In this document: positions 1 to 39,180 of the stretch, piece after piece
Layout of the letters: the number at the start of each line of letters is the position of its first letter
How positions within the stretch are numbered: position 1 is the first letter of the stretch
NCBI GenBank assembly: GCA_964366905.1
Contig: CAYIVQ010000003.1
Location: forward strand, 1 to 39,180
Origin: an uncultured Candidatus Saccharibacteria bacterium
GTDB taxonomy: Bacteria > Patescibacteriota > Minisyncoccia > GWC2-36-17 > WO2-46-25
Direction: 5' to 3'
Length of the DNA: 39,180 bases
Notes under the pieces: generated by a model
What the model was told of the DNA's origin: nothing
What the model saw: only the letters and a program-made list of their open reading frames with translations
Database searches by the model: none
Program-made: the position numbers and the translations under genes

Positions 1-309
1 TTTGATTTAAAAACAGTCAAAACATCAAAACCCAAAGCCGTTATTTTACTTTGTCGTTTCCCAGCGGCAGGGAAGCGGCGCATCCTGATGATATAACACC
101 AGCTTCCTCTTATCAGAAATTAGAGGAGCCGATGGCAAGAATTTAAATTAAACTCTTGCGAAAGCAAATGAAGGAGCAAATAGCGAAGCTACCGCTCTTT
201 TTGCTTGTGTAAATAAGTTTGCACTTATCTTTTTACCGCTGTTTTTCGACGAAACGGCAAGTCGGCTTGCATATTTTAAATGTTCTCTCTGTCAAAGCCC
301 AACATCCCC
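1..309 (-). ncRNA. ssrA: tmRNA (SsrA), 3' part cut off by the window edge
   Basis: The minus strand read from 309 starts GGGGATGTTGGGCTTTGACAGAG, which fits the conserved tmRNA 5' end (GGGG..G...GG.TTyGAC). A GCA codon ~88 nt in opens a short frame, ANLFTQAKRAVASLFAPSFAFARV then TAA, a candidate tag. It lies directly downstream of smpB on the same strand. The T-arm and CCA end would lie beyond position 1. Confidence 0.6.
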
Positions 310-351
310 GCTCTTTCTTTAAAGCTTGAAAGTTTTAAAGAAAGAGCGGGG
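306..351 (-). other. Perfect 18-bp stem-loop between the smpB stop and the tmRNA 5' end
   Basis: ccccgctctttctttaaa (306-323) is the exact reverse complement of tttaaagaaagagcgggg (334-351). On the minus strand the 3' arm ends in the GGGG that begins the putative tmRNA. Confidence 0.5.
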
Positions 352-367
352 AAATTTCAAAAAATTT

Positions 368-805
368 CTACAAGTTTCTATGAATTTCTCTTTCCGCTTC
401 TCTCTTTCTGATTAATTCTCTTTTCTCGAATTTCTTTTTTGAACGCGCCAATCCGATCTTCAGTTTTATTTTACGATTTGAAGTATATACGGAAATAGGC
501 GCTAATGTCAAGCCTTTTTGCGATGTTTTGCCCGTGAGTTCGTTGATTTCCTCTTTGCGAAGCAATAGTTTTCTGGTTCTGTCTTGTTGGTACCAGTTTG
601 GCGTGTTTTTAGGCTGATATGGCGGGATAACAGCGTTAACCCAAAATGCTTCGCCGCCTCTTATTATAACAAACGATCCTTTTAAGCTCGCCAGCCCTTT
701 TAATATAGCTTTCACTTCAAAACCATGCAGTTCAATGCCGGCATCGTAAGTTTCCAGTATTTCATAGTCGAAAAGCGCTTTTTTATTGTCTGTAAGAGTT
801 GGCAT
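368..805 (-). CDS. smpB: SsrA-binding protein SmpB
   Basis: 145-aa ORF. The N-terminal KKALFDYEILETYDAGIELHGFEVKA and the basic C-terminal tail are typical of SmpB. It is adjacent to the tmRNA. Confidence 0.9.
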   Translation of the reverse strand: MPTLTDNKKALFDYEILETYDAGIELHGFEVKAILKGLASLKGSFVIIRGGEAFWVNAVIPPYQPKNTPNWYQQDRTRKLLLRKEEINELTGKTSQKGLTLAPISVYTSNRKIKLKIGLARSKKKFEKRELIRKREAEREIHRNL

Positions 806-842
806 GCTTTTATCTTAAATCTTATACCCTTTTTTAACAAAT

Positions 843-873
843 AAAAACCCTGATCAGAGACCAGGGTTTTTTT
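843..873 (-). terminator. Intrinsic terminator downstream of pup (A-tract / stem / T-tract, potentially bidirectional)
   Basis: aaaaaccctg atcagaga ccagggttttttt. CCCTG pairs with CAGGG, flanked by A5 and T7 runs. It lies 25 nt after the pup stop. Confidence 0.55.
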
Positions 874-897
874 GATTCTTCCAAAGAACTGCTATTA

Positions 898-1095
898 TTA
901 TTCTCCCCCCTTTTGCACATAATTTCTCACAAACTCTTCCGCATTTTCTTCAAGCACATCATCTATTTTGTCCAGCACATCATTTATGTCTTTTTTTAGT
1001 TTCTCGCCTTTTTGAACCGTTTCAGGATTTGCTTTTACTTCTTCTCTTTTTTCTTCTTTTTCGTGACTCTTCTTTTGGACTTGCTCTTTTCCCAT
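898..1095 (-). CDS. pup: Prokaryotic ubiquitin-like protein Pup, C-terminal GGE form
   Basis: The C-terminus DVLDKIDDVLEENAEEFVRNYVQKGGE closely matches the Pup signature (IDDVLEENAE.FVR.YVQKGG[QE]), and the N-terminal half is disordered and charged. A strong SD (AAAGGGAGGTG) sits about 4-6 nt before the ATG at 1095; the ORF track starts one codon earlier at a GTG. Confidence 0.88.
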   Translation of the reverse strand: MGKEQVQKKSHEKEEKREEVKANPETVQKGEKLKKDINDVLDKIDDVLEENAEEFVRNYVQKGGE

Positions 1096-1167
1096 CACGC
1101 ACCTCCCTTTAAGGTTTGATTATAGTTTACCATGAAATCAATAAAACACAAGAATACAACGCTTTTT

Positions 1168-1197
1168 TTGACTGCGGCGCCATTTTTCATGTAATAT
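1168..1197 (+). promoter_or_regulatory. Putative sigma70-type promoter of ileS, giving a near-leaderless mRNA
   Basis: TTGACT (1168-1173), an 18-nt spacer, then TAATAT (1192-1197). The ATG at 1206 is 8 nt after the -10 element. Confidence 0.4.
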
Positions 1198-1205
1198 GTG
1201 TTTAT

Positions 1206-4200
1206 ATGGATAACATAGAGAAGGAAATAAAAACGAAATCAAAAATCGCGTTAATGGAGGAAGCGGTTCTTGATTGGTGGGATAAAAACGATGTATTTCA
1301 GAAAAGCTTGGATAAGCGCCGCAAAGGCAAGCCGTTTGTTTTCTACGAAGGCCCGCCCACCGCCAACGGAATGCCGCATCCTGGGCATGTGATGGGGAGG
1401 TGTTTCAAAGATATTTTCTTGCGCTACAAATCCATGCGCGGATATTTTGTGGAGCGTCATGCCGGCTGGGATACGCACGGCTTGCCTGTGGAAATCGAAG
1501 TGGAAAAACAGCTTGGCATCAAGTCAAAGCCGGAAATCGAGAAATTCGGCGTCGCGGAATTTAATCGCCTTTGCAAACAATCTGTTTGGAAATACAAAGA
1601 CGAATGGGAAAAGCTGACAAAGCGGATCGGTTTTTGGCTGGATATGGAGCACCCGTATATTACTTATGAAAATAAATATATTGAAACTCTCTGGTGGGTT
1701 ATAGGGCAAATTTTTAAAAAAGGGCTTTTGGTCCAGGATTATAAAGTCATGCATTATTGCGTTCGTTGCGGTACCGGATTGTCGTCGCACGAAATCGCCC
1801 AAGGCTACAAAGTCGTTCAAGATAAATCTGTTTATGTGAAATTTCGGCTCAAGTCGGAAGCGAATTCGGAGAAAAAGATTTTAAAAAAGATGCGAAGCGG
1901 GTTTAAATTCGATGAGCCAGATATTCATGAAGCGAAAGAATATTTTTTGGTTTGGACCACCACTCCATGGACTCTGCCTGCCAATGTAGCTTTAGCTGTC
2001 AATCCGAAGCTTATTTACGCGCGGGCGCGGAAAGACAAAGAAGTTTTAATTTTAGCTAAAGATTTGCTGAAAGCATTGGGAGACGGATGGGAAGTGATTG
2101 AAGAATTCTCGGGCAAAGAATTGCTCGGCGAAGAATATCACCAGCTTTTTGAATTTTTAAAACCGGAGAAGAAAGCGTTTTTTGTCGCGGCCGGGGACTT
2201 TGTTTCCGCTCAAGACGGCACCGGCATTGTCCATATAGCGCCCGCGTACGGCGAAGACGATATGCAAATCGCGCGTGAATATGATTTGCCGGTTTTGCAT
2301 CCGGTTATGGAAAACGGCCAGTTTGAAGCGGCTATCCCATGGCAAGGCAAATTCGTGAAGAATGCCGATCCGGAAATAACCGAAGATTTGAGAAATCGCG
2401 GGCTGCTTTTTAAAGAAGAAATATATGAGCATGAATATCCGTTTTGCTGGCGATGCGGCACTCCGATTTTGTATTACGCGAGAAAGTCGTGGTTTATAAA
2501 GATGTCAAAGTTAAAGCAAAAAATCATCGCCAATAATAAACAGATAAATTGGGTTCCCGCTCATCTGAAGGAAGGCAGGTTCGGAGAGTGGCTTTTGGAG
2601 TTGAAAGATTGGGCGTTTTCGCGCGACAGGTATTGGGGCACTCCATTGCCGATTTGGCAGTGTGGAAAATGCGGGGATACGCAAGCTGTATCCGGCATTG
2701 CCGAGCTTAGCCGGCTGAGCAGGTTTAAAAACAGATATTTCATCATGCGGCACGGCAGAGCGGTGAGCAATGAAAGAGGCTTTGTCGATCTTTCGCACTC
2801 CGATAATCATGTTACCGAAAGCGGAGCAAAAGACGCGGTGAAATTACTTAAAAATTTTAAAAAGAAATTTTCTGATTTAAAATTTGACTTTATTATTTCT
2901 TCTCCGGTGCTTCGCGCCAGAGAAACCGCTGATATTGCTTCTGATTTTTTCGGCATTGCCAAGTCCGGTATTTTTACCGATCCGGCGCTTAGTGAAATCA
3001 ATGTCGGAATTTTTGACGGTAAATCCATAGAAGAATACCATCGGTATTTTGCCTCGCCGGAAGAAAAATTCTTCAAAGCTCCGCCGGATGGCGAGAATTT
3101 AAATGATGTTAAAAAACGCGTTACGGAGTTTATCAAAAAAGAAGAATCAAAATACACGGGCAAAAATATTTTAATAGTAAGCCACGAATATTCTTTATGG
3201 ATTTTAGAAACCGCGCTTGACGGTTTGGATAATTCGGAAATATTGGAACGCAAGCTGGGAAAGAAAGGCGACTATATAAGCACAGGAGAGATCAGAGAGA
3301 TTATGTCTGGAGAATTGCCTTTGAACGCGGAAGGCGAACTGGATTTGCATAAGCCGTATATAGACAATATTAAAATCGGTTGCAAAAAATGCGGCGCTGA
3401 AATGGACAGAGCTCCGGAAGTAACGGATGTCTGGTTTGATTCCGGGGCGATGCCTCTGGCGCAAACGGGTTTTCCGTTTGCGCAAATCTCAAATCTCAAA
3501 TCTCAAATCTCAAATACATACAGCAATGTGGATTATAAAAAACTTATCAAACAAATTCCGTTTCCGGCTGATTTTATTTGCGAGGGCGTAGATCAGACAA
3601 GGGGATGGTTTTACACTATGCTCGCTGTCTCCACTCTATTGGAAACAGGCGCGCCGTATAAAAATGTGGTTTCAACCGGACATATTCTTGATAAATTAGG
3701 GAAAAAAATGTCCAAGTCAAAGAAAAATTATGTTGATCCGACGGAAATCGCCGATAAGTATGGAATTGACGCGTTGAGATGGTATTTTTTTACCGTTAAT
3801 TCGGTGGGAGAGCCAAAGCGTTTTGACGAGAAAGATGTTTCGGACTCGCAGAGAAAATCAGTGATGCTTTTACTGAATATTTATAATTTTTTTGAATCTT
3901 ACGCCAGCTTTTCAAAAAAAGAAGCGGTTTTGCCGCAACAACAGTCGCTTACTCTGTTAGACGAATGGATTTTATCCAGATTACATGAAACTATCGCCGT
4001 TATGAACATTGCCTTAGATGAGTATGATGCTATGACCGCTTCTAGAAGTTTAGCGTCTTTTTTGGATGATTTTTCAACTTGGTACTTGAGAAGGTCGCGA
4101 AGCAGATTTCAGCACCCTAAAAACAAAGCCGATTTGAACGCGGCATCAGCCGTATTTCAATATGTTTTTGAGAACGCGTTAAAATTAGCCGCCCCTATTA

Positions 4201-4799
4201 TGCCGTTTGTCACGGAACATATCTGGCTGAAGTTTCATAATCAAAGTATACATTTGGAAAATTATCCTCAATCCGGCAAAAAATACATTGATAAAAAGCT
4301 TGGTTATGATATGATAAAAGTTAGAGAAATAGCCGCAATCGCGTTGAAAAAACGCGCTGAAGCGGGTGTAAAAGTCAGACAGCCGTTATCGGAATTACGA
4401 ATCAGGAATGACGAATCAGGAATTAAAAACAAGGAAGATTTGCTGAATATTATAAAAGAAGAGGTGAATGTTAAGAAAGTGTGTTTTGATAAAAAATTAG
4501 AAGATGATGTTTGGCTGGATGCCAATATCACGCCGGAATTAAAAGAAGAAGGCATTATCAGGGATGTTGTCAGAAATATACAGCAATTAAGAAAAGAAGC
4601 TGGATTAACAAGCAAAGATGTCATTTTGATAAAATATTTTGCCGAAGCGGAAGCGGGCAAGACGCTGGCGAAATTTCAAAAACAAATCAGCAAACAAACA
4701 TTAGCAAAGGAAATGATTGCGGTTAAGCGAGATGATTTAACAAAATCAAAGGAGATTGATTTGGAGGGAATAAAAGTCTGGATTCAAATTAACTCTTAG
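1206..4799 (+). CDS. ileS: Isoleucine--tRNA ligase carrying a nested ~205-aa domain insertion
   Basis: Class I motifs are present: PPTANGMPHPGHV (HIGH-type), KMSKS, the CP1 editing region, paired CxxC zinc knuckles (WQCGKCGD and CKKCGAEM) and WFDSG. The start is taken at M31 (1206), because the upstream 30 codons overlap the promoter. Confidence 0.93.
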   Translation: MDNIEKEIKTKSKIALMEEAVLDWWDKNDVFQKSLDKRRKGKPFVFYEGPPTANGMPHPGHVMGRCFKDIFLRYKSMRGYFVERHAGWDTHGLPVEIEVEKQLGIKSKPEIEKFGVAEFNRLCKQSVWKYKDEWEKLTKRIGFWLDMEHPYITYENKYIETLWWVIGQIFKKGLLVQDYKVMHYCVRCGTGLSSHEIAQGYKVVQDKSVYVKFRLKSEANSEKKILKKMRSGFKFDEPDIHEAKEYFLVWTTTPWTLPANVALAVNPKLIYARARKDKEVLILAKDLLKALGDGWEVIEEFSGKELLGEEYHQLFEFLKPEKKAFFVAAGDFVSAQDGTGIVHIAPAYGEDDMQIAREYDLPVLHPVMENGQFEAAIPWQGKFVKNADPEITEDLRNRGLLFKEEIYEHEYPFCWRCGTPILYYARKSWFIKMSKLKQKIIANNKQINWVPAHLKEGRFGEWLLELKDWAFSRDRYWGTPLPIWQCGKCGDTQAVSGIAELSRLSRFKNRYFIMRHGRAVSNERGFVDLSHSDNHVTESGAKDAVKLLKNFKKKFSDLKFDFIISSPVLRARETADIASDFFGIAKSGIFTDPALSEINVGIFDGKSIEEYHRYFASPEEKFFKAPPDGENLNDVKKRVTEFIKKEESKYTGKNILIVSHEYSLWILETALDGLDNSEILERKLGKKGDYISTGEIREIMSGELPLNAEGELDLHKPYIDNIKIGCKKCGAEMDRAPEVTDVWFDSGAMPLAQTGFPFAQISNLKSQISNTYSNVDYKKLIKQIPFPADFICEGVDQTRGWFYTMLAVSTLLETGAPYKNVVSTGHILDKLGKKMSKSKKNYVDPTEIADKYGIDALRWYFFTVNSVGEPKRFDEKDVSDSQRKSVMLLLNIYNFFESYASFSKKEAVLPQQQSLTLLDEWILSRLHETIAVMNIALDEYDAMTASRSLASFLDDFSTWYLRRSRSRFQHPKNKADLNAASAVFQYVFENALKLAAPIMPFVTEHIWLKFHNQSIHLENYPQSGKKYIDKKLGYDMIKVREIAAIALKKRAEAGVKVRQPLSELRIRNDESGIKNKEDLLNIIKEEVNVKKVCFDKKLEDDVWLDANITPELKEEGIIRDVVRNIQQLRKEAGLTSKDVILIKYFAEAEAGKTLAKFQKQISKQTLAKEMIAVKRDDLTKSKEIDLEGIKVWIQINS
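2721..3335 (+). other. Histidine-phosphatase (PGAM/SixA/CobC superfamily) domain inserted between the two zinc-knuckle halves of IleRS
   Basis: YFIMRHGRAVSNE (RHG motif), SSPVLRARETA, LSEINVGIFDG, PPDGENLNDVKKRV and ILIVSHEYSL follow the full motif order of the histidine phosphatase superfamily. The flanking IleRS sequence resumes at LDLHKPYID. Confidence 0.8.
3483..3517 (+). repeat. Heptanucleotide tandem repeat (caaatct x4 plus caaatac) inside the ileS coding sequence
   Basis: Direct reading gives caaatct at 3483, 3490, 3497 and 3504, and caaatac at 3511. It encodes QISNLKSQISNT in a variable linker after WFDSG. Confidence 0.95.
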
Positions 4800-4801
4800 T
4801 T

Positions 4802-5371
4802 ATGTATAGTACCACCGGTATTGTTATCAAAAAACAGAATAAAGGAGAAAACGATCAAGTTTTAACGCTTTTTACCAAAGATTTTGGGAAAGTTGATTTT
4901 TTGTGCCGAGGCATTCGCAAAGGATCCGCGAAGCTCACAGGCCATCTTGGGCTTTTTAATCTCTCTAACATTAATTTTGTTTTAGGCAAGCAATTCAAAG
5001 TCATAACCACCGCGGTGGAAATCGAGAGTTTTATCAAATTAAAGAAAAACAGTTCTAAGATCAGCGCCGCTTCCCATGTAGCGGGGTTAGTGGATCAATA
5101 CACCATTTCCGAAGAAACCGATGGAGATATATTTCATCTTGGCTTAGGAGCGCTGGATTATCTAAATAGAAAAGAAATGAAAGCGCTTGAATTGAAATTT
5201 TTTCTTCGTTATTTTGAGTTTAAGTTTTTGAGTCTGCTTGGATACGAACCGGAAGACAAAACAATAATAAAAGCGTTCACCGACAGCCAAGTTTCGTTGA
5301 CGGAAAATGACCTCAATAAGATAGAGGAAGATTTCAGTAAATATTTCAGGAATATTTACAGTAAAGTATAA
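4802..5371 (+). CDS. recO: DNA repair protein RecO (short form)
   Basis: The N-terminal OB-fold pattern TTGIVIKKQNKGENDQVLTLFTKDFGKVDFLCRGIRK is typical of RecO. Confidence 0.75.
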   Translation: MYSTTGIVIKKQNKGENDQVLTLFTKDFGKVDFLCRGIRKGSAKLTGHLGLFNLSNINFVLGKQFKVITTAVEIESFIKLKKNSSKISAASHVAGLVDQYTISEETDGDIFHLGLGALDYLNRKEMKALELKFFLRYFEFKFLSLLGYEPEDKTIIKAFTDSQVSLTENDLNKIEEDFSKYFRNIYSKV

Positions 5372-5373
5372 TC

Positions 5374-5475
5374 ACCTAACTGATGGGATGATATTTTTTG
5401 TGCGCCTTTATTATATTTGTAGCCAAAGGATCCCACTGCCAACCCGATACAAAAAATATCATCCCGCAGTTAGGT
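5374..5475. repeat. ~100-bp inverted-repeat element (27/28-bp arms, 47-nt centre) between recO and the next gene
   Basis: acctaactgatgggatgatattttttgt (5374-5401) matches the reverse complement of acaaaaaatatcatcccgcagttaggt (5449-5475), apart from one small indel. Confidence 0.8.
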
Positions 5476-5489
5476 TCATTATTATATAA

Positions 5490-7367
5490 ATGAGTAAATT
5501 AGAAGAATTTGAGCGAAAACTATATAAGCGAGGCGAGGCGGAACCGCAAAAACAAGATTCTTTCAAAGCCGGAGAAGAAAGTCTGATAGCGACCAAACAT
5601 GAATGGGAACGCGAGAGAGGCAAAGCAAGCGGTTTATCCGGAAGAGCCAAAAAGATATTGGCAGGCCTGTTTTTTTTGTTTTTAGCCGCTATTTTTCTTA
5701 GCGCCGGAGCATATTATTACTATACCGAACAAAGCGGGTTTAACAAAAACGATGCTGTCGTCAACATAATAGGATCGGATAGATTAGTCGCTGGCGAAGA
5801 AGTTTCTTTTGAAGTTATGTTTAAGAATAACTCCAAATCGATTTTAAGGGATGCGGAAGTTATGCTCGAATGGCCGGAATATTCCGTTCTTTCCGGTGAA
5901 GGCCAAGATTCCGCGCTGATAACTAGATCGGAGCTTGGAATGATTGTCCCTTTTCAAGAGAAGAGCGTCAGTTTCAAGGGCAGGATTTATGGCGCGGTCG
6001 GCGATGAAGCAAAAATAAAAGCAGTATTTCGATATATTCCGGAGAATTTCAATTCTCCATTCGAAGGTAGCAAGGAATTTGATGTGACGGTTGTCGCCAG
6101 TCCTCTAGCTTTGAATATAAACGCGCCTCCTCAGATAGTGGCGGACAAAGAGGTGGATATCAAACTGGAATATCAAAATCAATCGGAAGCTAATTTTCCA
6201 AACAGCAGAATAAAAATCGCTTACCCGAGCGGTTTCAAGTTTATTTCCGCTGATCCGTCGCCGATGTCGGATAATAATATTTGGGATCTTGGCTCCATCA
6301 ATGGCAGAGGCAATGGCGTTATCAGTATAAAAGGAAGTTTTTCCGGCGCTCAAGGGGAGGTTAAATCTTTGCGCGCGGAAATCGGTTCTTTGCAGAATGA
6401 AGAAAAATTCATTTCTTACGCTTCCATAGAAAGCGCCGTTGCCATTGCTTCATCGGCTCTGATGGTATTTCAAACGGCCAACGGCTCCAGGGATTTTACC
6501 GCTAATCCGGGCACGGTTTTGAAATACAATATAAAATACAAAAACACCAGCGATTTCCAGATCCCCAACACGGTGATTTTAGCACAGATAGACCCGGCTC
6601 TTATTGATATCAAAAGCCTGAATATTTCGTGGGGGTCTTTTGATGGCAGAACCAGTTCAATTATATGGAATGAGGTTGGAGTGACTGATTTGGCGATACT
6701 TGATCCGAAAGAAGAGGGGGAAGTTTCTTTTTCCGTTAAACTTAACTCGGTATTTCTCCCGAAAAGTTTTTCCGATAAAAATCTTAAAGTTATTTCTATA
6801 GCCAAAATCACTTCTTCTTCAGCCCCGGAAGGACTAAAAGGACTGCCTATCGGGAACGAAGACACATTGGAAGTTAAAATAAACACGCAGTTTTCTTTCA
6901 CAGAACGCGCTTATTTCAGCGGCGGATTAGTTGAAAACAGCGGACCGTTGCCGCCGAGAGTTGGAGAAAAAACCACATATACCGTCTTTTGGCAGTTAAC
7001 AAATACCACAAATGATGTTGAAGGAGTTGAAGTGACTGCGGTAGTTCCGCCAAACATAGAGTGGACCGGCGTGACATATCCGCAGGACACGGAGATAAGT
7101 TATGATAAAAATTCAGGAGTGATTAAATGGAACGCAGGCAAAGTTATCACCGGCACGGGCATCTTGGTTCCCGCCAAACGTGTTGATTTCCAACTTGCTT
7201 TCACTCCGGGACTTTATCATGTCGGGCAGATGTTTAATCTGATGTCCGGCGCGTCTTTGAAAGGTAAAGACAGCTTTACCGGCATGGATATTCAAAAAGA
7301 AGTCCCGCTTGTAAATTCCGACCTTTTGAGTACACTTACAAAGGAGCAATCAGTAGTAACACAATAA
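5490..7367 (+). CDS. Membrane-anchored hypothetical protein with a large beta-rich extracytoplasmic region (DUF11/CARDB-like repeats suspected)
   Basis: 625-aa ORF with a charged N-terminus, one TM helix (ILAGLFFLFLAAIFLSAGAYYYY) and repetitive beta-strand-like segments. No catalytic motif was recognised. Confidence 0.6.
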   Translation: MSKLEEFERKLYKRGEAEPQKQDSFKAGEESLIATKHEWERERGKASGLSGRAKKILAGLFFLFLAAIFLSAGAYYYYTEQSGFNKNDAVVNIIGSDRLVAGEEVSFEVMFKNNSKSILRDAEVMLEWPEYSVLSGEGQDSALITRSELGMIVPFQEKSVSFKGRIYGAVGDEAKIKAVFRYIPENFNSPFEGSKEFDVTVVASPLALNINAPPQIVADKEVDIKLEYQNQSEANFPNSRIKIAYPSGFKFISADPSPMSDNNIWDLGSINGRGNGVISIKGSFSGAQGEVKSLRAEIGSLQNEEKFISYASIESAVAIASSALMVFQTANGSRDFTANPGTVLKYNIKYKNTSDFQIPNTVILAQIDPALIDIKSLNISWGSFDGRTSSIIWNEVGVTDLAILDPKEEGEVSFSVKLNSVFLPKSFSDKNLKVISIAKITSSSAPEGLKGLPIGNEDTLEVKINTQFSFTERAYFSGGLVENSGPLPPRVGEKTTYTVFWQLTNTTNDVEGVEVTAVVPPNIEWTGVTYPQDTEISYDKNSGVIKWNAGKVITGTGILVPAKRVDFQLAFTPGLYHVGQMFNLMSGASLKGKDSFTGMDIQKEVPLVNSDLLSTLTKEQSVVTQ

Positions 7368-7373
7368 AAAATT

Positions 7374-8690
7374 ATGGCTGACACAATTAAAATGGAGAAT
7401 ATCGTATCTCTCGCTAAACGGCGCGGTTTTATATATCCGGGAGCGGAGATTTATTCCGGGCTTGCCGGCACTTGGGATTTCGGTCCGTTCGGGGTTTTGA
7501 TGAAAAACAACATTAAGGCGGAATGGCTGAAATCAATGATTCAATTGAGAGATGATGTAGTCGGGTTGGATTCGGCGATTTTAACAAGCAAAAAAGTGCT
7601 GGAAGCATCAGGGCATGTCGCCGGTTTTCGCGACCCAATGGTTGACTGTAAAAAATGCAAAAAAAGATTCAGGCCGGACCACTTGCCGAAAGGAGCAGTC
7701 AAATGCCAGGAATGCGGCGGGGAACTGACGGAGCCGAGAATGTTTGATGTGATGTTTAAAACCCATGCCGGTCCGATAGAAGATGACGCCAACAGAGTGT
7801 ATTTGCGGCCGGAAACCGCTCAAGGAATATTCGTGAATTTTGCCAATGTTTTAAAATCTTCCCGCGTGAAAATTCCTTTCGGTATCGCTCAAATCGGCAA
7901 ATCGTTTCGTAATGAAATAACCACGAGTAATTTCATATTCCGCTCTCGCGAGTTTGAGCAAATGGAACTGGAATATTTTGTCCACCCATCAGAAAATGAA
8001 AAATGGTTCAAATATTGGGCGCAAGAAAGATATAACTGGTTTTTGAATCTGGGAATTAATAAAGAAAATATAAAACTGGTGGAGATTCCCAAAGAAGACA
8101 TCGCTCATTATTCCGCCGCCACATCCGAAGTGCATTACAGATATCCGTTCTCCGATGAATATCAGGAGCTTGAAGGCATCGCGGCGCGCACCGATTACGA
8201 TCTTACAAATCATATCAATGCTTCCGGCCAAGACCTCGCTTATTTCAACGAAGAAACAAAAGAAAGATTCGTGCCGTGGGTGATTGAGCCGTCATGCGGC
8301 GTTGAACGCGCGTTTCTGGCGTTTTTGAGCGACGCTTATAATGAAGAGGAAGTTGAAGGAGAAAAACGGGTGGTGTTAAAACTGCATCCAAAAATCGCGC
8401 CGATTAAAGTAGCGGTGTTTCCATTGGTGAAAAACAAAGAATCGCTGGTCAATAAAGCAAAAGAAATTTACGGAGCGCTGAAACAGAATTTTATGGTTTT
8501 CTACGACGAAGCCGGCGCCATCGGCCGCCGCTACCGCCGCCAAGACGAAATCGGCACGCCTTGGTGCGTAACCATTGACTTTGATACTATAGACGACAAC
8601 GCTGTCACCGTCCGCGATAGAGATACGCTCAAGCAGGAGAGAATAGCCATTGATAAATTACAAGAATATTTTGCTGAAAAATTAAGATAA
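7374..8690 (+). CDS. glyQS: Glycine--tRNA ligase (dimeric class II type)
   Basis: SLAKRRGFIYPGAEIYSGLAGTWDFGPFGV, FRNEITTSNFIFRSREFEQMELEYF and the GIGRRYRRQDEIGTP anticodon-binding region are characteristic of this enzyme. Confidence 0.92.
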   Translation: MADTIKMENIVSLAKRRGFIYPGAEIYSGLAGTWDFGPFGVLMKNNIKAEWLKSMIQLRDDVVGLDSAILTSKKVLEASGHVAGFRDPMVDCKKCKKRFRPDHLPKGAVKCQECGGELTEPRMFDVMFKTHAGPIEDDANRVYLRPETAQGIFVNFANVLKSSRVKIPFGIAQIGKSFRNEITTSNFIFRSREFEQMELEYFVHPSENEKWFKYWAQERYNWFLNLGINKENIKLVEIPKEDIAHYSAATSEVHYRYPFSDEYQELEGIAARTDYDLTNHINASGQDLAYFNEETKERFVPWVIEPSCGVERAFLAFLSDAYNEEEVEGEKRVVLKLHPKIAPIKVAVFPLVKNKESLVNKAKEIYGALKQNFMVFYDEAGAIGRRYRRQDEIGTPWCVTIDFDTIDDNAVTVRDRDTLKQERIAIDKLQEYFAEKLR

Positions 8691-8703
8691 AATTTCATTA
8701 CTT

Positions 8704-9969
8704 ATGTTTAATAAGATCACATTAGACAATGGGCTGAGGATCATTACGGTGCCGAAACAAGATAGCTTAGCTGTTACTGTTTTGGTTTTGGTGGAGGCAG
8801 GGTCAAAATATGAAGCTAAAGATATAAACGGCATCTCGCATTTTCTGGAACATATGTGTTTTAAAGGAACGAAGAAGCGACTGCGCGCTATTGATATTTT
8901 TTCGGAGTTGGATGGCATCGGAGCCTCGTATAATGCTTTCACAAGCTTGGAATGCACTGGATATTATGTTAAAGCAGAGCCAAAGCGATTTGATATCGCG
9001 CTGGATGTGGTATCGGATATTTATCTTAATCAGACTTTGGACGTGGAGGAAATCAACAAGGAGCGCGGTGTGATTATAGAAGAAATCAATATGTATGAGG
9101 ATTTGCCGATGCGAAAAGTTCAGGATATGTTTCTTGAGCTTCTTTACGGCGATCAGCCGGCCGGCTGGGAGATTGCCGGCAGGAAAGAAGTCGTGCAAAA
9201 ACTAACCCGTGATGACTTTTTGAAATACAAAAGAGAACATTATCTTTCGCAATCAACTATAGTTGTAGTCGCCGGACAATTTTCCGAATCGGAAGCGGTT
9301 GAAAAAGTTAAACAAGCTTTCAGTCAAATAAAATCAAGTCCCAAAAGCGGCAAGGAGAGAACTAAAGAAGAGCAAGAAAATCCCAAGACTTTTGTGCAGT
9401 TCAAAGAAACAGACCAAGCGCATTTAGTTGTCGGGGTTCGGGCGTTTGATATTTTTGATAAGCGCCGATACGCGCTGGAGGTGCTGTCGGATATTTTAGG
9501 CGGAGGAATGAGTTCACGGCTTTTCCAGAAAATCAGGGAAGAAATGGGAGCGGCTTATTATGTGCATTCCTCGGCTGATTTATATACCGATCACGGTTAT
9601 CTTGCGGCCGCGTGTGGGATTGATAAAAATAAAATCAATGAAGTGGTAGCGGCAATTTTAGAAGAGTTCAGAAAACTTGCGGGAAAACCGGTTGAGCAAG
9701 GTGAGCTACAGCGCGCCAAAGATCATTTGGTTGGCGGGATGATGCTTTCTCTGGAAACATCAGACGCGCTGGCTAATTTTTGCGGCGGGCAGGAAGTGCT
9801 GACCGGCAAAACGATAACACCACAGGAACTGGCTGATAATATTTCAGCCGTCACTTCGGATGATATTATGTCGGTGGCGCAAGATATTTTCAAAAATGAC
9901 AGATTGAATTTGGCGCTTATCGGACCATTTAAGGATAAAAATGAGTTTGATAAATTATTGAGACTATGA
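8704..9969 (+). CDS. M16 family (pitrilysin/insulinase-like) zinc peptidase
   Basis: HFLEHMCFKGT carries the inverted HxxEH zinc motif. The 421-aa, two-domain length is typical of the family. Confidence 0.85.
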   Translation: MFNKITLDNGLRIITVPKQDSLAVTVLVLVEAGSKYEAKDINGISHFLEHMCFKGTKKRLRAIDIFSELDGIGASYNAFTSLECTGYYVKAEPKRFDIALDVVSDIYLNQTLDVEEINKERGVIIEEINMYEDLPMRKVQDMFLELLYGDQPAGWEIAGRKEVVQKLTRDDFLKYKREHYLSQSTIVVVAGQFSESEAVEKVKQAFSQIKSSPKSGKERTKEEQENPKTFVQFKETDQAHLVVGVRAFDIFDKRRYALEVLSDILGGGMSSRLFQKIREEMGAAYYVHSSADLYTDHGYLAAACGIDKNKINEVVAAILEEFRKLAGKPVEQGELQRAKDHLVGGMMLSLETSDALANFCGGQEVLTGKTITPQELADNISAVTSDDIMSVAQDIFKNDRLNLALIGPFKDKNEFDKLLRL

Positions 9970-11336
9970 TTAAACTTAAATTCTGCGGCGGAGCCGGAAT
10001 TGTTACAGGGGCTTGTTATTTTCTGGAAACGCCGAAAACTAAAATTTTGGTTGATTGCGGGATGTTTCAAGGGTCTCGGTTTTCGGAAATTCTAAACGAA
10101 GATAAATTTCCGTTTGATCCGAAAGAAATTGACGCGGTGCTTTTGACTCACGCGCATATAGACCATATAGGTCGCTTGCCAAAACTGCTCAAAGAAGGAT
10201 TTAGAGGAAAGATATTCGGTACTCCGCCAACGATTGATTTTGCCCGCGCGCTCCTCGCTGATGCCGAGCACATCATGAGAATGGAGGCGGAAAAAGAAGG
10301 ATGGCAGCCGATTTACAGCTTAAAAGATGTGGACGCGGTTTTCCCGCTTACAGAGATGGTCGGCTATGAACAAACAATCCAAATTTCCGAAGATTTGTCT
10401 TGTCGGTTTCAAAATGCCGGACATATTTTAGGATCCTCTATTATTGAAGTTTTTGTTGCCAAAGAAGATAATAAGAGCACGAAGATAGTGTTTTCTGGAG
10501 ATCTCGGGAATTCGCCCGCTCCTTTACTGAACAAAACTAAAGACATTGCCGAAGCAGATTACGTCATCATTGAATCCGCTTATGGGGACAGAATGCACGG
10601 ATCAAGAGATGAAACACAAGGCATTCTGGAAGATGTGGTTGAAGAAACAATTAAAGCGGGCGGAGTTTTGATTATCCCTTCTTTCGCGACGGAAAGAACC
10701 CAAGAGCTTTTATACGAACTTAATAAATTAGTGGAAAACGGCAGAATTCCGAGAGTGCCGGTGTTTATAGACTCGCCTCTGGCGATAAAGATAACGGAAA
10801 TTTATAAGAAATATCCGGAATTTTACAATCGAGAAGCCGTTCAGCTTATAAAATCCGGAGATGAGATATTTAACTTTCCCGGATTGAAGTTTTCCGAGAC
10901 CATTGAACAGTCCAAACAGATAAACGCGGTGCATCCCCCTAAAATCATTGTTGCCGGGTCCGGAATGTCGCACGGGGGCAGAGTGCTTTATCATGAAAAA
11001 TTATATCTTCCAGATCCGAAAAGCGCTATTTTAATGATCGGTTATCAAATTGCCGGATCTATCGGGCGGAAGCTTCTTGATGGGGAGCAAATCGTGCGGA
11101 TTCATGGCGCGGATGTGCATGTCAGAGCGAGAGTGATTCAAGTTTCCGGATATTCGGCTCACGCGGACCAAAAGCAATTAATCCAATGGCTTGAACCGAT
11201 GCGTCTGCCGCTTAAAAAAGTTTTTGTGGTGCAAGGGGAAGAGAACGCTTCATCTGTTTTTGCCGGATTGGTCATGGATAAACTGGCAGTGTCGGCGGTT
11301 GTGCCGAAGTTGGGGGAGGAGTTCATTTTAGAGTAA
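9966..11336 (+). CDS. MBL-fold beta-CASP family RNA-metabolising hydrolase
   Basis: LLTHAHIDHIG (HxHxDH) is followed by a beta-CASP-like middle region and the C-terminal SGYSAHADQ motif. The start forms an ATGA overlap with the upstream gene. Confidence 0.8.
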   Translation: MIKLKFCGGAGIVTGACYFLETPKTKILVDCGMFQGSRFSEILNEDKFPFDPKEIDAVLLTHAHIDHIGRLPKLLKEGFRGKIFGTPPTIDFARALLADAEHIMRMEAEKEGWQPIYSLKDVDAVFPLTEMVGYEQTIQISEDLSCRFQNAGHILGSSIIEVFVAKEDNKSTKIVFSGDLGNSPAPLLNKTKDIAEADYVIIESAYGDRMHGSRDETQGILEDVVEETIKAGGVLIIPSFATERTQELLYELNKLVENGRIPRVPVFIDSPLAIKITEIYKKYPEFYNREAVQLIKSGDEIFNFPGLKFSETIEQSKQINAVHPPKIIVAGSGMSHGGRVLYHEKLYLPDPKSAILMIGYQIAGSIGRKLLDGEQIVRIHGADVHVRARVIQVSGYSAHADQKQLIQWLEPMRLPLKKVFVVQGEENASSVFAGLVMDKLAVSAVVPKLGEEFILE

Positions 11337-11358
11337 AAGTATGATATTATTCATTTAT

Positions 11359-11530
11359 AGGACTTACGCGCTTGAGCAAGTAACCAATTAATTTCAGAAC
11401 ATTATCTGCTCAAGCCACAAGGGTTTGCCCAATTTCTTCGTTAAAATCTGCGTTTGAGACTCGCCGTACCAATGTACGCCTCGCCTCAAGCCTCGATTTT
11501 GCCTCGAACTTTGGCAAACGTGTAAGTCCT
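11359..11530 (+). promoter_or_regulatory. Candidate structured 5' leader or riboswitch-like RNA (unclassified), a three-way junction with a long nested arm
   Basis: P1: AGGACTTACGCG with CGTGTAAGTCCT. P2 hairpin: CTTGAGCA(A)G with CTGCTCAAG. P3: GTTTGCC with GGCAAAC, enclosing TTCG..AAAATC with GATTTT..CGAA and a CGTAC-CAAT-GTACG tip. The P1 3' arm ends 6 nt before the ATG at 11537. Confidence 0.45.
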
Positions 11531-11536
11531 AACTTT

Positions 11537-12130
11537 ATGAAACAATCCACTCTTAAATATAAAATTTGCGTTTCCGGCGCCGCTGAATCAAGCGGTTGTT
11601 CCAAGAACGCTTTGGAATTGGCGGCGGAAGTCGGCAAGGAAATAGTCAGGCAGAACGGAGTTTTGATTACAGGCGCCACTTCCGGAATTCCATATTGGGC
11701 GGCTAAAGGCGCCAAAGAAGAAGGCGGCATATCGGTCGGCCTTTCGCCGGCGGCTTCAGAGGTTGCTCACATTCGCAGCTATAAGCTTCCTACGGATTAC
11801 TTTGATCTGATTATTTTCACGGGCTTTGATTATGCCGGCAGAAATCTGCTTTTAACCCGTTCTTCCGATGCCGTTATCACTATTTGTGGCAGAATGGGAA
11901 CATTGAATGAATTCACGATTGCTTTTGAAGATCATAAGCCTCAAGGCGTATTAATTGGTACCGGAGGAGCCGCTGATGCTATTTCAGATATAGTAAATAA
12001 AATGCATAGAGGCAATGGGAGAATTATCTATGATGCGGAACCCAAAAAATTGGTCGCGGAGGTAATTAAACTGATAGAAAAAGAGAGAAAAGTAAAAACA
12101 AAAATGAGGAGAGAGGAAGGATTAATATAA
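11537..12130 (+). CDS. TIGR00725 / LOG-like (SLOG Rossmann) family protein
   Basis: KICVSGAAESSGCS...VLITGATSGIPYWAAKGAKEEGG...ICGRMGTLNEF matches the LOG/TIGR00725 glycine-rich and GxGT..E motifs. Confidence 0.7.
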   Translation: MKQSTLKYKICVSGAAESSGCSKNALELAAEVGKEIVRQNGVLITGATSGIPYWAAKGAKEEGGISVGLSPAASEVAHIRSYKLPTDYFDLIIFTGFDYAGRNLLLTRSSDAVITICGRMGTLNEFTIAFEDHKPQGVLIGTGGAADAISDIVNKMHRGNGRIIYDAEPKKLVAEVIKLIEKERKVKTKMRREEGLI

Positions 12131-12143
12131 TCTCATTAACTAT

Positions 12144-12572
12144 ATGTTTTTTGAACAAACGACAATTATTTTCCAGCTTTTGTTCGCTATGTTTCTCGGC
12201 ATTGTTGTCGGCGCTGATCGGGAAATAGTCGGCAAAGAAGCGGGCATTAAAACCTATTCATTAGTTGCCGTCGGCTCGACAATGTTTACGATTTTATCAA
12301 TGAATCCGATTTTCCCGGACAACGGCAGAATTATTTCCCAGATTATCGTAGGCATCGGGTTTATCGGCGCTGGGCTGATAATATTTCATCAAAACAAAGT
12401 GCACGGGTTAACCACCGCCGCCGCTTTATGGGTTATGGCGGCTATTGGCGTAGCGATAGGCATGGAATATTATTTCCTCGCCGCTTTCGGGACAGCTATC
12501 ATAATGATTGTGCTTTTTGGATTCCGCATATTAAAACTGGAAGAGAGAATTCATAAGATTAATCGTTCATGA
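12144..12572 (+). CDS. mgtC: MgtC/SapB family membrane protein
   Basis: GADREIVGKEAGIKTYSLVAVGSTMF and 4-5 TM segments are typical of the MgtC N-terminal domain. Confidence 0.8.
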   Translation: MFFEQTTIIFQLLFAMFLGIVVGADREIVGKEAGIKTYSLVAVGSTMFTILSMNPIFPDNGRIISQIIVGIGFIGAGLIIFHQNKVHGLTTAAALWVMAAIGVAIGMEYYFLAAFGTAIIMIVLFGFRILKLEERIHKINRS

Positions 12573-13708
12573 AAAATGGGAACTTTTGGTACGCGATAGC
12601 CACGCTTGTTGGCACTATTGTCGGGGTTGGAATTTTCGGCTTGCCTTATGCCGCGTGGCAAGCCGGTTTTTTTATTAGCGCTCTTTATTTATTTGGGCTG
12701 TTTTTTGTTTTTGCTCTTTTGCATTTGATGTTCGGGGAAATTATTTTACGAACCAATGACGGCCATCGTTTACTCGGATATGTGCAAATTTATTTGGGAG
12801 ACAGAGCGAAAAAGTCAGTTCTTTTTATAGCCATATTGGGGGCGCTTGGCGGCATGCTCATATATATTCTCGCGGGCGGGGAATTTTTGAAAATCATATT
12901 CGGTGATTTTTTGACGGATAAATGGCAGGGATACCTGATTTTTTGGGCGATTATGAGTGCCATATTAGTTGTCGGACTGAAAGCCATAAAGGAGTCGGAA
13001 ACCATCATGCTTATTTTTATGGCGGCGGTTGTTATTTTTATGTTTGTAAGCGGATTGCCAAAAATAGACGTTTCAAATCTTTTCGGCTTCAACCCGATGA
13101 ACTTTTTCACGCCTTATGGGATCACTATGTTCGCTTTGGCCGGAACCGTCGCCATCCCCGCGGTTAGAAATATTCTCAAAGGATCAGAGCATCAGATGAA
13201 ATCGGCTATTATCATAGGAACAGCCGTTCCGCTCCTATTTTATTTTCTTTTCATGATATTGGTTGTCGGAGTAAGCGGTAATGCTGTGTCTGAAGACGCG
13301 GTGAGCGGACTGGCCGCCATGCTTGGCGGCCCCATAATTTATCTATGCGCTGTTTTCGGAATATTGTTAGTTGCGACTTCCTATATTGTCTTCGGTCTTT
13401 ATTTGAAAGATACGCTTGTTTGCGATTTAAAAATAAATAAATATCTTTCCGTACTGTTTGTATTGTTTATACCAATCGCGCTGGTACTTTTGGACTTAGG
13501 CAGTTTCGCGGAGATAATAGGTTTTTTAGGCGGAGTTTTTGGCGGGCTGGAATCGATTTATTTAGTTTTGGTTTATAAAAGAGCGAAAAAGTCCGGCGAT
13601 AGAAACCCGGAATATTCGCTTAATATTCCGTCATTACTGCTTAATCTATTGATTATGGTTTTCGCCTTCGGGGTATTTTATACCTTGTTTTTTGATGGCA
13701 AAGTGTAA
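12569..13708 (+). CDS. Amino-acid permease (HAAAP / Trp-Tyr permease-like family)
   Basis: 379 aa with about 11 TM helices. The N-terminal ATLVGTIVGVGIFGLPYAAWQAGF motif is characteristic of aromatic/hydroxy amino-acid permeases. ATGA overlap with mgtC. Confidence 0.7.
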   Translation: MKNGNFWYAIATLVGTIVGVGIFGLPYAAWQAGFFISALYLFGLFFVFALLHLMFGEIILRTNDGHRLLGYVQIYLGDRAKKSVLFIAILGALGGMLIYILAGGEFLKIIFGDFLTDKWQGYLIFWAIMSAILVVGLKAIKESETIMLIFMAAVVIFMFVSGLPKIDVSNLFGFNPMNFFTPYGITMFALAGTVAIPAVRNILKGSEHQMKSAIIIGTAVPLLFYFLFMILVVGVSGNAVSEDAVSGLAAMLGGPIIYLCAVFGILLVATSYIVFGLYLKDTLVCDLKINKYLSVLFVLFIPIALVLLDLGSFAEIIGFLGGVFGGLESIYLVLVYKRAKKSGDRNPEYSLNIPSLLLNLLIMVFAFGVFYTLFFDGKV

Positions 13709-13771
13709 TATAATATAGGCGTACAAAAATATTATATTTATGTTGCGATTATTAGAGAATAAAAGAAAAAT

Positions 13772-14653
13772 ATGGAAGAACAAAAAATAAAAGTGGCAAT
13801 TATTGAAGACGAAGAAGTGCTTTTGAATGTTTTGGAAAACAAGCTAAAGAAAGAAGGTTTTGACGTTGTCACCGCTCTTGATGGGGAAATCGGAGTCAAA
13901 GTCGTTCGAGAAAGCTTGCCTGATATAATTCTTTTGGATATTATCATGCCGAAAGTAAACGGATTTGAAGTTTTGGCCCAATTAAATCAAGATCCTGTTT
14001 TGGCGAAAATTCCGGTTATCATTATTTCCAATTCCGGCCAGCCGGTGGAAATAGACAAGGCGCTGTCTTTGGGAGCAAAAGATTATTTGGTAAAGGCGGA
14101 ATTTGATCCGCAAGAAGTTATAGAAAAGATAAAAAAACAACTTTCATTGCTCGCTTCTCCGCAGTCTGCCGTTCAAAGCGCGAACAGTGATGGCAACCCG
14201 CGAACAGAGAGAGCGGAGCAGTCACCGTATGATGGCAGCTTGAGTCCGAAAATCAATGCCGATATAAATCCAAGTTTATTCACCATTCTTTTGGTTGAAG
14301 ATGACAATTTTTTGAGAGATTTGATATCACAAAAGCTTAAAAGAGAAGGTTTTAATGTTATAGAAGCGATTGACGGCGAGGATGGCGTGAAAAAAACCGG
14401 CGAACACAAGCCGCATCTTATTTTGTTGGATCTTATTTTGCCCGGCATGGATGGTTTTGAAGTTTTGCGGGACATTCATGGCAATGAAAATTTTAAAAAA
14501 ACTCCGGTGATCATACTGTCTAATCTCGGCCAGAAAGATGACATAGAAAAAGGCATGCGGTTCGGAGCAGTTGATTATTTGGTAAAAGCTCACAACACCC
14601 CGGGTGAAATAGTGGATAAAGTGAAGGAGGTATTGGGAAAAACTTACTCATGA
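13772..14653 (+). CDS. Orphan response regulator with two tandem receiver (REC) domains and no output domain
   Basis: Two CheY-like units (IIEDEE...LLDIIMPKVNGFEVL...AKDYLVKA and LVEDDN...LLDLILPGMDGFEVL...AVDYLVKA) are joined by a linker that contains the 42-nt repeat. Confidence 0.85.
   Translation: MEEQKIKVAIIEDEEVLLNVLENKLKKEGFDVVTALDGEIGVKVVRESLPDIILLDIIMPKVNGFEVLAQLNQDPVLAKIPVIIISNSGQPVEIDKALSLGAKDYLVKAEFDPQEVIEKIKKQLSLLASPQSAVQSANSDGNPRTERAEQSPYDGSLSPKINADINPSLFTILLVEDDNFLRDLISQKLKREGFNVIEAIDGEDGVKKTGEHKPHLILLDLILPGMDGFEVLRDIHGNENFKKTPVIILSNLGQKDDIEKGMRFGAVDYLVKAHNTPGEIVDKVKEVLGKTYS
14192..14233 (+). repeat. In-frame GC-rich 42-nt repeat unit (GNPRTERAEQSPYD) in the inter-REC linker
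   Basis: GGCAACCCGCGAACAGAGAGAGCGGAGCAGTCACCGTATGAT is 38/42 identical to the unit at 26659-26700. Confidence 0.9.
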
Positions 14654-14656
14654 TTT

Positions 14657-15595
14657 ATGCCGGAACTCCCGGAGGTTCAAACAGTCGTTTCTCAATTGCA
14701 AAAAGAAATCCCGGGTTTGGTGATCGGGGGTGTTTGGTCTGATTGGCCAAAAATACTTCAAGTTGTCAGTCACGGCAATCATCTTAAAATAAAAAAAACA
14801 TCAAAGAAATCAGCGGCAAAAAAATTAAACGCGCTTTTTCAAGCGTTTGAAAATGATGTTGTCGGAAGAAAAATACAGAAGATAGAAAGGAAAGCCAAAA
14901 ATATTTTAATTTATCTTTCCGACAATTATCTTTTACTTATTCATCAGAAAATGACCGGGCATTTTCTTATCGGGCAATGGGAGGTAGTGGATGGCAAGGC
15001 CTTGGCAAAGACGGAAGGAGCGCTTCAAGAAAAAGTAAACAGCTTCATACATCTCATTTTTTATCTTTCCGATGGCAGAATGCTTGCCTTATCGGATATG
15101 AGAAAGTTCGCGAAAGCGGTTATTGGGCCTCAAGACAAAATATCAGCTCTTCCGGAAATCGCAAAACTAGGCCCGGATCCGCTGGATAAAAGCTTCAAAT
15201 CTTCAGAGTTCAAGAGTTTAATAAACCGAGAGAAAAGAAAAATCAAGCAAGTGTTAATGGATCAAGAAATTATTTCCGGTATTGGCAATATTTATTCAGA
15301 TGAGATTTTGTGGCAGGCGGGGATTCATCCGGCAACGCCGGCGAACATGATTAGTGATGAAAAGATCGGATTGATGTATAATATAATGAAGAAAATTTTG
15401 CGGCTTGCCATTAAAGCAGGCGGGGATTCGATGAGTGATTTTAGAAATATATACGGCGAGGCGGGAAAGTTTCAAAATTATCATCAAGTTTACAGAAGAG
15501 AAGGAGAAAAATGTTCGCACTGTTTGACTATCATAAAACGGATTAAAATAGGAGGCAGATCCGCGCATTTTTGTCCGAAATGCCAATATGAATAA
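14657..15595 (+). CDS. mutM: Formamidopyrimidine-DNA glycosylase (Fpg/MutM), with an internal basic insertion
   Basis: MPELPEV N-terminus, an H2TH region (GIGNIYSDEILWQAGIHP) and a C-terminal zinc finger (CSHC...CPKC). Confidence 0.88.
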   Translation: MPELPEVQTVVSQLQKEIPGLVIGGVWSDWPKILQVVSHGNHLKIKKTSKKSAAKKLNALFQAFENDVVGRKIQKIERKAKNILIYLSDNYLLLIHQKMTGHFLIGQWEVVDGKALAKTEGALQEKVNSFIHLIFYLSDGRMLALSDMRKFAKAVIGPQDKISALPEIAKLGPDPLDKSFKSSEFKSLINREKRKIKQVLMDQEIISGIGNIYSDEILWQAGIHPATPANMISDEKIGLMYNIMKKILRLAIKAGGDSMSDFRNIYGEAGKFQNYHQVYRREGEKCSHCLTIIKRIKIGGRSAHFCPKCQYE

Positions 15596-16682
15596 AAAAC
15601 TCCCAATTATTGTTTTTGCATTGTTAGCGATCGTGATTGTTGGTATTACAGCAATCTCTTATTTTGGCAAAACTGTCAGTTTAAAAAATGGTTCGATTGT
15701 TAACGCGGATGCCACGCTTAAAGATCAGAATTCTGCCAGCACGACCGATGATTTGGCATTTGATGAAAATTGGCCTGAAAACGTTCTTATTGGCCAAAAA
15801 TGCAAAAACGGCGGACAAAGGCCGATTGCCGTTATGCTTGCCGCCGATCAAAAAGCCCGTCCGCTTTATGGAATTTCACAAGCTGATTTAGTTGTGGAGA
15901 TGCCTGTTTTGACAGACGGCATTACCAGATATATGGCTTTATTTTCCTGCGAGGAGCCGGCGGAAATCGGCGCTATGCGATCCGCTCGGCATGATTTTTT
16001 ACCGTTCGCTAAAAGCTTTGACGCGGTTTACGCGCACTGGGGCGGGTCTTATCTTGCGCTTGATTTGCTGAATAAAAAAGTTATGGATAATTTAGATGCT
16101 CTGAAAAATCCATTTGACGCGTTTTACCGCAAGTCAGGACGCTTGGCTCCGCATAATGGATTCACTTCTTTCCCCGCGCTTAAAAACGCGATTGAAAAAT
16201 TCGGATACCGAAATGAGAATAAAGCCGGCGGATATATTCACATCAAAGATGAGCCAATATTGAATTCCGACCAGAATATTTCCATAGCATATCCGGATCC
16301 GTATAATATCGATTTTTATTATAACCGTTCCAGTAATTCATATTTCAGGTCCAGAGGAGGGCAAAAAGAAATTGATTCCGGAAACGGCAGACAGGTTGAA
16401 GTTAAAAATCTTATTGTTATCATCGCCAATTCGCGTCAAGTCAATGTCGATTACAATGAGATGGAAATAGAAGGTGAAGGAAATTTAATCGTATATCGCA
16501 ATGGCGAAGCGATAAAAGGCAAATGGAAGAGGAAGAAAGAGGCGTACGTCAACAAAGAACCGTCCGCGGAAGACAGATATATTTTCTTGAATGAAAACAG
16601 TCAGGAAATCGGCTTGGTCCCGGGCAAAATCTGGATTTCCGCAGCCCAGCCGAATCAAAGAGTGGAGCAGACATTTAAATAA
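15588..16682 (+). CDS. DUF3048 domain protein (YerB-like), N-terminal TM/signal anchor
   Basis: RPIAVMLAADQKARPLYGISQADLVVEMPVLTDGITRYMALF matches the DUF3048 core. Confidence 0.7.
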   Translation: MNKKLPIIVFALLAIVIVGITAISYFGKTVSLKNGSIVNADATLKDQNSASTTDDLAFDENWPENVLIGQKCKNGGQRPIAVMLAADQKARPLYGISQADLVVEMPVLTDGITRYMALFSCEEPAEIGAMRSARHDFLPFAKSFDAVYAHWGGSYLALDLLNKKVMDNLDALKNPFDAFYRKSGRLAPHNGFTSFPALKNAIEKFGYRNENKAGGYIHIKDEPILNSDQNISIAYPDPYNIDFYYNRSSNSYFRSRGGQKEIDSGNGRQVEVKNLIVIIANSRQVNVDYNEMEIEGEGNLIVYRNGEAIKGKWKRKKEAYVNKEPSAEDRYIFLNENSQEIGLVPGKIWISAAQPNQRVEQTFK

Positions 16683-16775
16683 AGTGGCGATGCGAATATA
16701 CGAATATACTAATGATACAAATAAAGAGTATAAAATTTGTATCATTCGCATAATTTGTATATTCGTATCGATACT

Positions 16776-17723
16776 ATGCTAATTATTTTGCATGGTGAAA
16801 ATAGTTTTTTAAGCAGGCGAAAGCTTAACGAGATAATTGAGCAGTATCGCGCCAAGCATAAAAGCGGGTTGAATTTTGTCGTATTTGAAGGAGCAGTTGA
16901 TTTATTTGATTTCAAGACGGCTTGGGAAACGGTTTCAATGTTTTCTGAAAAAAAACTGATTGTTTTAAAAGACGCTTTTGCCGCCAAAAAAAATAATGCC
17001 GACATTTTGGATTATTTAAAATCAAGAATGGAAGAGACAGGGAAGGACAAAGACAGAGTGATAGTATTTTCAGAAAGTGAAAGTTTGGAAGAAAAGAAAA
17101 ATAAAGAATTGAAATGGCTGTTTGACGCCGCTTATATGGCTCAAGAATCGCAGAATCTTTCCGGCGCGAAGCTGGCGGCATGGATAACGCAAGAAGCCGC
17201 TCAAATTGGAGGCAAAATCAATGAAAAAGAAGCTCAAACTCTGATAGCTTTTTGCGGTAATGATTTATGGCGGCTTTCCAATGAGATAAGTAAACTAGTA
17301 AGTTACAATAAAATTATTACCGTTGATAATATACGATTACTCGCGCATGAAAATACGGAAGCGAAAATATTTGACGCGCTGGACGCGCTGGTGAACGGCG
17401 ACAAGAAAAAATCCACAGAGCATTTTTATAAAGTTTCAAAAAGCGGGGAAGATTGGGTGAGGGTGTTTGCTCTTATAGTTTCTCAATTTCGCAATCTGTT
17501 GAAAATCAAAGCATTGGCGGAAGAAAAACTCCCGCAGGCCAGCATTGCCGAGAAGCTGAAAATGCATCCGTTTGTCGTTAAAAAACTTTTGCCCGTTGTT
17601 TCAAAACACTCTCTTTCGGATTTAAAAGAAAAATATAAAAGCCTGCTTGAAGCAGACTTTAATATGAAAACAGGCAGAGATAATTTTCAGGCAGTATTGG
17701 AGAAGCTTATACTGGAAATCTGA
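16776..17723 (+). CDS. holA: DNA polymerase III subunit delta
   Basis: MLIILHGENSFL start, with size and helical C-terminal features typical of HolA. The ORF-track start at 16737 lies inside the upstream hairpin region. Confidence 0.7.
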   Translation: MLIILHGENSFLSRRKLNEIIEQYRAKHKSGLNFVVFEGAVDLFDFKTAWETVSMFSEKKLIVLKDAFAAKKNNADILDYLKSRMEETGKDKDRVIVFSESESLEEKKNKELKWLFDAAYMAQESQNLSGAKLAAWITQEAAQIGGKINEKEAQTLIAFCGNDLWRLSNEISKLVSYNKIITVDNIRLLAHENTEAKIFDALDALVNGDKKKSTEHFYKVSKSGEDWVRVFALIVSQFRNLLKIKALAEEKLPQASIAEKLKMHPFVVKKLLPVVSKHSLSDLKEKYKSLLEADFNMKTGRDNFQAVLEKLILEI

Positions 17724-17724
17724 T

Positions 17725-17997
17725 TTATTTCTTTGCGGTTAAATTATTGACCAACACGGTAATTCTGGATTTCTTTCTTGACGCCTTATTTTTGTGAATA
17801 ATGTGCTCTTTCGCCGCTTTATCGAGAGCTTTATAAATCCGCGGCAACACTGCTTTGGCCTCTTCTATTTTTTTCGCGGAAGCGAGCTTTTTGAATTCCC
17901 CCATAAGAAGGCGAATTTTATTCAAATAAACCAAATTCCGCGTTCTTTTGCGCTTGCTTTGTCTCAATGCTTTTTTAGCTGAAGTTGTGATAGGCAT
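17725..17997 (-). CDS. rpsT: 30S ribosomal protein S20
   Basis: MPITTSAKKALRQSKRKRTRN... is a basic 90-aa protein with the canonical S20 N-terminus. Confidence 0.92.
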   Translation of the reverse strand: MPITTSAKKALRQSKRKRTRNLVYLNKIRLLMGEFKKLASAKKIEEAKAVLPRIYKALDKAAKEHIIHKNKASRKKSRITVLVNNLTAKK

Positions 17998-18098
17998 GAT
18001 AAAAAATAAATGAATTTTGAATTATTACCATACTTTACACTAAAACATAAAAGAATGCAAGACTTTCGGTGTTAACATTTTTTTGATATAATCGTTGC

Positions 18099-19712
18099 AT
18101 GTCTAAATATATTTTTGTTACCGGCGGAGTCTGTTCGGGTTTAGGGAAGGGAATCGCAGGCGCTTCTATTGGGATGCTGCTTAAAGCTGCCGGCCATAAG
18201 GTAGTCATTCAGAAGCTTGACCCTTATCTGAATGTCGACCCGGGCACGATGAATCCTTATCAGCACGGCGAGGTTTTTGTAACTCATGATGGCGCCGAAA
18301 CTGATCTTGATTTGGGACATTACGAACGGTTCATTGATGAGGAATTCACATCGCTCTCAAGCGTCTCCACCGGACAGATATATAAAAAAGTGCTGGAAGA
18401 CGAGCGCGAAGGCGTGTTTTTGGGGAAAACCATACAGATAATCCCGCATATTACCAATACCATTAAGAGCTATATTCGCAACTGCGCCGAAAAGTCAAAA
18501 GCGGGCATAATGATTTGTGAAATAGGGGGAACGGTTGGAGACATTGAAGCGGAGCCGTATCTCGAAGCGGCAAGACAAATGCACAACGAAGAAGGCCATC
18601 ATAACGTTATGTTTGTTCACTTGGTGCTTCTGCCTTATCTGAAAAGCTCAGATGAGCTGAAAACAAAACCTGCCCAAGGATCTGTTAGGGAATTAAGAAG
18701 GATCGGCATAAACGCCGATGTAATTTTATGCCGTTACGATGAAGCGATAAGAGAAGAGCATCTGGAAAAAATAGCATTGTTTTGCGATGTTAAGCGTGAA
18801 GCGGTGATCCCCGCGCCGACAGTTGATTCTATTTATCAAGTGCCGGTAAATTTCCACTCTTTTAATATCACAAAGCAGATATCGGATCATCTGCGGCTGG
18901 ACTATAAAGAGCCGGAGATTGAAGAGTGGAGAATTTTCGTGAAGAAGGTTTGCAATAATCTTCCGAGTTTGAAAATCGCGCTTGTCGGGAAATACACGGA
19001 ACTCAAAGACGCGTATTTGAGTGTTGTGGAAGCGGTAAAATCCGCCGGTTATTTTAATAATGTGAAAACGGAATTGATTTGGATTGACTCGGAAAAAATT
19101 GAAAAAGGCGGTGACGCGGAACAAGACGAGATGAAAAAACTCAAAGAGGCGACCGGTATTGTTGTTATGGGCGGTTTCGGCAAGCGCGGCATAGAAGGAA
19201 AAATTACGGTTGCCAAATATGCCAGAGAAAATAATGTGCCTTATTTGGGTATTTGTCTTGGCATGCAAATTGCCGCAATTGAATTCGCGAGAAATGTTTT
19301 AGGATTGGAGAAGTCCGACTCTACGGAGTTTAACGCGGAAACGCCGGATCCGGTGATTTATCTTATGCCGGGCCAGAGAAATATTTATAAAAAAGGCGGC
19401 ACTATGCGGCTGGGCGATTATGAATGCGACTTGAGAAAAGATTCAAAGAGTTTCTTAGCTTACGAGGAAGAAAAAATTACAGAACGCCATCGCCACAGAT
19501 ACGAATTTAACAATGATTATAAGGAAAGATTTGAAAACGCAGGGATGGTTGTCTCGGGAACCAATCCGGACAGCGGACTTTGCGAAATACTGGAAAATAT
19601 CAATCATCCGTGGTTTGTCGGTGTTCAGTTCCATCCGGAATTCAAGTCCCGTCCTCTGCGCCCGCATCCATTATTCAGGGATTTTATTAAATCTGCTCGA
19701 GAACCCCGTTAG
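18099..19712 (+). CDS. pyrG: CTP synthase
   Basis: KYIFVTGGVCSGLGKG, the GICLGMQ glutaminase nucleophile and the HRHRYEFN / QFHPEF motifs are present. Confidence 0.95.
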   Translation: MSKYIFVTGGVCSGLGKGIAGASIGMLLKAAGHKVVIQKLDPYLNVDPGTMNPYQHGEVFVTHDGAETDLDLGHYERFIDEEFTSLSSVSTGQIYKKVLEDEREGVFLGKTIQIIPHITNTIKSYIRNCAEKSKAGIMICEIGGTVGDIEAEPYLEAARQMHNEEGHHNVMFVHLVLLPYLKSSDELKTKPAQGSVRELRRIGINADVILCRYDEAIREEHLEKIALFCDVKREAVIPAPTVDSIYQVPVNFHSFNITKQISDHLRLDYKEPEIEEWRIFVKKVCNNLPSLKIALVGKYTELKDAYLSVVEAVKSAGYFNNVKTELIWIDSEKIEKGGDAEQDEMKKLKEATGIVVMGGFGKRGIEGKITVAKYARENNVPYLGICLGMQIAAIEFARNVLGLEKSDSTEFNAETPDPVIYLMPGQRNIYKKGGTMRLGDYECDLRKDSKSFLAYEEEKITERHRHRYEFNNDYKERFENAGMVVSGTNPDSGLCEILENINHPWFVGVQFHPEFKSRPLRPHPLFRDFIKSAREPR

Positions 19713-19805
19713 AAGTTCAGAGAAGGTTTATTTTAAAATATCGGCATAAGGCGAAGCCACCTTTACGGCTCCCCTGATTTTATCTTATGAGAATTTCTAA
19801 AACTT

Positions 19806-19835
19806 CTAACGGGGTTGACAGTTTAGCCAAAGCAG
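19806..19835 (+). promoter_or_regulatory. Putative promoter for the small Cys-rich ORF
   Basis: TTGACA (19806-19811), an 18-nt spacer, then an extended -10, TGaTATATT (19827-19835). Confidence 0.45.
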
Positions 19836-19967
19836 TGATATATTATATTCATAATATAGTTCTTTTAGAACAGAAAGGAGGTATTTCGGATCAAATCATT
19901 CCTAACCCTTCATCTTGCGGCTACTTCTAGAAATCGGGTAATTACAGGTAGAAAGGAGGTGAGAGGA

Positions 19968-20159
19968 ATGGAAATAACAACAGATGTTAATAGTAGATTG
20001 CCGAAAGCAACAATGATTTTTGACGAGGATCGTCGCAGATGTTCTAAGGAGGCAGGAGATCCTCAAGGTGGTTGCAAATATAACCATCTAAATTGTCCGC
20101 GCCAGTATTCAATGTTCAGCGCGAAAAATTGCGCGAAATATGCTCCAATGCAATCTTAA
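19968..20159 (+). CDS. Orphan small Cys-rich protein (63 aa)
   Basis: A strong SD (GAAAGGAGGTGAGAGGA) precedes the ATG at 19968. The product is MEITTDVNSRLPKATMIFDEDRRRCSKEAGDPQGGCKYNHLNCPRQYSMFSAKNCAKYAPMQS, with four Cys. No family was recognised. Confidence 0.45.
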   Translation: MEITTDVNSRLPKATMIFDEDRRRCSKEAGDPQGGCKYNHLNCPRQYSMFSAKNCAKYAPMQS

Positions 20160-20306
20160 GTGAGGGAGAAGCTTAGGGAGGGGTGAGCTTGTCACAACCC
20201 CCTCCGTTGTGAGCTCTCTCACTCTGCGACCGAAAAAGGTCGCAGGTGAAATAACAGGATTTAAATGATCCTGGGGGAGGTGGGTATAAATAGGACGTAT
20301 CCTATT

Positions 20307-22304
20307 TTACTCCCTCCCTTTTATAATTTTCGCAACAACATCTTTAAGCCGCTGAGCTTTTTGGAAATCAAGCTCTTTCGCGGCTTTTTTTATTTCTTTT
20401 TGGTAGCTGGCGATTATTTTCTTAATATCTCTGGTTTCCGCTAAAAGTCCCATGGGAATCATTTCCAATTCTTTTTCCAGCTCCGCTTCTTTTCTCTCTT
20501 CTGAAATAAGTTCTTGTCTGATTGCTTTTTGAATTTGTCGCGGCGTTATGCCGTGCTTTTTATTGTATTCTTCCTGAATCTTGCGGCGACGGTAGGTTTC
20601 TTCAATAGCCGTTTTTATTGATTTAGTGATATGGTCAGCATACATTATTACCGCGCCTTCAATATGGCGCGCCGCTCTGCCGATGGTTTGTATCAGCGAA
20701 GTCCTGTTTCTCAAAAATCCTTCTTTGTCGGCATCAAGTATGGCGACTAGCGCCACTTCCGGCAAGTCCAACCCTTCGCGCAGTAAATTCACCCCAACAA
20801 TCACCTGATATTCGCCTGTTCGCAGGCCGGTGAGTATTTTAGATCTTTCAAACGTTTTAATCTCCGAGTGCAAATACTGGACTCTTATACCTTCTTCTTT
20901 CAAGAAATCCGCCAAATCTTCCGCCATTCTTTTCGTGAGCACAGTTACCAACACCCGCTGATCTTTTTTCATTCTCAACTTAATTTCTTTAGTTAAATCC
21001 TTAATTTGATTTTCGGATTTTCGTACTGATATTTTCGGGTCTAAAAGCCCAGTCGGCCGGACAATTTGCTCGGTAATTTCTTTGCCAGATTTTTCCAATT
21101 CATAAACTTCCGGTGTGGCGGACATATATATCGTCTGCGGAGCTTTTTGCTCAAATTCTTTAAATCTCAACGGACGATTGTCTAGCGCGGATGGCAAGCG
21201 AAATCCATATTCAATCAAAGTTTCTTTTCTTGACCTGTCGCCGTGATACATTCCGCGGATTTGCGGCATTGTCATATGCGATTCATCTATCACCGTTAGA
21301 AAATTATTTCCATAAGCGTGGCGGAAATAATCCAATAAAGTATAAGGCGGCGAATCCGGCTCGCGGAATTCCATATGGCGGGAATAATTTTCAATTCCGT
21401 GGCAATAGCCGGCGCTTTTCAGCATTTCCATATCAAATCGCGTTCTCTGCTCTATCCTTTGCGCTTCCAGAAGCTTGTTTTGCTCCTTTAGGATTTTAAG
21501 TCGGCCTTGAAGTTCGTTTTCAATATTTACGAGAGCGACAGGAAGCGCCTTAGCTTCCGAAACCCAATACTTGGCGGGAAAAATTTTTATTTCTTTTCGC
21601 GCTAACCATTGTGGTTGGAGAAAATTTTCCGCAGTCATGATTTGAACTATTTTTTGCCCTTCCCAAATCAATCGTACAATTTCTTTGCCGTTTGGAGAAA
21701 TGACTTGCGCAATTTCTCCTTTAGCCTGAAAAGTGCCGGGGATTTTTTCTATTTCGTTTCGCTGATATTGCAAAGAAACCAAATGTTTGAGAAATTCTTT
21801 TTGGGCGATTGTCTGCCCGCAGGATATTTGCAAGCTCATTTTTTGATAATTTTCCGGCGAGCCGATGTTGTATATGCAAGACACCGATGCCACTACAACA
21901 GCGTCATTTCTTGTCAGCACCGCTTGAGTTGCTTCGTGGCGCAAGCGGTCCAGCTGTTCGTTTATTTTCACATCTTTATCTATATATGTGTCTGTTTGAG
22001 GAATATACGCTTCCGGTTGATAGTAGTCATAATAACTGACAAAATAATGCACCGAATTTTCCGGCATAAATTCCTTGAATTCCTGATAAAGTTGGAAAGC
22101 GAGGGTTTTATTGTGAGAAATAACAAGCGCCGGTTTTTGCGTTTGAGCGATGACATTGGCGGCAGTAAATGTTTTCCCTGACCCGGTCACTCCGAGCAAG
22201 GTTTGATGAGGAACTCCGGAATTTATGCCAAAAGACAGCTTTTCTATGGCTTTTTGCTGGTCGCCGGATGGCGCGAACGGAGATTTTATTTTAAATAAAG
22301 GCAT
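20307..22304 (-). CDS. uvrB: Excinuclease ABC subunit B
   Basis: GVTGSGKTFT Walker A, the DESH box (VIDESHMT), helicase motifs and the C-terminal UVR domain (ELDFQKAQRLKD). Confidence 0.95.
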   Translation of the reverse strand: MPLFKIKSPFAPSGDQQKAIEKLSFGINSGVPHQTLLGVTGSGKTFTAANVIAQTQKPALVISHNKTLAFQLYQEFKEFMPENSVHYFVSYYDYYQPEAYIPQTDTYIDKDVKINEQLDRLRHEATQAVLTRNDAVVVASVSCIYNIGSPENYQKMSLQISCGQTIAQKEFLKHLVSLQYQRNEIEKIPGTFQAKGEIAQVISPNGKEIVRLIWEGQKIVQIMTAENFLQPQWLARKEIKIFPAKYWVSEAKALPVALVNIENELQGRLKILKEQNKLLEAQRIEQRTRFDMEMLKSAGYCHGIENYSRHMEFREPDSPPYTLLDYFRHAYGNNFLTVIDESHMTMPQIRGMYHGDRSRKETLIEYGFRLPSALDNRPLRFKEFEQKAPQTIYMSATPEVYELEKSGKEITEQIVRPTGLLDPKISVRKSENQIKDLTKEIKLRMKKDQRVLVTVLTKRMAEDLADFLKEEGIRVQYLHSEIKTFERSKILTGLRTGEYQVIVGVNLLREGLDLPEVALVAILDADKEGFLRNRTSLIQTIGRAARHIEGAVIMYADHITKSIKTAIEETYRRRKIQEEYNKKHGITPRQIQKAIRQELISEERKEAELEKELEMIPMGLLAETRDIKKIIASYQKEIKKAAKELDFQKAQRLKDVVAKIIKGRE

Positions 22305-22357
22305 TTGAGTAACTAGGTGTTTTAGGTTATTATTGGAAGAACAAGGATTTAAGATTT

Positions 22358-22936
22358 ATGATTTCATATTTAGAGGGCAAATTAATATCGAAAAATGATA
22401 AATGCGCGACTGTGCTGGTGGGCGGCATTGGCTACAAAGTTTTCATGTCCGCGGAGGCACTTAAAAAAATACAACAATCAGACGAGGATGTCAAAATATT
22501 CACTTATTTAAATGTTCGGGAAGACGCGCTGGACTTATATGGTTTTTTGACGGAACAGGAAAAAGAATTATTTGAAATGCTCATTATGGTTTCCGGAGTC
22601 GGCCCTAAAAGCGCGTTGGCCATTCTCGCTCTTGGCGATCCGGCGGCGCTGGCGGGGGCAATCTCGCGGGAAGATATCAAGTTTTTAACCGAAGTTGCCG
22701 GAATCGGGACGAAAACGGCTAAAAAGATATCTGTGGAATTAAAAGATAAAGTCGCTGGTTTGAGTTTTGAGTTAGGAGAAGACGCTTACGCTTCATCTGA
22801 TGCCGAAGCAATAGAAGTGCTAACGACGCTCGGATGGTCCAATAAGGAAGCGAGAGAAGCTCTGCAGCGCGTCCCGCGAGAAATCATTAGCGCCGAACAG
22901 CGCGTCAAAGAAGCGATGAAATTACTGGGGAGATAA
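22358..22936 (+). CDS. ruvA: Holliday junction branch migration protein RuvA
   Basis: MISYLEGKL..., the GIGYKV OB domain and tandem HhH motifs (VSGVGPKSALAIL and VAGIGTKTAKKI). Confidence 0.9.
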   Translation: MISYLEGKLISKNDKCATVLVGGIGYKVFMSAEALKKIQQSDEDVKIFTYLNVREDALDLYGFLTEQEKELFEMLIMVSGVGPKSALAILALGDPAALAGAISREDIKFLTEVAGIGTKTAKKISVELKDKVAGLSFELGEDAYASSDAEAIEVLTTLGWSNKEAREALQRVPREIISAEQRVKEAMKLLGR

Positions 22937-22938
22937 CA

Positions 22939-23976
22939 ATGGAATTTTTACTTAATTCGATAATTAAAAAAGAAGAGTGGAACCACTTTGTTTTGGAAAA
23001 CGGCGGGAGCTTTTTGCAGTCGTGGGAGTGGGGGAGTTTTCAGCAGAAATCCGGCAAGGAAGTTGCGAGGGTTTGCGTTCAAGAAGATGGGAGAATTTTG
23101 CTCACGGCGCAGATTATGCGTTACAGCCTGCCTTTCGGCAAAAGTTACATTTATATTCCTTATGGGCCGATGGTTTCAAAGAACGCTGATAATCCGCCAG
23201 AGCTGATTGATTTTTTTGTCAGTGAATTGCGGCAGTCAAATATTATTGGCAAAGGAATAATTTTTTTAAAAATTGAACCGGATGAAAATTTTACCCCTGA
23301 TTTAACCGTCGTTGGGCTTAACAAATCGGATAAAGATATACAGGCGAGAGAAACTCTTATCTTAGACATATCAAAACCGGAAGAGGAATTGCTGGCGCAA
23401 ATGAAACAAAAAACAAGATATAATATCAATCTTGCCCGGCGGCACGGCGTAGAGATAATCAGCATTGACGACGAGAAAAAAGCGAAAGAAACATTTTTAT
23501 CTCTTTTATTTGAGACGGCAAAAAGAAATAATTTCAGGACTCATCCGGAAAAATATTATGTTGAAATGACGGAAATGTTTCTCAATAATCGCGCGGCAGG
23601 AGAAATTTTCTCCGAGCGGCTGTTTTTCGCGAGATATCAGGGGAAAATTATAACGGCGGCTCTCATCGGTTTTTTCGGCGGCAGAGCGACGTATCTCCAT
23701 GGGGGCTCTTCAGATGAATATAAAAATATTATGGCTCCGAACCTTTTGCATTGGGAAATAATCAAGGCTTCAAAGCACCTTGGGTTTTCCGAATATGATT
23801 TTTGGGGCATTGCCACCGATAAAACCGATTCCAGACAAAAGCAAAAATGGGAAGGATTTTCCAGATTTAAAATGGGATTTGGCGGACGAATCGTAGAATA
23901 TCAAGGAGCGTATGATTTGGCGTTTGATAAAATATGGTATAATGTGTACAGAATAATAAGGCGAATTATGAATTAA
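22939..23976 (+). CDS. FemAB/FemX family peptidoglycan aminoacyl-transferase (aminoacyl-tRNA dependent)
   Basis: FLQSWEWGSFQ, TRYNINLARRHG and YLHGGSSDEY/NLLHWE motifs are typical of lipid II:amino-acid transferases. Confidence 0.8.
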   Translation: MEFLLNSIIKKEEWNHFVLENGGSFLQSWEWGSFQQKSGKEVARVCVQEDGRILLTAQIMRYSLPFGKSYIYIPYGPMVSKNADNPPELIDFFVSELRQSNIIGKGIIFLKIEPDENFTPDLTVVGLNKSDKDIQARETLILDISKPEEELLAQMKQKTRYNINLARRHGVEIISIDDEKKAKETFLSLLFETAKRNNFRTHPEKYYVEMTEMFLNNRAAGEIFSERLFFARYQGKIITAALIGFFGGRATYLHGGSSDEYKNIMAPNLLHWEIIKASKHLGFSEYDFWGIATDKTDSRQKQKWEGFSRFKMGFGGRIVEYQGAYDLAFDKIWYNVYRIIRRIMN

Positions 23977-24027
23977 AAATTATGAATTAAAAATCTTGCA
24001 AAAATGTTTTTCCGTAATTCATAATTT

Positions 24028-25395
24028 ATGCTTCGTAATTCTTGTATTCCGATGTTTCTAAAACCTTTCATAAAATCCATCACTCCGGCGTTCGCGCTCT
24101 CCGCCTATCACCTCTCATTGGCGTTTTTAGCCGCGGTGACATATGGCTTCCCATCTGAATCGATGGTTGTTATAGGCGTAACCGGCACCAAAGGAAAATC
24201 AACGACGATTTACGCGCTGGCAAAAATTTTGGAGCATGCCGGGCTGAATGTCGCGGTGTCGTCTTCGCTGATGTTTAAAATCAAAGAAAACGAATGGCTG
24301 AATCCGCATCATATGACGATGGCCGGCCGATTCAAGCTCCAGGAATTTTTATACAATGCCAAGCGGGCAGGCTGCCAATACGCGATAATTGAAACGACAT
24401 CGGAAGGCATCAAACAGCATCGTCATAGATTTATCAATTTTGATGTCGCTGTTTTTACCAATCTGACTCCCGAACATATAGAAGCCCATGGCGGATTTGA
24501 AAATTATAAAAAAGCGAAAGGCAAGCTTTTTGAAGCGCTTTCCGGCGCGAGACGCAAAATTGTGAATGGCAAAGCGGTTCCGAAAATTTCCGTATTGAAT
24601 GTGGATGACACGAATGTTGATTATTATATGAGCTTCAAAGCGGACAAGAAATACGGCTTTGGATTGAAAAATCAATGCAAGCTAAATGCCGATGAAAATA
24701 ATATCTGCCTTTTTCCTTCAAGCTATAATTCGGACAAAGAAGGCAATACTTTTATTTTAAACGATGTTTTTTTTAAAATTCCTTTGCTCGGCAGTTTTAA
24801 TGTTTATAACGCTCTTTGCTCGGCAGTCGCGGCAAAAAGTCTCGGAGTTGATTTTAAAATCGCTTCTGAAAGTTTGAAACATATTGAAGAAGTCCCTGGG
24901 AGAATGAAGTTTGTGAGAGTAGGGCAGAAATTCACCGCGATAATCGATCTTGCTCATACGCCGCCGTCTTTTCAGGAAATGTTTGGCACAGTCAGTCAAC
25001 TTCGCCAGCCAAACGGCAGAGTAATAGCGTTGTTTGGTTCCGCCGGAGGAGGCCGCGACAAGTGGAAAAGACCGGAACTCGGAAAGATTGCCGCTAAATA
25101 TTCCGATTACATTATTTTAACCAATGAAGACCCTTATGATGAAAATCCGGCGGATATTTTTTCAGCGATTGAAGACGGTATTAAGTCTGCCGGTTTTGCG
25201 GGCGTACTGGAAACAATTACTGACAGGCGGGTTGCCATAAGACGCGCCATAAATATTGCGCGCTGGAACGATATTGTGTTATTTTTAGGAAAAGGCACGG
25301 AACAGACGATGGTTGCCGGAGGCCAATCTCTTCCTTGGAACGAGGAAGAGGCGGTAATGATTGAAATTAGAAATATGCTTTATGACCGCAAATAA
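24028..25395 (+). CDS. murE: Mur ligase family protein, MurE-like (UDP-MurNAc-tripeptide synthetase)
   Basis: VIGVTGTKGKSTT P-loop, FTNLTPEHIEAHG, and LTNEDPYDENP in the position of the MurE TSDNPRxEDP motif. The N-terminal domain is short and hydrophobic. An alternative start lies at 24052. Confidence 0.65.
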   Translation: MLRNSCIPMFLKPFIKSITPAFALSAYHLSLAFLAAVTYGFPSESMVVIGVTGTKGKSTTIYALAKILEHAGLNVAVSSSLMFKIKENEWLNPHHMTMAGRFKLQEFLYNAKRAGCQYAIIETTSEGIKQHRHRFINFDVAVFTNLTPEHIEAHGGFENYKKAKGKLFEALSGARRKIVNGKAVPKISVLNVDDTNVDYYMSFKADKKYGFGLKNQCKLNADENNICLFPSSYNSDKEGNTFILNDVFFKIPLLGSFNVYNALCSAVAAKSLGVDFKIASESLKHIEEVPGRMKFVRVGQKFTAIIDLAHTPPSFQEMFGTVSQLRQPNGRVIALFGSAGGGRDKWKRPELGKIAAKYSDYIILTNEDPYDENPADIFSAIEDGIKSAGFAGVLETITDRRVAIRRAINIARWNDIVLFLGKGTEQTMVAGGQSLPWNEEEAVMIEIRNMLYDRK

Positions 25396-25903
25396 GAGTT
25401 CGCATATCGGCATTTTATTTTTGGTTCTTGTTTTTGCCGCAGTGATGTTCGGTTTCTTTTTTTATCTAAAGAAAGGGGTTGGCGGCAATATTGGTGATCC
25501 GGTTTTGCGGCCGAAAGCGCAGTTTCATGATAATATCAGATTAAAGACATTAATCGGGGGAGTTACTCTCGACACCGAAGTTGCCAAAAGCGATGCTAAA
25601 AGAAATGTCGGTTTGAGCGGGAGAAGCGGTTTATCGGGGAGCCAAGGAATGCTTTTTGTTTTTAACGGGTACGGCAAATATGCCATTTGGAATAAAGACA
25701 TGTTATTCCCGATAGATGTTTTATGGATTAAAGACGAGAAAATTGTTGATATTTATGAGAACATGGCGGCGACTTCCGCTGATTCTAAAAATATCATTGT
25801 AGCTCCAAAGCAAGATGCCAATTTCGTTTTGGAAGTGAATGCCGGATTCGTCAAAGAACATGGAATAAAAGTTAGTGATAAAATAGTATTTTCTTCAAAG
25901 TAA
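25382..25903 (+). CDS. DUF192 domain protein with N-terminal membrane anchor
   Basis: GLSGRSGLSGSQGMLFVF...MLFPIDVLWI...VLEVNAG is the DUF192 (COG1430) pattern. The start is taken at the ATG overlapping the murE-like stop region. Confidence 0.75.
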   Translation: MTANKSSHIGILFLVLVFAAVMFGFFFYLKKGVGGNIGDPVLRPKAQFHDNIRLKTLIGGVTLDTEVAKSDAKRNVGLSGRSGLSGSQGMLFVFNGYGKYAIWNKDMLFPIDVLWIKDEKIVDIYENMAATSADSKNIIVAPKQDANFVLEVNAGFVKEHGIKVSDKIVFSSK

Positions 25904-25987
25904 CAAATAGAAGTAAGATTTATGATTTAATATTTACGAATTTTCTATCATTATTCGTAAATCGTAATTCATAATTCGTGTCCCCCA

Positions 25988-26551
25988 ATGTCTCAATATA
26001 AACCGGCGGTTATTTCATTATTAGTAATAGCATTAATATTTATTGGTATTTATTTTATGGGTAAATCGCAAGGAACAAAAAAAGGAGTCGCTATTATTGA
26101 AACAAGCAAAGGTGTTATCAAAGTCCAGCTCTATCCGGAAGACGCGCCAAAAACAGTTCAAAATTTCGTCGGTTTAGCCGGCAACGGTTTTTATGACGGC
26201 TTGAAATTCCACAGAGTTGTTGATAAGTTTGTCATACAAGGAGGAGATCCTAAAGGAGACGGCACCGGCGGATCGGAAACAAATATACCTTTGGAAATTA
26301 AATGCCAAGATGGAGCGATGATAGAAGGTAAAACAGCCGACTGTCAGCCGAAGTTAACGCACAAAGACGGAGCATTAGCTATGGCGCGATCAATGGATCC
26401 GAATTCCGCCAGCTCGCAGTTCTATATTACTAATGGCGCTCAGCCGGATCTGGACGGAAAATACGCGGTGTTCGGATATGTAATAGAAGGATTGGATGTC
26501 GTGAGAAATATCAAGCAGGGAGATGAGATGAAAAAAGTTTACATCGAGTAG
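25988..26551 (+). CDS. Cyclophilin-type peptidyl-prolyl cis-trans isomerase, membrane-anchored
   Basis: [22 protein letters not shown] and SQFYIT...LDGKYAVFG motifs, with an N-terminal TM helix. Confidence 0.88.
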
Positions 26552-26553
26552 CA

Positions 26554-27795
26554 ATGAGAAGAATTGTTTTAATTCATTACAATGAAATCGCATTAAAAGG
26601 CCGGAATCGGCCTTTTTTTGAGCGCGCTCTGCTCGGAAATATCAAACGCGCGCTTGCCGGCAACCCGCGAACACAGAGAGCGGAGCAGTCGTCGTATGAC
26701 GGCAACCCGCGAGTCCAGCGAGCGGAGCAGTCACCGCATGATGGTTGCGCTTTTAAAGAAGCGCGGATTATTTTCGGGAGGATTGTGGTGTGGCTTGAAG
26801 CGGATGCCGATGAAAAAGCGATAGCCGAAAAACTTAACAAAGTTTTCGGCATAGCCAATTTTTCTTTTAGCTGGGAGATGCCATCGGAATTTTCAAAAAT
26901 TTCAGATGAAGTGCTTAAGATTTTGAAGGAACAGGAATTTAAAACATTCAGAGTGACTGCCAGACGCGCGGGCGCGGAATTCCCAATGTCCGCGCAGGAA
27001 ATAAATGAAAAACTTGGAGCGTTGATTGTTGAAAAACTGGAGAAAAAAGTTGACTTGAAAAATTATGACCTGAATTGTTATCTGGAAATCGTAGGCAATC
27101 TGGTATTTTTCTATCTTGAGAAAGAAAAAGGGCTGGGCGGTTTGCCGGTTGGCGTGTCGGGGAAAGTCTTATCTCTACTTTCTTCTGGTTTTGATTCGCC
27201 GATAGCTTCTTGGCAATTGATGCGGAGGGGGTGCCGGGTTGATTTTGTTCACTTTCATAGCTATCCGCAGACATCCAAAGAGTCGCAGGAGAATGTTAAA
27301 GAATTGACGAAAATATTAAATCAATATCAGGCCAGTTCAAAACTTTTTCTTATTCCATTTTTGGATATTCAGAAAGAAATCTCCGCCAAATCGGAAGACG
27401 CGAGTCAGCGCGTGGTTTTGTATCGCCGTTTTATGATGCGAATTGCCGAAAAAATCGCAGAGCGCGAAAGGTGCGGAGCGTTGGTGACAGGTGATTCGCT
27501 CGGGCAAGTCGCTTCGCAGACATTGGAAAATATCGGTGTCATTTCTCAAGCGACTAATATGCCGATTTTCCGCCCGCTCATCGGCACGAATAAAGACGAC
27601 ATTATAGACACAACTAAAAAAATCGGCACATACGAAATTTCCTCACACCCCTACGACGACTGCTGTTCGCTATTTTTACCGGAACACCCCGAAACACGGG
27701 CCAAACTGGAAGTGATTTTGGAGATTGAGAAAAATTTGGATGTTGAGAAACTAATCAGCGAGGCGATTGGCAGAATGGAGATACTTGAATTATGA
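26554..27795 (+). CDS. thiI: tRNA 4-thiouridine synthase ThiI (no rhodanese domain), carrying two in-frame 42-nt repeat units near the N-terminus
   Basis: YNEIALKGRNRPFFE N-terminus, a THUMP region, the PP-loop LLSSGFDSP, and GDSLGQVASQT. Confidence 0.88.
   Translation: MRRIVLIHYNEIALKGRNRPFFERALLGNIKRALAGNPRTQRAEQSSYDGNPRVQRAEQSPHDGCAFKEARIIFGRIVVWLEADADEKAIAEKLNKVFGIANFSFSWEMPSEFSKISDEVLKILKEQEFKTFRVTARRAGAEFPMSAQEINEKLGALIVEKLEKKVDLKNYDLNCYLEIVGNLVFFYLEKEKGLGGLPVGVSGKVLSLLSSGFDSPIASWQLMRRGCRVDFVHFHSYPQTSKESQENVKELTKILNQYQASSKLFLIPFLDIQKEISAKSEDASQRVVLYRRFMMRIAEKIAERERCGALVTGDSLGQVASQTLENIGVISQATNMPIFRPLIGTNKDDIIDTTKKIGTYEISSHPYDDCCSLFLPEHPETRAKLEVILEIEKNLDVEKLISEAIGRMEILEL
26659..26742 (+). 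repeat. Two tandem in-frame 42-nt GC-rich repeat units (GNPRTQRAEQSSYD and GNPRVQRAEQSPHD) inside thiI
   Basis: The units at 26659-26700 and 26701-26742 share GGCAACCCGCGA...GAGCGGAGCAGTC...ATGA with each other and with 14192-14233. Confidence 0.9.
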
Positions 27796-27835
27796 ATCAA
27801 GAATAATGAATCATGAATGGCAAATCCCGCTCAAT

Positions 27836-27887
27836 CATTATCTTTGTCTCCAGTTGTACGATCGTACAACTGGAGACAAAGATAATG
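27836..27887. repeat. 52-bp perfect palindrome (core GTACGATCGTAC)
   Basis: cattatctttgtctccagttgtacga | tcgtacaactggagacaaagataatg. The two halves were checked base by base as exact reverse complements. Confidence 0.95.
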
Positions 27888-27911
27888 CGCGCTTTTTTAT
27901 ATTCAAACAAA

Positions 27912-27953
27912 TACTTATTACACTTGTGACGATCGTCACAAGTGTAATAAGTA
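27912..27953. repeat. 42-bp perfect palindrome (core TGTGACGATCGTCACA), the same family as 38349-38386 and 39043-39076
   Basis: tacttattacacttgtgacga | tcgtcacaagtgtaataagta. The central 32 bp are identical to the copy at 39044-39075. Confidence 0.95.
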
Positions 27954-27978
27954 GCTAATGGTAATATCAAAAAATAAA

Positions 27979-28016
27979 GGCAGGTCACTGATTTTTCATC
28001 AGTGCCTGCCTTTTAT
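27979..28016. terminator. Bidirectional intrinsic terminator between convergent thiI and the small secreted-protein gene
   Basis: ggcaggtcactgat ttttc atcagtgcctgcc forms a 13-bp stem with one bulge, preceded by an A-run and followed by TTTTAT. Confidence 0.7.
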
Positions 28017-28041
28017 GTCATGTGATTTCTATGATAAGAAA

Positions 28042-28419
28042 TCAATGCGATGGAAAGGAAAATGCTCGTTTTGTACCATTAGCGTCTTTAATGGTTATCA
28101 CATATTCCTCATAACGTTTGCTAGGAAGTAAAGCGATTTTTAAATTACCGCCATTAACCCCTTTTATTTCCGATACCATAGGAAATAAATATTCACCTAC
28201 ATAGCATGGGCATTTTATCAAGATGGCATTATTTTCCCAATCTATACTGTATTTAGCTACGGTTATCGTAATAGTTCCGCCGAATGTTCGATTACCGATT
28301 ATTATAGTAGTATGTTTCTCTTGTGGGCCAAACCCGGTTTTACCTTGGTGACAACCATGCCCTACTAATAGAATTACAATAAAACCAATTAAGTAACGAA
28401 TTGACAATGATTTTCTCAT
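28042..28419 (-). CDS. Small secreted or lipoprotein-like hypothetical protein
   Basis: SD AAAGGGAGGTG precedes the ATG at 28419. The product starts MRKSLSIRYLIGFIVILLVGHGC, a signal peptide ending in Cys. No family was recognised. Confidence 0.5.
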   Translation of the reverse strand: MRKSLSIRYLIGFIVILLVGHGCHQGKTGFGPQEKHTTIIIGNRTFGGTITITVAKYSIDWENNAILIKCPCYVGEYLFPMVSEIKGVNGGNLKIALLPSKRYEEYVITIKDANGTKRAFSFPSH

Positions 28420-28594
28420 TTTCACCACCTCCCTTTCTTAATTTAGAATGATTTTACTGAAAAATTATTACAGTTTTACTATCAGACGATTAGCTTGTTA
28501 AAGGACGTATTCCCATAAGGCAAGTTTATGCTTGCATATTTATTTTATCTTGTCAATATTAACAACTATATCTCACATATGATATATTGTTTGT

Positions 28595-30109
28595 ATGAAC
28601 AAGGAACAGGAAAAAATCGGTAAATTTATTGCGGATTTGCGGCATAAAAAAGGGCTGACGCAGGAAGAGTTTGCCAAGCTTTTGGGGACAAGTCAGAGCG
28701 CGGTAACGCGTATGGAGAAGGGCGAGCAGAATTTCAGCACTGAAATGCTTTCCAAAATCAGCCGCGTTCTCAACAAAAGCATCATTAGTTTGTCCGGCGA
28801 AGCGCTTAATTTAAAAATCGAAGGCGGCCGAAAGCTTTCCGGAACGGCGACCATTAAAACTTCCAAGAACGCCGCCGTGGCTCTGCTCTGCGCTTCTCTT
28901 TTGAATTCCGGCAAAACCGTTCTCAAAAATATTCCCCGCATTGAGGAAGTAAACCGCATCATTGAAGTGCTTGTGAGTCTGGGTGTTTCGGTGAAATGGA
29001 CTAATGGCGGTGATCTTGAAATTGTTCCTCCGAAAAAAATTGACATTGAGAATACCAATGTGGAAGCGGCTATGCGTACGCGCAGTGTCTTGATGCTTTT
29101 GGGGCCGCTGGTTCACTTGCTAGATAAATTCCAACTTCCTTATCCGGGCGGTTGCAAGCTCGGTACGCGCACAGTGCGGCCACATCTTTTCGCGCTTGAA
29201 AAACTGGGCGTGGATATTGTCGCGGCCAAAGGGAATTATCATGTTTCGGCCGGCAAGCTTCATCCGTCAGAAATCGTGCTTTACGAATCGGGCGATACGG
29301 TGACGGAAAATATTTTGATGGCCGTCGCTAAAATCAATGGCACGACCATTATTAAATTTGCTTCGGCCAATTACCAGGTGCAGGATCTATGTTATTTTCT
29401 GGTTGAGCTTGGCGTAAAAATAGAAGGCATCGGCACGACTACTCTTGTTATCCACGGCAAACCGGAAATTGATATGATGGTGGAATACTCTCCAAGCGAG
29501 GATCCGATTGAAGCGATGCTATTTTTATCCATCGCGGCAACCACCAATTCTTCAATCATCATTGAGCGGTGCCCGATAGATTTTTTGGAATTGGAGCTTT
29601 TGAAGCTTGAAAAGATGGGATTTAAATACAAAATTTTAAAGCGATACAAAGCGAAAAACGGACAGGCGAATTTAGTTGATATCCAAACGCTTCCTTCAAA
29701 ACTGAAAGCATTGGAAGAAAAAATATACGCCCGCCCGTTTCCCGGACTTAACATCGATAATCTGCCGTTTTTCGTGCCGATCGCCACGCAAGCCAAAGGG
29801 CGGACTTTGATTCACGACTGGGTTTTTGAAAATCGGGCGATCTATTACGCGGAATTGGCCAAGCTGGGCGCCAATGTTATTTTGGCCGATCCGCACCGGG
29901 TGTATATAGAAGGGCCGACAGAACTAAAGGCTGCAGAAGTGGTCTGCCCGCCCGCCTTGCGTCCGGCGGCGATTATTTTGGTCGCGATGCTTGCCGCCAA
30001 AGGCACATCAATTTTACGCAATGTTTATTCAATTAACCGAGGATACGAGGACTTATGCGCGCGCTTAAACAAGCTCGGAGCCAAAATCCAACCACTCCGG
30101 GAATTTTAA
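28595..30109 (+). CDS. murA: XRE-type helix-turn-helix domain fused to UDP-N-acetylglucosamine 1-carboxyvinyltransferase (MurA)
   Basis: Residues 1-65 (IGKFIADLRHKKGLTQEEFAKLLGTSQSAVTRMEKGEQNFSTEML) form a canonical HTH_XRE domain. The remainder is MurA-like (KTSKNAAVALLCASLL; the catalytic-loop PGGCKLGTRTVRPH with Cys retained; C-terminal YEDLCARLNKLGAKI). Confidence 0.85.
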   Translation: MNKEQEKIGKFIADLRHKKGLTQEEFAKLLGTSQSAVTRMEKGEQNFSTEMLSKISRVLNKSIISLSGEALNLKIEGGRKLSGTATIKTSKNAAVALLCASLLNSGKTVLKNIPRIEEVNRIIEVLVSLGVSVKWTNGGDLEIVPPKKIDIENTNVEAAMRTRSVLMLLGPLVHLLDKFQLPYPGGCKLGTRTVRPHLFALEKLGVDIVAAKGNYHVSAGKLHPSEIVLYESGDTVTENILMAVAKINGTTIIKFASANYQVQDLCYFLVELGVKIEGIGTTTLVIHGKPEIDMMVEYSPSEDPIEAMLFLSIAATTNSSIIIERCPIDFLELELLKLEKMGFKYKILKRYKAKNGQANLVDIQTLPSKLKALEEKIYARPFPGLNIDNLPFFVPIATQAKGRTLIHDWVFENRAIYYAELAKLGANVILADPHRVYIEGPTELKAAEVVCPPALRPAAIILVAMLAAKGTSILRNVYSINRGYEDLCARLNKLGAKIQPLREF

Positions 30110-31485
30110 ATCTCAAAGGAAAAAAAGTAACCGTAATGGGCATCAATCCCGAAGGCAGGGGTGTTCAGGACGCGGAATTTTTGGCTTCTTGCGGCGCTAA
30201 AGTTACGGCTACCGACACGGAAAGCGAAAAAGATCTTAAAGAAAGCGTTGCTCGGCTTAAAAAATACAAAAATATTTCGTTTGTTTTAGGCGGGCATCGT
30301 TTACGTGATTTTAAAAACAAAGATCTTGTTATTCGTGCCGCCGGCGCGCCGCTTGATTCGGCGTATTTAAAAGAAGCGATAAAAAACGGCATTGATATAA
30401 AAACCGACGAAACGCTTTTTTTATCGCTGGCGCCCAAAATCACTTTGGTCGGTGTAACCGGCACGAAAGGCAAGTCAACCGTCACCCATCTGATTTATGA
30501 AATTTTGAAAAATTCCGGTCGCCGCGTATTTCTGGCGGGGAATGTGCGCGGGCAGGCCGCCTTGCCTCTTTTAAAAAAAGTTAATGCGGGCGACATCGTA
30601 GTAATGGAGCTTGATTCCTGGAAGCTCCAGGGGTTTGGCGATGCAAAGATAAGTCCGCAGGTCTCTATTTTTACTAATTTTTATCAGGATCATCTGAATT
30701 ATTACAAGGGTGATATGAAAAAATATTTCAACGACAAAGCGAATATTTTCAAATATCAGAAAAAGGGTGATACGCTTGTCGTTGGTAAAGGCGCGCAAAA
30801 CGCGATAGATAAATATTACAAAGGAAAAATAAAAGGCGATGTTGTTGAGGCCAGTAAAAAAGATTTTTTAAAGTCGTGGAGGCCGCTGATTTTTGGAGAG
30901 CATAATAAAGAAAACATAACGCTCACGGTGAAGGCCTGCGAGGCGCTCGGCATTTCAAAGAGCGATATTAAAAAAGGCGTTGAAAATTTCAAAGGAGTTT
31001 CCGGGCGGCTTGAATTGGTCAGAGAAATAAACGGCGTAAAATATTACAACGACACGACAGCAACGACGCCGGATGCAACTATCGCCGCTTTGCGCGCGCT
31101 TGATAGCAAGAATGTTATTTTAATTGCCGGTGGCGCGGACAAAAAACTGGATTACCGCGAATTGGCGAAAGTGATTCCAAAATATGTAAAAACCATGGTT
31201 TTGTTCAAAGGCGAAGCGTCGGATAAATTACCCAAAGAATTACAGGGAGACCCGACCTCCCAAACATTGTCCCATCCCAGGAGGTCGGGTCTCCAAAAAT
31301 TGGGAATTATCAGAGATATCACAAGCATGAAAGATGCATTAAAAATTGCTCAAGCAAATGCCAGAAAAGGCGATATCATTCTCCTTTCTCCCGCCGCCGC
31401 TAGCTTTGGCATATTCAAAAACGAATTTGACAGAGGCGAGCAATTTTGCTATTTAGTTAATAGAATTACAAACACTGATTTTTAA
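30055..31485 (+). CDS. murD: UDP-N-acetylmuramoylalanine--D-glutamate ligase; exact start uncertain
   Basis: GKKVTVMGI..G N-terminal Rossmann strand, the GVTGTKGKST P-loop, NFYQDHLNYY, GVSGRLE, and LLSPAAASFGIFKNEFDRGEQF. The ATG at 30055 overlaps murA by 55 nt, and the next in-frame ATG at 30136 would delete the first beta-strand. Confidence 0.85.
   Translation: MRALKQARSQNPTTPGILNLKGKKVTVMGINPEGRGVQDAEFLASCGAKVTATDTESEKDLKESVARLKKYKNISFVLGGHRLRDFKNKDLVIRAAGAPLDSAYLKEAIKNGIDIKTDETLFLSLAPKITLVGVTGTKGKSTVTHLIYEILKNSGRRVFLAGNVRGQAALPLLKKVNAGDIVVMELDSWKLQGFGDAKISPQVSIFTNFYQDHLNYYKGDMKKYFNDKANIFKYQKKGDTLVVGKGAQNAIDKYYKGKIKGDVVEASKKDFLKSWRPLIFGEHNKENITLTVKACEALGISKSDIKKGVENFKGVSGRLELVREINGVKYYNDTTATTPDATIAALRALDSKNVILIAGGADKKLDYRELAKVIPKYVKTMVLFKGEASDKLPKELQGDPTSQTLSHPRRSGLQKLGIIRDITSMKDALKIAQANARKGDIILLSPAAASFGIFKNEFDRGEQFCYLVNRITNTDF
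31246..31294. repeat. GC-rich perfect 15-bp-stem palindrome embedded in-frame in murD
   Basis: ggagacccgacctcc (31246-31260) is the exact reverse complement of ggaggtcgggtctcc (31280-31294), with a 19-nt loop. It encodes GDPTSQTLSHPRRSGLQ in a loop region. Confidence 0.95.
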
Positions 31486-31526
31486 CAACTAACAATCAAA
31501 TTTCTAATAGGAGGAGGTAATGAAAA

Positions 31527-31721
31527 ATGAGATGCAATGATTGTAATGAAGAAATAAGCTTTCAATATGAATCGATTGTGTTGAAAATAGGGTGCGAAGC
31601 AACCGCGTGCGCGTATCCTTGCCGGAAATGCGGCAGACTGCATTTTAGCAACGGAGACTCTGTTATTACGAGGAGTGGGAGAAAAGCATATTTAATCAAT
31701 GGGGAAATGATTCATAAATAG
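31527..31721 (+). CDS. Small zinc-ribbon-like hypothetical protein (64 aa)
   Basis: SD GGAGGAGGT lies 9 nt upstream. CNDC...CRKC Cys pairs suggest a zinc ribbon. Confidence 0.5.
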   Translation: MRCNDCNEEISFQYESIVLKIGCEATACAYPCRKCGRLHFSNGDSVITRSGRKAYLINGEMIHK

Positions 31722-31765
31722 ATATTTGTATAGAGCGTCAAAGCAGCACAAAGGAGGTGATATCT

Positions 31766-31981
31766 GTGAAAGTAAGCATATTCAATCTTGATGCGTCCCA
31801 TATATCGAAAGGTGTTTTGCCGATATTAGTATTAGATCCGGAAAATACCGATGATGAAGCCGTCGTCGAGGAGTTAAAGCGAAGGAAATTATGCAGCAAC
31901 AATGAAAAGCTCTTTGAGATTATAGGGAAACCTTTAGTTCCTGTTAAAATAGTCACTGTTCCTCTCGACGAGAGATTTTGA
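31766..31981 (+). CDS. Small hypothetical protein (72 aa from a GTG start)
   Basis: SD AAAGGAGGTG lies 8 nt before the GTG at 31766, and an intrinsic terminator follows. No family was recognised. Confidence 0.45.
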   Translation: MKVSIFNLDASHISKGVLPILVLDPENTDDEAVVEELKRRKLCSNNEKLFEIIGKPLVPVKIVTVPLDERF

Positions 31982-31998
31982 CTAAATAGTAACAAAAA

Positions 31999-32026
31999 AC
32001 GAGGACAGTAACGTCCTCGTTTTATT
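31999..32026 (+). terminator. Intrinsic terminator
   Basis: acgaggac agtaac gtcctcgt is followed by TTTTATTT. Confidence 0.75.
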
Positions 32027-32040
32027 TCTCCGTTACTTTT

Positions 32041-32062
32041 TTATTCTACGGCCGTAGAATAA
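32041..32062. repeat. 22-bp perfect palindrome (core ACGGCCGT), related to 33068-33101
   Basis: ttattctacgg | ccgtagaataa. It shares the flank aagatagt with the 33-kb copy. Confidence 0.9.
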
Positions 32063-32080
32063 GATAGTGAAACAGAATGG

Positions 32081-32166
32081 TTGTGGATAAGGCGGGGTTT
32101 ACAAACCGCTTCGGGCGGTGGCATGATAATGGCAAGTTTAAAATTAGGAGTTTAGAGTGTAAAATT
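32081..32166 (+). promoter_or_regulatory. Repeated promoter/leader module, copy 1 (DnaA-box 9-mer, -35 TTTACA, -10 CATGAT, A-rich leader)
   Basis: TTGTGGATAAGGCGGGGTTTACAAA...CATGATAAT...GTTTAGAGTGTAAAATTATG aligns with the copies at 33128 and 39079. Confidence 0.6.
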
Positions 32167-32394
32167 ATGATACCTATATATTTATTATCAAACATTCCAG
32201 AAGTCTTAAGTAAGCTTGTTGTATTGCTAATCCTTCCTTTTCTTATTTTTCTTTTATTTTTAGTTCAAGCAGATGGCGCACGAGATCCTATTATGAAAAG
32301 TAAATATCGACGAAAAGCATTTTGGGTTGTTATAATTACATTTTTTTTAGTTTTCGTTGGGGCTGTTTATTTTTTTATTCAAAATCCAGGATAG
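32167..32394 (+). CDS. Small two-TM membrane protein (75 aa)
   Basis: MIPIYLLSNIPEVLSKLVVLLILPFLIFLLFLV...FWVVIITFFLVFVGAVYFFI. The start is set at the ATG that ends the repeated leader. Confidence 0.5.
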   Translation: MIPIYLLSNIPEVLSKLVVLLILPFLIFLLFLVQADGARDPIMKSKYRRKAFWVVIITFFLVFVGAVYFFIQNPG

Positions 32395-32443
32395 TGATAG
32401 TCTGGATTTCTTATTTTTCAGTAATGAATGAGTTATAGCATGA

Positions 32444-32540
32444 CAATTCTTTTACCATATAAGTATCTCCTAATTTATATCCCAGCTTAGCGTAATATCC
32501 TCGCACGCCGACGCCGGAGATGACGGCGATTTTTTTGGGC
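32444..32540 (-). pseudogene. Duplicated remnant of the 3' end of elp3 (last ~30 codons)
   Basis: About 87% nucleotide identity to 33818-33915. It encodes [31 protein letters not shown], against [31 protein letters not shown] in the intact gene. Confidence 0.85.
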
Positions 32541-32581
32541 GCTATTTGAGATTTTTCATTAAGTGTGATATTATAGTTTAT

Positions 32582-32803
32582 ATGCGACAACAATTTACTG
32601 CGGTATATAAAAAAAGCGGGCGATGGTATTTGGGATGGATAGAAGAAGTGCCGGGCGTTAACACTCAGGGAAAAACACTCAAAGAAGCAAAAGAAAATTT
32701 GCGCGAGGCGCTATTTTTGATTATTGAAACAAACCGTTTTATTAGCAGAAAATGGTGGGGCGACAAGAAAGTAATTCGAGAACCTCTGGCTATTAAAGTT
32801 TAA
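32582..32803 (+). CDS. hicB: HicB-family antitoxin (short form)
   Basis: [40 protein letters not shown] is the HicB N-terminal fold pattern. TAATG overlap with hicA. Confidence 0.75.
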
Positions 32804-33000
32804 TGAAGCGCAAAGATCTCATTACTCATTTAATCAAAGATGGTTGCGTGTTTGTAAGGGAAGGCGCGAAGCACAGCGTCTTTTTTAATCCTTTGATAAA
32901 ACGAGCCTCAACTGTGCCGCGACACAATGAAATCAATAATTTCCTAGCCAAGAAAATCTGTCACGATTTGGGCGTTGATGAGCCAAAGAAGAGATCGTAG
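32803..33000 (+). CDS. hicA: HicA-family mRNA interferase toxin
   Basis: KRKDLITHLIKDGCVFVREGAKHSVFFNP...STVPRHNEINNFLAKKICHDLGV matches the HicA/YcfA pattern, including the catalytic His. Confidence 0.8.
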   Translation: MKRKDLITHLIKDGCVFVREGAKHSVFFNPLIKRASTVPRHNEINNFLAKKICHDLGVDEPKKRS

Positions 33001-33067
33001 CTCCGTTTCTTTTTTATTGAAGTATTATTAACTCTCCATTCAGGCAGAGTTTTTTTGTATGATTTTC

Positions 33068-33101
33068 ACTATCTTATCCGACGGCCGTCGGATAAGATAG
33101 T
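33068..33101. repeat. 34-bp perfect palindrome (core ACGGCCGT)
   Basis: actatcttatccgacgg | ccgtcggataagatagt. Confidence 0.95.
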
Positions 33102-33127
33102 AAGTGACAAAGTTGATAGCAAATCAG

Positions 33128-33199
33128 TTGTGGATAACAGCTTATTTACAAAATGCATCGGGGGGGGGTATGATACAAGCAAGTTTAAAGTTAAAAATT
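33128..33199 (+). promoter_or_regulatory. Repeated promoter/leader module, copy 2 (DnaA-box 9-mer, TTTACA, G9 tract, TATGAT)
   Basis: TTGTGGATAA...TTTACA (33145-33150), an 18-nt spacer ending in G9 (33160-33168), TATGAT (33169-33174), then GTTTAAAGTTAAAAATTATG. Confidence 0.6.
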
Positions 33200-33754
33200 A
33201 TGAAAGAAAAATTTGACCCAAAAGACGAGCAGTATAAAGAAGTGGCGGACTTGCCACCGGAGCATCAAGAAGAATTTATGGATGTTAAAGGTGGTGGATT
33301 TGTTTCGCGGGAAGTAATTATTAATCCAGAAAGAGCGAAAAAAGAAGCACATAAAGAGTATAAAGAGAAAAAGACGGAACAGGAGATAGAAGAAAAAAAG
33401 AAGATGTTATTGCCTATTATTAAACGTTTCCGCGCTGGTCTTGAAAAGTTGGATTTAATTGATCATGCGGGTTGGTTTGATAATCATGAAGGGGAGCCTC
33501 ATAAAAGAGTTCGGGTATTATTAAAAGATGGTTCAGAATTTAAGGGATATCACGGTTATGATTTGTTTGAGAGCGAAGAAAATGGATACGAAGCATTTTA
33601 TGTTATTGGCAGCCATGTTGCCTGGGCTAATACGGGTGGTATAGTGGTGTTTGAGGATGGTCGTCGAGACATTCCAATACAGGATATTAAAAAAATTACT
33701 AGACTGGATCACAATACATCTATTGAATTTGAAGAGAATGAATCTTTGGGATAA
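33200..33754 (+). CDS. Hypothetical protein (184 aa), with a charged N-terminal half and a beta-rich C-terminal half
   Basis: The start is set at the ATG ending the conserved leader (MKEKFDPKDEQYKE...). No family was recognised. Confidence 0.5.
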   Translation: MKEKFDPKDEQYKEVADLPPEHQEEFMDVKGGGFVSREVIINPERAKKEAHKEYKEKKTEQEIEEKKKMLLPIIKRFRAGLEKLDLIDHAGWFDNHEGEPHKRVRVLLKDGSEFKGYHGYDLFESEENGYEAFYVIGSHVAWANTGGIVVFEDGRRDIPIQDIKKITRLDHNTSIEFEENESLG

Positions 33755-33814
33755 AAACATTCTGGGTTTTGCAAGATCCCGTAATTCATGATCCTTGCTT
33801 CTTAATTCGCCTTC

Positions 33815-35377
33815 TTACAACTCCTTCACCATATAACTATCTCTCAATTTGTATCCCAGTTTTGCGTAATATCCTCGTACGCCGACGCCGGAGATAACGG
33901 CAATTTTTTTCGTGCCGAATTCTTTTTTAGCGATTTTTTCTGCCTCTTTAACTAATTTTTTGCCTAATCCACGATGTTGGCTATATTTAGAATCACGGTC
34001 TCTAAACATTGGGGCGACTTCGCCATAGGTGTGGACTTCGCGTATAATCACTATGTTTGGAGGTTGAACCTCCAAACATATGCGGAGGCGGAGGAGGGCG
34101 ACGAGTTTGTCGTTTTTAATATCTTCGTAAGTCAGGAATATTTCTTTTCCGTCGGAAGCATCGTAATTAATTCTTTTTAGCTGTATATTCTTAGCTGTTA
34201 GTGCCTGGTTTCCGATTTCTCGACAGCGGATGCATCTGCATTTTAACCCCTCCAGTTTCATTTCCTGATGGATGGTTTGGCGTAGGTTGCTCGTTTTGCT
34301 TCCGACTTCTATGCTTTCCGCCGGGATATCGCGAATGACTCGGACGATGCGACAATATTCAGGAACGAATTGCTTTACTTTCTTGATTATGTTTATTAAT
34401 TGTCGGTCGGTGTAAGGTTTATATTTTCCGGCTTTCCATTGGTCGTAAAGTTTCGTGCCTTTGATTACCATACAAGGATAAATTTTTAACATATCCGGTT
34501 GGAAATCAGGATTGATAAAAAGCTCTTTGAACATCGCGATATCTTTTTTGGGAGTGGAGCCGGGAAGGTTGAGCATCATATGATAGTTGATTTTAAATCC
34601 AGCGTCTTTTAGTATTTTGGTGGCGCGGATGGTGGCGTCGATGTGATGACCGCGGTTGGATGTATCAAGAATGTCGTTATATAAGCTTTGCACGCCCAAC
34701 TCCACGCGCGTGCACCCGTATTCGCGCATTTTTTTGATTTCTTCTTCCGCCACCCAATCGGGGCGAGTTTCTAAAGTGAGTCCGACCAGTTTGTGTTTGG
34801 CGTAGCGCGTATTGTAAGATTGAGCTGATTTAAGCGAGTACGCAGAACGGCCATTGAGAGCTTCGTATAATTTTTGGATATACCATTCTTGATAGTCGCG
34901 CGGAATAGCTGACCATGTGCCGCCGATAACGATGATTTCTATTTTATCAACGGAATGTCCTTGAGCTTTGAGCGATTCAAGGCGTGAGCGTACTTGCCGA
35001 TATGGATCAAATTCGTTAGCTACAGCGCGCATTACCGCCGGCTCGTTGGAGAGGTAGCTTTTGGGCATATTTTTTTCTGTCGGGCAATAGGCGCATTTCC
35101 CCGGACAGCCCCAGTCCTTGGTAAGCACGGTGATAGAGGCGATGCCGGACAGCGTCCGGACTTTGCGTTTTTTGATGATTTGGGCGAGGGTAGCGTTTGC
35201 CTTTATCTTTCCCGTTTTTAATAGTTTCTGATACACTGAAATCAAGTTGATATTAGAAGGCAATCCGTGTATATTTAATTTCCGCATATGTCCGCGTTTA
35301 ATCCTGCCGAAGCTTTGTTCATTCAGGTTTTTTACTTTTGAAGCTTCAAAAATTATTTTTTCTAAAATTTTATTCAT
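33815..35377 (-). CDS. elp3: Elp3-like tRNA uridine(34) modification enzyme (radical SAM + GNAT acetyltransferase)
   Basis: The radical-SAM cluster motif GCPGKCAYCP, the TIM-barrel region (VELGVQS, YHMMLNLPG) and the C-terminal GNAT motif QHRGLGKKLVKEAEKIAK occur in the Elp3 domain order, in a 520-aa protein. Confidence 0.85.
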   Translation of the reverse strand: MNKILEKIIFEASKVKNLNEQSFGRIKRGHMRKLNIHGLPSNINLISVYQKLLKTGKIKANATLAQIIKKRKVRTLSGIASITVLTKDWGCPGKCAYCPTEKNMPKSYLSNEPAVMRAVANEFDPYRQVRSRLESLKAQGHSVDKIEIIVIGGTWSAIPRDYQEWYIQKLYEALNGRSAYSLKSAQSYNTRYAKHKLVGLTLETRPDWVAEEEIKKMREYGCTRVELGVQSLYNDILDTSNRGHHIDATIRATKILKDAGFKINYHMMLNLPGSTPKKDIAMFKELFINPDFQPDMLKIYPCMVIKGTKLYDQWKAGKYKPYTDRQLINIIKKVKQFVPEYCRIVRVIRDIPAESIEVGSKTSNLRQTIHQEMKLEGLKCRCIRCREIGNQALTAKNIQLKRINYDASDGKEIFLTYEDIKNDKLVALLRLRICLEVQPPNIVIIREVHTYGEVAPMFRDRDSKYSQHRGLGKKLVKEAEKIAKKEFGTKKIAVISGVGVRGYYAKLGYKLRDSYMVKEL

Positions 35378-36095
35378 GAAAGAAGAATACGCTGATTATT
35401 TAATCCAAAAAACCAAAGAAGATTACGACAAGATTGCCGGTGATTTTGACCGCACTCGTTCTTATATTTGGAACGAATTAAGGCGATTTGCCGGCTTCGC
35501 AAAAGACGGAGATAAGATTTTGGATTTTGGATGCGGCAATGGCAGATTACTGGAAACATTTCACGAAAAGAATGTAAAATATATCGGCGCGGACTTTTCG
35601 CTGAATTTAATAAATTTAGCGCGCAATAAGTATAAAGCGGAAGTTGATGCCGGTAAAGCGGAGTTTGTAAAGTTGGACGAATTGAAATTACCATTCCCTG
35701 ACCAGAGTTTTGACGTAATTTATTCAATAGCAGTTTTACACCACATTCCATCGGTTAAAAAGAGAGAAGAATTACTTGCTGAATTTTCAAGAATACTCAA
35801 GCCGAATGGAAAAATAATCATAACAACATGGAATCTTTGGCAGAGGAAGTATTTGAATTTGATTTTGAAGCATACAATAAAAAAAATCCTCGGTCAATCC
35901 AAAATGGACTTTAAAGATATATTGGTTCCATGGAAAGAAGCAAATGGCAAATCCTCTGCAGACAGATATTATCATTGCTTTACTCAACGAGAATTAAAAC
36001 AAATAATGAAACGAGCGGAATTTAACACTTTGGAAAGCGGTTTTTTTGGCGGCGCTAAAGGAAAGTTTAATATTTACGTTATTGCCGAAAAGTGA
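35376..36095 (+). CDS. Trm9/ALKBH8-type class I SAM-dependent methyltransferase
   Basis: YDKIAGDFDRTRSYIWNELRRF, LDFGCGNGRLL, FDVIYSIAVLHHIPS, ILVPW and RYYHCFTQRELKQIM parallel the yeast Trm9 motifs (YNEIAPHFSQTRYKPW, DVGCGNGKYL, SIAVVHHWST, VPW, RYYHLYREGEL; quoted from memory). Confidence 0.7.
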   Translation: MKEEYADYLIQKTKEDYDKIAGDFDRTRSYIWNELRRFAGFAKDGDKILDFGCGNGRLLETFHEKNVKYIGADFSLNLINLARNKYKAEVDAGKAEFVKLDELKLPFPDQSFDVIYSIAVLHHIPSVKKREELLAEFSRILKPNGKIIITTWNLWQRKYLNLILKHTIKKILGQSKMDFKDILVPWKEANGKSSADRYYHCFTQRELKQIMKRAEFNTLESGFFGGAKGKFNIYVIAEK

Positions 36096-36096
36096 T

Positions 36097-37125
36097 ATGG
36101 TAAAATCAATGCAATCCATTTCTTTCGCATCAATTTTAAAAGTGGCTCTAGTGGTTATCGGGCTGATATTTCTTTATTTGACCAAAGAAATTTTAGTGAT
36201 TTTGTTTTTGGCCGTGATCATCGCGTCTGCCGTGTCTCCGGCAGTCAGTTTTTTGGAAAAATATTACATACCGAGAGCGCTGGGGACATTATTTGTCTAT
36301 GTTTTTTGTTTTGGCATTTTAATTTTTGTGTTTTATTTAATAACCCCGCTTTTTATAAGTGAAATTCAGCATTTGGCGATTCTTCTGCCGGATTATTATG
36401 AAGAATTTTCAAAGCAAATTTTAAAAACTACCAGACAGATTTCCCCGGATTATACAAGAAGCGCGCAGGAATTTCTGTTGAATTTAGGCGGGAGCATCAA
36501 AGAAGCGACTTCCGGTTTGTTCGGGATAGTTTCCCGGTTATTTGGAGGAGTGGTGGCTTTTGGCGCGATTATTGTCATCTCTTTTTATTTGGCAGTTCAA
36601 AAAAAAGGGGTTGAAGGATTTCTCCGGTTGATTACGCCGCAAGCGCAAGAAGAGTATGTTTTGGATTTATGGAAAAGAGTGGAAGTCAAGCTTGGCCGAT
36701 GGCTGCAAGGCCAGCTGTTTTTAGGGCTTATAGTTGGAGTGACTGTGTTTATCGGACTCACGATAATAGGCGTGCCTTACGCTCTGCTTTTGGGATTGGT
36801 TGCCGGTATCTTTGAAATACTCCCAATGGTTGGGCCGGTATTTTCAGCCATACTTGGCGTGGCGGTGGCTTTTGTAGTCTCTCCGGTGCTCGCTTTTCTG
36901 GCGCTGATTTTTTACGTCATTTTGCAACAATTTGAGAATCATATTTTACTGCCTCTTCTAATGAAAAAAATAACCGGTTTGAATCCGGTAGTGGTTATCA
37001 TCGCTTTGTTGGCAGGCGCGAAAATCGGAGGAGTTCTGGGTATGCTTATCGCCGTGCCGATCGCCACAATCGCCGGAGAATTATTTGAAGATCTCGCGAA
37101 ACAAAAAGCGGTGAGGAAAGTATGA
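36097..37125 (+). CDS. AI-2E family transporter (PerM/UPF0118)
   Basis: About 8 TM helices, with the conserved LGLVAGIFEILPMVGP and FENHILLPLLM motifs. Confidence 0.8.
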   Translation: MVKSMQSISFASILKVALVVIGLIFLYLTKEILVILFLAVIIASAVSPAVSFLEKYYIPRALGTLFVYVFCFGILIFVFYLITPLFISEIQHLAILLPDYYEEFSKQILKTTRQISPDYTRSAQEFLLNLGGSIKEATSGLFGIVSRLFGGVVAFGAIIVISFYLAVQKKGVEGFLRLITPQAQEEYVLDLWKRVEVKLGRWLQGQLFLGLIVGVTVFIGLTIIGVPYALLLGLVAGIFEILPMVGPVFSAILGVAVAFVVSPVLAFLALIFYVILQQFENHILLPLLMKKITGLNPVVVIIALLAGAKIGGVLGMLIAVPIATIAGELFEDLAKQKAVRKV

Positions 37126-37569
37126 TCACCGCAATAAATAAATAGAAATAATTACCACGGCAATTTGCGGCAAGACTCTGATAAAGCTTAAGCCACCTTC
37201 CTTTTTAGTTATTAGCTGATGCCAGAAGTGATGGAATTTGATGTATCGCCGGAATATTTTTCCCCCCGAAGCGTAATATAGAAAAAGAAAGCCGTCAGGC
37301 AAAACCCCGAAAAACCCTCCCAATAAAATATGAATTTGTTTTTCCAGAGACAGGTTCCAGATAAAAAAAAGCGTAATAATGCCGGCGATAGCAATATCTA
37401 AAGCGATTTTTCTTGCCGCCCTTCTTCTTGAGGAATGAATATCGTAGTCCCAGTGAGGGATCATGTCTAAAATATGGTGAGTTGCCATAGCGACAATCAC
37501 TATCGCGAATGGATTGGATATTTGGGAAGCCACTGCGGCGCCGGATAAAATATGGGGAGTCAGAATCAT
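37126..37569 (-). CDS. His-rich integral membrane protein, function unknown
   Basis: 147 aa with 4 TM helices and HHILDMIPHWDYD / KFHHFWH motifs. It abuts the convergent transporter gene with no spacer. Confidence 0.5.
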   Translation of the reverse strand: MILTPHILSGAAVASQISNPFAIVIVAMATHHILDMIPHWDYDIHSSRRRAARKIALDIAIAGIITLFFIWNLSLEKQIHILLGGFFGVLPDGFLFLYYASGGKIFRRYIKFHHFWHQLITKKEGGLSFIRVLPQIAVVIISIYLLR

Positions 37570-37574
37570 TTTAT

Positions 37575-38255
37575 ATGTCTACTTTATATATAATCGCAAC
37601 TCCGATAGGGAATTTAAAAGACATTTCTTTGCGCGCGCTTGAAACATTAAAAAGCGCTGATTTGATTTTATGCGAAGATACGCGAGTAACTAGCAAACTG
37701 CTCGCGCATTACGAAATCAAAAAACCTTTACAATCATATCATCAGCACAGCAAGCTTGCAAAGGTGGAGCGAATCTTGGAAGCGCTGGCGAAAGGGGAAA
37801 ATATCGCTTTGGTATCGGATGCCGGCACGCCTGGCATTTCCGATCCGGGCGGATTGTTGGTTGAGGAAGTGATAAAAAGGTTTGGAGGCGAAGTGGATAT
37901 AGTCCCGATTCCCGGCGCGAACGCGGCGCTGGCCGCGCTTTCCGTTTCCGGATTTCCGACCGACCGATTTTTATTTCTCGGTTTTCCGCCGCACAAAAAA
38001 GGCAGGAAAACTTTCTTTGACGAAATTGCCGCGCGCGAGGAAACGCAAGTTTTTTATGAATCAAAACACCGCATTGAAAAAGCGCTTGTCGAACTCGCCG
38101 CGCGCTTAGGCGACCGGCCGATTATGGTTGCCCGCGAGCTAACCAAGCAATTTGAAACAATCTATCGCGGCACGGCGGAGGAATGTCTTGCTCTACTCCG
38201 CCAAGATAAAATACTAGGTGAATTTGTGGTGGTGGTTCGTGGCATCAAATTATAA
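37575..38255 (+). CDS. rsmI: 16S rRNA (cytidine1402-2'-O)-methyltransferase RsmI
   Basis: LYIIATPIGNLKDISLRALETLKSADLILCEDTR and SDAGTPGISDPG motifs. Confidence 0.9.
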   Translation: MSTLYIIATPIGNLKDISLRALETLKSADLILCEDTRVTSKLLAHYEIKKPLQSYHQHSKLAKVERILEALAKGENIALVSDAGTPGISDPGGLLVEEVIKRFGGEVDIVPIPGANAALAALSVSGFPTDRFLFLGFPPHKKGRKTFFDEIAAREETQVFYESKHRIEKALVELAARLGDRPIMVARELTKQFETIYRGTAEECLALLRQDKILGEFVVVVRGIKL

Positions 38256-38348
38256 AATCTTACGAGAAAAAAATCTCTTAGATCGCTATGGCCGTATTTT
38301 TAATAATATTGATTGATCAAGCTCTACAAAAATCAATAGATTTGATAT

Positions 38349-38386
38349 ATGATTACATGTGTGACGATCGTCACACATGTAATCAT
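38349..38386. repeat. 38-bp perfect palindrome (core TGTGACGATCGTCACA) just after a -10-like element and ~30 nt upstream of the regulator gene; candidate operator
   Basis: atgattacatgtgtgacga | tcgtcacacatgtaatcat, preceded by TTGATT...TATGAT-like promoter hexamers. Confidence 0.9.
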
Positions 38387-38415
38387 TAAGGATTAATTAT
38401 TATTTAAGAAGTAGT

Positions 38416-39018
38416 ATGAAAGGAGAAGCGACTTTGAAAGTATTGGAATATGTAGGTGATGCCGCGGTGGGCATACTTGATTTAACTGCCGCGTTTTTGG
38501 GCGCAGGATATGGCGCGTCGGCCAGTAAAATATTACATGAGTTTGATAAGAAAGATAGAGAACGTTCGCAGAAGTGCGTTGATCATCTGGAAATAAAACG
38601 GCAGAAACAAAGATTTAGCACTATACTTTGCAGATTAAAAAATGACGGCTTGATTGAAGAAAAAGCTGATGACAGCAAATCTTATATTAAACTTACAACT
38701 AAAGGCAAACGGCATTTTGAGGCGTTGAAGAAAAGGCGTTTAGAAGCTTTGCCGGATACTTTTTATGACAAACATAATCCGAAAGATGGAAAATTCATGA
38801 TAGTTGCTTTTGATATTCCGGAATGCGAAAGAAGAAAAAGAGTATGGCTTAGATCAGCATTGAAAAATATAGGTTTTAATCTCATACAAAAAAGCGTATG
38901 GGCCGGAAAAGTCAAAATACCGCAACAATTTTTGGATGATTTGAAAGATTTGCGGTTAGTTGAATATGTAGAAATTTTTGAAATCAGTAAAACAGGTTCA
39001 TTGCGCCAACTCACTTAA
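38416..39018 (+). CDS. PaaX-like regulator: winged-helix plus a Cas2-fold (PaaX_C-like) domain
   Basis: FSTILCRLKNDGLIEEK...YIKLTTKGKRHF looks like a wHTH. GKFMIVAFDIPECERRKRVWLRSALKNIGFNLIQKSVWAGK matches the PaaX/Cas2-like W..vvFDIPe..R..R..lr..L...GF..lq.SVW pattern. Confidence 0.65.
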   Translation: MKGEATLKVLEYVGDAAVGILDLTAAFLGAGYGASASKILHEFDKKDRERSQKCVDHLEIKRQKQRFSTILCRLKNDGLIEEKADDSKSYIKLTTKGKRHFEALKKRRLEALPDTFYDKHNPKDGKFMIVAFDIPECERRKRVWLRSALKNIGFNLIQKSVWAGKVKIPQQFLDDLKDLRLVEYVEIFEISKTGSLRQLT

Positions 39019-39042
39019 TCTATTTTAAAGTTTCTTTTTTTT

Positions 39043-39076
39043 GATTACACTTGTGACGATCGTCACAAGTGTAATC
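39043..39076. repeat. 34-bp perfect palindrome (core TGTGACGATCGTCACA) downstream of the regulator gene
   Basis: gattacacttgtgacga | tcgtcacaagtgtaatc. Confidence 0.95.
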
Positions 39077-39078
39077 GT

Positions 39079-39162
39079 TTGTGGATAAGGCGGGGTTTAC
39101 AAATTGCGTGGGGGGGGGGTATGATAGGGGTAGGTTTAGAGTTAAAAATTAAAATAAAAAAT
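39079..39162 (+). promoter_or_regulatory. Repeated promoter/leader module, copy 3 (DnaA-box 9-mer, TTTACA, G10 tract, TATGAT)
   Basis: TTGTGGATAAGGCGGGGTTTACA (39079-39101), an 18-nt spacer ending in G10 (39110-39119), TATGAT (39120-39125), then GTTTAGAGTTAAAAATT...ATG. Confidence 0.6.
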
Positions 39163-39180
39163 ATGGAAAAAGAAAAATAT
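39163..39180 (+). CDS. 5' end of an unknown CDS (MEKEKY...), truncated by the window edge
   Basis: The ATG sits at the end of the conserved leader. The N-terminus resembles MKEKF of the 33200 gene. Confidence 0.35.

What the first reader, a model, noticed from the sequence alone, without database searches (positions are those of the whole stretch)
898..1095. Orphan Pup (prokaryotic ubiquitin-like protein) with a ligation-ready GGE end, next to smpB-tmRNA
Seen in sequence:
- The 65-aa product ends ...DVLDKIDDVLEENAEEFVRNYVQKGGE, almost residue-for-residue the conserved C-terminal helix and tail of actinobacterial Pup.
- It has its own strong SD and its own terminator.

Established knowledge:
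- Pup is ligated to lysines by PafA. GGQ forms need Dop deamidation, and GGE forms do not.
- To my knowledge the system is described mainly in Actinobacteria, Nitrospirae and a few other lineages, normally clustered with dop/pafA/mpa/prcBA.

Inference:
- No ligase, depupylase, ATPase or proteasome gene lies within 38 kb here, and the rest of the window looks like a reduced CPR-type genome. That would be an unexpected host for pupylation.
- The three consecutive minus-strand genes pup, smpB and ssrA place two different protein-tagging systems side by side.
Basis: partly seen in the sequence, partly recalled or inferred. Interest (0 to 1): 0.72.

Follow-up and report, generated by a model that had tools for sequence, protein, structure and literature searches.

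The report
Stand-alone Pup gene in a CPR bacterium
The ORF is a genuine, selectively maintained bacterial protein tag (Pup) in an ultra-small groundwater bacterium; its ligase is not nearby, but related bacteria from the same aquifer keep the matching enzymes at a separate, pup-less locus, so it is probably an ordinary pupylation tag with an unusual scattered gene layout.

Summary
Window 898..1095 (-) encodes a 65-aa protein that passes Pfam Pup (78 bits, cutoff 27) and TIGR03687 (63 bits, cutoff 41). It ends in GGE, has its own SD and terminator, and lies next to smpB and a truncated tmRNA. No PafA/Dop, ARC/Mpa or 20S gene lies in the window or in about 10 kb more of the same genome.

The "orphan" reading holds only at locus level. 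Stand-alone pup genes recur in at least five CPR-type contexts, so the smpB adjacency is not conserved. Their C-terminal halves are under strong purifying selection.

Patescibacteria from the same aquifer and two other sites carry the complement: ARC, then an aminotransferase, then two divergent Pup_ligase paralogs, with no pup and no 20S genes. Candidatus Sungbacteria carries ARC-ligase-pup as a cluster.

The most likely explanation is a dispersed pupylation system whose ligase lies elsewhere in this genome. I could not show that for this genome. A truly ligase-less Pup that works through a host's machinery is not excluded (about 0.1).

The closest non-CPR Pups come from groundwater Nitrospirota with canonical clusters.

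Verdict: a new member of a known kind with an unusual gene layout. Interest is moderate.

The parts
898..1095 (-). pup coding sequence: 65 codons plus the first stop TAA at 898-900. The product ends ...YVQKGGE.
   Evidence: Pfam PF05639 78.1 bits. TIGR03687 63 bits. Aligns to PDB Pup chains.
892..897 (-). two further in-frame stop codons (TAA TAG) directly after the first, so that GGE is followed by TAA TAA TAG
   Evidence: read directly from the sequence. The other CPR pups have a single stop.
1101..1108 (-). Shine-Dalgarno sequence AGGGAGGT, 5 nt upstream of the ATG
   Evidence: read directly from the sequence
1119..1124 (-). TATAAT hexamer, a possible -10 box for a short-leader pup transcript. 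This is inference: no good -35 was seen and the scan did not call it.
   Evidence: sequence. The promoter scan lists no minus-strand site here.
843..871 (-). intrinsic-terminator-like hairpin AAAAACCCUGGUC-UCU-GAUCAGGGUUUUU followed by AUUUGUU, between pup and smpB
   Evidence: fold z=-3.6. Equivalent hairpins follow every CPR stand-alone pup examined (L103's contig ends before any T-run) but not the Nitrospirota pups.
368..805 (-). smpB. A neighbour only; not part of the Pup function.
   Evidence: Pfam SmpB 160.9 bits. The adjacency is absent from the other CPR pup loci.
1..309 (-). 5' part of the tmRNA gene (ssrA), truncated by the window edge. A neighbour only.
   Evidence: Rfam RF00023 58 bits. 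The full gene and its tag peptide are seen in L001.

Best explanation
The ORF is a functional prokaryotic ubiquitin-like protein (Pup), expressed as a monocistronic gene. Its C-terminal glutamate is ready for ATP-dependent gamma-glutamyl ligation to substrate lysines without prior deamidation.

Shown:
- Family membership, and the intact C-terminal helix and GGE tail.
- Its own SD and terminator.
- Strong purifying selection across CPR lineages.
- The absence of enzyme genes nearby.

Inferred: the ligase (a divergent PafA-type Pup_ligase), a Dop-like paralog and an ARC/Mpa-type ATPase are encoded elsewhere in the same genome. This is the layout suggested for sibling Patescibacteria, which carry ARC - aminotransferase - Pup_ligase - Pup_ligase loci with no pup gene. 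Pupylated proteins would then be bound through Pup's helix by the ARC coiled coil and unfolded. Degradation would follow if a 20S or another protease is present.

The position next to smpB-ssrA is coincidental. The gene most likely reached CPR by horizontal transfer from a Nitrospirota-like donor.
For: Identity: Pfam and NCBIfam scores lie well above their cutoffs. Residues 27-65 align to the Mpa- and PafA/Dop-bound parts of solved Pup.

Selection: between the window and six other CPR pups, synonymous sites are saturated (pS 0.8-1.0). Non-synonymous change in the last 30 codons is only pN 0.03-0.16. Close pairs give dN/dS of 0.08-0.18 overall and 0.02-0.06 over the last 30 codons.

Recurrence: stand-alone pup occurs in 5 different CPR contexts, each followed by a strong hairpin, with a T-run wherever the contig extends far enough.

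Complementary loci: Hainich wells H41, H32 and H51 and two other sites carry ARC (TIGR03689 503.9 bits), Aminotran_3, a Pup_ligase of 549-557 aa (Dop model scores best) and a Pup_ligase of 510-558 aa. These loci show no pup at tblastn E<=10 and no 20S genes. NCBI names them '[Patescibacteria group bacterium]'. Their tetranucleotide r to the window is 0.90-0.93. Catalytic motifs are retained (RLYxD..H.EY, HEN, INTRDExHA).

Canonical Pup works beside divergent enzymes in CPR: the Sungbacteria-type L108 and L202 loci have ARC, a ligase 33% identical to the Nitrospirota ligase, and a pup ending ...EENAEEFVKSYVQRGG[EQ].

Same assembly: ERZ1292627 (well H51) holds both the orphan pup P0048 (coverage 5.1) and an enzyme cluster P0243 (coverage 3.4).

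Donor: the nearest non-CPR Pups are groundwater Nitrospirota (67-78% identity) in mpa-dop-pup-prcB-prcA-pafA clusters.
Against: No enzyme cluster was found in any H52 sample or linked to this genome. Only about 49 kb of the genome was examined.

The H51 pup and the H51 enzyme cluster sit in different MAG accessions (GCA_964361915.1 and GCA_964366255.1). Their GC differs slightly (53% against 50%) and their TNF r is 0.79.

Only about six CPR-type PafA-like protein clusters were recovered, and that search has limited sensitivity.

The two CPR paralogs fall below the NCBIfam equivalog cutoffs and cannot be assigned to ligase or depupylase by sequence.

Published surveys say pup is invariably adjacent to a PafA gene (PMC2588565), so an unlinked layout has no described precedent.
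Confidence: 0.6

Rival explanations
1. True genomic orphan used across cells. The CPR cell has no ligase and delivers ligation-ready Pup(GGE) to a host that has PafA/Mpa, such as Nitrospirota or Actinobacteria. There it would hijack, saturate or decoy the host's pupylation or proteasome pathway.
For: No enzymes were found in about 49 kb. The C-terminal half is near-identical to the Pups of co-occurring groundwater Nitrospirota. GGE needs no Dop. Purifying selection shows that a partner exists. Many CPR bacteria are episymbionts (established knowledge; PMC7906910 abstract).
Against: Sibling Patescibacteria in the same aquifer encode their own ARC and two Pup_ligase paralogs at pup-less loci, and these need an unlinked pup. 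No signal peptide or secretion signal is evident in the 65-aa sequence. No host is known.
Confidence: 0.1
2. Ligase-independent role. Pup acts non-covalently, for example as a binder or regulator of an ARC-type ATPase or another partner.
For: The helix that binds the Mpa coiled coil is conserved. The locus lacks a ligase.
Against: The invariant GGE terminus and the last roughly 26 residues, which form the PafA/Dop-groove part, are conserved as strictly as in conjugating systems. CPR genomes do encode Pup_ligase homologs with intact catalytic motifs.
Confidence: 0.1
3. Functional coupling of Pup with trans-translation (smpB-tmRNA), as the gene order suggests.
For: pup, smpB and ssrA are consecutive on one strand here, and in every assembly of this population long enough to show them.
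Against: A terminator separates pup from smpB. The other four CPR pup contexts lack smpB and ssrA.
Confidence: 0.03
4. Decaying relic of a horizontal transfer, or an assembly or binning artefact.
For: The nearest relatives are Nitrospirota. The gene's GC (36%) is slightly below the contig's (41%).
Against: dN/dS is far below 1, with saturated synonymous sites across CPR lineages. The SD and terminator are intact. The identical junctions were assembled in 10 separate assemblies. The contig's tetranucleotide signature is CPR-like, not Nitrospirota-like. The low GC follows from Lys/Glu-rich codons.
Confidence: 0.03

Closest known systems
Canonical Pup-proteasome system of Actinobacteria and Nitrospirota (mpa-dop-pup-prcB-prcA-pafA)
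   Same: The Pup is about the same length, has the same C-terminal helix and the same GG[EQ] tail. It is 67-78% identical to groundwater Nitrospirota Pups, and residues 27-65 align to M. tuberculosis Pup.
   Different: Here pup stands alone with its own terminator. In 79 of 80 species-representative loci retrieved, pup sits beside dop/prc/pafA, and the single exception is a Patescibacteria MAG. The literature calls the adjacency invariable (PMC2588565) and the gene order 'rigidly conserved' (PMC3511204).
Proteasome-less pupylation loci (ARC, Dop, Pup, PafA without prcBA) of some Actinobacteria (PMC3511204, cluster III)
   Same: The CPR enzyme loci have ARC and two Pup_ligase paralogs and no 20S genes nearby.
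   Different: In those actinobacteria pup remains inside the locus. The CPR ARC proteins keep a C-terminal GQYL/GHYL motif. From my own knowledge, this is the 20S-docking motif of Mpa, so a 20S elsewhere in the genome is not excluded.
Candidatus Sungbacteria (CPR) ARC - Pup_ligase - pup - IMPDH cluster (GCA_001822305.1; L108, L201-L204)
   Same: It is a CPR host with a canonical Pup C-terminus alongside strongly divergent enzymes.
   Different: pup is clustered there. It belongs to the ...KSYVQRGG[EQ] type, and only one Pup_ligase gene is seen in the DNA held.
UBact (Pup homolog reported in Gram-negative phyla and some candidate phyla, Lehmann et al. 2017). Recalled from memory; the paper is not in the searchable library.
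   Same: It is a Pup-family tag outside Actinobacteria, reportedly including Parcubacteria-type candidate phyla.
   Different: The window protein is a canonical Pup that passes TIGR03687 and ends YVQKGGE, not the divergent UBact type. UBact was reported inside mpa-dop-prc-pafA clusters.
Planctomycetes single PafA/Dop homolog (PMC7947786)
   Same: It is a divergent Pup_ligase-family enzyme about 30% identical to both PafA and Dop, as the CPR paralogs are.
   Different: It is a different phylum. CPR has two paralogs at the Hainich-type loci.

Membership tests
Pup (PF05639 / TIGR03687) | Scores above the curated family cutoffs | tested here: met
   PF05639 78.1 bits against 27. TIGR03687 63 bits against 41.45.
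Pup (PF05639 / TIGR03687) | C-terminal GG[EQ] at the very end of a protein of about 60-70 aa | tested here: met
   ...YVQKGGE followed by TAA TAA TAG; 65 aa.
Pup (PF05639 / TIGR03687) | Conserved helix that binds the Mpa coiled coil and the PafA/Dop groove | tested here: met
   Residues 27-65 align to Pup in 3M9D (Mpa complex), 4BJR (PafA fusion), and 7OY3 and 9CKU (Pup chains in Dop entries). This is a sequence-level test only.
Pup (PF05639 / TIGR03687) | The gene lies adjacent to a PafA/Dop gene (stated as invariable in PMC2588565) | tested here: not met
   No Pup_ligase in the window or in L001.
Pupylation system (functional) | A PafA-type ligase is encoded in the same genome | not testable with these tools
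   Only about 49 kb of this genome is accessible. Sibling Patescibacteria carry pup-less ARC plus two Pup_ligase loci.
Pupylation system (functional) | Covalent Pup-lysine isopeptide on substrates | not testable with these tools
   Needs mass spectrometry or biochemistry.
Pup-proteasome system | 20S prcB/prcA genes present | tested here: not met
   No Proteasome-family hit in the window or in the CPR enzyme loci held. Presence elsewhere in the genome was not testable. The ARC proteins keep a GQYL/GHYL end.
   There are four other CPR contexts without smpB. A terminator lies between pup and smpB.
CPR / Patescibacteria host | The contig's composition and gene content match Patescibacteria rather than a Pup-typical phylum | tested here: met
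   TNF r is 0.97 to L048 ('Patescibacteria group bacterium') and 0.48-0.56 to Nitrospirota loci. GC is 41%, against 52-74% in the actinobacterial loci. The contigs are named as 0.1 and 0.2 um fractions. A PaaX_M/Cas2-like gene is shared with other CPR loci. No marker-gene phylogeny was done.

The most novel reading that the evidence does not exclude
The genome truly lacks any Pup ligase. This ultra-small episymbiont makes a ligation-ready Pup(GGE), acquired from a Nitrospirota-like lineage, to act on a host's pupylation or Mpa-proteasome machinery. That would be a cross-cell 'ubiquitin-like effector' in bacteria.
Probability: 0.08. Interest if true: 0.9.

Novelty: new member of a known kind. 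Interest (0 to 1): 0.42.

Why it matters
Pupylation is treated as an actinobacterial and Nitrospirota trait with a rigid gene cluster. These data show a canonical Pup under strong selection in candidate-phyla-radiation bacteria with tiny genomes, kept as a stand-alone gene. The matching ATPase and two very divergent PafA/Dop paralogs sit at separate, pup-less loci in related genomes.

Three consequences follow:
- The host range of the system is extended.
- The 'pup is always next to pafA' rule that annotation and surveys rely on is broken. A second, larger soil group with dcd-pup-lysR synteny breaks it too.
- Naturally divergent ligase/depupylase pairs that still recognise a canonical Pup become available, which is useful for studying how PafA and Dop diverged.

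If the genome really had no ligase, the finding would be far more remarkable.

Tried and rejected
1. ARAGORN on the window found no tmRNA because the gene is truncated. Rfam found it, and L001 holds the full gene.

2. The genome-contig scan with the window Pup was swamped by Acidimicrobiia, because the FVRNYVQKGGE pattern matches them. It returned only one Patescibacteria MAG and neither the window's own genome nor any close relative.

3. The viral-contig scan gave one high-GC contig with a Pup C-terminus and nothing CPR-like. A phage origin for this pup is not supported.

4. Literature searches for pupylation or Pup together with CPR, Patescibacteria or Parcubacteria found nothing relevant.

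5. I tried to link an enzyme cluster to the H52 population. The CPR PafA-like clade recovered (P0241-P0246) comes from H41, H32, H51 and two unrelated runs, none from H52. The listing of cluster members gave no sample or taxon names.

6. tblastn of Nitrospirota and CPR enzymes against all orphan-pup loci at E<=1 gave only noise.

7. Assigning the two CPR paralogs to PafA or Dop was inconclusive. For the 510-aa paralog, the NCBIfam PafA model scores slightly higher, while Dop structures score higher in PDB.

8. The relic, contamination and smpB-coupling readings were rejected (see the rival explanations).

Full report
**Observation.** The minus strand of the window carries an ORF from ATG 1095 to the stop at 898-900. 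It encodes the 65-aa protein MGKEQVQKKSHEKEEKREEVKANPETVQKGEKLKKDINDVLDKIDDVLEENAEEFVRNYVQKGGE. It matches Pfam Pup (PF05639) over essentially the whole model, at 78.1 bits against a gathering cutoff of 27 and E=9.5e-22. It also matches the NCBIfam equivalog-domain model TIGR03687 at 63 bits against 41.45. Residues 27-65 align to solved Pup chains from the Mpa complex (3M9D), the PafA fusion (4BJR) and Dop complexes.

The gene has a strong SD (AGGGAGGT, 5 nt from the ATG). Three consecutive in-frame stops follow the terminal Glu (GAA TAA TAA TAG). A 13-bp hairpin with a T-run follows at 871..843 and folds better than all 200 shuffles. Downstream on the same strand lie smpB (368..805) and the 5' 309 nt of a tmRNA. 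The full tmRNA gene, with tag peptide ANLFTQAKRAVASLFAPSFAFARV, is present in the overlapping contig L001.

**Surroundings.** I scanned 30 of the large ORFs of the window against Pfam. They are housekeeping and CPR-typical genes: IleRS with an inserted His_Phos_1 domain, RecO, HisRS-like, M16 peptidase, RNase J-like, MgtC, Fpg, DNA pol III delta, CTP synthase, UvrB, RuvA, FemAB, Mur ligases, DUF192, cyclophilin, ThiI, MurA-like, an Elp3-type radical SAM and a PaaX_M/Cas2-like protein.

None is a Pup_ligase (PafA/Dop), a proteasomal AAA ATPase or a 20S subunit. tblastn with Nitrospirota and CPR versions of those enzymes finds nothing at E<=1. L001 extends about 9 kb beyond the tmRNA (IF3, a histidine kinase, PolA, ArgRS) and also has none.

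The identical pup-smpB junction, flanked by IleRS wherever the contig reaches, was assembled independently in 10 assemblies of Hainich aquifer well H52, in 0.1 and 0.2 um fractions. Its tetranucleotide profile correlates at 0.97 with a locus from a 'Patescibacteria group bacterium' MAG and at only 0.48-0.56 with Nitrospirota Pup loci. It is neither a chimera nor an actinobacterial mis-bin.

**Relatives of the Pup.** The database search returned 1528 Pup-family proteins. The closest group (65-79% identity, 66 aa) shares the motif KANP..T..KGEKLKKDIDDVLDKIDD, and the members I looked up come from groundwater metagenomes. Next come groundwater Nitrospirota Pups.

In the scan of species-representative genomes, 79 of 80 loci carry dop, prcB/prcA and/or pafA right beside pup. 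These are mostly Acidimicrobiia, plus Nitrospirota and one Thermodesulfobacteriota. The single exception is the Patescibacteria MAG DP16D_bin.14 (L048). Nitrospirota loci L014, L017 and L100 show the canonical mpa-dop-pup-prcB-prcA-pafA order.

**Stand-alone pup recurs in CPR.** I found five different contexts, none with enzyme genes in the DNA held:
- IleRS <-> pup-smpB-ssrA: the window and L001-L010.
- obg <-> pup-RRM: GCA_964361915.1 'Patescibacteria group bacterium', L011-L013.
- recJ <-> pup: L048.
- ECF sigma <-> pup <-> HTH-PRTase: groundwater contigs L094-L099; L103 and L104, 89% identical to P0002, are the same Pup type but their contexts were not examined.
- PaaX_M/Cas2-like, alaS <-> pup: L105, and probably L106, which carries the identical pup ORF.

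Every one of these pups that I examined is followed by a GC-rich hairpin, with a T-run wherever the contig extends far enough, whereas Nitrospirota pups run straight into prcB. The smpB adjacency is therefore specific to this lineage and most likely coincidental.

**Selection.** Between the window gene and the other CPR pups, synonymous sites are saturated (pS 0.8-1.0). The last 30 codons show pN of only 0.03-0.16. For the closely related trio L094/L103/L104, dN/dS is 0.08-0.18 overall and 0.02-0.06 in the C-terminal 30 codons. The gene has been kept functional for a long time in several CPR lineages. The constrained part is exactly the part that binds Mpa and PafA/Dop in characterised systems. 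A partner must exist.

**Where the partner probably is.** One low-GC metagenome contig (L108) has ARC (TIGR03689 555 bits), a 595-aa Pup_ligase, pup and IMPDH. The closest named relatives of that ligase are 'hypothetical proteins' of Candidatus Sungbacteria. GCA_001822305.1 shows the same cluster, with a pup ending ...EENAEEFVKSYVQRGGQ.

The same search surfaced 'PafA2 family protein [Patescibacteria group bacterium]' (P0226). Its loci come from Hainich wells H41, H32 and H51 and from two unrelated sequencing runs. They share a conserved arrangement:
- ARC of 614-618 aa (TIGR03689 503.9 bits against a cutoff of 504.75);
- Aminotran_3 on the opposite strand;
- a Pup_ligase of 549-557 aa (Dop model 257 bits, PafA model 204);
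- a Pup_ligase of 510-558 aa (PafA model 202, Dop model 188);
- a protein of about 521 aa with no Pfam match;
- then DUF2298 and/or RecG where the contig reaches that far.

These loci contain no pup at tblastn E<=10 (run on L184-L192) and no 20S genes. Their GC is 43-44% in the H41 and H32 loci and 50% in H51, and their tetranucleotide r to the window is 0.90-0.93 for H41/H32 against 0.64-0.68 for H51. The PafA-like paralog keeps the RLYxD..H.EY, HEN and INTRDExHA motifs in alignments to solved Dop chains. The ARC proteins keep a C-terminal GQYL/GHYL.

Enzymes without a tag and tags without enzymes, in the same group of organisms and the same aquifer, are best explained as two halves of one dispersed system. 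In well H51, the orphan pup P0048 and an enzyme cluster (P0243) occur in the same assembly at similar low coverage (5.1x and 3.4x). They are deposited in different MAGs, and their composition agrees only moderately.

**What is not shown.** I could not link an enzyme cluster to the H52 population that owns this window. The collection scans and context look-ups were exhausted, and the protein search depends on shared words, so divergent homologs can be missed. The statement 'the ligase is elsewhere in this genome' is therefore an inference, which I put at about 0.6-0.65. A genuinely ligase-less Pup that works through a host's machinery remains possible at about 0.1, as does a non-covalent role at about 0.1.

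[quoted passage not shown] They list sporadic occurrences in Verrucomicrobia, Nitrospirae, Deltaproteobacteria and Planctomycetes. Barandun et al. describe the order as 'rigidly conserved' (PMC3511204). Hecht et al. list NC10, Armatimonadetes, Verrucomicrobia, Nitrospinae, Firmicutes, Proteobacteria and Planctomycetes, but not CPR (PMC7947786). Full-text searches found no paper that combines pupylation with CPR, Patescibacteria or Parcubacteria.

From memory, the 2017 UBact paper reported Pup homologs in some Parcubacteria-type candidate phyla. It is not in the library, so I could not check it. NCBI's pipeline already names these proteins in MAGs. The occurrence is therefore visible in databases but essentially undescribed.

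**Verdict.** This is a real, functional-looking, canonical Pup in a CPR genome. It is orphan at the locus level only, and its position beside smpB-tmRNA is incidental. It most probably belongs to a dispersed pupylation system with divergent enzymes. I classify it as a new member of a known kind with an unusual gene layout, of moderate interest (0.42). The exciting reading, a ligase-less and host-directed Pup, is not excluded but is unlikely (about 0.08).

Noticed in passing
L107, L109-L182 (JGI soil metagenome contigs, GC 59-76%): A large second group of pup genes (...EENAEEFVKSYVQRGG[EQ]) sits in a conserved dcd - pup - lysR - AIR-synthase-like - (glycosyltransferase) - MoxR neighbourhood. 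No Mpa, Dop, PafA or 20S lies in the DNA held, which reaches 10 kb on each side in L118, L165 and L169 and somewhat less on one side in L176. The taxon is unknown. This also breaks the 'pup is adjacent to pafA' rule.
   Followed up: partly
L184-L200 (e.g. L184 6264-14811): Patescibacteria loci carry ARC - Aminotran_3(-) - two divergent Pup_ligase paralogs - a conserved protein of about 521 aa with no Pfam match. There is no pup and no 20S. The 521-aa protein is always directly downstream and may be part of the system.
   Followed up: partly
L184 6264-8108; L108 192-1961; L202 7890-9704: The CPR ARC/Mpa-like ATPases end in GHYL or GQYL, the motif that docks Mpa onto the 20S proteasome, although no 20S genes are nearby.
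   Followed up: no
window 892-900: The pup gene ends with three consecutive in-frame stop codons (TAA TAA TAG) directly after the ligatable Glu. The other CPR pups have a single stop.
   Followed up: partly
window 1116-4799: The isoleucyl-tRNA synthetase (1227 aa) carries an inserted histidine-phosphatase (His_Phos_1) domain in the middle of the catalytic domain.
   Followed up: no
L101 10001-11681, L102: A Hainich H32 contig (GC 47%, with chemotaxis genes) has cheW - pup - prcB - prcA. No dop, pafA or mpa lies within 10 kb upstream or about 4.5 kb downstream. This is another partly dispersed arrangement.
   Followed up: no
L183 9653-9709 (IMGVR_UViG_3300018422_000013, GC 71%): A contig classed as viral carries a Pup-like C-terminus (...EENAEEFVRNYVQKGGQ) with no pupylation enzymes nearby. 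It may be a misclassified actinobacterial fragment or a phage-borne pup.
   Followed up: no
window 38416-39018; L011 12408-12974; L105 121-693: A PaaX_M/Cas2-like protein of about 190-200 aa recurs in three unrelated CPR pup-bearing loci within a few kb to about 37 kb of pup. This is probably just a common CPR gene.
   Followed up: no
window 28595-30109: A MurA/EPSP-synthase-family enzyme is fused to an N-terminal Xre-type HTH domain.
   Followed up: no

Follow-up and report, generated by a model that had tools for sequence, protein, structure and literature searches.

Few enzymes have been studied as thoroughly as the aminoacyl-tRNA synthetases, whose accessory domains have repeatedly brought new biology to light, such as editing, signalling and complex assembly. 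In the class Ia synthetases, a catalytic hydrolase, the CP1 editing domain, is nested in the Rossmann fold and attached by two linkers. We follow the CP1 nomenclature as it appears in PMC11685878 and PMC10485003. A precedent for an isoleucyl-tRNA synthetase (IleRS) with an extra catalytic domain is the family NF040702 (“ileS_w_GNAT”), but the domain is an N-acetyltransferase (GNAT) and not a phosphatase. Histidine phosphatase (HP) domains are joined to nucleic-acid or nucleotide enzymes in PRK07238/Rv2228c (mycobacterial RNase H/acid phosphatase) and in the Nudix-HP protein MutT1 (NF052459), but in these proteins the domains are arranged end-to-end with other partners and are not nested. The histidine phosphatases PhoE/YhfR, CobC and PspA are free-standing and have no link to a synthetase. 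A literature search limited to open-access text revealed neither a phosphatase within or beside IleRS nor a phosphatase partner of any bacterial synthetase, which agrees with the remark in the initial annotation of this DNA that no described synthetase with a nested phosphatase was known to its author. In a survey from 2026 that annotated the canonical domains in about 96,000 IleRS sequences, a term search of the text gave no mention of a phosphatase, Patescibacteria or CPR.

The IleRS encoded in the window (the whole 39,180-nt stretch of DNA that was analysed) has the same domain order, motifs, zinc knuckles and DUF5915-type C-terminus as IleRS2 of Priestia megaterium (8c8u/8c8v) and IleRS of Thermus thermophilus (1ile). 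The closest PDB sequences were the IleRS2-like 8c8u (E = 1e-240) and 1ile (1e-230), compared with 1e-94 for the IleRS1 structure 1ffy, and a fold search with Foldseek ranked the solved IleRS in the same order, with 8c8u/8c8v and 1ile as the best matches. The identity to the solved IleRS2 is about 32-36% in the fold alignment, with a Foldseek TM-score of 0.81-0.91 (target-normalised). Besides the nested domain, the protein has smaller additional loops, which span residues 216-245 and 760-781. It does not belong to NF040702, for which it scored 324 bits compared with a cut-off of 1999, and its HP domain scored below the cut-offs of PRK07238 and NF052459. The HP resembles PhoE/YhfR, CobC and PspA in its fold, in the Arg-His...Arg...Glu...His set, in size (~190-210 aa) and in the PhoE-like motif that follows the acid, but it is only 20-25% identical to them, and their cap is a few residues longer. 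While the CP1 domain is universal and ancient and cleaves aminoacyl esters, the HP is lineage-specific, is located in a different connective peptide and is predicted to use phosphoryl-transfer chemistry.

The host gene and the insertion

The IleRS is encoded by a single continuous frame, which as an ORF with a TTG start extends over 1116..4799 on the forward strand. Alignment with the homologues shows that they use the ATG at 1206 as start, and the residue numbers given here follow this ATG unless otherwise stated. The whole protein scored 875 bits against the NCBIfam equivalog TIGR00392 (ileS), exceeding its cut-off of 621.4. The Pfam domains of the host enzyme are tRNA-synt_1 (split), Anticodon_1 and DUF5915, the last of which is located at the C-terminus and represents the type-2 organisation. 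Both CP1 editing motifs, TTTPWTLPAN and GTGxVHxAPxxGxDD, were found. The columns of the HIGH-type, KMSKS and editing motifs are conserved in 119 aligned relatives, those of the editing motifs being invariant or nearly so, and each of the zinc cysteines C486, C489, C726 and C729 is present in every relative. Judging from these motifs and the four cysteines, the host IleRS looks intact (Table 1).

Table 1. Positions of ileS, the nested phosphatase domain and their sequence motifs in the window
Feature	Residues	Position	Strand	Basis or remark
ileS, type-2 (eukaryote-like) IleRS with nested phosphatase		1206..4799	+	1197 aa + stop
HIGH-type signature HPGH, synthetic site	58-61	1377..1388	+	Read from sequence
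Editing-domain motifs TTTPWTLPAN ... GTGIVHIAPAYGEDD		1956..2261	+	Read from sequence
Zinc knuckle half 1, WQCGKCGD (C486, C489)	484-491	2655..2678	+	
Whole insertion relative to canonical IleRS2, both linkers included	504-709	2715..3332	+	
His_Phos_1 (histidine phosphatase, HP) domain	508-700	2727..3305	+	Pfam, HMM, AlphaFold2, Foldseek
Catalytic R515-H516 (RHG motif)	515-516	2748..2753	+	119/119 relatives
Catalytic R570	570	2913..2915	+	119/119 relatives
E597, predicted general acid	597	2994..2996	+	E in 80, D in 39 of 119 relatives
Catalytic H660 (SHE motif)	660	3183..3185	+	119/119 relatives
Zinc knuckle half 2, CKKCGAEM (C726, C729)	726-733	3381..3404	+	
DVWFDSG, where the catalytic core resumes		3426..3446	+	Sequence, 8c8u alignment
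KMSKS signature loop	834-838	3705..3719	+	Sequence

The initial annotation had noted that about 205 residues interrupt the IleRS between two zinc-knuckle halves. This was confirmed, with boundaries at 2715-3332 instead of 2721-3335. The alignment to 8c8u breaks at residue 503 of the query and 476 of the chain and restarts at residues 710 and 484, respectively, with ~205 residues here in place of the ~7 that form the loop between the two CxxC halves in canonical IleRS2. The site is the tip loop of the second zinc knuckle, which is the last connective-peptide element ahead of the DVWFDSG core, and the IleRS of three other loci (L006, L010 and L003) contain only a short loop at this position. The annotation had also interpreted the arrangement as a domain within a domain and had proposed to look for the same insertion point in orthologues. 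Both points held: the insert lies in one frame with IleRS sequence on either side, which resumes at LDLHKPYID...DVWFDSG, and the insertion point is shared by the database relatives.

Family, fold and active site of the nested domain

The nested domain is a complete branch-1 histidine phosphatase of the PhoE/CobC/PspA type and not of the phosphoglycerate-mutase type. It matched the Pfam family His_Phos_1 (PF00300) with 95.9-100.3 bits, far above the cut-off of 21.7, with E-values of 3.1e-27 when the whole protein was searched and 1.4e-28 when only the insert was, so the profile search proposed at the outset was positive. The match covers ORF residues 542-714 when numbered from the TTG start, and the family HMM gave the domain a score of 221 bits. 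The motif set on which the initial annotation had based its assignment was recovered in full and in the order given there: MRHG (residues 514-517), LRARETA (569-575), LSEINVG (595-601), DGENL (628-632) and VSHEY (658-662). It had further proposed that the insert forms a separate lobe, and a confident histidine-phosphatase fold was obtained in the models. The AlphaFold2 model of the insert alone has a pLDDT of 96.4 and a pTM of 0.93, and in the full-length model (pLDDT 90.4, pTM 0.84) both linker blocks have a pLDDT of 93-95. The PhoE-like cap, consisting of about 32 residues in two helices, is kept.

With Foldseek, the insert model matched PGM, PhoE, PspA, CobC and Rv2419c structures with probability 1.00 and TM-scores of 0.70-0.78. 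These proteins were mixed among the top PDB matches, both by sequence and by fold, with nearly equal scores, and no specificity could be read from them. Neither the nested nor the free-standing HPs reached any of the NCBIfam equivalog cut-offs. For the CobC model TIGR03162 (cut-off 162.9), the scores were 65-69 bits for the nested HP and 77-104 bits for the free-standing relatives, and for the SixA model TIGR00249, a partial match confined to the N-terminal part gave 36 bits compared with a cut-off of 74.5. No match to the anti-phage models in PADLOC was obtained for the nested or the free-standing HPs, and no second HP gene is present in the 39,180-nt window.

The initial annotation had suggested that the domain may be active, unless related genomes showed that its catalytic residues are freely substituted. 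No such substitution was seen, as R515, H516, R570 and H660 do not vary among the 119 relatives. From knowledge of the superfamily, we take H516 to be the phospho-acceptor. The same catalytic pattern is found in 280 HP domains from all insertion sites, including both copies of the two-copy proteins, and position 522 is occupied by N or Q in 111 of the 119 relatives. The phosphatase thus retains its full catalytic set and is apparently active, although there is no enzyme assay and both the activity and the phospho-histidine chemistry are inferred from sequence. As indicated by the invariant columns, purifying selection acts on the HP and zinc-knuckle sites.

Distribution and evolution in CPR bacteria

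All of the best 120 full-length database relatives, which are 45-89% identical to the IleRS of the window, carry both PF00133 and PF00300, and among the top 150 cluster representatives at 50% identity, at least 130 cover the two flanks and the HP in one stretch. Independent sequences with the flank-HP-flank architecture number more than 250 and come from assemblies of NCBI, JGI, ENA and Logan. In sister lineages, the HP is instead encoded by a separate gene for 187-200 aa that is located directly 5' of an uninterrupted ileS. At L006 and L010, the only two junctions that were read, the stop codon of the HP gene overlaps the start codon of ileS (ATGA). About 19 further GTDB species representatives have an HP gene 5' of ileS, which in most of them abuts or overlaps ileS and in three of them is located 0.6-1.4 kb away. 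The nested IleRS-HP represents, in fused form, a two-gene module that is conserved in the CPR/Patescibacteria.

The gene order around the unfused HP, smpB and argS-(HP)-ileS-recO, is otherwise unchanged, and the only recurring neighbours are smpB, an infC-like gene, argS, recO, a gene for a DUF11 protein and glyS. An ORF of 193 aa, which resembles a small regulator, is occasionally located between argS and ileS. The HP gene also lies just after argS, and its adjacency to ileS could represent conserved synteny of translation genes, a counterpoint to a partnership with IleRS.

The HP is also nested at two other sites in IleRS, B and C, in proteins from bacteria named as Peregrinibacteria, Abawacabacteria, Peribacteria and Gracilibacteria, as verified at the level of motifs, and some IleRS contain two intact HP copies. 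Each of the three insertion sites borders the second half of the catalytic fold and the KMSKS/stem-contact region. In a control set of about 73 IleRS2 loci outside the CPR, none had an HP within 3 kb of ileS. Six weaker-scoring HP relatives were the only ones without ileS in the flanks that were fetched (L054, L055, L058-L060 and the fragments L061-L062). A search with the HP alone revealed no other fusion partners, such as ArgRS, and returned free-standing HPs or IleRS fragments, but this search seems to favour proteins of a length similar to the query and is weak evidence on other fusions. In the sequence data, the phosphatase-IleRS link is widespread in CPR bacteria and not a curiosity of one genome.

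The distances of the HP and IleRS are correlated (Mantel r = 0.26; none of 2000 permutations reached this value), and the unfused and nested states are interleaved in both the HP and the IleRS trees. Since the trees were inferred by neighbour-joining from short alignments and the correlation is weak, the number and direction of the fusion and fission events are uncertain. Some MAGs carry taxon labels that cannot be relied on. For example, L052 is labelled Gammaproteobacteria, but its neighbours include a short transketolase-like ORF of about 286 aa, ribulose-phosphate epimerase, RpiB and RuvA, which appear CPR-like by eye.

Alternative explanations

An assembly chimera is ruled out for practical purposes, as are an artefactual frameshift and an intein or other selfish intervening element. 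Nothing was found in favour of these readings, although the first half of ileS is somewhat higher in GC than the insert. Identical junctions recur in hundreds of independent assemblies, the frame is unbroken, and the GC and GC3 values of the insert (0.39 and 0.40) match those of the 3' portion of ileS (0.39 and 0.39). The boundaries of the insert are ordinary linkers that are conserved among the relatives, and Pfam identified His_Phos_1 alone in the insert and no Hint/intein or endonuclease domain. It is also most improbable that a glycolytic, cofactor-dependent phosphoglycerate mutase (dPGM) was fused to IleRS. The archaeal dPGM model NF038349 heads the NCBIfam matches, and PGMs are among the top Foldseek and PDB matches, but the score for NF038349 was 67-71 bits for the nested HP, and 67-105 bits over the nested and free-standing HPs together, well short of the equivalog cut-off (225), and pgm_1 gave 31 bits compared with a cut-off of 81.7. 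Enzymes of the dPGM family are recognised by ERHYG...K after the acid, G-N after the second His and a C-terminal tail. All three signatures are missing in the nested HP, which has the PhoE-like EINVGIFDGK at E597, E-Y directly after H660 and no such tail. We give equally little credit to a decayed or purely structural insert that serves as a pseudo-enzyme, spacer or dimerisation module. Some histidine phosphatases are dimeric, and one may speculate that the two-copy IleRS mimic a dimer, but the catalytic residues remain invariant in 119-280 domains whose overall identity is no more than 35-50%.

Two other explanations accept an active phosphatase and differ in its role. It could be a housekeeping metabolic phosphatase, acting on sugar phosphates, phosphoserine or compounds of the riboflavin/cobamide type, that is merely co-expressed with IleRS or stabilised by it and has no link to aminoacylation. 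The closest characterised relatives (PhoE, CobC, PspA, Rv2419c and a riboflavin-pathway phosphatase) act on small metabolites, no IleRS-specific feature was identified in the HP pocket, and the genomes of CPR bacteria are small and their operons tight. However, such a passenger would be expected at a terminus, and the HP is instead nested in three internal loops of the catalytic/stem-contact region, sometimes in two copies. The link to IleRS also spans at least two CPR classes, and the relatives without ileS in the genome scan were limited to the six weaker-scoring ones mentioned above. This explanation is unlikely, and only slightly more so than one in which the HP is a protein or RNA phosphatase that frees IleRS of an inhibitory phosphate close to the KMSKS loop or tRNA-Ile of a terminal phosphate that blocks charging. 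The position of the three insertion sites around the second catalytic half agrees with such a repair function. Protein phosphatases are known within the superfamily (SixA, Sts-1 and PGAM5), and the toxin kinases HipA and HipT, which target the synthetases GltX and TrpS, provide an analogy. On the other hand, the match to SixA is weak and partial, the PhoE-like cap suggests a pocket and not an open surface, and no kinase partner was found in the conserved neighbourhood. The pI of the HP provides no guide to RNA binding: the median is 9.2 for domains at site A and 6.6-7.1 for those at sites B and C, and the HP of the window has a pI of 6.3, values that are not diagnostic.

Functional implications

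We favour the reading, with a probability of roughly 0.7, that the nested PhoE/CobC/PspA-type HP is the fused form of the CPR HP-ileS module and is tied to the reaction cycle of IleRS. Adjacency in the unfused state, fusion at three sites and duplication, with the active site always intact, are a classic signature of functional interaction. Together, the unfused upstream gene, the other nesting sites, the double copies and the lack of a nearby HP at the roughly 73 IleRS2 loci outside the CPR argue for a functional partnership of phosphatase and IleRS. The coupling of the HP to IleRS is the supported part of this proposal, and the substrate is a guess.

By inference, each of the two domains would fold on its own, the linkers being well ordered, and the zinc knuckle would be re-formed at the base. 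A phosphate ester, presumably from a substrate tied to the IleRS reaction cycle, would be held by R515, R570 and H660 and attacked by H516, and the resulting phospho-histidine would be hydrolysed with E597 as the acid. A small nucleotide-type phosphate is a possible but far from secure candidate for the substrate, namely AMP or an adenylate-derived by-product of the adjacent synthetic site, and its removal would relieve product inhibition or clear the by-product. Dephosphorylation of AMP would be wasteful, and it leaves the occurrence with IleRS only unexplained. The other guess, a phosphate carried by tRNA-Ile or by the IleRS protein, is less likely. Of the substrates on which the initial annotation had speculated (a phosphorylated tRNA end, Ap4A and aminoacyl-adenylate), the last two are chemically unlikely for the HP because they are not phosphomonoesters.

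As far as the open-access literature goes, the unfused HP-ileS neighbours, the two alternative nesting sites, the two-copy enzymes and the absence from about 73 non-CPR loci are new. CPR bacteria represent a large uncultivated part of the bacterial tree, and their translation machinery is known as unusual. Only tentatively, and at somewhat less than even odds, do we extend the preferred reading to the suggestion that the HP is an obligate physical partner of IleRS in these bacteria, as a subunit of its own that is translationally coupled or as a domain nested at any of the three sites. Such a partner would perform a step in isoleucine charging or its control without a counterpart in model organisms, possibly by taking a phosphate off tRNA-Ile or IleRS or by breaking down a nucleotide by-product where it arises, at the synthetic site. 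Recombinant proteins would allow a direct test of this hypothesis. Should the coupling prove real, tRNA charging would gain a control or clean-up step of a new kind, and CPR biology a lineage-specific marker and handle.

Host enzyme and inserted domain

The gene that carries the insert encodes a protein of 1197 residues with its start at the ATG at position 1206, as set by homologues, and residues are numbered from there. The protein scored 875 bits against TIGR00392 (ileS; cut-off 621), and its nearest solved relatives are type-2 isoleucyl-tRNA synthetases (IleRS2; 8c8u, E = 1e-240; 1ile, E = 1e-230), whereas the match to type-1 enzymes is much weaker (1ffy, E = 1e-94). It contains a HIGH-type motif (HPGH), KMSKS, the CP1 editing motifs and, according to Pfam, a DUF5915-type C-terminus. 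The host is an ordinary IleRS2.

The initial annotation had placed a histidine phosphatase (HP) domain at 2721-3335, between the two halves of the zinc knuckle. These coordinates are correct within two codons, the motifs that it listed are all found in the sequence in the order described, and the nested position is borne out by Pfam, where tRNA-synt_1 is split around His_Phos_1, and by the gap in the 8c8u alignment. The alignment to the P. megaterium IleRS2 stops at residue 503 (chain residue 476) and restarts at residue 710 (chain residue 484), so that about 205 residues stand in place of about seven between the CxxC halves. In PMC10485003, the catalytic core of this enzyme comprises residues 40-168 and 513-632, and the last connective-peptide element before the core resumes is named CP2. 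PMC11685878 gives a four-part scheme of CP core, CP1, CP2 and CP3. Since the core resumes at 513-632, the interrupted knuckle (8c8u chain residues ~457-505) falls in the last connective-peptide element; which CP label fits it is our inference.

Coordinates of features in the window and in four database loci
Feature	Nucleotides	Strand	Residues	Basis or remark
tmRNA gene	1..309	-		Rfam RF00023, 58 bits; truncated by window start, adjoins smpB
smpB	368..805	-
Pup-like protein (prokaryotic ubiquitin-like protein)	898..1095	-		65-aa ORF between smpB and ileS
Long ORF	1116..4799	+		ileS; protein start at the ATG at 1206
Insertion at start of CP1/editing region	1851..1940	+	216-245	~24-30 residues relative to P. 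megaterium IleRS2; lysine-rich
Zinc knuckle, first half, WQCGKCGD			484-491	sequence
HP insert	2715..3332	+
HP motif MRHG			514-517	sequence
HP motif LRARETA			569-575	sequence
HP motif LSEINVG			595-601	sequence
HP motif DGENL			628-632	sequence
HP motif VSHEY			658-662	sequence
IleRS resumes, LDLHKPYID			712-720	sequence
Zinc knuckle, second half, CKKCGAEM			726-733	sequence
IleRS core, DVWFDSG			741-747	sequence
Extra loop	3483..3548	+	760-781	~17-22 residues, QISNLKSQISNTYSNVDYKKLI; pLDDT 64-75
HTH_3 + EPSP-synthase/MurA-fold protein	28595..30109	+		504 aa
IleRS of locus L040	2145..6248			1368 aa; HPs at sites A and B
IleRS of locus L064	3962..8257			1419 aa; HPs at sites B and C; adjoins SLH-domain protein
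ileS of locus L057 (Yanofskybacteria)	3434..6911			two overlapping ORFs; break at HP start
ileS of locus L048	3504..6931			two overlapping ORFs; break just after site A/B

The profile search supports the family assignment, with His_Phos_1 matched at E = 3e-27 by the whole protein and at E = 1.4e-28 by the insert alone, and a Pfam score of about 100 bits where the threshold is 21.7. When the insert was modelled alone (59-sequence alignment; pLDDT 96.4, pTM 0.93), it matched HP structures with probability 1.00 and TM 0.70-0.78, including the phosphoglycerate mutases (PGM) of P. falciparum and S. pombe, PhoE, PspA, CobC, Rv2419c and a riboflavin-pathway phosphatase. The nearest solved proteins by sequence are the S. 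pombe PGM (3e-9), PhoE (9e-9) and CobC. Neither the insert nor its free-standing relatives reached any curated equivalog threshold (dPGM_arch, 67-105 against a cut-off of 225; CobC, 65-104 against 163; PspA, 47-85 against 350; SixA, 33-36 against 74.5). The guest is an ordinary branch-1 histidine phosphatase. Judged from its sequence and from established knowledge of the superfamily, we read it as a phosphatase and not as a phosphoglycerate mutase: the acid E597 is followed by INVGIFDGK as in PhoE, the mutase pattern ERHYG...K is absent, the second histidine is followed by E-Y rather than G-N, and there is no C-terminal tail.

The full-length model (119-sequence alignment) has a mean pLDDT of 90.4 and a pTM of 0.84, with values of 91-97 in the HP region, 93-94 in the linker blocks 501-510 and 701-710, and 50-55 in its least confident part, the lysine-rich insertion near CP1. 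The IleRS part superimposes on IleRS2 structures with target-normalised TM 0.81-0.91, and short strands at 483-486, 492-494 and 732-735 flank the insert, as expected for the knuckle. Certain positions of the linker after the HP are conserved in nested forms alone (F701, L704, P705 in 118/119 and N/D707 in 117/119). We infer from the model, without recourse to its coordinates, that the insert folds on its own as a lobe and sits at the tip of the knuckle in a fixed orientation. Convergence of the cysteines at the base of the knuckle, a point that the initial annotation had put up for checking, and the orientation of the active site rest on no coordinates.

The window has further features. The Pup-like ORF matches PF05639 (78 bits, E = 9.5e-22), ends in ...YVQKGGE and was missed by ORF lists at ≥80 aa. 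Among Mur ligase genes lies an unusual fusion, the protein in which an Xre-type helix-turn-helix at the N-terminus (HTH_3, E = 1.7e-16) is joined to a complete EPSP-synthase/MurA-fold domain (E = 2.3e-49). No tRNA genes were found in the whole 39 kb window.

Conservation of the nested form

The first homology search gave only proteins of at most 526 aa although closer full-length relatives exist, hits of query-like length seemingly being favoured. The search with the full protein listed 120 matches (1116-1361 residues, 45-89% identity), named as Azam-, Wildermuth-, Nealson-, Jorgensen-, Zambryski-, Lipton- and Pacebacteria, and every one contains PF00133 and PF00300. With a flank-insert-flank profile, at least 130 of the top 150 proteins among 50%-identity representatives match in one continuous stretch. 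The catalytic Arg/His/Arg/His residues, previously noted as present in the window protein, are R515, H516, R570 and H660, and each is invariant across 119 aligned full-length relatives (sharing 48-89% identity with the window protein), as are the zinc ligands C486, C489, C726 and C729. Either E or D occupies position 597 throughout, 111/119 have N or Q at position 522, and E630, R638 and K653 show at least 97% conservation. The GC and GC3 of the insert equal those of the downstream half of ileS. The same insert in the listed relatives, the invariant residues and the matching GC in practice rule out both an assembly chimera and a decayed domain. Judged from sequence, two intact catalytic machines are contained in one chain, and both are under strong selection.

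The unfused form and other fusion sites

The first five free-standing relatives to be found (187-196 aa) share 36-44% identity with the insert and are as near to the nested domains as these are to each other (up to 58%). The contigs of two of the five were identified (L006, L010); in both, the end of the HP gene overlaps the start of ileS (ATGA), and ileS has a short canonical knuckle loop without the insert. GTDB species representatives were then scanned with the family of free-standing HPs, which gave at least 52 loci; the scan was pattern-based, and its counts are samples rather than a census. The HP gene is located 5' of an uninterrupted ileS in at least 19 loci (Staskawiczbacteria and others), abutting or overlapping it in 16 and lying 0.6-1.4 kb away in three (L019, L022, L034). 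In at least 24 others, the HP is nested at the window's site in an intact ileS (counting L056, where the HP match is split), at least one (L040) has two nested copies, and in at least two (L048, L057) the nested ileS is broken into two ORFs, for which frameshift errors, pseudogenes and a true split of the gene are all possible. Lower-scoring free-standing relatives had no ileS in the fetched flanks (L054, L055, L058, L059), one relative forms the N-terminus of a 501-aa protein (L060), and two loci gave only fragment matches (L061, L062). As a control, about 73 IleRS2 loci with 3 kb flanks from Firmicutes, Asgard archaea and others contained no relative of the HP.

Apart from the HP, unfused and nested loci share one gene order, in which infC-like and smpB lie on the minus strand and are followed by argS, (HP), ileS, recO, a DUF11 protein and glyS; of this order, the window carries smpB and the ileS-recO-DUF11-glyS portion. 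A recurrent ORF of ~190 aa, likened by eye to a small Cas2/PaaX-like regulator, sometimes lies between argS and HP/ileS (L029, L030, L034, L036). Several MAG taxon labels are doubtful, such as many "Saccharibacteria" labels in the scan. One contig labelled "uncultured Gammaproteobacteria" (L052, CAZSQN010000001.1) carries a nested-HP IleRS. The neighbours, identified by eye as a short transketolase-like ORF (~286 aa), ribulose-phosphate epimerase, RpiB and RuvA, read as CPR-like, and the label is probably wrong.

Mapping of HP domains onto the IleRS core profile, with the insert removed, revealed three fusion sites: site A, the zinc knuckle, as in the window (~255 proteins); site B, flanked by HYPF and FPADxIxEGxDQTRGWF, in proteins named Candidatus Peregrinibacteria; and site C, which follows KMSKS with the stem-contact helices and precedes the anticodon-binding domain, in representatives from GTDB that bear the labels Abawacabacteria, Peribacteria and Gracilibacteria (L065-L069, L071). 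Sites B and C were confirmed from flanking motifs in two database proteins (P0373 and P0291). The extra loop of the window IleRS is the site-B loop, where the Peregrinibacteria enzyme holds a whole phosphatase domain, and it appears to be a permissive insertion spot. Some enzymes carry two copies, and every combination of sites is represented: A and B (P0177/L040, P0345), A and C (P0290), B and C (P0346/L064, P0380) and a tandem at A (P0312, P0358, P0376). In each of these enzymes, both copies keep their core catalytic residues, and only the site-A copy of P0345 alters two peripheral conserved positions (E630 and R638 to Q).

Neighbour joining was applied to the IleRS cores and, separately, to the HP domains; unfused and nested forms are interleaved in each tree, and the two trees have several terminal clusters in common. 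The HP and IleRS distance matrices are correlated (r = 0.26; reached in 0/2000 permutations). The pattern fits a single HP lineage inherited with ileS, with repeated switches between unfused and fused forms, but the trees are crude and we claim neither direction nor number.

The inferred HP-IleRS partnership and its possible function

Precedents exist for a nested domain in a synthetase (the CP1 editing domain), for an extra domain in IleRS (an NCBIfam model for GNAT-containing IleRS) and for an HP joined to another domain (RNase H or Nudix); what is new is the combination of an IleRS2 host and an HP guest. The nested proteins are annotated in public databases merely as isoleucine--tRNA ligase or class I tRNA ligase family protein. 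No mention of a phosphatase in IleRS was found in open-access text, and a term search of a 2026 domain-architecture survey of 96,219 IleRS sequences gave none.

By the standard mechanism of the superfamily, phosphate would be bound by R515, R570 and H660, with phospho-H516 as the intermediate and E597 as the acid. Both the related proteins and the cap, which is PhoE-like, suggest that the HP acts on a small molecule; the substrate remains a guess. AMP is the only phosphomonoester in the IleRS cycle; aminoacyl-adenylate and Ap4A, suggested in the initial annotation, are poor candidates because they are not phosphomonoesters. HP domains that act on nucleotides are known, namely CobC and the HP domain of mycobacterial MutT1, and the MutT1 model name is among the HP profile matches. 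We tentatively favour a nucleotide-type ligand linked to the synthetic site, with a probability of about 0.35. A phosphate carried by a macromolecule, either tRNA-Ile or IleRS in the vicinity of KMSKS, is somewhat less likely, and a housekeeping role of the HP unrelated to IleRS a little less likely again. Beside these readings stands the genetic association of HP and IleRS, which is repeated and lineage-wide, as neighbouring genes, fusions at three sites and duplications. We infer that the partnership is functional, and that it is probably physical also in the lineages where the two proteins are unfused.

Follow-up and report, generated by a model that had tools for sequence, protein, structure and literature searches.

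Why should two unrelated genes of one bacterium share a GC-rich stretch of 42 nt that is read in the same frame in both? The question is raised by a 39,180-nt piece of DNA from an uncultured Candidatus Saccharibacteria bacterium (contig CAYIVQ010000003.1, assembly GCA_964366905.1), which was analysed over its whole length and is called the window here. A preliminary description placed two adjacent units in the gene for ThiI and a third in the linker of a tandem-REC response regulator. A pattern search recovered the three units at these positions, and the features concerned are the following (a slash marks an insertion point).

13772-14653, + strand: host gene 2, a tandem receiver-domain (REC-REC) response regulator of 293 aa
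14187-14237, + strand: REC insertion site, GTGAT/unit/GGCA (empty allele GTGAT/GGTA)
14192-14233, + strand: unit 3, single, in the linker between the two receiver domains, peptide GNPRTERAEQSPYD
26554-27795, + strand: host gene 1, tRNA 4-thiouridine synthase ThiI of 413 aa (Pfam and TIGR00342 matches, orthologue alignment)
26656-26745, + strand: ThiI insertion site, GCC/84 nt/GGT (relatives GCC/GAT in two cases, GCT/ATC in one)
26659-26700, + strand: unit 1 of the ThiI tandem pair, loop variant ACACAGA, peptide GNPRTQRAEQSSYD
26701-26742, + strand: unit 2 of the ThiI tandem pair, peptide GNPRVQRAEQSPHD

A degenerate 32-nt pattern matches the window exactly three times, at these units, whereas 100 shuffles give an expectation of 0. 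The family consensus of the 42-nt unit is GGCAACCCGCGAACGCAGAGAGCGGAGCAGTCGTCGTATGAC, to which unit 1 is identical at 41/42 positions, unit 3 at 37/42 and unit 2, the most diverged of the three, at 34/42. Units 1 and 3 share 38/42 positions, the figure originally given for the third unit, while units 1 and 2 share 34/42 and units 2 and 3 share 36/42. The sequence of unit 1 is also that of the unit in a filled REC allele (L161) and of the MetRS unit of another Hainich MAG. Each of the three begins at codon phase 0 of its ORF, and their GC content is 60-67%, compared with 38-45% in the 100-nt flanks and 41% in the window; both the common frame and the GC excess that had been remarked on are therefore genuine.

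In ThiI the pair of units forms a 28-aa insert, residues 36-63, which follows helix 19-35 and precedes strand 67-73 in the N-terminal ferredoxin-like domain, in the loop to which it had been assigned. The insert cleanly splits the Pfam and TIGRFAM ThiI models between profile positions 37 and 38, and homology to PDB 2C5S is interrupted there as well. Were the segment ancestral, it should be conserved across ThiI orthologues; it is absent from 23/23 of those aligned, including some that are 85-88% identical, and at the DNA level three relatives lack exactly 84 nt. The gain is clean, with no target duplication beyond G/GG. The structure model that the preliminary description had proposed as a check points to a surface loop, since the AlphaFold model has a mean pLDDT of 85 and drops below 50 only at residues 38-62, a coil between helix and strand. 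On this model the insert is predicted to be a disordered surface loop. One ThiI orthologue (P0120) has an insert of its own, which was considered as a relative of the unit and rejected; it is palindromic (GTCATTGCGAG...CTCGCAATGAC), has no significant similarity to the unit and represents another element.

The REC-REC insert (residues 141-154) lies in the inter-domain linker. Three empty and two filled REC alleles were compared; the empty ones, at 95-98% protein identity, are shorter by precisely 42 nt. Filled allele L161 shares 97.6% identity with the empty allele L162 but only ~90% with the filled allele of the window. Alignment with orthologues lacking the insert has thus given exact boundaries for both genes, at 84 nt in ThiI and 42 nt in REC. 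The empty site, GTGAT/GGTA, resembles the end-to-start junction of the unit itself, ATGAC/GGCA. To the right of the site the empty alleles have GGT and both filled alleles GGC, and part of the right-flank homology may therefore be donor sequence that was copied in. Contigs of other loci match the REC stretch from 14188 or 14192-14193 to 14232-14237.

A complete lack of copies elsewhere would have counted against an insertion element; instead, dozens were found in other genes and genomes. A scan of a species-representative collection (one genome per species) gave 35 loci, 33 of them real. Of these 33, one is on a short contig and the rest belong to Patescibacteria MAGs that come from independent studies. 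The lineages are Azambacteria, Giovannonibacteria, Zambryskibacteria, Liptonbacteria, Staskawiczbacteria and Saccharibacteria. Copy number is uneven, with ~25 copies in the Azambacteria MAG JACQDT01 and one in many other MAGs, and with just 33 loci in the whole species-representative collection, most genomes are without the unit. In groundwater metagenome data from four runs of DNA and one of RNA, contigs cover the unit 100-200x as deeply as its flanks. The hosts are unrelated housekeeping genes, such as those for MetRS, SecA, RecG, DnaX, RsmH and MnmA.

All clearly coding copies are in sense orientation and frame 0, with the peptide GNPRTQRAEQSSYD, and each keeps the frame of its host on both sides. 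Two copies near gene starts are in frame +1. One reading frame of the unit contains a TGA stop, and no copy was found in that frame. A supposed antisense insertion (L003) was rejected, as its host is a frameshifted flavoprotein gene on the sense strand. Most copies are intragenic, multiple copies are direct tandems, tandem pairs mostly have one rare loop variant in common, and non-coding copies share the orientation of local transcription. The unit is nearly identical across class-level lineages, synonymous sites being as conserved as the others. Two homologous genes that are only 57% identical (L022 and L032) have units identical at 40/42 positions at the same site. Within loci of roughly 8 kb diverged copies are few, and no heavily decayed copies were found. 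In the loci examined we saw no longer element containing the unit, nor was any transposase, recombinase, reverse transcriptase, RAYT or TnpA gene linked to it. With regard to a phage vector, 2.9 million viral contigs contained no match to the unit. Protein family searches gave no match to the unit peptide, and a 42-aa triple-repeat peptide query matched only two short proteins.

Insertion is not confined to genes. In five genomes the unit lies inside a conserved non-coding stretch of ~200 nt, a repeat that normally reads GAAAATTC/GGAAAGG, and the 42-mer is situated exactly at the point marked. A metagenome scan with the 5' part of this stretch returned at least 120 loci, none of them with the 42-mer. 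As normal copies run uninterrupted across this point, the unit is an insertion in the non-coding stretch too, and a conserved non-coding RNA was rejected as its source gene. The stretch was also considered as a pair of inverted IS ends and discarded, because the inverted pairs enclose differing, unrelated genes and no transposase. A further candidate source was the tag of tmRNA, whose gene in the window is located as follows.

1-309, - strand: tmRNA gene

The tag that it encodes, ANLFTQAKRAVASLFAPSFAFARV, is unrelated to the unit peptide, and ARAGORN and Rfam detected no tmRNA beside the intergenic copies. A known RNA family for the unit was likewise rejected, since Rfam matched none even at E-values up to 10.

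The sites at which the unit is found resemble its own end-to-start junction. On the right flank, a match to the start of the unit of 2 nt or more is seen in 84% of sites (5% of random sites), one of 3 nt or more in 51% (1.5%) and one of 5 nt or more in 24% (0.1%); on the left flank, 32% of sites repeat the end of the unit over 3 nt or more, versus 1% at random. The site consensus is caTGAC/GGCAA, with G at position +1 in 29/29; sites match the consensus at 8.45/16 positions, random sites at 3.96 +/- 1.7. Most copies have GG or GGC on both sides, the length of the match varying from 0 to 10 nt and mirroring the junction of the unit, and (T)GAC precedes about one third of copies. A GAC or GAT codon that equals the last codon of the unit stands directly before it at about one third of sites. 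The two best-defined empty sites other than REC have junction homology of just 1-2 nt, so that homology is favoured but not needed. Availability of the target motif accounts for only about half of the bias towards sense frame 0; the remainder would be attributable to selection.

A candidate target sequence for integration of the unit is TATGACGGCAAC.

Within the unit the following secondary structure features were located.

26665-26683, + strand: short stem of unit 1, CCGC (unit positions 7-10) with GCGG (22-25) and an 11-nt loop, from the fold
26707-26725: the same stem feature in unit 2
14198-14216: the same stem feature in unit 3

This stem of 4-5 bp (CCGC N11 GCGG) is the sole pairing in the unit. 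Neither strand shows a significant fold (z-scores of -1.4 to +0.9), so that a stable hairpin was rejected and the unit is non-palindromic, as it had been described. Terminal inverted repeats are absent, the ends GGCAAC and TATGAC not being inverted copies of each other. The motif CGTC occurs at unit positions 32-35 and 35-38, and does not stand beside a palindrome. Loop positions 13-19 are the most variable among those left free by the search pattern, which fixed 20 of the 42 positions (4-12 and 20-30), where invariance is imposed by the pattern. A short-loop variant (L057) was uninformative as a test of the stem, since the copy is degenerate and adjoins a partial unit.

In one metatranscriptome, in which DNA carry-over is possible, a contig runs from ThiI into the unit. 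Among the assembled RNA contigs of this metatranscriptome no joint that skips the insert was found, and the RNA of the unit is not visibly spliced; both RNA and DNA evidence consist of assembled contigs, in which rare variants are hidden.

The unit has been gained as exact multiples of 42 nt, in unrelated genes and in non-coding DNA, and is present or absent among very close strains. Of the readings initially offered, a selfish or recombination-spread element or a peptide module, the exact gains of 42 or 84 nt favour the former, and we consider that the unit is probably a selfish in-frame insertion element. That the whole pattern is an artefact, a high-copy repeat mis-stitched into genes during assembly or binning, might be suspected from the very high depth of the repeat and from contigs that often break inside it. 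Such an error has almost no chance of explaining junctions that recur unchanged in assemblies and studies independent of one another (L036 and L037, Logan contigs, MAGs of several groups), a host frame kept on both sides by every coding copy, and filled and empty alleles that differ by exactly 42 or 84 nt. Host proteins would remain unchanged if the unit were bypassed in translation, as in T4 gene 60 and the 'byp' GC clusters of Magnusiomyces mitochondria, or excised from RNA. In Magnusiomyces, GC clusters inside coding regions are indeed bypassed (PMC8811140), and the sites with GAC or GAT both before the unit and as its last codon could supply a take-off and landing pair. These are about one third of sites only, and many others have no matching codons (in ThiI, GCC precedes the unit and GAT ends it). 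Moreover, the length of the unit is in every case divisible by 3 and the TGA-containing frame is never used, neither of which a bypassed or excised element would need, while the RNA contig holds the junction and a skipping joint was not seen in RNA. Removal from expression is therefore very improbable.

Two explanations in which the unit is useful deserve more weight, although we think each of them unlikely. The DNA or RNA might be a functional, non-parasitic signal under selection, for example a DNA-uptake signal, an idea that suits Patescibacteria as naturally competent, nucleotide-scavenging bacteria, or a hairpin bound by protein or RNA. Nucleotide constancy could then reflect function of the sequence and not recent spread: the unit is near-identical between class-level lineages, in L022 and L032 it has changed far less than its host gene, it keeps a short stem while the loop varies (the stem positions being fixed by the search pattern), and its non-coding copies are oriented with local transcription. 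A signal of this kind fits poorly with erratic copy number and its lack from most genomes, with close strains that differ in its presence at one site and are otherwise unchanged, and with the absence of an Rfam match or a significant fold. Known uptake signals are 9-12 nt long and arise by point mutation, whereas this unit is gained as a 42-nt insertion. Alternatively, the 14-aa peptide might be a positively selected module spread by recombination, serving as a flexible linker, docking motif, modification site or degron. Its exclusive use of sense frame 0, beyond what the target motif predicts, its hydrophilic nature, its location in loops and linkers and its retention in diverged homologues would agree with this. 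As the sole explanation it is nonetheless weak, because synonymous positions are equally conserved across distant lineages and non-coding copies exist. In addition, two copies near gene starts are in frame +1, the hosts have no common function, strains 95-98% identical manage without the unit, and the peptide is predicted to be disordered and matches no protein family. Selection on what peptide a host tolerates is still needed to explain exclusive sense frame 0.

We therefore return to the selfish element, most likely a non-autonomous unit of 42 bp or 14 codons that is widespread in Patescibacteria, ultra-small bacteria of groundwater, any dedicated enzyme that moves it being putative. The floppy loop of 14 aa that it adds is presumably harmless to the host protein. 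Integration would occur where a target resembles the end-to-start junction TATGAC/GGCAAC. Targets of this type point to a donor that is circular, concatemeric or tandem and takes part in short-homology recombination or template switching; among assembled contigs no circular or concatemeric form was observed. For this single step, the integration of new copies by junction homology, our confidence is tentative, with the chances slightly below even. A gain of 42 nt would never break the reading frame, and tandem pairs would result from local duplication or slippage. Selection would remove insertions whose frame or orientation introduces a stop or encodes a peptide that is hydrophobic or basic. 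Rapid turnover, in which loss via flanking short repeats would be followed by re-insertion, and recent horizontal spread are suggested by two observations: old, decayed copies are lacking, and the unit recurs at the same sites. A bolder version seems doubtful to us, namely that the 42-mer is itself actively mobile, a minimal element of an undescribed kind, which as a single-stranded circle or concatemer integrates at TGAC/GGCAA-like sites and crosses Patescibacteria classes. In this version the circle or concatemer would be made by a HUH nuclease, recombinase or reverse transcriptase of the host or a helper, the length of exactly 14 codons and the disordered sense-strand peptide would open essential genes to colonisation, and crossing between classes would perhaps be aided by DNA uptake.

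By analogy, the closest counterparts of the unit are the Rickettsia palindromic elements, reportedly described by Ogata et al. in 2000, and the GC clusters of yeast mitochondria. In PMC10969869 the Rickettsia elements are characterised as selfish, palindromic sequences of ~100-150 bp, in several families and confined to Rickettsia, which are located in-frame in many unrelated functional housekeeping genes as well as in non-coding DNA, and whose conserved encoded peptide is seemingly compatible with protein folding. The unit resembles them in its in-frame position in unrelated functional genes, its conserved peptide, its non-coding copies and its hosts, which are also small-genome, host-dependent bacteria. 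It differs in being 42 bp long and gained by exactly 42 or 84 nt, in having a stem of only 4-5 bp instead of a long palindromic one, in sites that resemble its own junction, and in being nearly unchanged across class-level lineages of Patescibacteria and often arranged in tandem pairs. The parallel drawn in the preliminary description holds as an analogy; membership of these families was set aside on length and structure.

Like the yeast clusters, the unit is tens of bp long, GC-rich in an AT-richer genome, present singly and in tandem arrays, most often substituted in the loop, and without a transposase of its own. The clusters are also found as an optional in-frame insertion in a protein gene (var1), and have terminal repeats of 2-3 nt at their junctions, AG/TAG as against GG/GGC in the unit (PMC8811140). 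By contrast, they are clearly palindromic, organellar and mostly intergenic, whereas the unit has a minimal stem, bacterial hosts and a mostly intragenic position in one frame. The unit accordingly shares with the clusters their short GC-rich nature, the 2-3 nt repeats, single and tandem copies and optional presence in coding sequence, and shares neither the palindrome nor the mitochondrial host.

IS200/IS605 elements have a short target motif 5' of the insertion point, comparable to the (T)GAC 5' of about one third of unit copies. REP/RAYT systems (PMC3733652) are similar in size class (20-40 bp), strand specificity, the lack of terminal inverted repeats and, it seems, of a regular target duplication, and some REPs lie inside genes. 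REPs are, however, strong palindromes with a GTAG/CGTC end tag, mainly extragenic and often in inverted dimers, while the unit has no significant hairpin and forms direct tandems; neither the tagged palindrome nor the extragenic inverted dimer was found. Of the features of MITEs, terminal inverted repeats are lacking. As to a target duplication of fixed length, GG or GGC stands on both sides of most copies, the match measures 0-10 nt and follows the junction of the unit, and the empty ThiI site shows none. PARCELs are likewise coding repeats with a patchy distribution suggesting horizontal transfer and shuffling within genomes. They are amphipathic repeats of 25 residues in long tandem tracts, which define the surface or unknown-function protein itself, whereas the unit has one or two copies in housekeeping enzymes. 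Known kinds of selfish DNA within genes are longer and more complex than the unit. A literature search found no published description of it, consistent with the initial impression that such an element had not been reported. With insertion sites that reflect its own junction and no inverted repeats, it may move in a new way.

If the selfish reading is true, selfish DNA that routinely resides inside functional protein-coding genes would be clearly documented in bacteria for only the second time, the first being in Rickettsia, and now in the Candidate Phyla Radiation, a group with genomes otherwise regarded as streamlined. The unit would give a concrete origin for loop insertions behind odd-looking proteins of Patescibacteria, and a natural experiment on how essential enzymes tolerate insertion. 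Near-identity across classes would indicate recent DNA exchange among them, and presence or absence among strains 95-98% identical could serve as a strain-level marker. In metagenome assemblies the unit causes contigs to break and may lead to errors in copy number.

Exactly three matches to a degenerate pattern with 27 fixed bases are found in the window, where none is expected (100 dinucleotide-preserving shuffles):

26659-26700, + strand: unit 1, in ThiI (tRNA 4-thiouridine synthase), adjoining unit 2
26701-26742, + strand: unit 2, in ThiI, adjoining unit 1
14192-14233, + strand: unit 3, in REC (a response regulator with two receiver domains), in the inter-domain linker

The units have a GC content of 60-67%, compared with 38-45% in their flanks and 41% in the window. 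Pairwise identity is 38/42 for units 1 and 3, 34/42 for units 1 and 2, and 36/42 for units 2 and 3. Each unit begins at codon phase 0 of its ORF, and the encoded peptides are GNPRTQRAEQSSYD, GNPRVQRAEQSPHD and GNPRTERAEQSPYD; frame +2 is interrupted by TGA, and none of the three antisense frames has a stop. The only inner pairing is a CCGC...GCGG stem with an 11-nt loop; there is no palindrome, and folding energy is no better than that of shuffled sequence on either strand. The preliminary description is confirmed in all details: coordinates and ORF translation agree on two adjacent 42-nt units adding 28 amino acids to ThiI, and the third unit in REC, the common reading frame, the high GC content and the non-palindromic character are as it had them.

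The ThiI host was identified by Pfam ThiI_fer, THUMP and ThiI and by TIGR00342 (2e-114), and its profile alignments stop at position 37 of the profile and resume at 38. The 28-residue insert is missing from all 23 aligned ThiI orthologues, nine of them 85-88% identical over the alignment, and is not ancestral ThiI sequence. Orthologues read ...RALA/DCAFK at the protein junction and the window ...RALA/(28 aa)/GCAFK; in DNA, the window has GCC/(84 nt)/GGT TGC, two of the three closest relatives GCC/GAT TGC, and the third GCT/ATC TGT. The orthologue alignment proposed earlier for defining boundaries and target duplication shows that 84 nt were gained cleanly, duplicating nothing of the target beyond the shared G/GG. 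The surface-loop location that had been suspected is supported by an AlphaFold2 model of window ThiI (mean pLDDT 85.4, pTM 0.84), in which residues 38-62, the sole long segment with pLDDT <50, link helix 19-35 to strand 67-73 as low-confidence coil. The homology shared with the experimental structure of B. anthracis ThiI (2C5S) is interrupted here too. Lying in a modelled coil of ThiI and in the REC linker, the insert is therefore located where it should harm the host protein least. In a metatranscriptome contig, ThiI upstream sequence is continuous into unit 1; assembled RNA and DNA contigs contain no joint skipping the insert, and assembled contigs give no sign of excision of the unit from RNA.

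REC alleles without the insert give exact boundaries of 42 nt, as the preliminary description had hoped. Proteins 95-98% identical to window REC lack exactly the 14 residues (...NSD/GSLSPK), which one other REC protein (P0123) has. Three empty alleles read AAC AGT GAT GGT AGT, and two filled alleles ...GAT (GGC AAC...TAT GAY) GGC AGT. Over the whole gene, the filled allele at locus L161, whose unit is identical to unit 1, is 97.6% identical to the empty allele at L162 and only ~90% to the filled allele of the window; presence or absence is therefore off the gene tree. Judged from the allele sequences, this would mean repeated gain at one site, recombinational transfer, or repeated loss.

One genome per bacterial and archaeal species was scanned with the pattern AACCCGCGA-N7-GAGCGGAGCAG, which fixes 20 of the 42 unit positions, and ~8 kb around each match was examined. 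The expected further copies in other genes and genomes were found at 35 loci, two of which (Bryocella and Bryobacterales) are chance matches missing the remainder of the unit. All the others, except a 1.5-kb contig binned as Gammaproteobacteria, belong to Patescibacteria; their MAGs stem from independent projects and comprise Azambacteria, Giovannoni-, Zambryski-, Lipton-, Staskawicz- and Saccharibacteria as well as Hainich bins, and one Azambacteria MAG (JACQDT01, 50% GC) alone has ~25 copies. The family consensus is GGCAACCCGCGAACGCAGAGAGCGGAGCAGTCGTCGTATGAC. Among pattern-free positions, 13-19 (the loop) are the most variable and 31-42 vary little; positions 4-12 and 20-30 are set by the pattern, and constancy there is no independent result. 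In a profile search of the collected loci, diverged copies were few and heavily decayed ones absent, and there is no copy among 2.9 million viral contigs.

The window originates from Hainich groundwater. Contigs assembled from five runs on such sites (four of DNA, one of RNA) show the unit at 100-200x the depth of the ThiI or REC flanks, and many contigs with other flanks merge with the common stretch, or part from it, at 26659/60 to 26703-06 (ThiI) and at 14188/14192-93 to 14232-37 (REC). The unit is therefore present at a very large number of community loci.

Among the host ORFs are those of MetRS (at least four units), RecG (with two separate pairs), ValRS, RsmH, MnmA, ComM, DnaX, HPF, SecA, MltG, phosphoglycerate mutase, a P-type ATPase, an MFS transporter, a PEBP protein and an MBL-fold protein. 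The MetRS array in the Hainich MAG JBBUDR01 (L012:6780-7967, - strand; at least four units) has an assembly gap (run of N) inside, and the copy number of such arrays in short-read assemblies is probably unreliable. All clearly coding copies are on the sense strand in frame 0; an apparent antisense insertion at locus L003 is really in sense frame 0 of a frameshifted flavoprotein gene. Two copies in frame +1 (ATRERRERSSRRM) are close to N-termini and may precede the true start codons. No copy uses the TGA-containing frame +2 or the open antisense frames. Tandem pairs are common, and both members mostly have the same loop variant, rare variants included, which indicates probable local duplication. 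Non-coding copies also exist, and five genomes hold the unit at one exact point of a separate repeat of Parcubacteria:

L008:4020-4258, - strand: Parcubacteria repeat carrying the 42-mer
L014:2878-3146, + strand: Parcubacteria repeat carrying the 42-mer
L015:1265-1474, + strand: Parcubacteria repeat carrying the 42-mer
L023:6104-6288, - strand: Parcubacteria repeat carrying the 42-mer
L031:4725-4910, + strand: Parcubacteria repeat carrying the 42-mer

This repeat is very abundant (at least 120 matches, metagenome loci L041-L160) and has no Rfam match. A promoter-like TTGAC(T)-N17-TATTCT is followed by a structured part of ~140 nt with a GCCGCCTGCGGCGGC hairpin, a GGCGGCGGAGCCGC hairpin and the end ...GACAATTTCAAGTTTTTCTTTG. 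Copies often form inverted, convergent pairs with 0.7-1.2 kb between them and a single gene enclosed, the enclosed genes being mutually unrelated. Candidate identities are a small RNA gene, a gene-capturing element and a mobile cassette of promoter/terminator type.

Two homologous 609-aa genes of one Saccharibacteria MAG are 57% identical in DNA, and their units, at the same position, are 40/42 identical, a level reached in no other 42-nt window of the pair. Taken with the REC alleles and the lack of badly eroded copies, such conservation has three candidate causes: favoured sites are hit repeatedly while copies turn over, gene conversion keeps the units alike, or the nucleotide sequence itself is constrained.

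Among 37 arrays, the right flank repeats at least the first 2 nt of the unit in 84% (5% of random sites), at least 3 nt in 51% (1.5%) and at least 5 nt in 24% (0.1%); the left flank repeats at least the last 3 nt in 32% (1%). The target consensus reconstructed from 29 independent sites, caTGAC/GGCAA, equals the end-to-start junction of the unit, TATGAC/GGCAAC. Over 16 nt, the sites match this junction at 8.45 positions on average, versus 3.96 +/- 1.7 at random sites, and in 29/29 the insert is followed directly by G. Empty alleles are verified at three sites: that of REC (GTGAT/GGTAG) agrees with this pattern, while the ThiI site and a non-coding site have only 1-2 nt in common with the junction, so that homology is a preference and no requirement. 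Since empty REC alleles have GGT and both filled alleles GGC, the donor may also have supplied a few bases beyond the right end of the 42 nt. GACGGC occurs in Azambacteria ORFs 39 times in sense frame 0, versus 19 times in the other sense phases together and 20 times antisense; this availability predicts ~50-60% frame-0 sense insertions, versus about 30/30 observed. It does not explain the whole frame bias, to which either a strand-specific mechanism or selection acting on the peptide has to contribute.

Unrelated genes and non-coding DNA alike have gained the unit by multiples of 42 nt; it is polymorphic between close strains and is almost unchanged among distant Patescibacteria. It is read in one frame, as a hydrophilic peptide predicted to be disordered in ThiI. 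The best-supported reading is that it is probably a selfish, non-autonomous element whose insertion adds exactly 14 codons; the earlier proposal of a selfish or recombination-spread in-frame element is favoured to the same degree by the 42/84-nt gains, the polymorphic alleles and the many unrelated hosts. Integration would take place via short homology between the target and the closed junction of the unit, a step that by itself we hold only tentatively, at slightly under even chances. The donor might be circular, concatemeric or tandem, or template switching might be used instead; slippage would yield tandem pairs, selection would purge copies in other frames or orientations, and the unit would turn over fast and spread horizontally. 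It is rather doubtful that this way of moving is categorically new.

A functional DNA or RNA signal, e.g. an uptake sequence, is unlikely, as copy number is erratic and the alleles are optional in close strains. A selected 14-amino-acid peptide module, the other possibility raised at the outset, is just as improbable, given that synonymous sites are identical across lineages and that copies lie in non-coding DNA. Skipping of the unit by translational bypass or RNA excision is highly improbable in view of its strictly multiple-of-3, stop-free use and the presence of the junction in an assembled RNA contig; its use also sets it apart from bypass elements. An assembly artefact is scarcely conceivable, since independent assemblies give identical junctions and alleles differ by exactly 42 or 84 nt.

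In its working, the selfish element proposed here seems closest to Rickettsia palindromic elements (RPEs), summarised in PMC10969869 (citing Ogata et al. 2000) as in-frame selfish DNA in housekeeping genes; like them, the unit lies in-frame in such genes. It also resembles the mobile GC clusters of yeast mitochondria, which are short, GC-rich, optional in-frame insertions in var1 with 2-3 nt terminal repeats, loop variation and tandem arrays (PMC8811140). The RPE parallel drawn earlier is apt as a likeness; the unit, being 42 bp, non-palindromic and bacterial with an unrelated host range, is a member of neither family. A MITE is ruled out, as there are no terminal inverted repeats, and a REP because the unit has no strong, GTAG- or CGTC-tagged palindrome and is not mainly extragenic (PMC3733652). 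PARCELs, in contrast, are long tandem repeat tracts in surface proteins (PMC2996958). A literature search found no published description of the 42-nt element.

Different in-frame inserts occur at a second loop (about window ThiI residue 125) in the ThiI orthologues P0021/P0024, P0096 and P0120 (L165:501-1790). That of P0120 is ~120 nt, palindromic, with GTCATTGCGAG...CTCGCAATGAC termini and the peptide ...SVIARS...LPSVARND; it resembles an RPE and has no relation to the 42-mer. Patescibacteria genomes therefore seem prone in general to taking up repeats in-frame.

The window contains further repeats and a tmRNA gene:

1-309, - strand: tmRNA gene (Rfam RF00023, 58 bits), 3' end lost at the window start
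27915-27952, 38350-38387, 39042-39079: intergenic 38-nt near-perfect palindrome TGATTACACTTGTGACGATCGTCACAAGTGTAATCA, 82-100% mutual identity
27836-27887: perfect 26+26 nt inverted repeat without spacer, CATTATCTTTGTCTCCAGTTGTACGA / TCGTACAACTGGAGACAAAGATAATG
32025-32072, 33064-33111: inverted repeats of 48 nt (81% complementary), both containing a palindrome (TTCTACGGCCGTAGAA)
32098-32163, 33145-33210, 39096-39161: promoter-like 66-nt repeat
4391-4423, 23963-23994, 25914-25979, 27786-27818: 7- or 14-nt repeat arrays (GAATTAT / GAATCAT / GGAATCA)
32443-32536, 33817-33910: 94-nt direct repeat, 87% identical

The tmRNA tag is ANLFTQAKRAVASLFAPSFAFARV; ARAGORN made no call on this gene. For the 38-nt palindrome, the candidates are a REP-like repeat, an operator and a terminator. 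The 26+26 nt inverted repeat lies 40 nt downstream of the ThiI stop codon, and the 7- or 14-nt arrays are right at gene ends and intergenic junctions, the ThiI stop region included. The ~1 kb between the 48-nt inverted repeats encodes a HicB-like/HicA toxin-antitoxin pair (gene calls on locus L036), and the whole may be a small mobile cassette. The 66-nt repeat reads TTTACAAA...GGGGGGGG(T)ATGATA, followed by a ribosome-binding region. The copy of the 94-nt repeat at 33817-33910 overlaps the 3' end of a minus-strand ORF (33815-35377); that at 32443-32536 is outside all listed long ORFs and is perhaps a fragmentary gene or the result of partial duplication.
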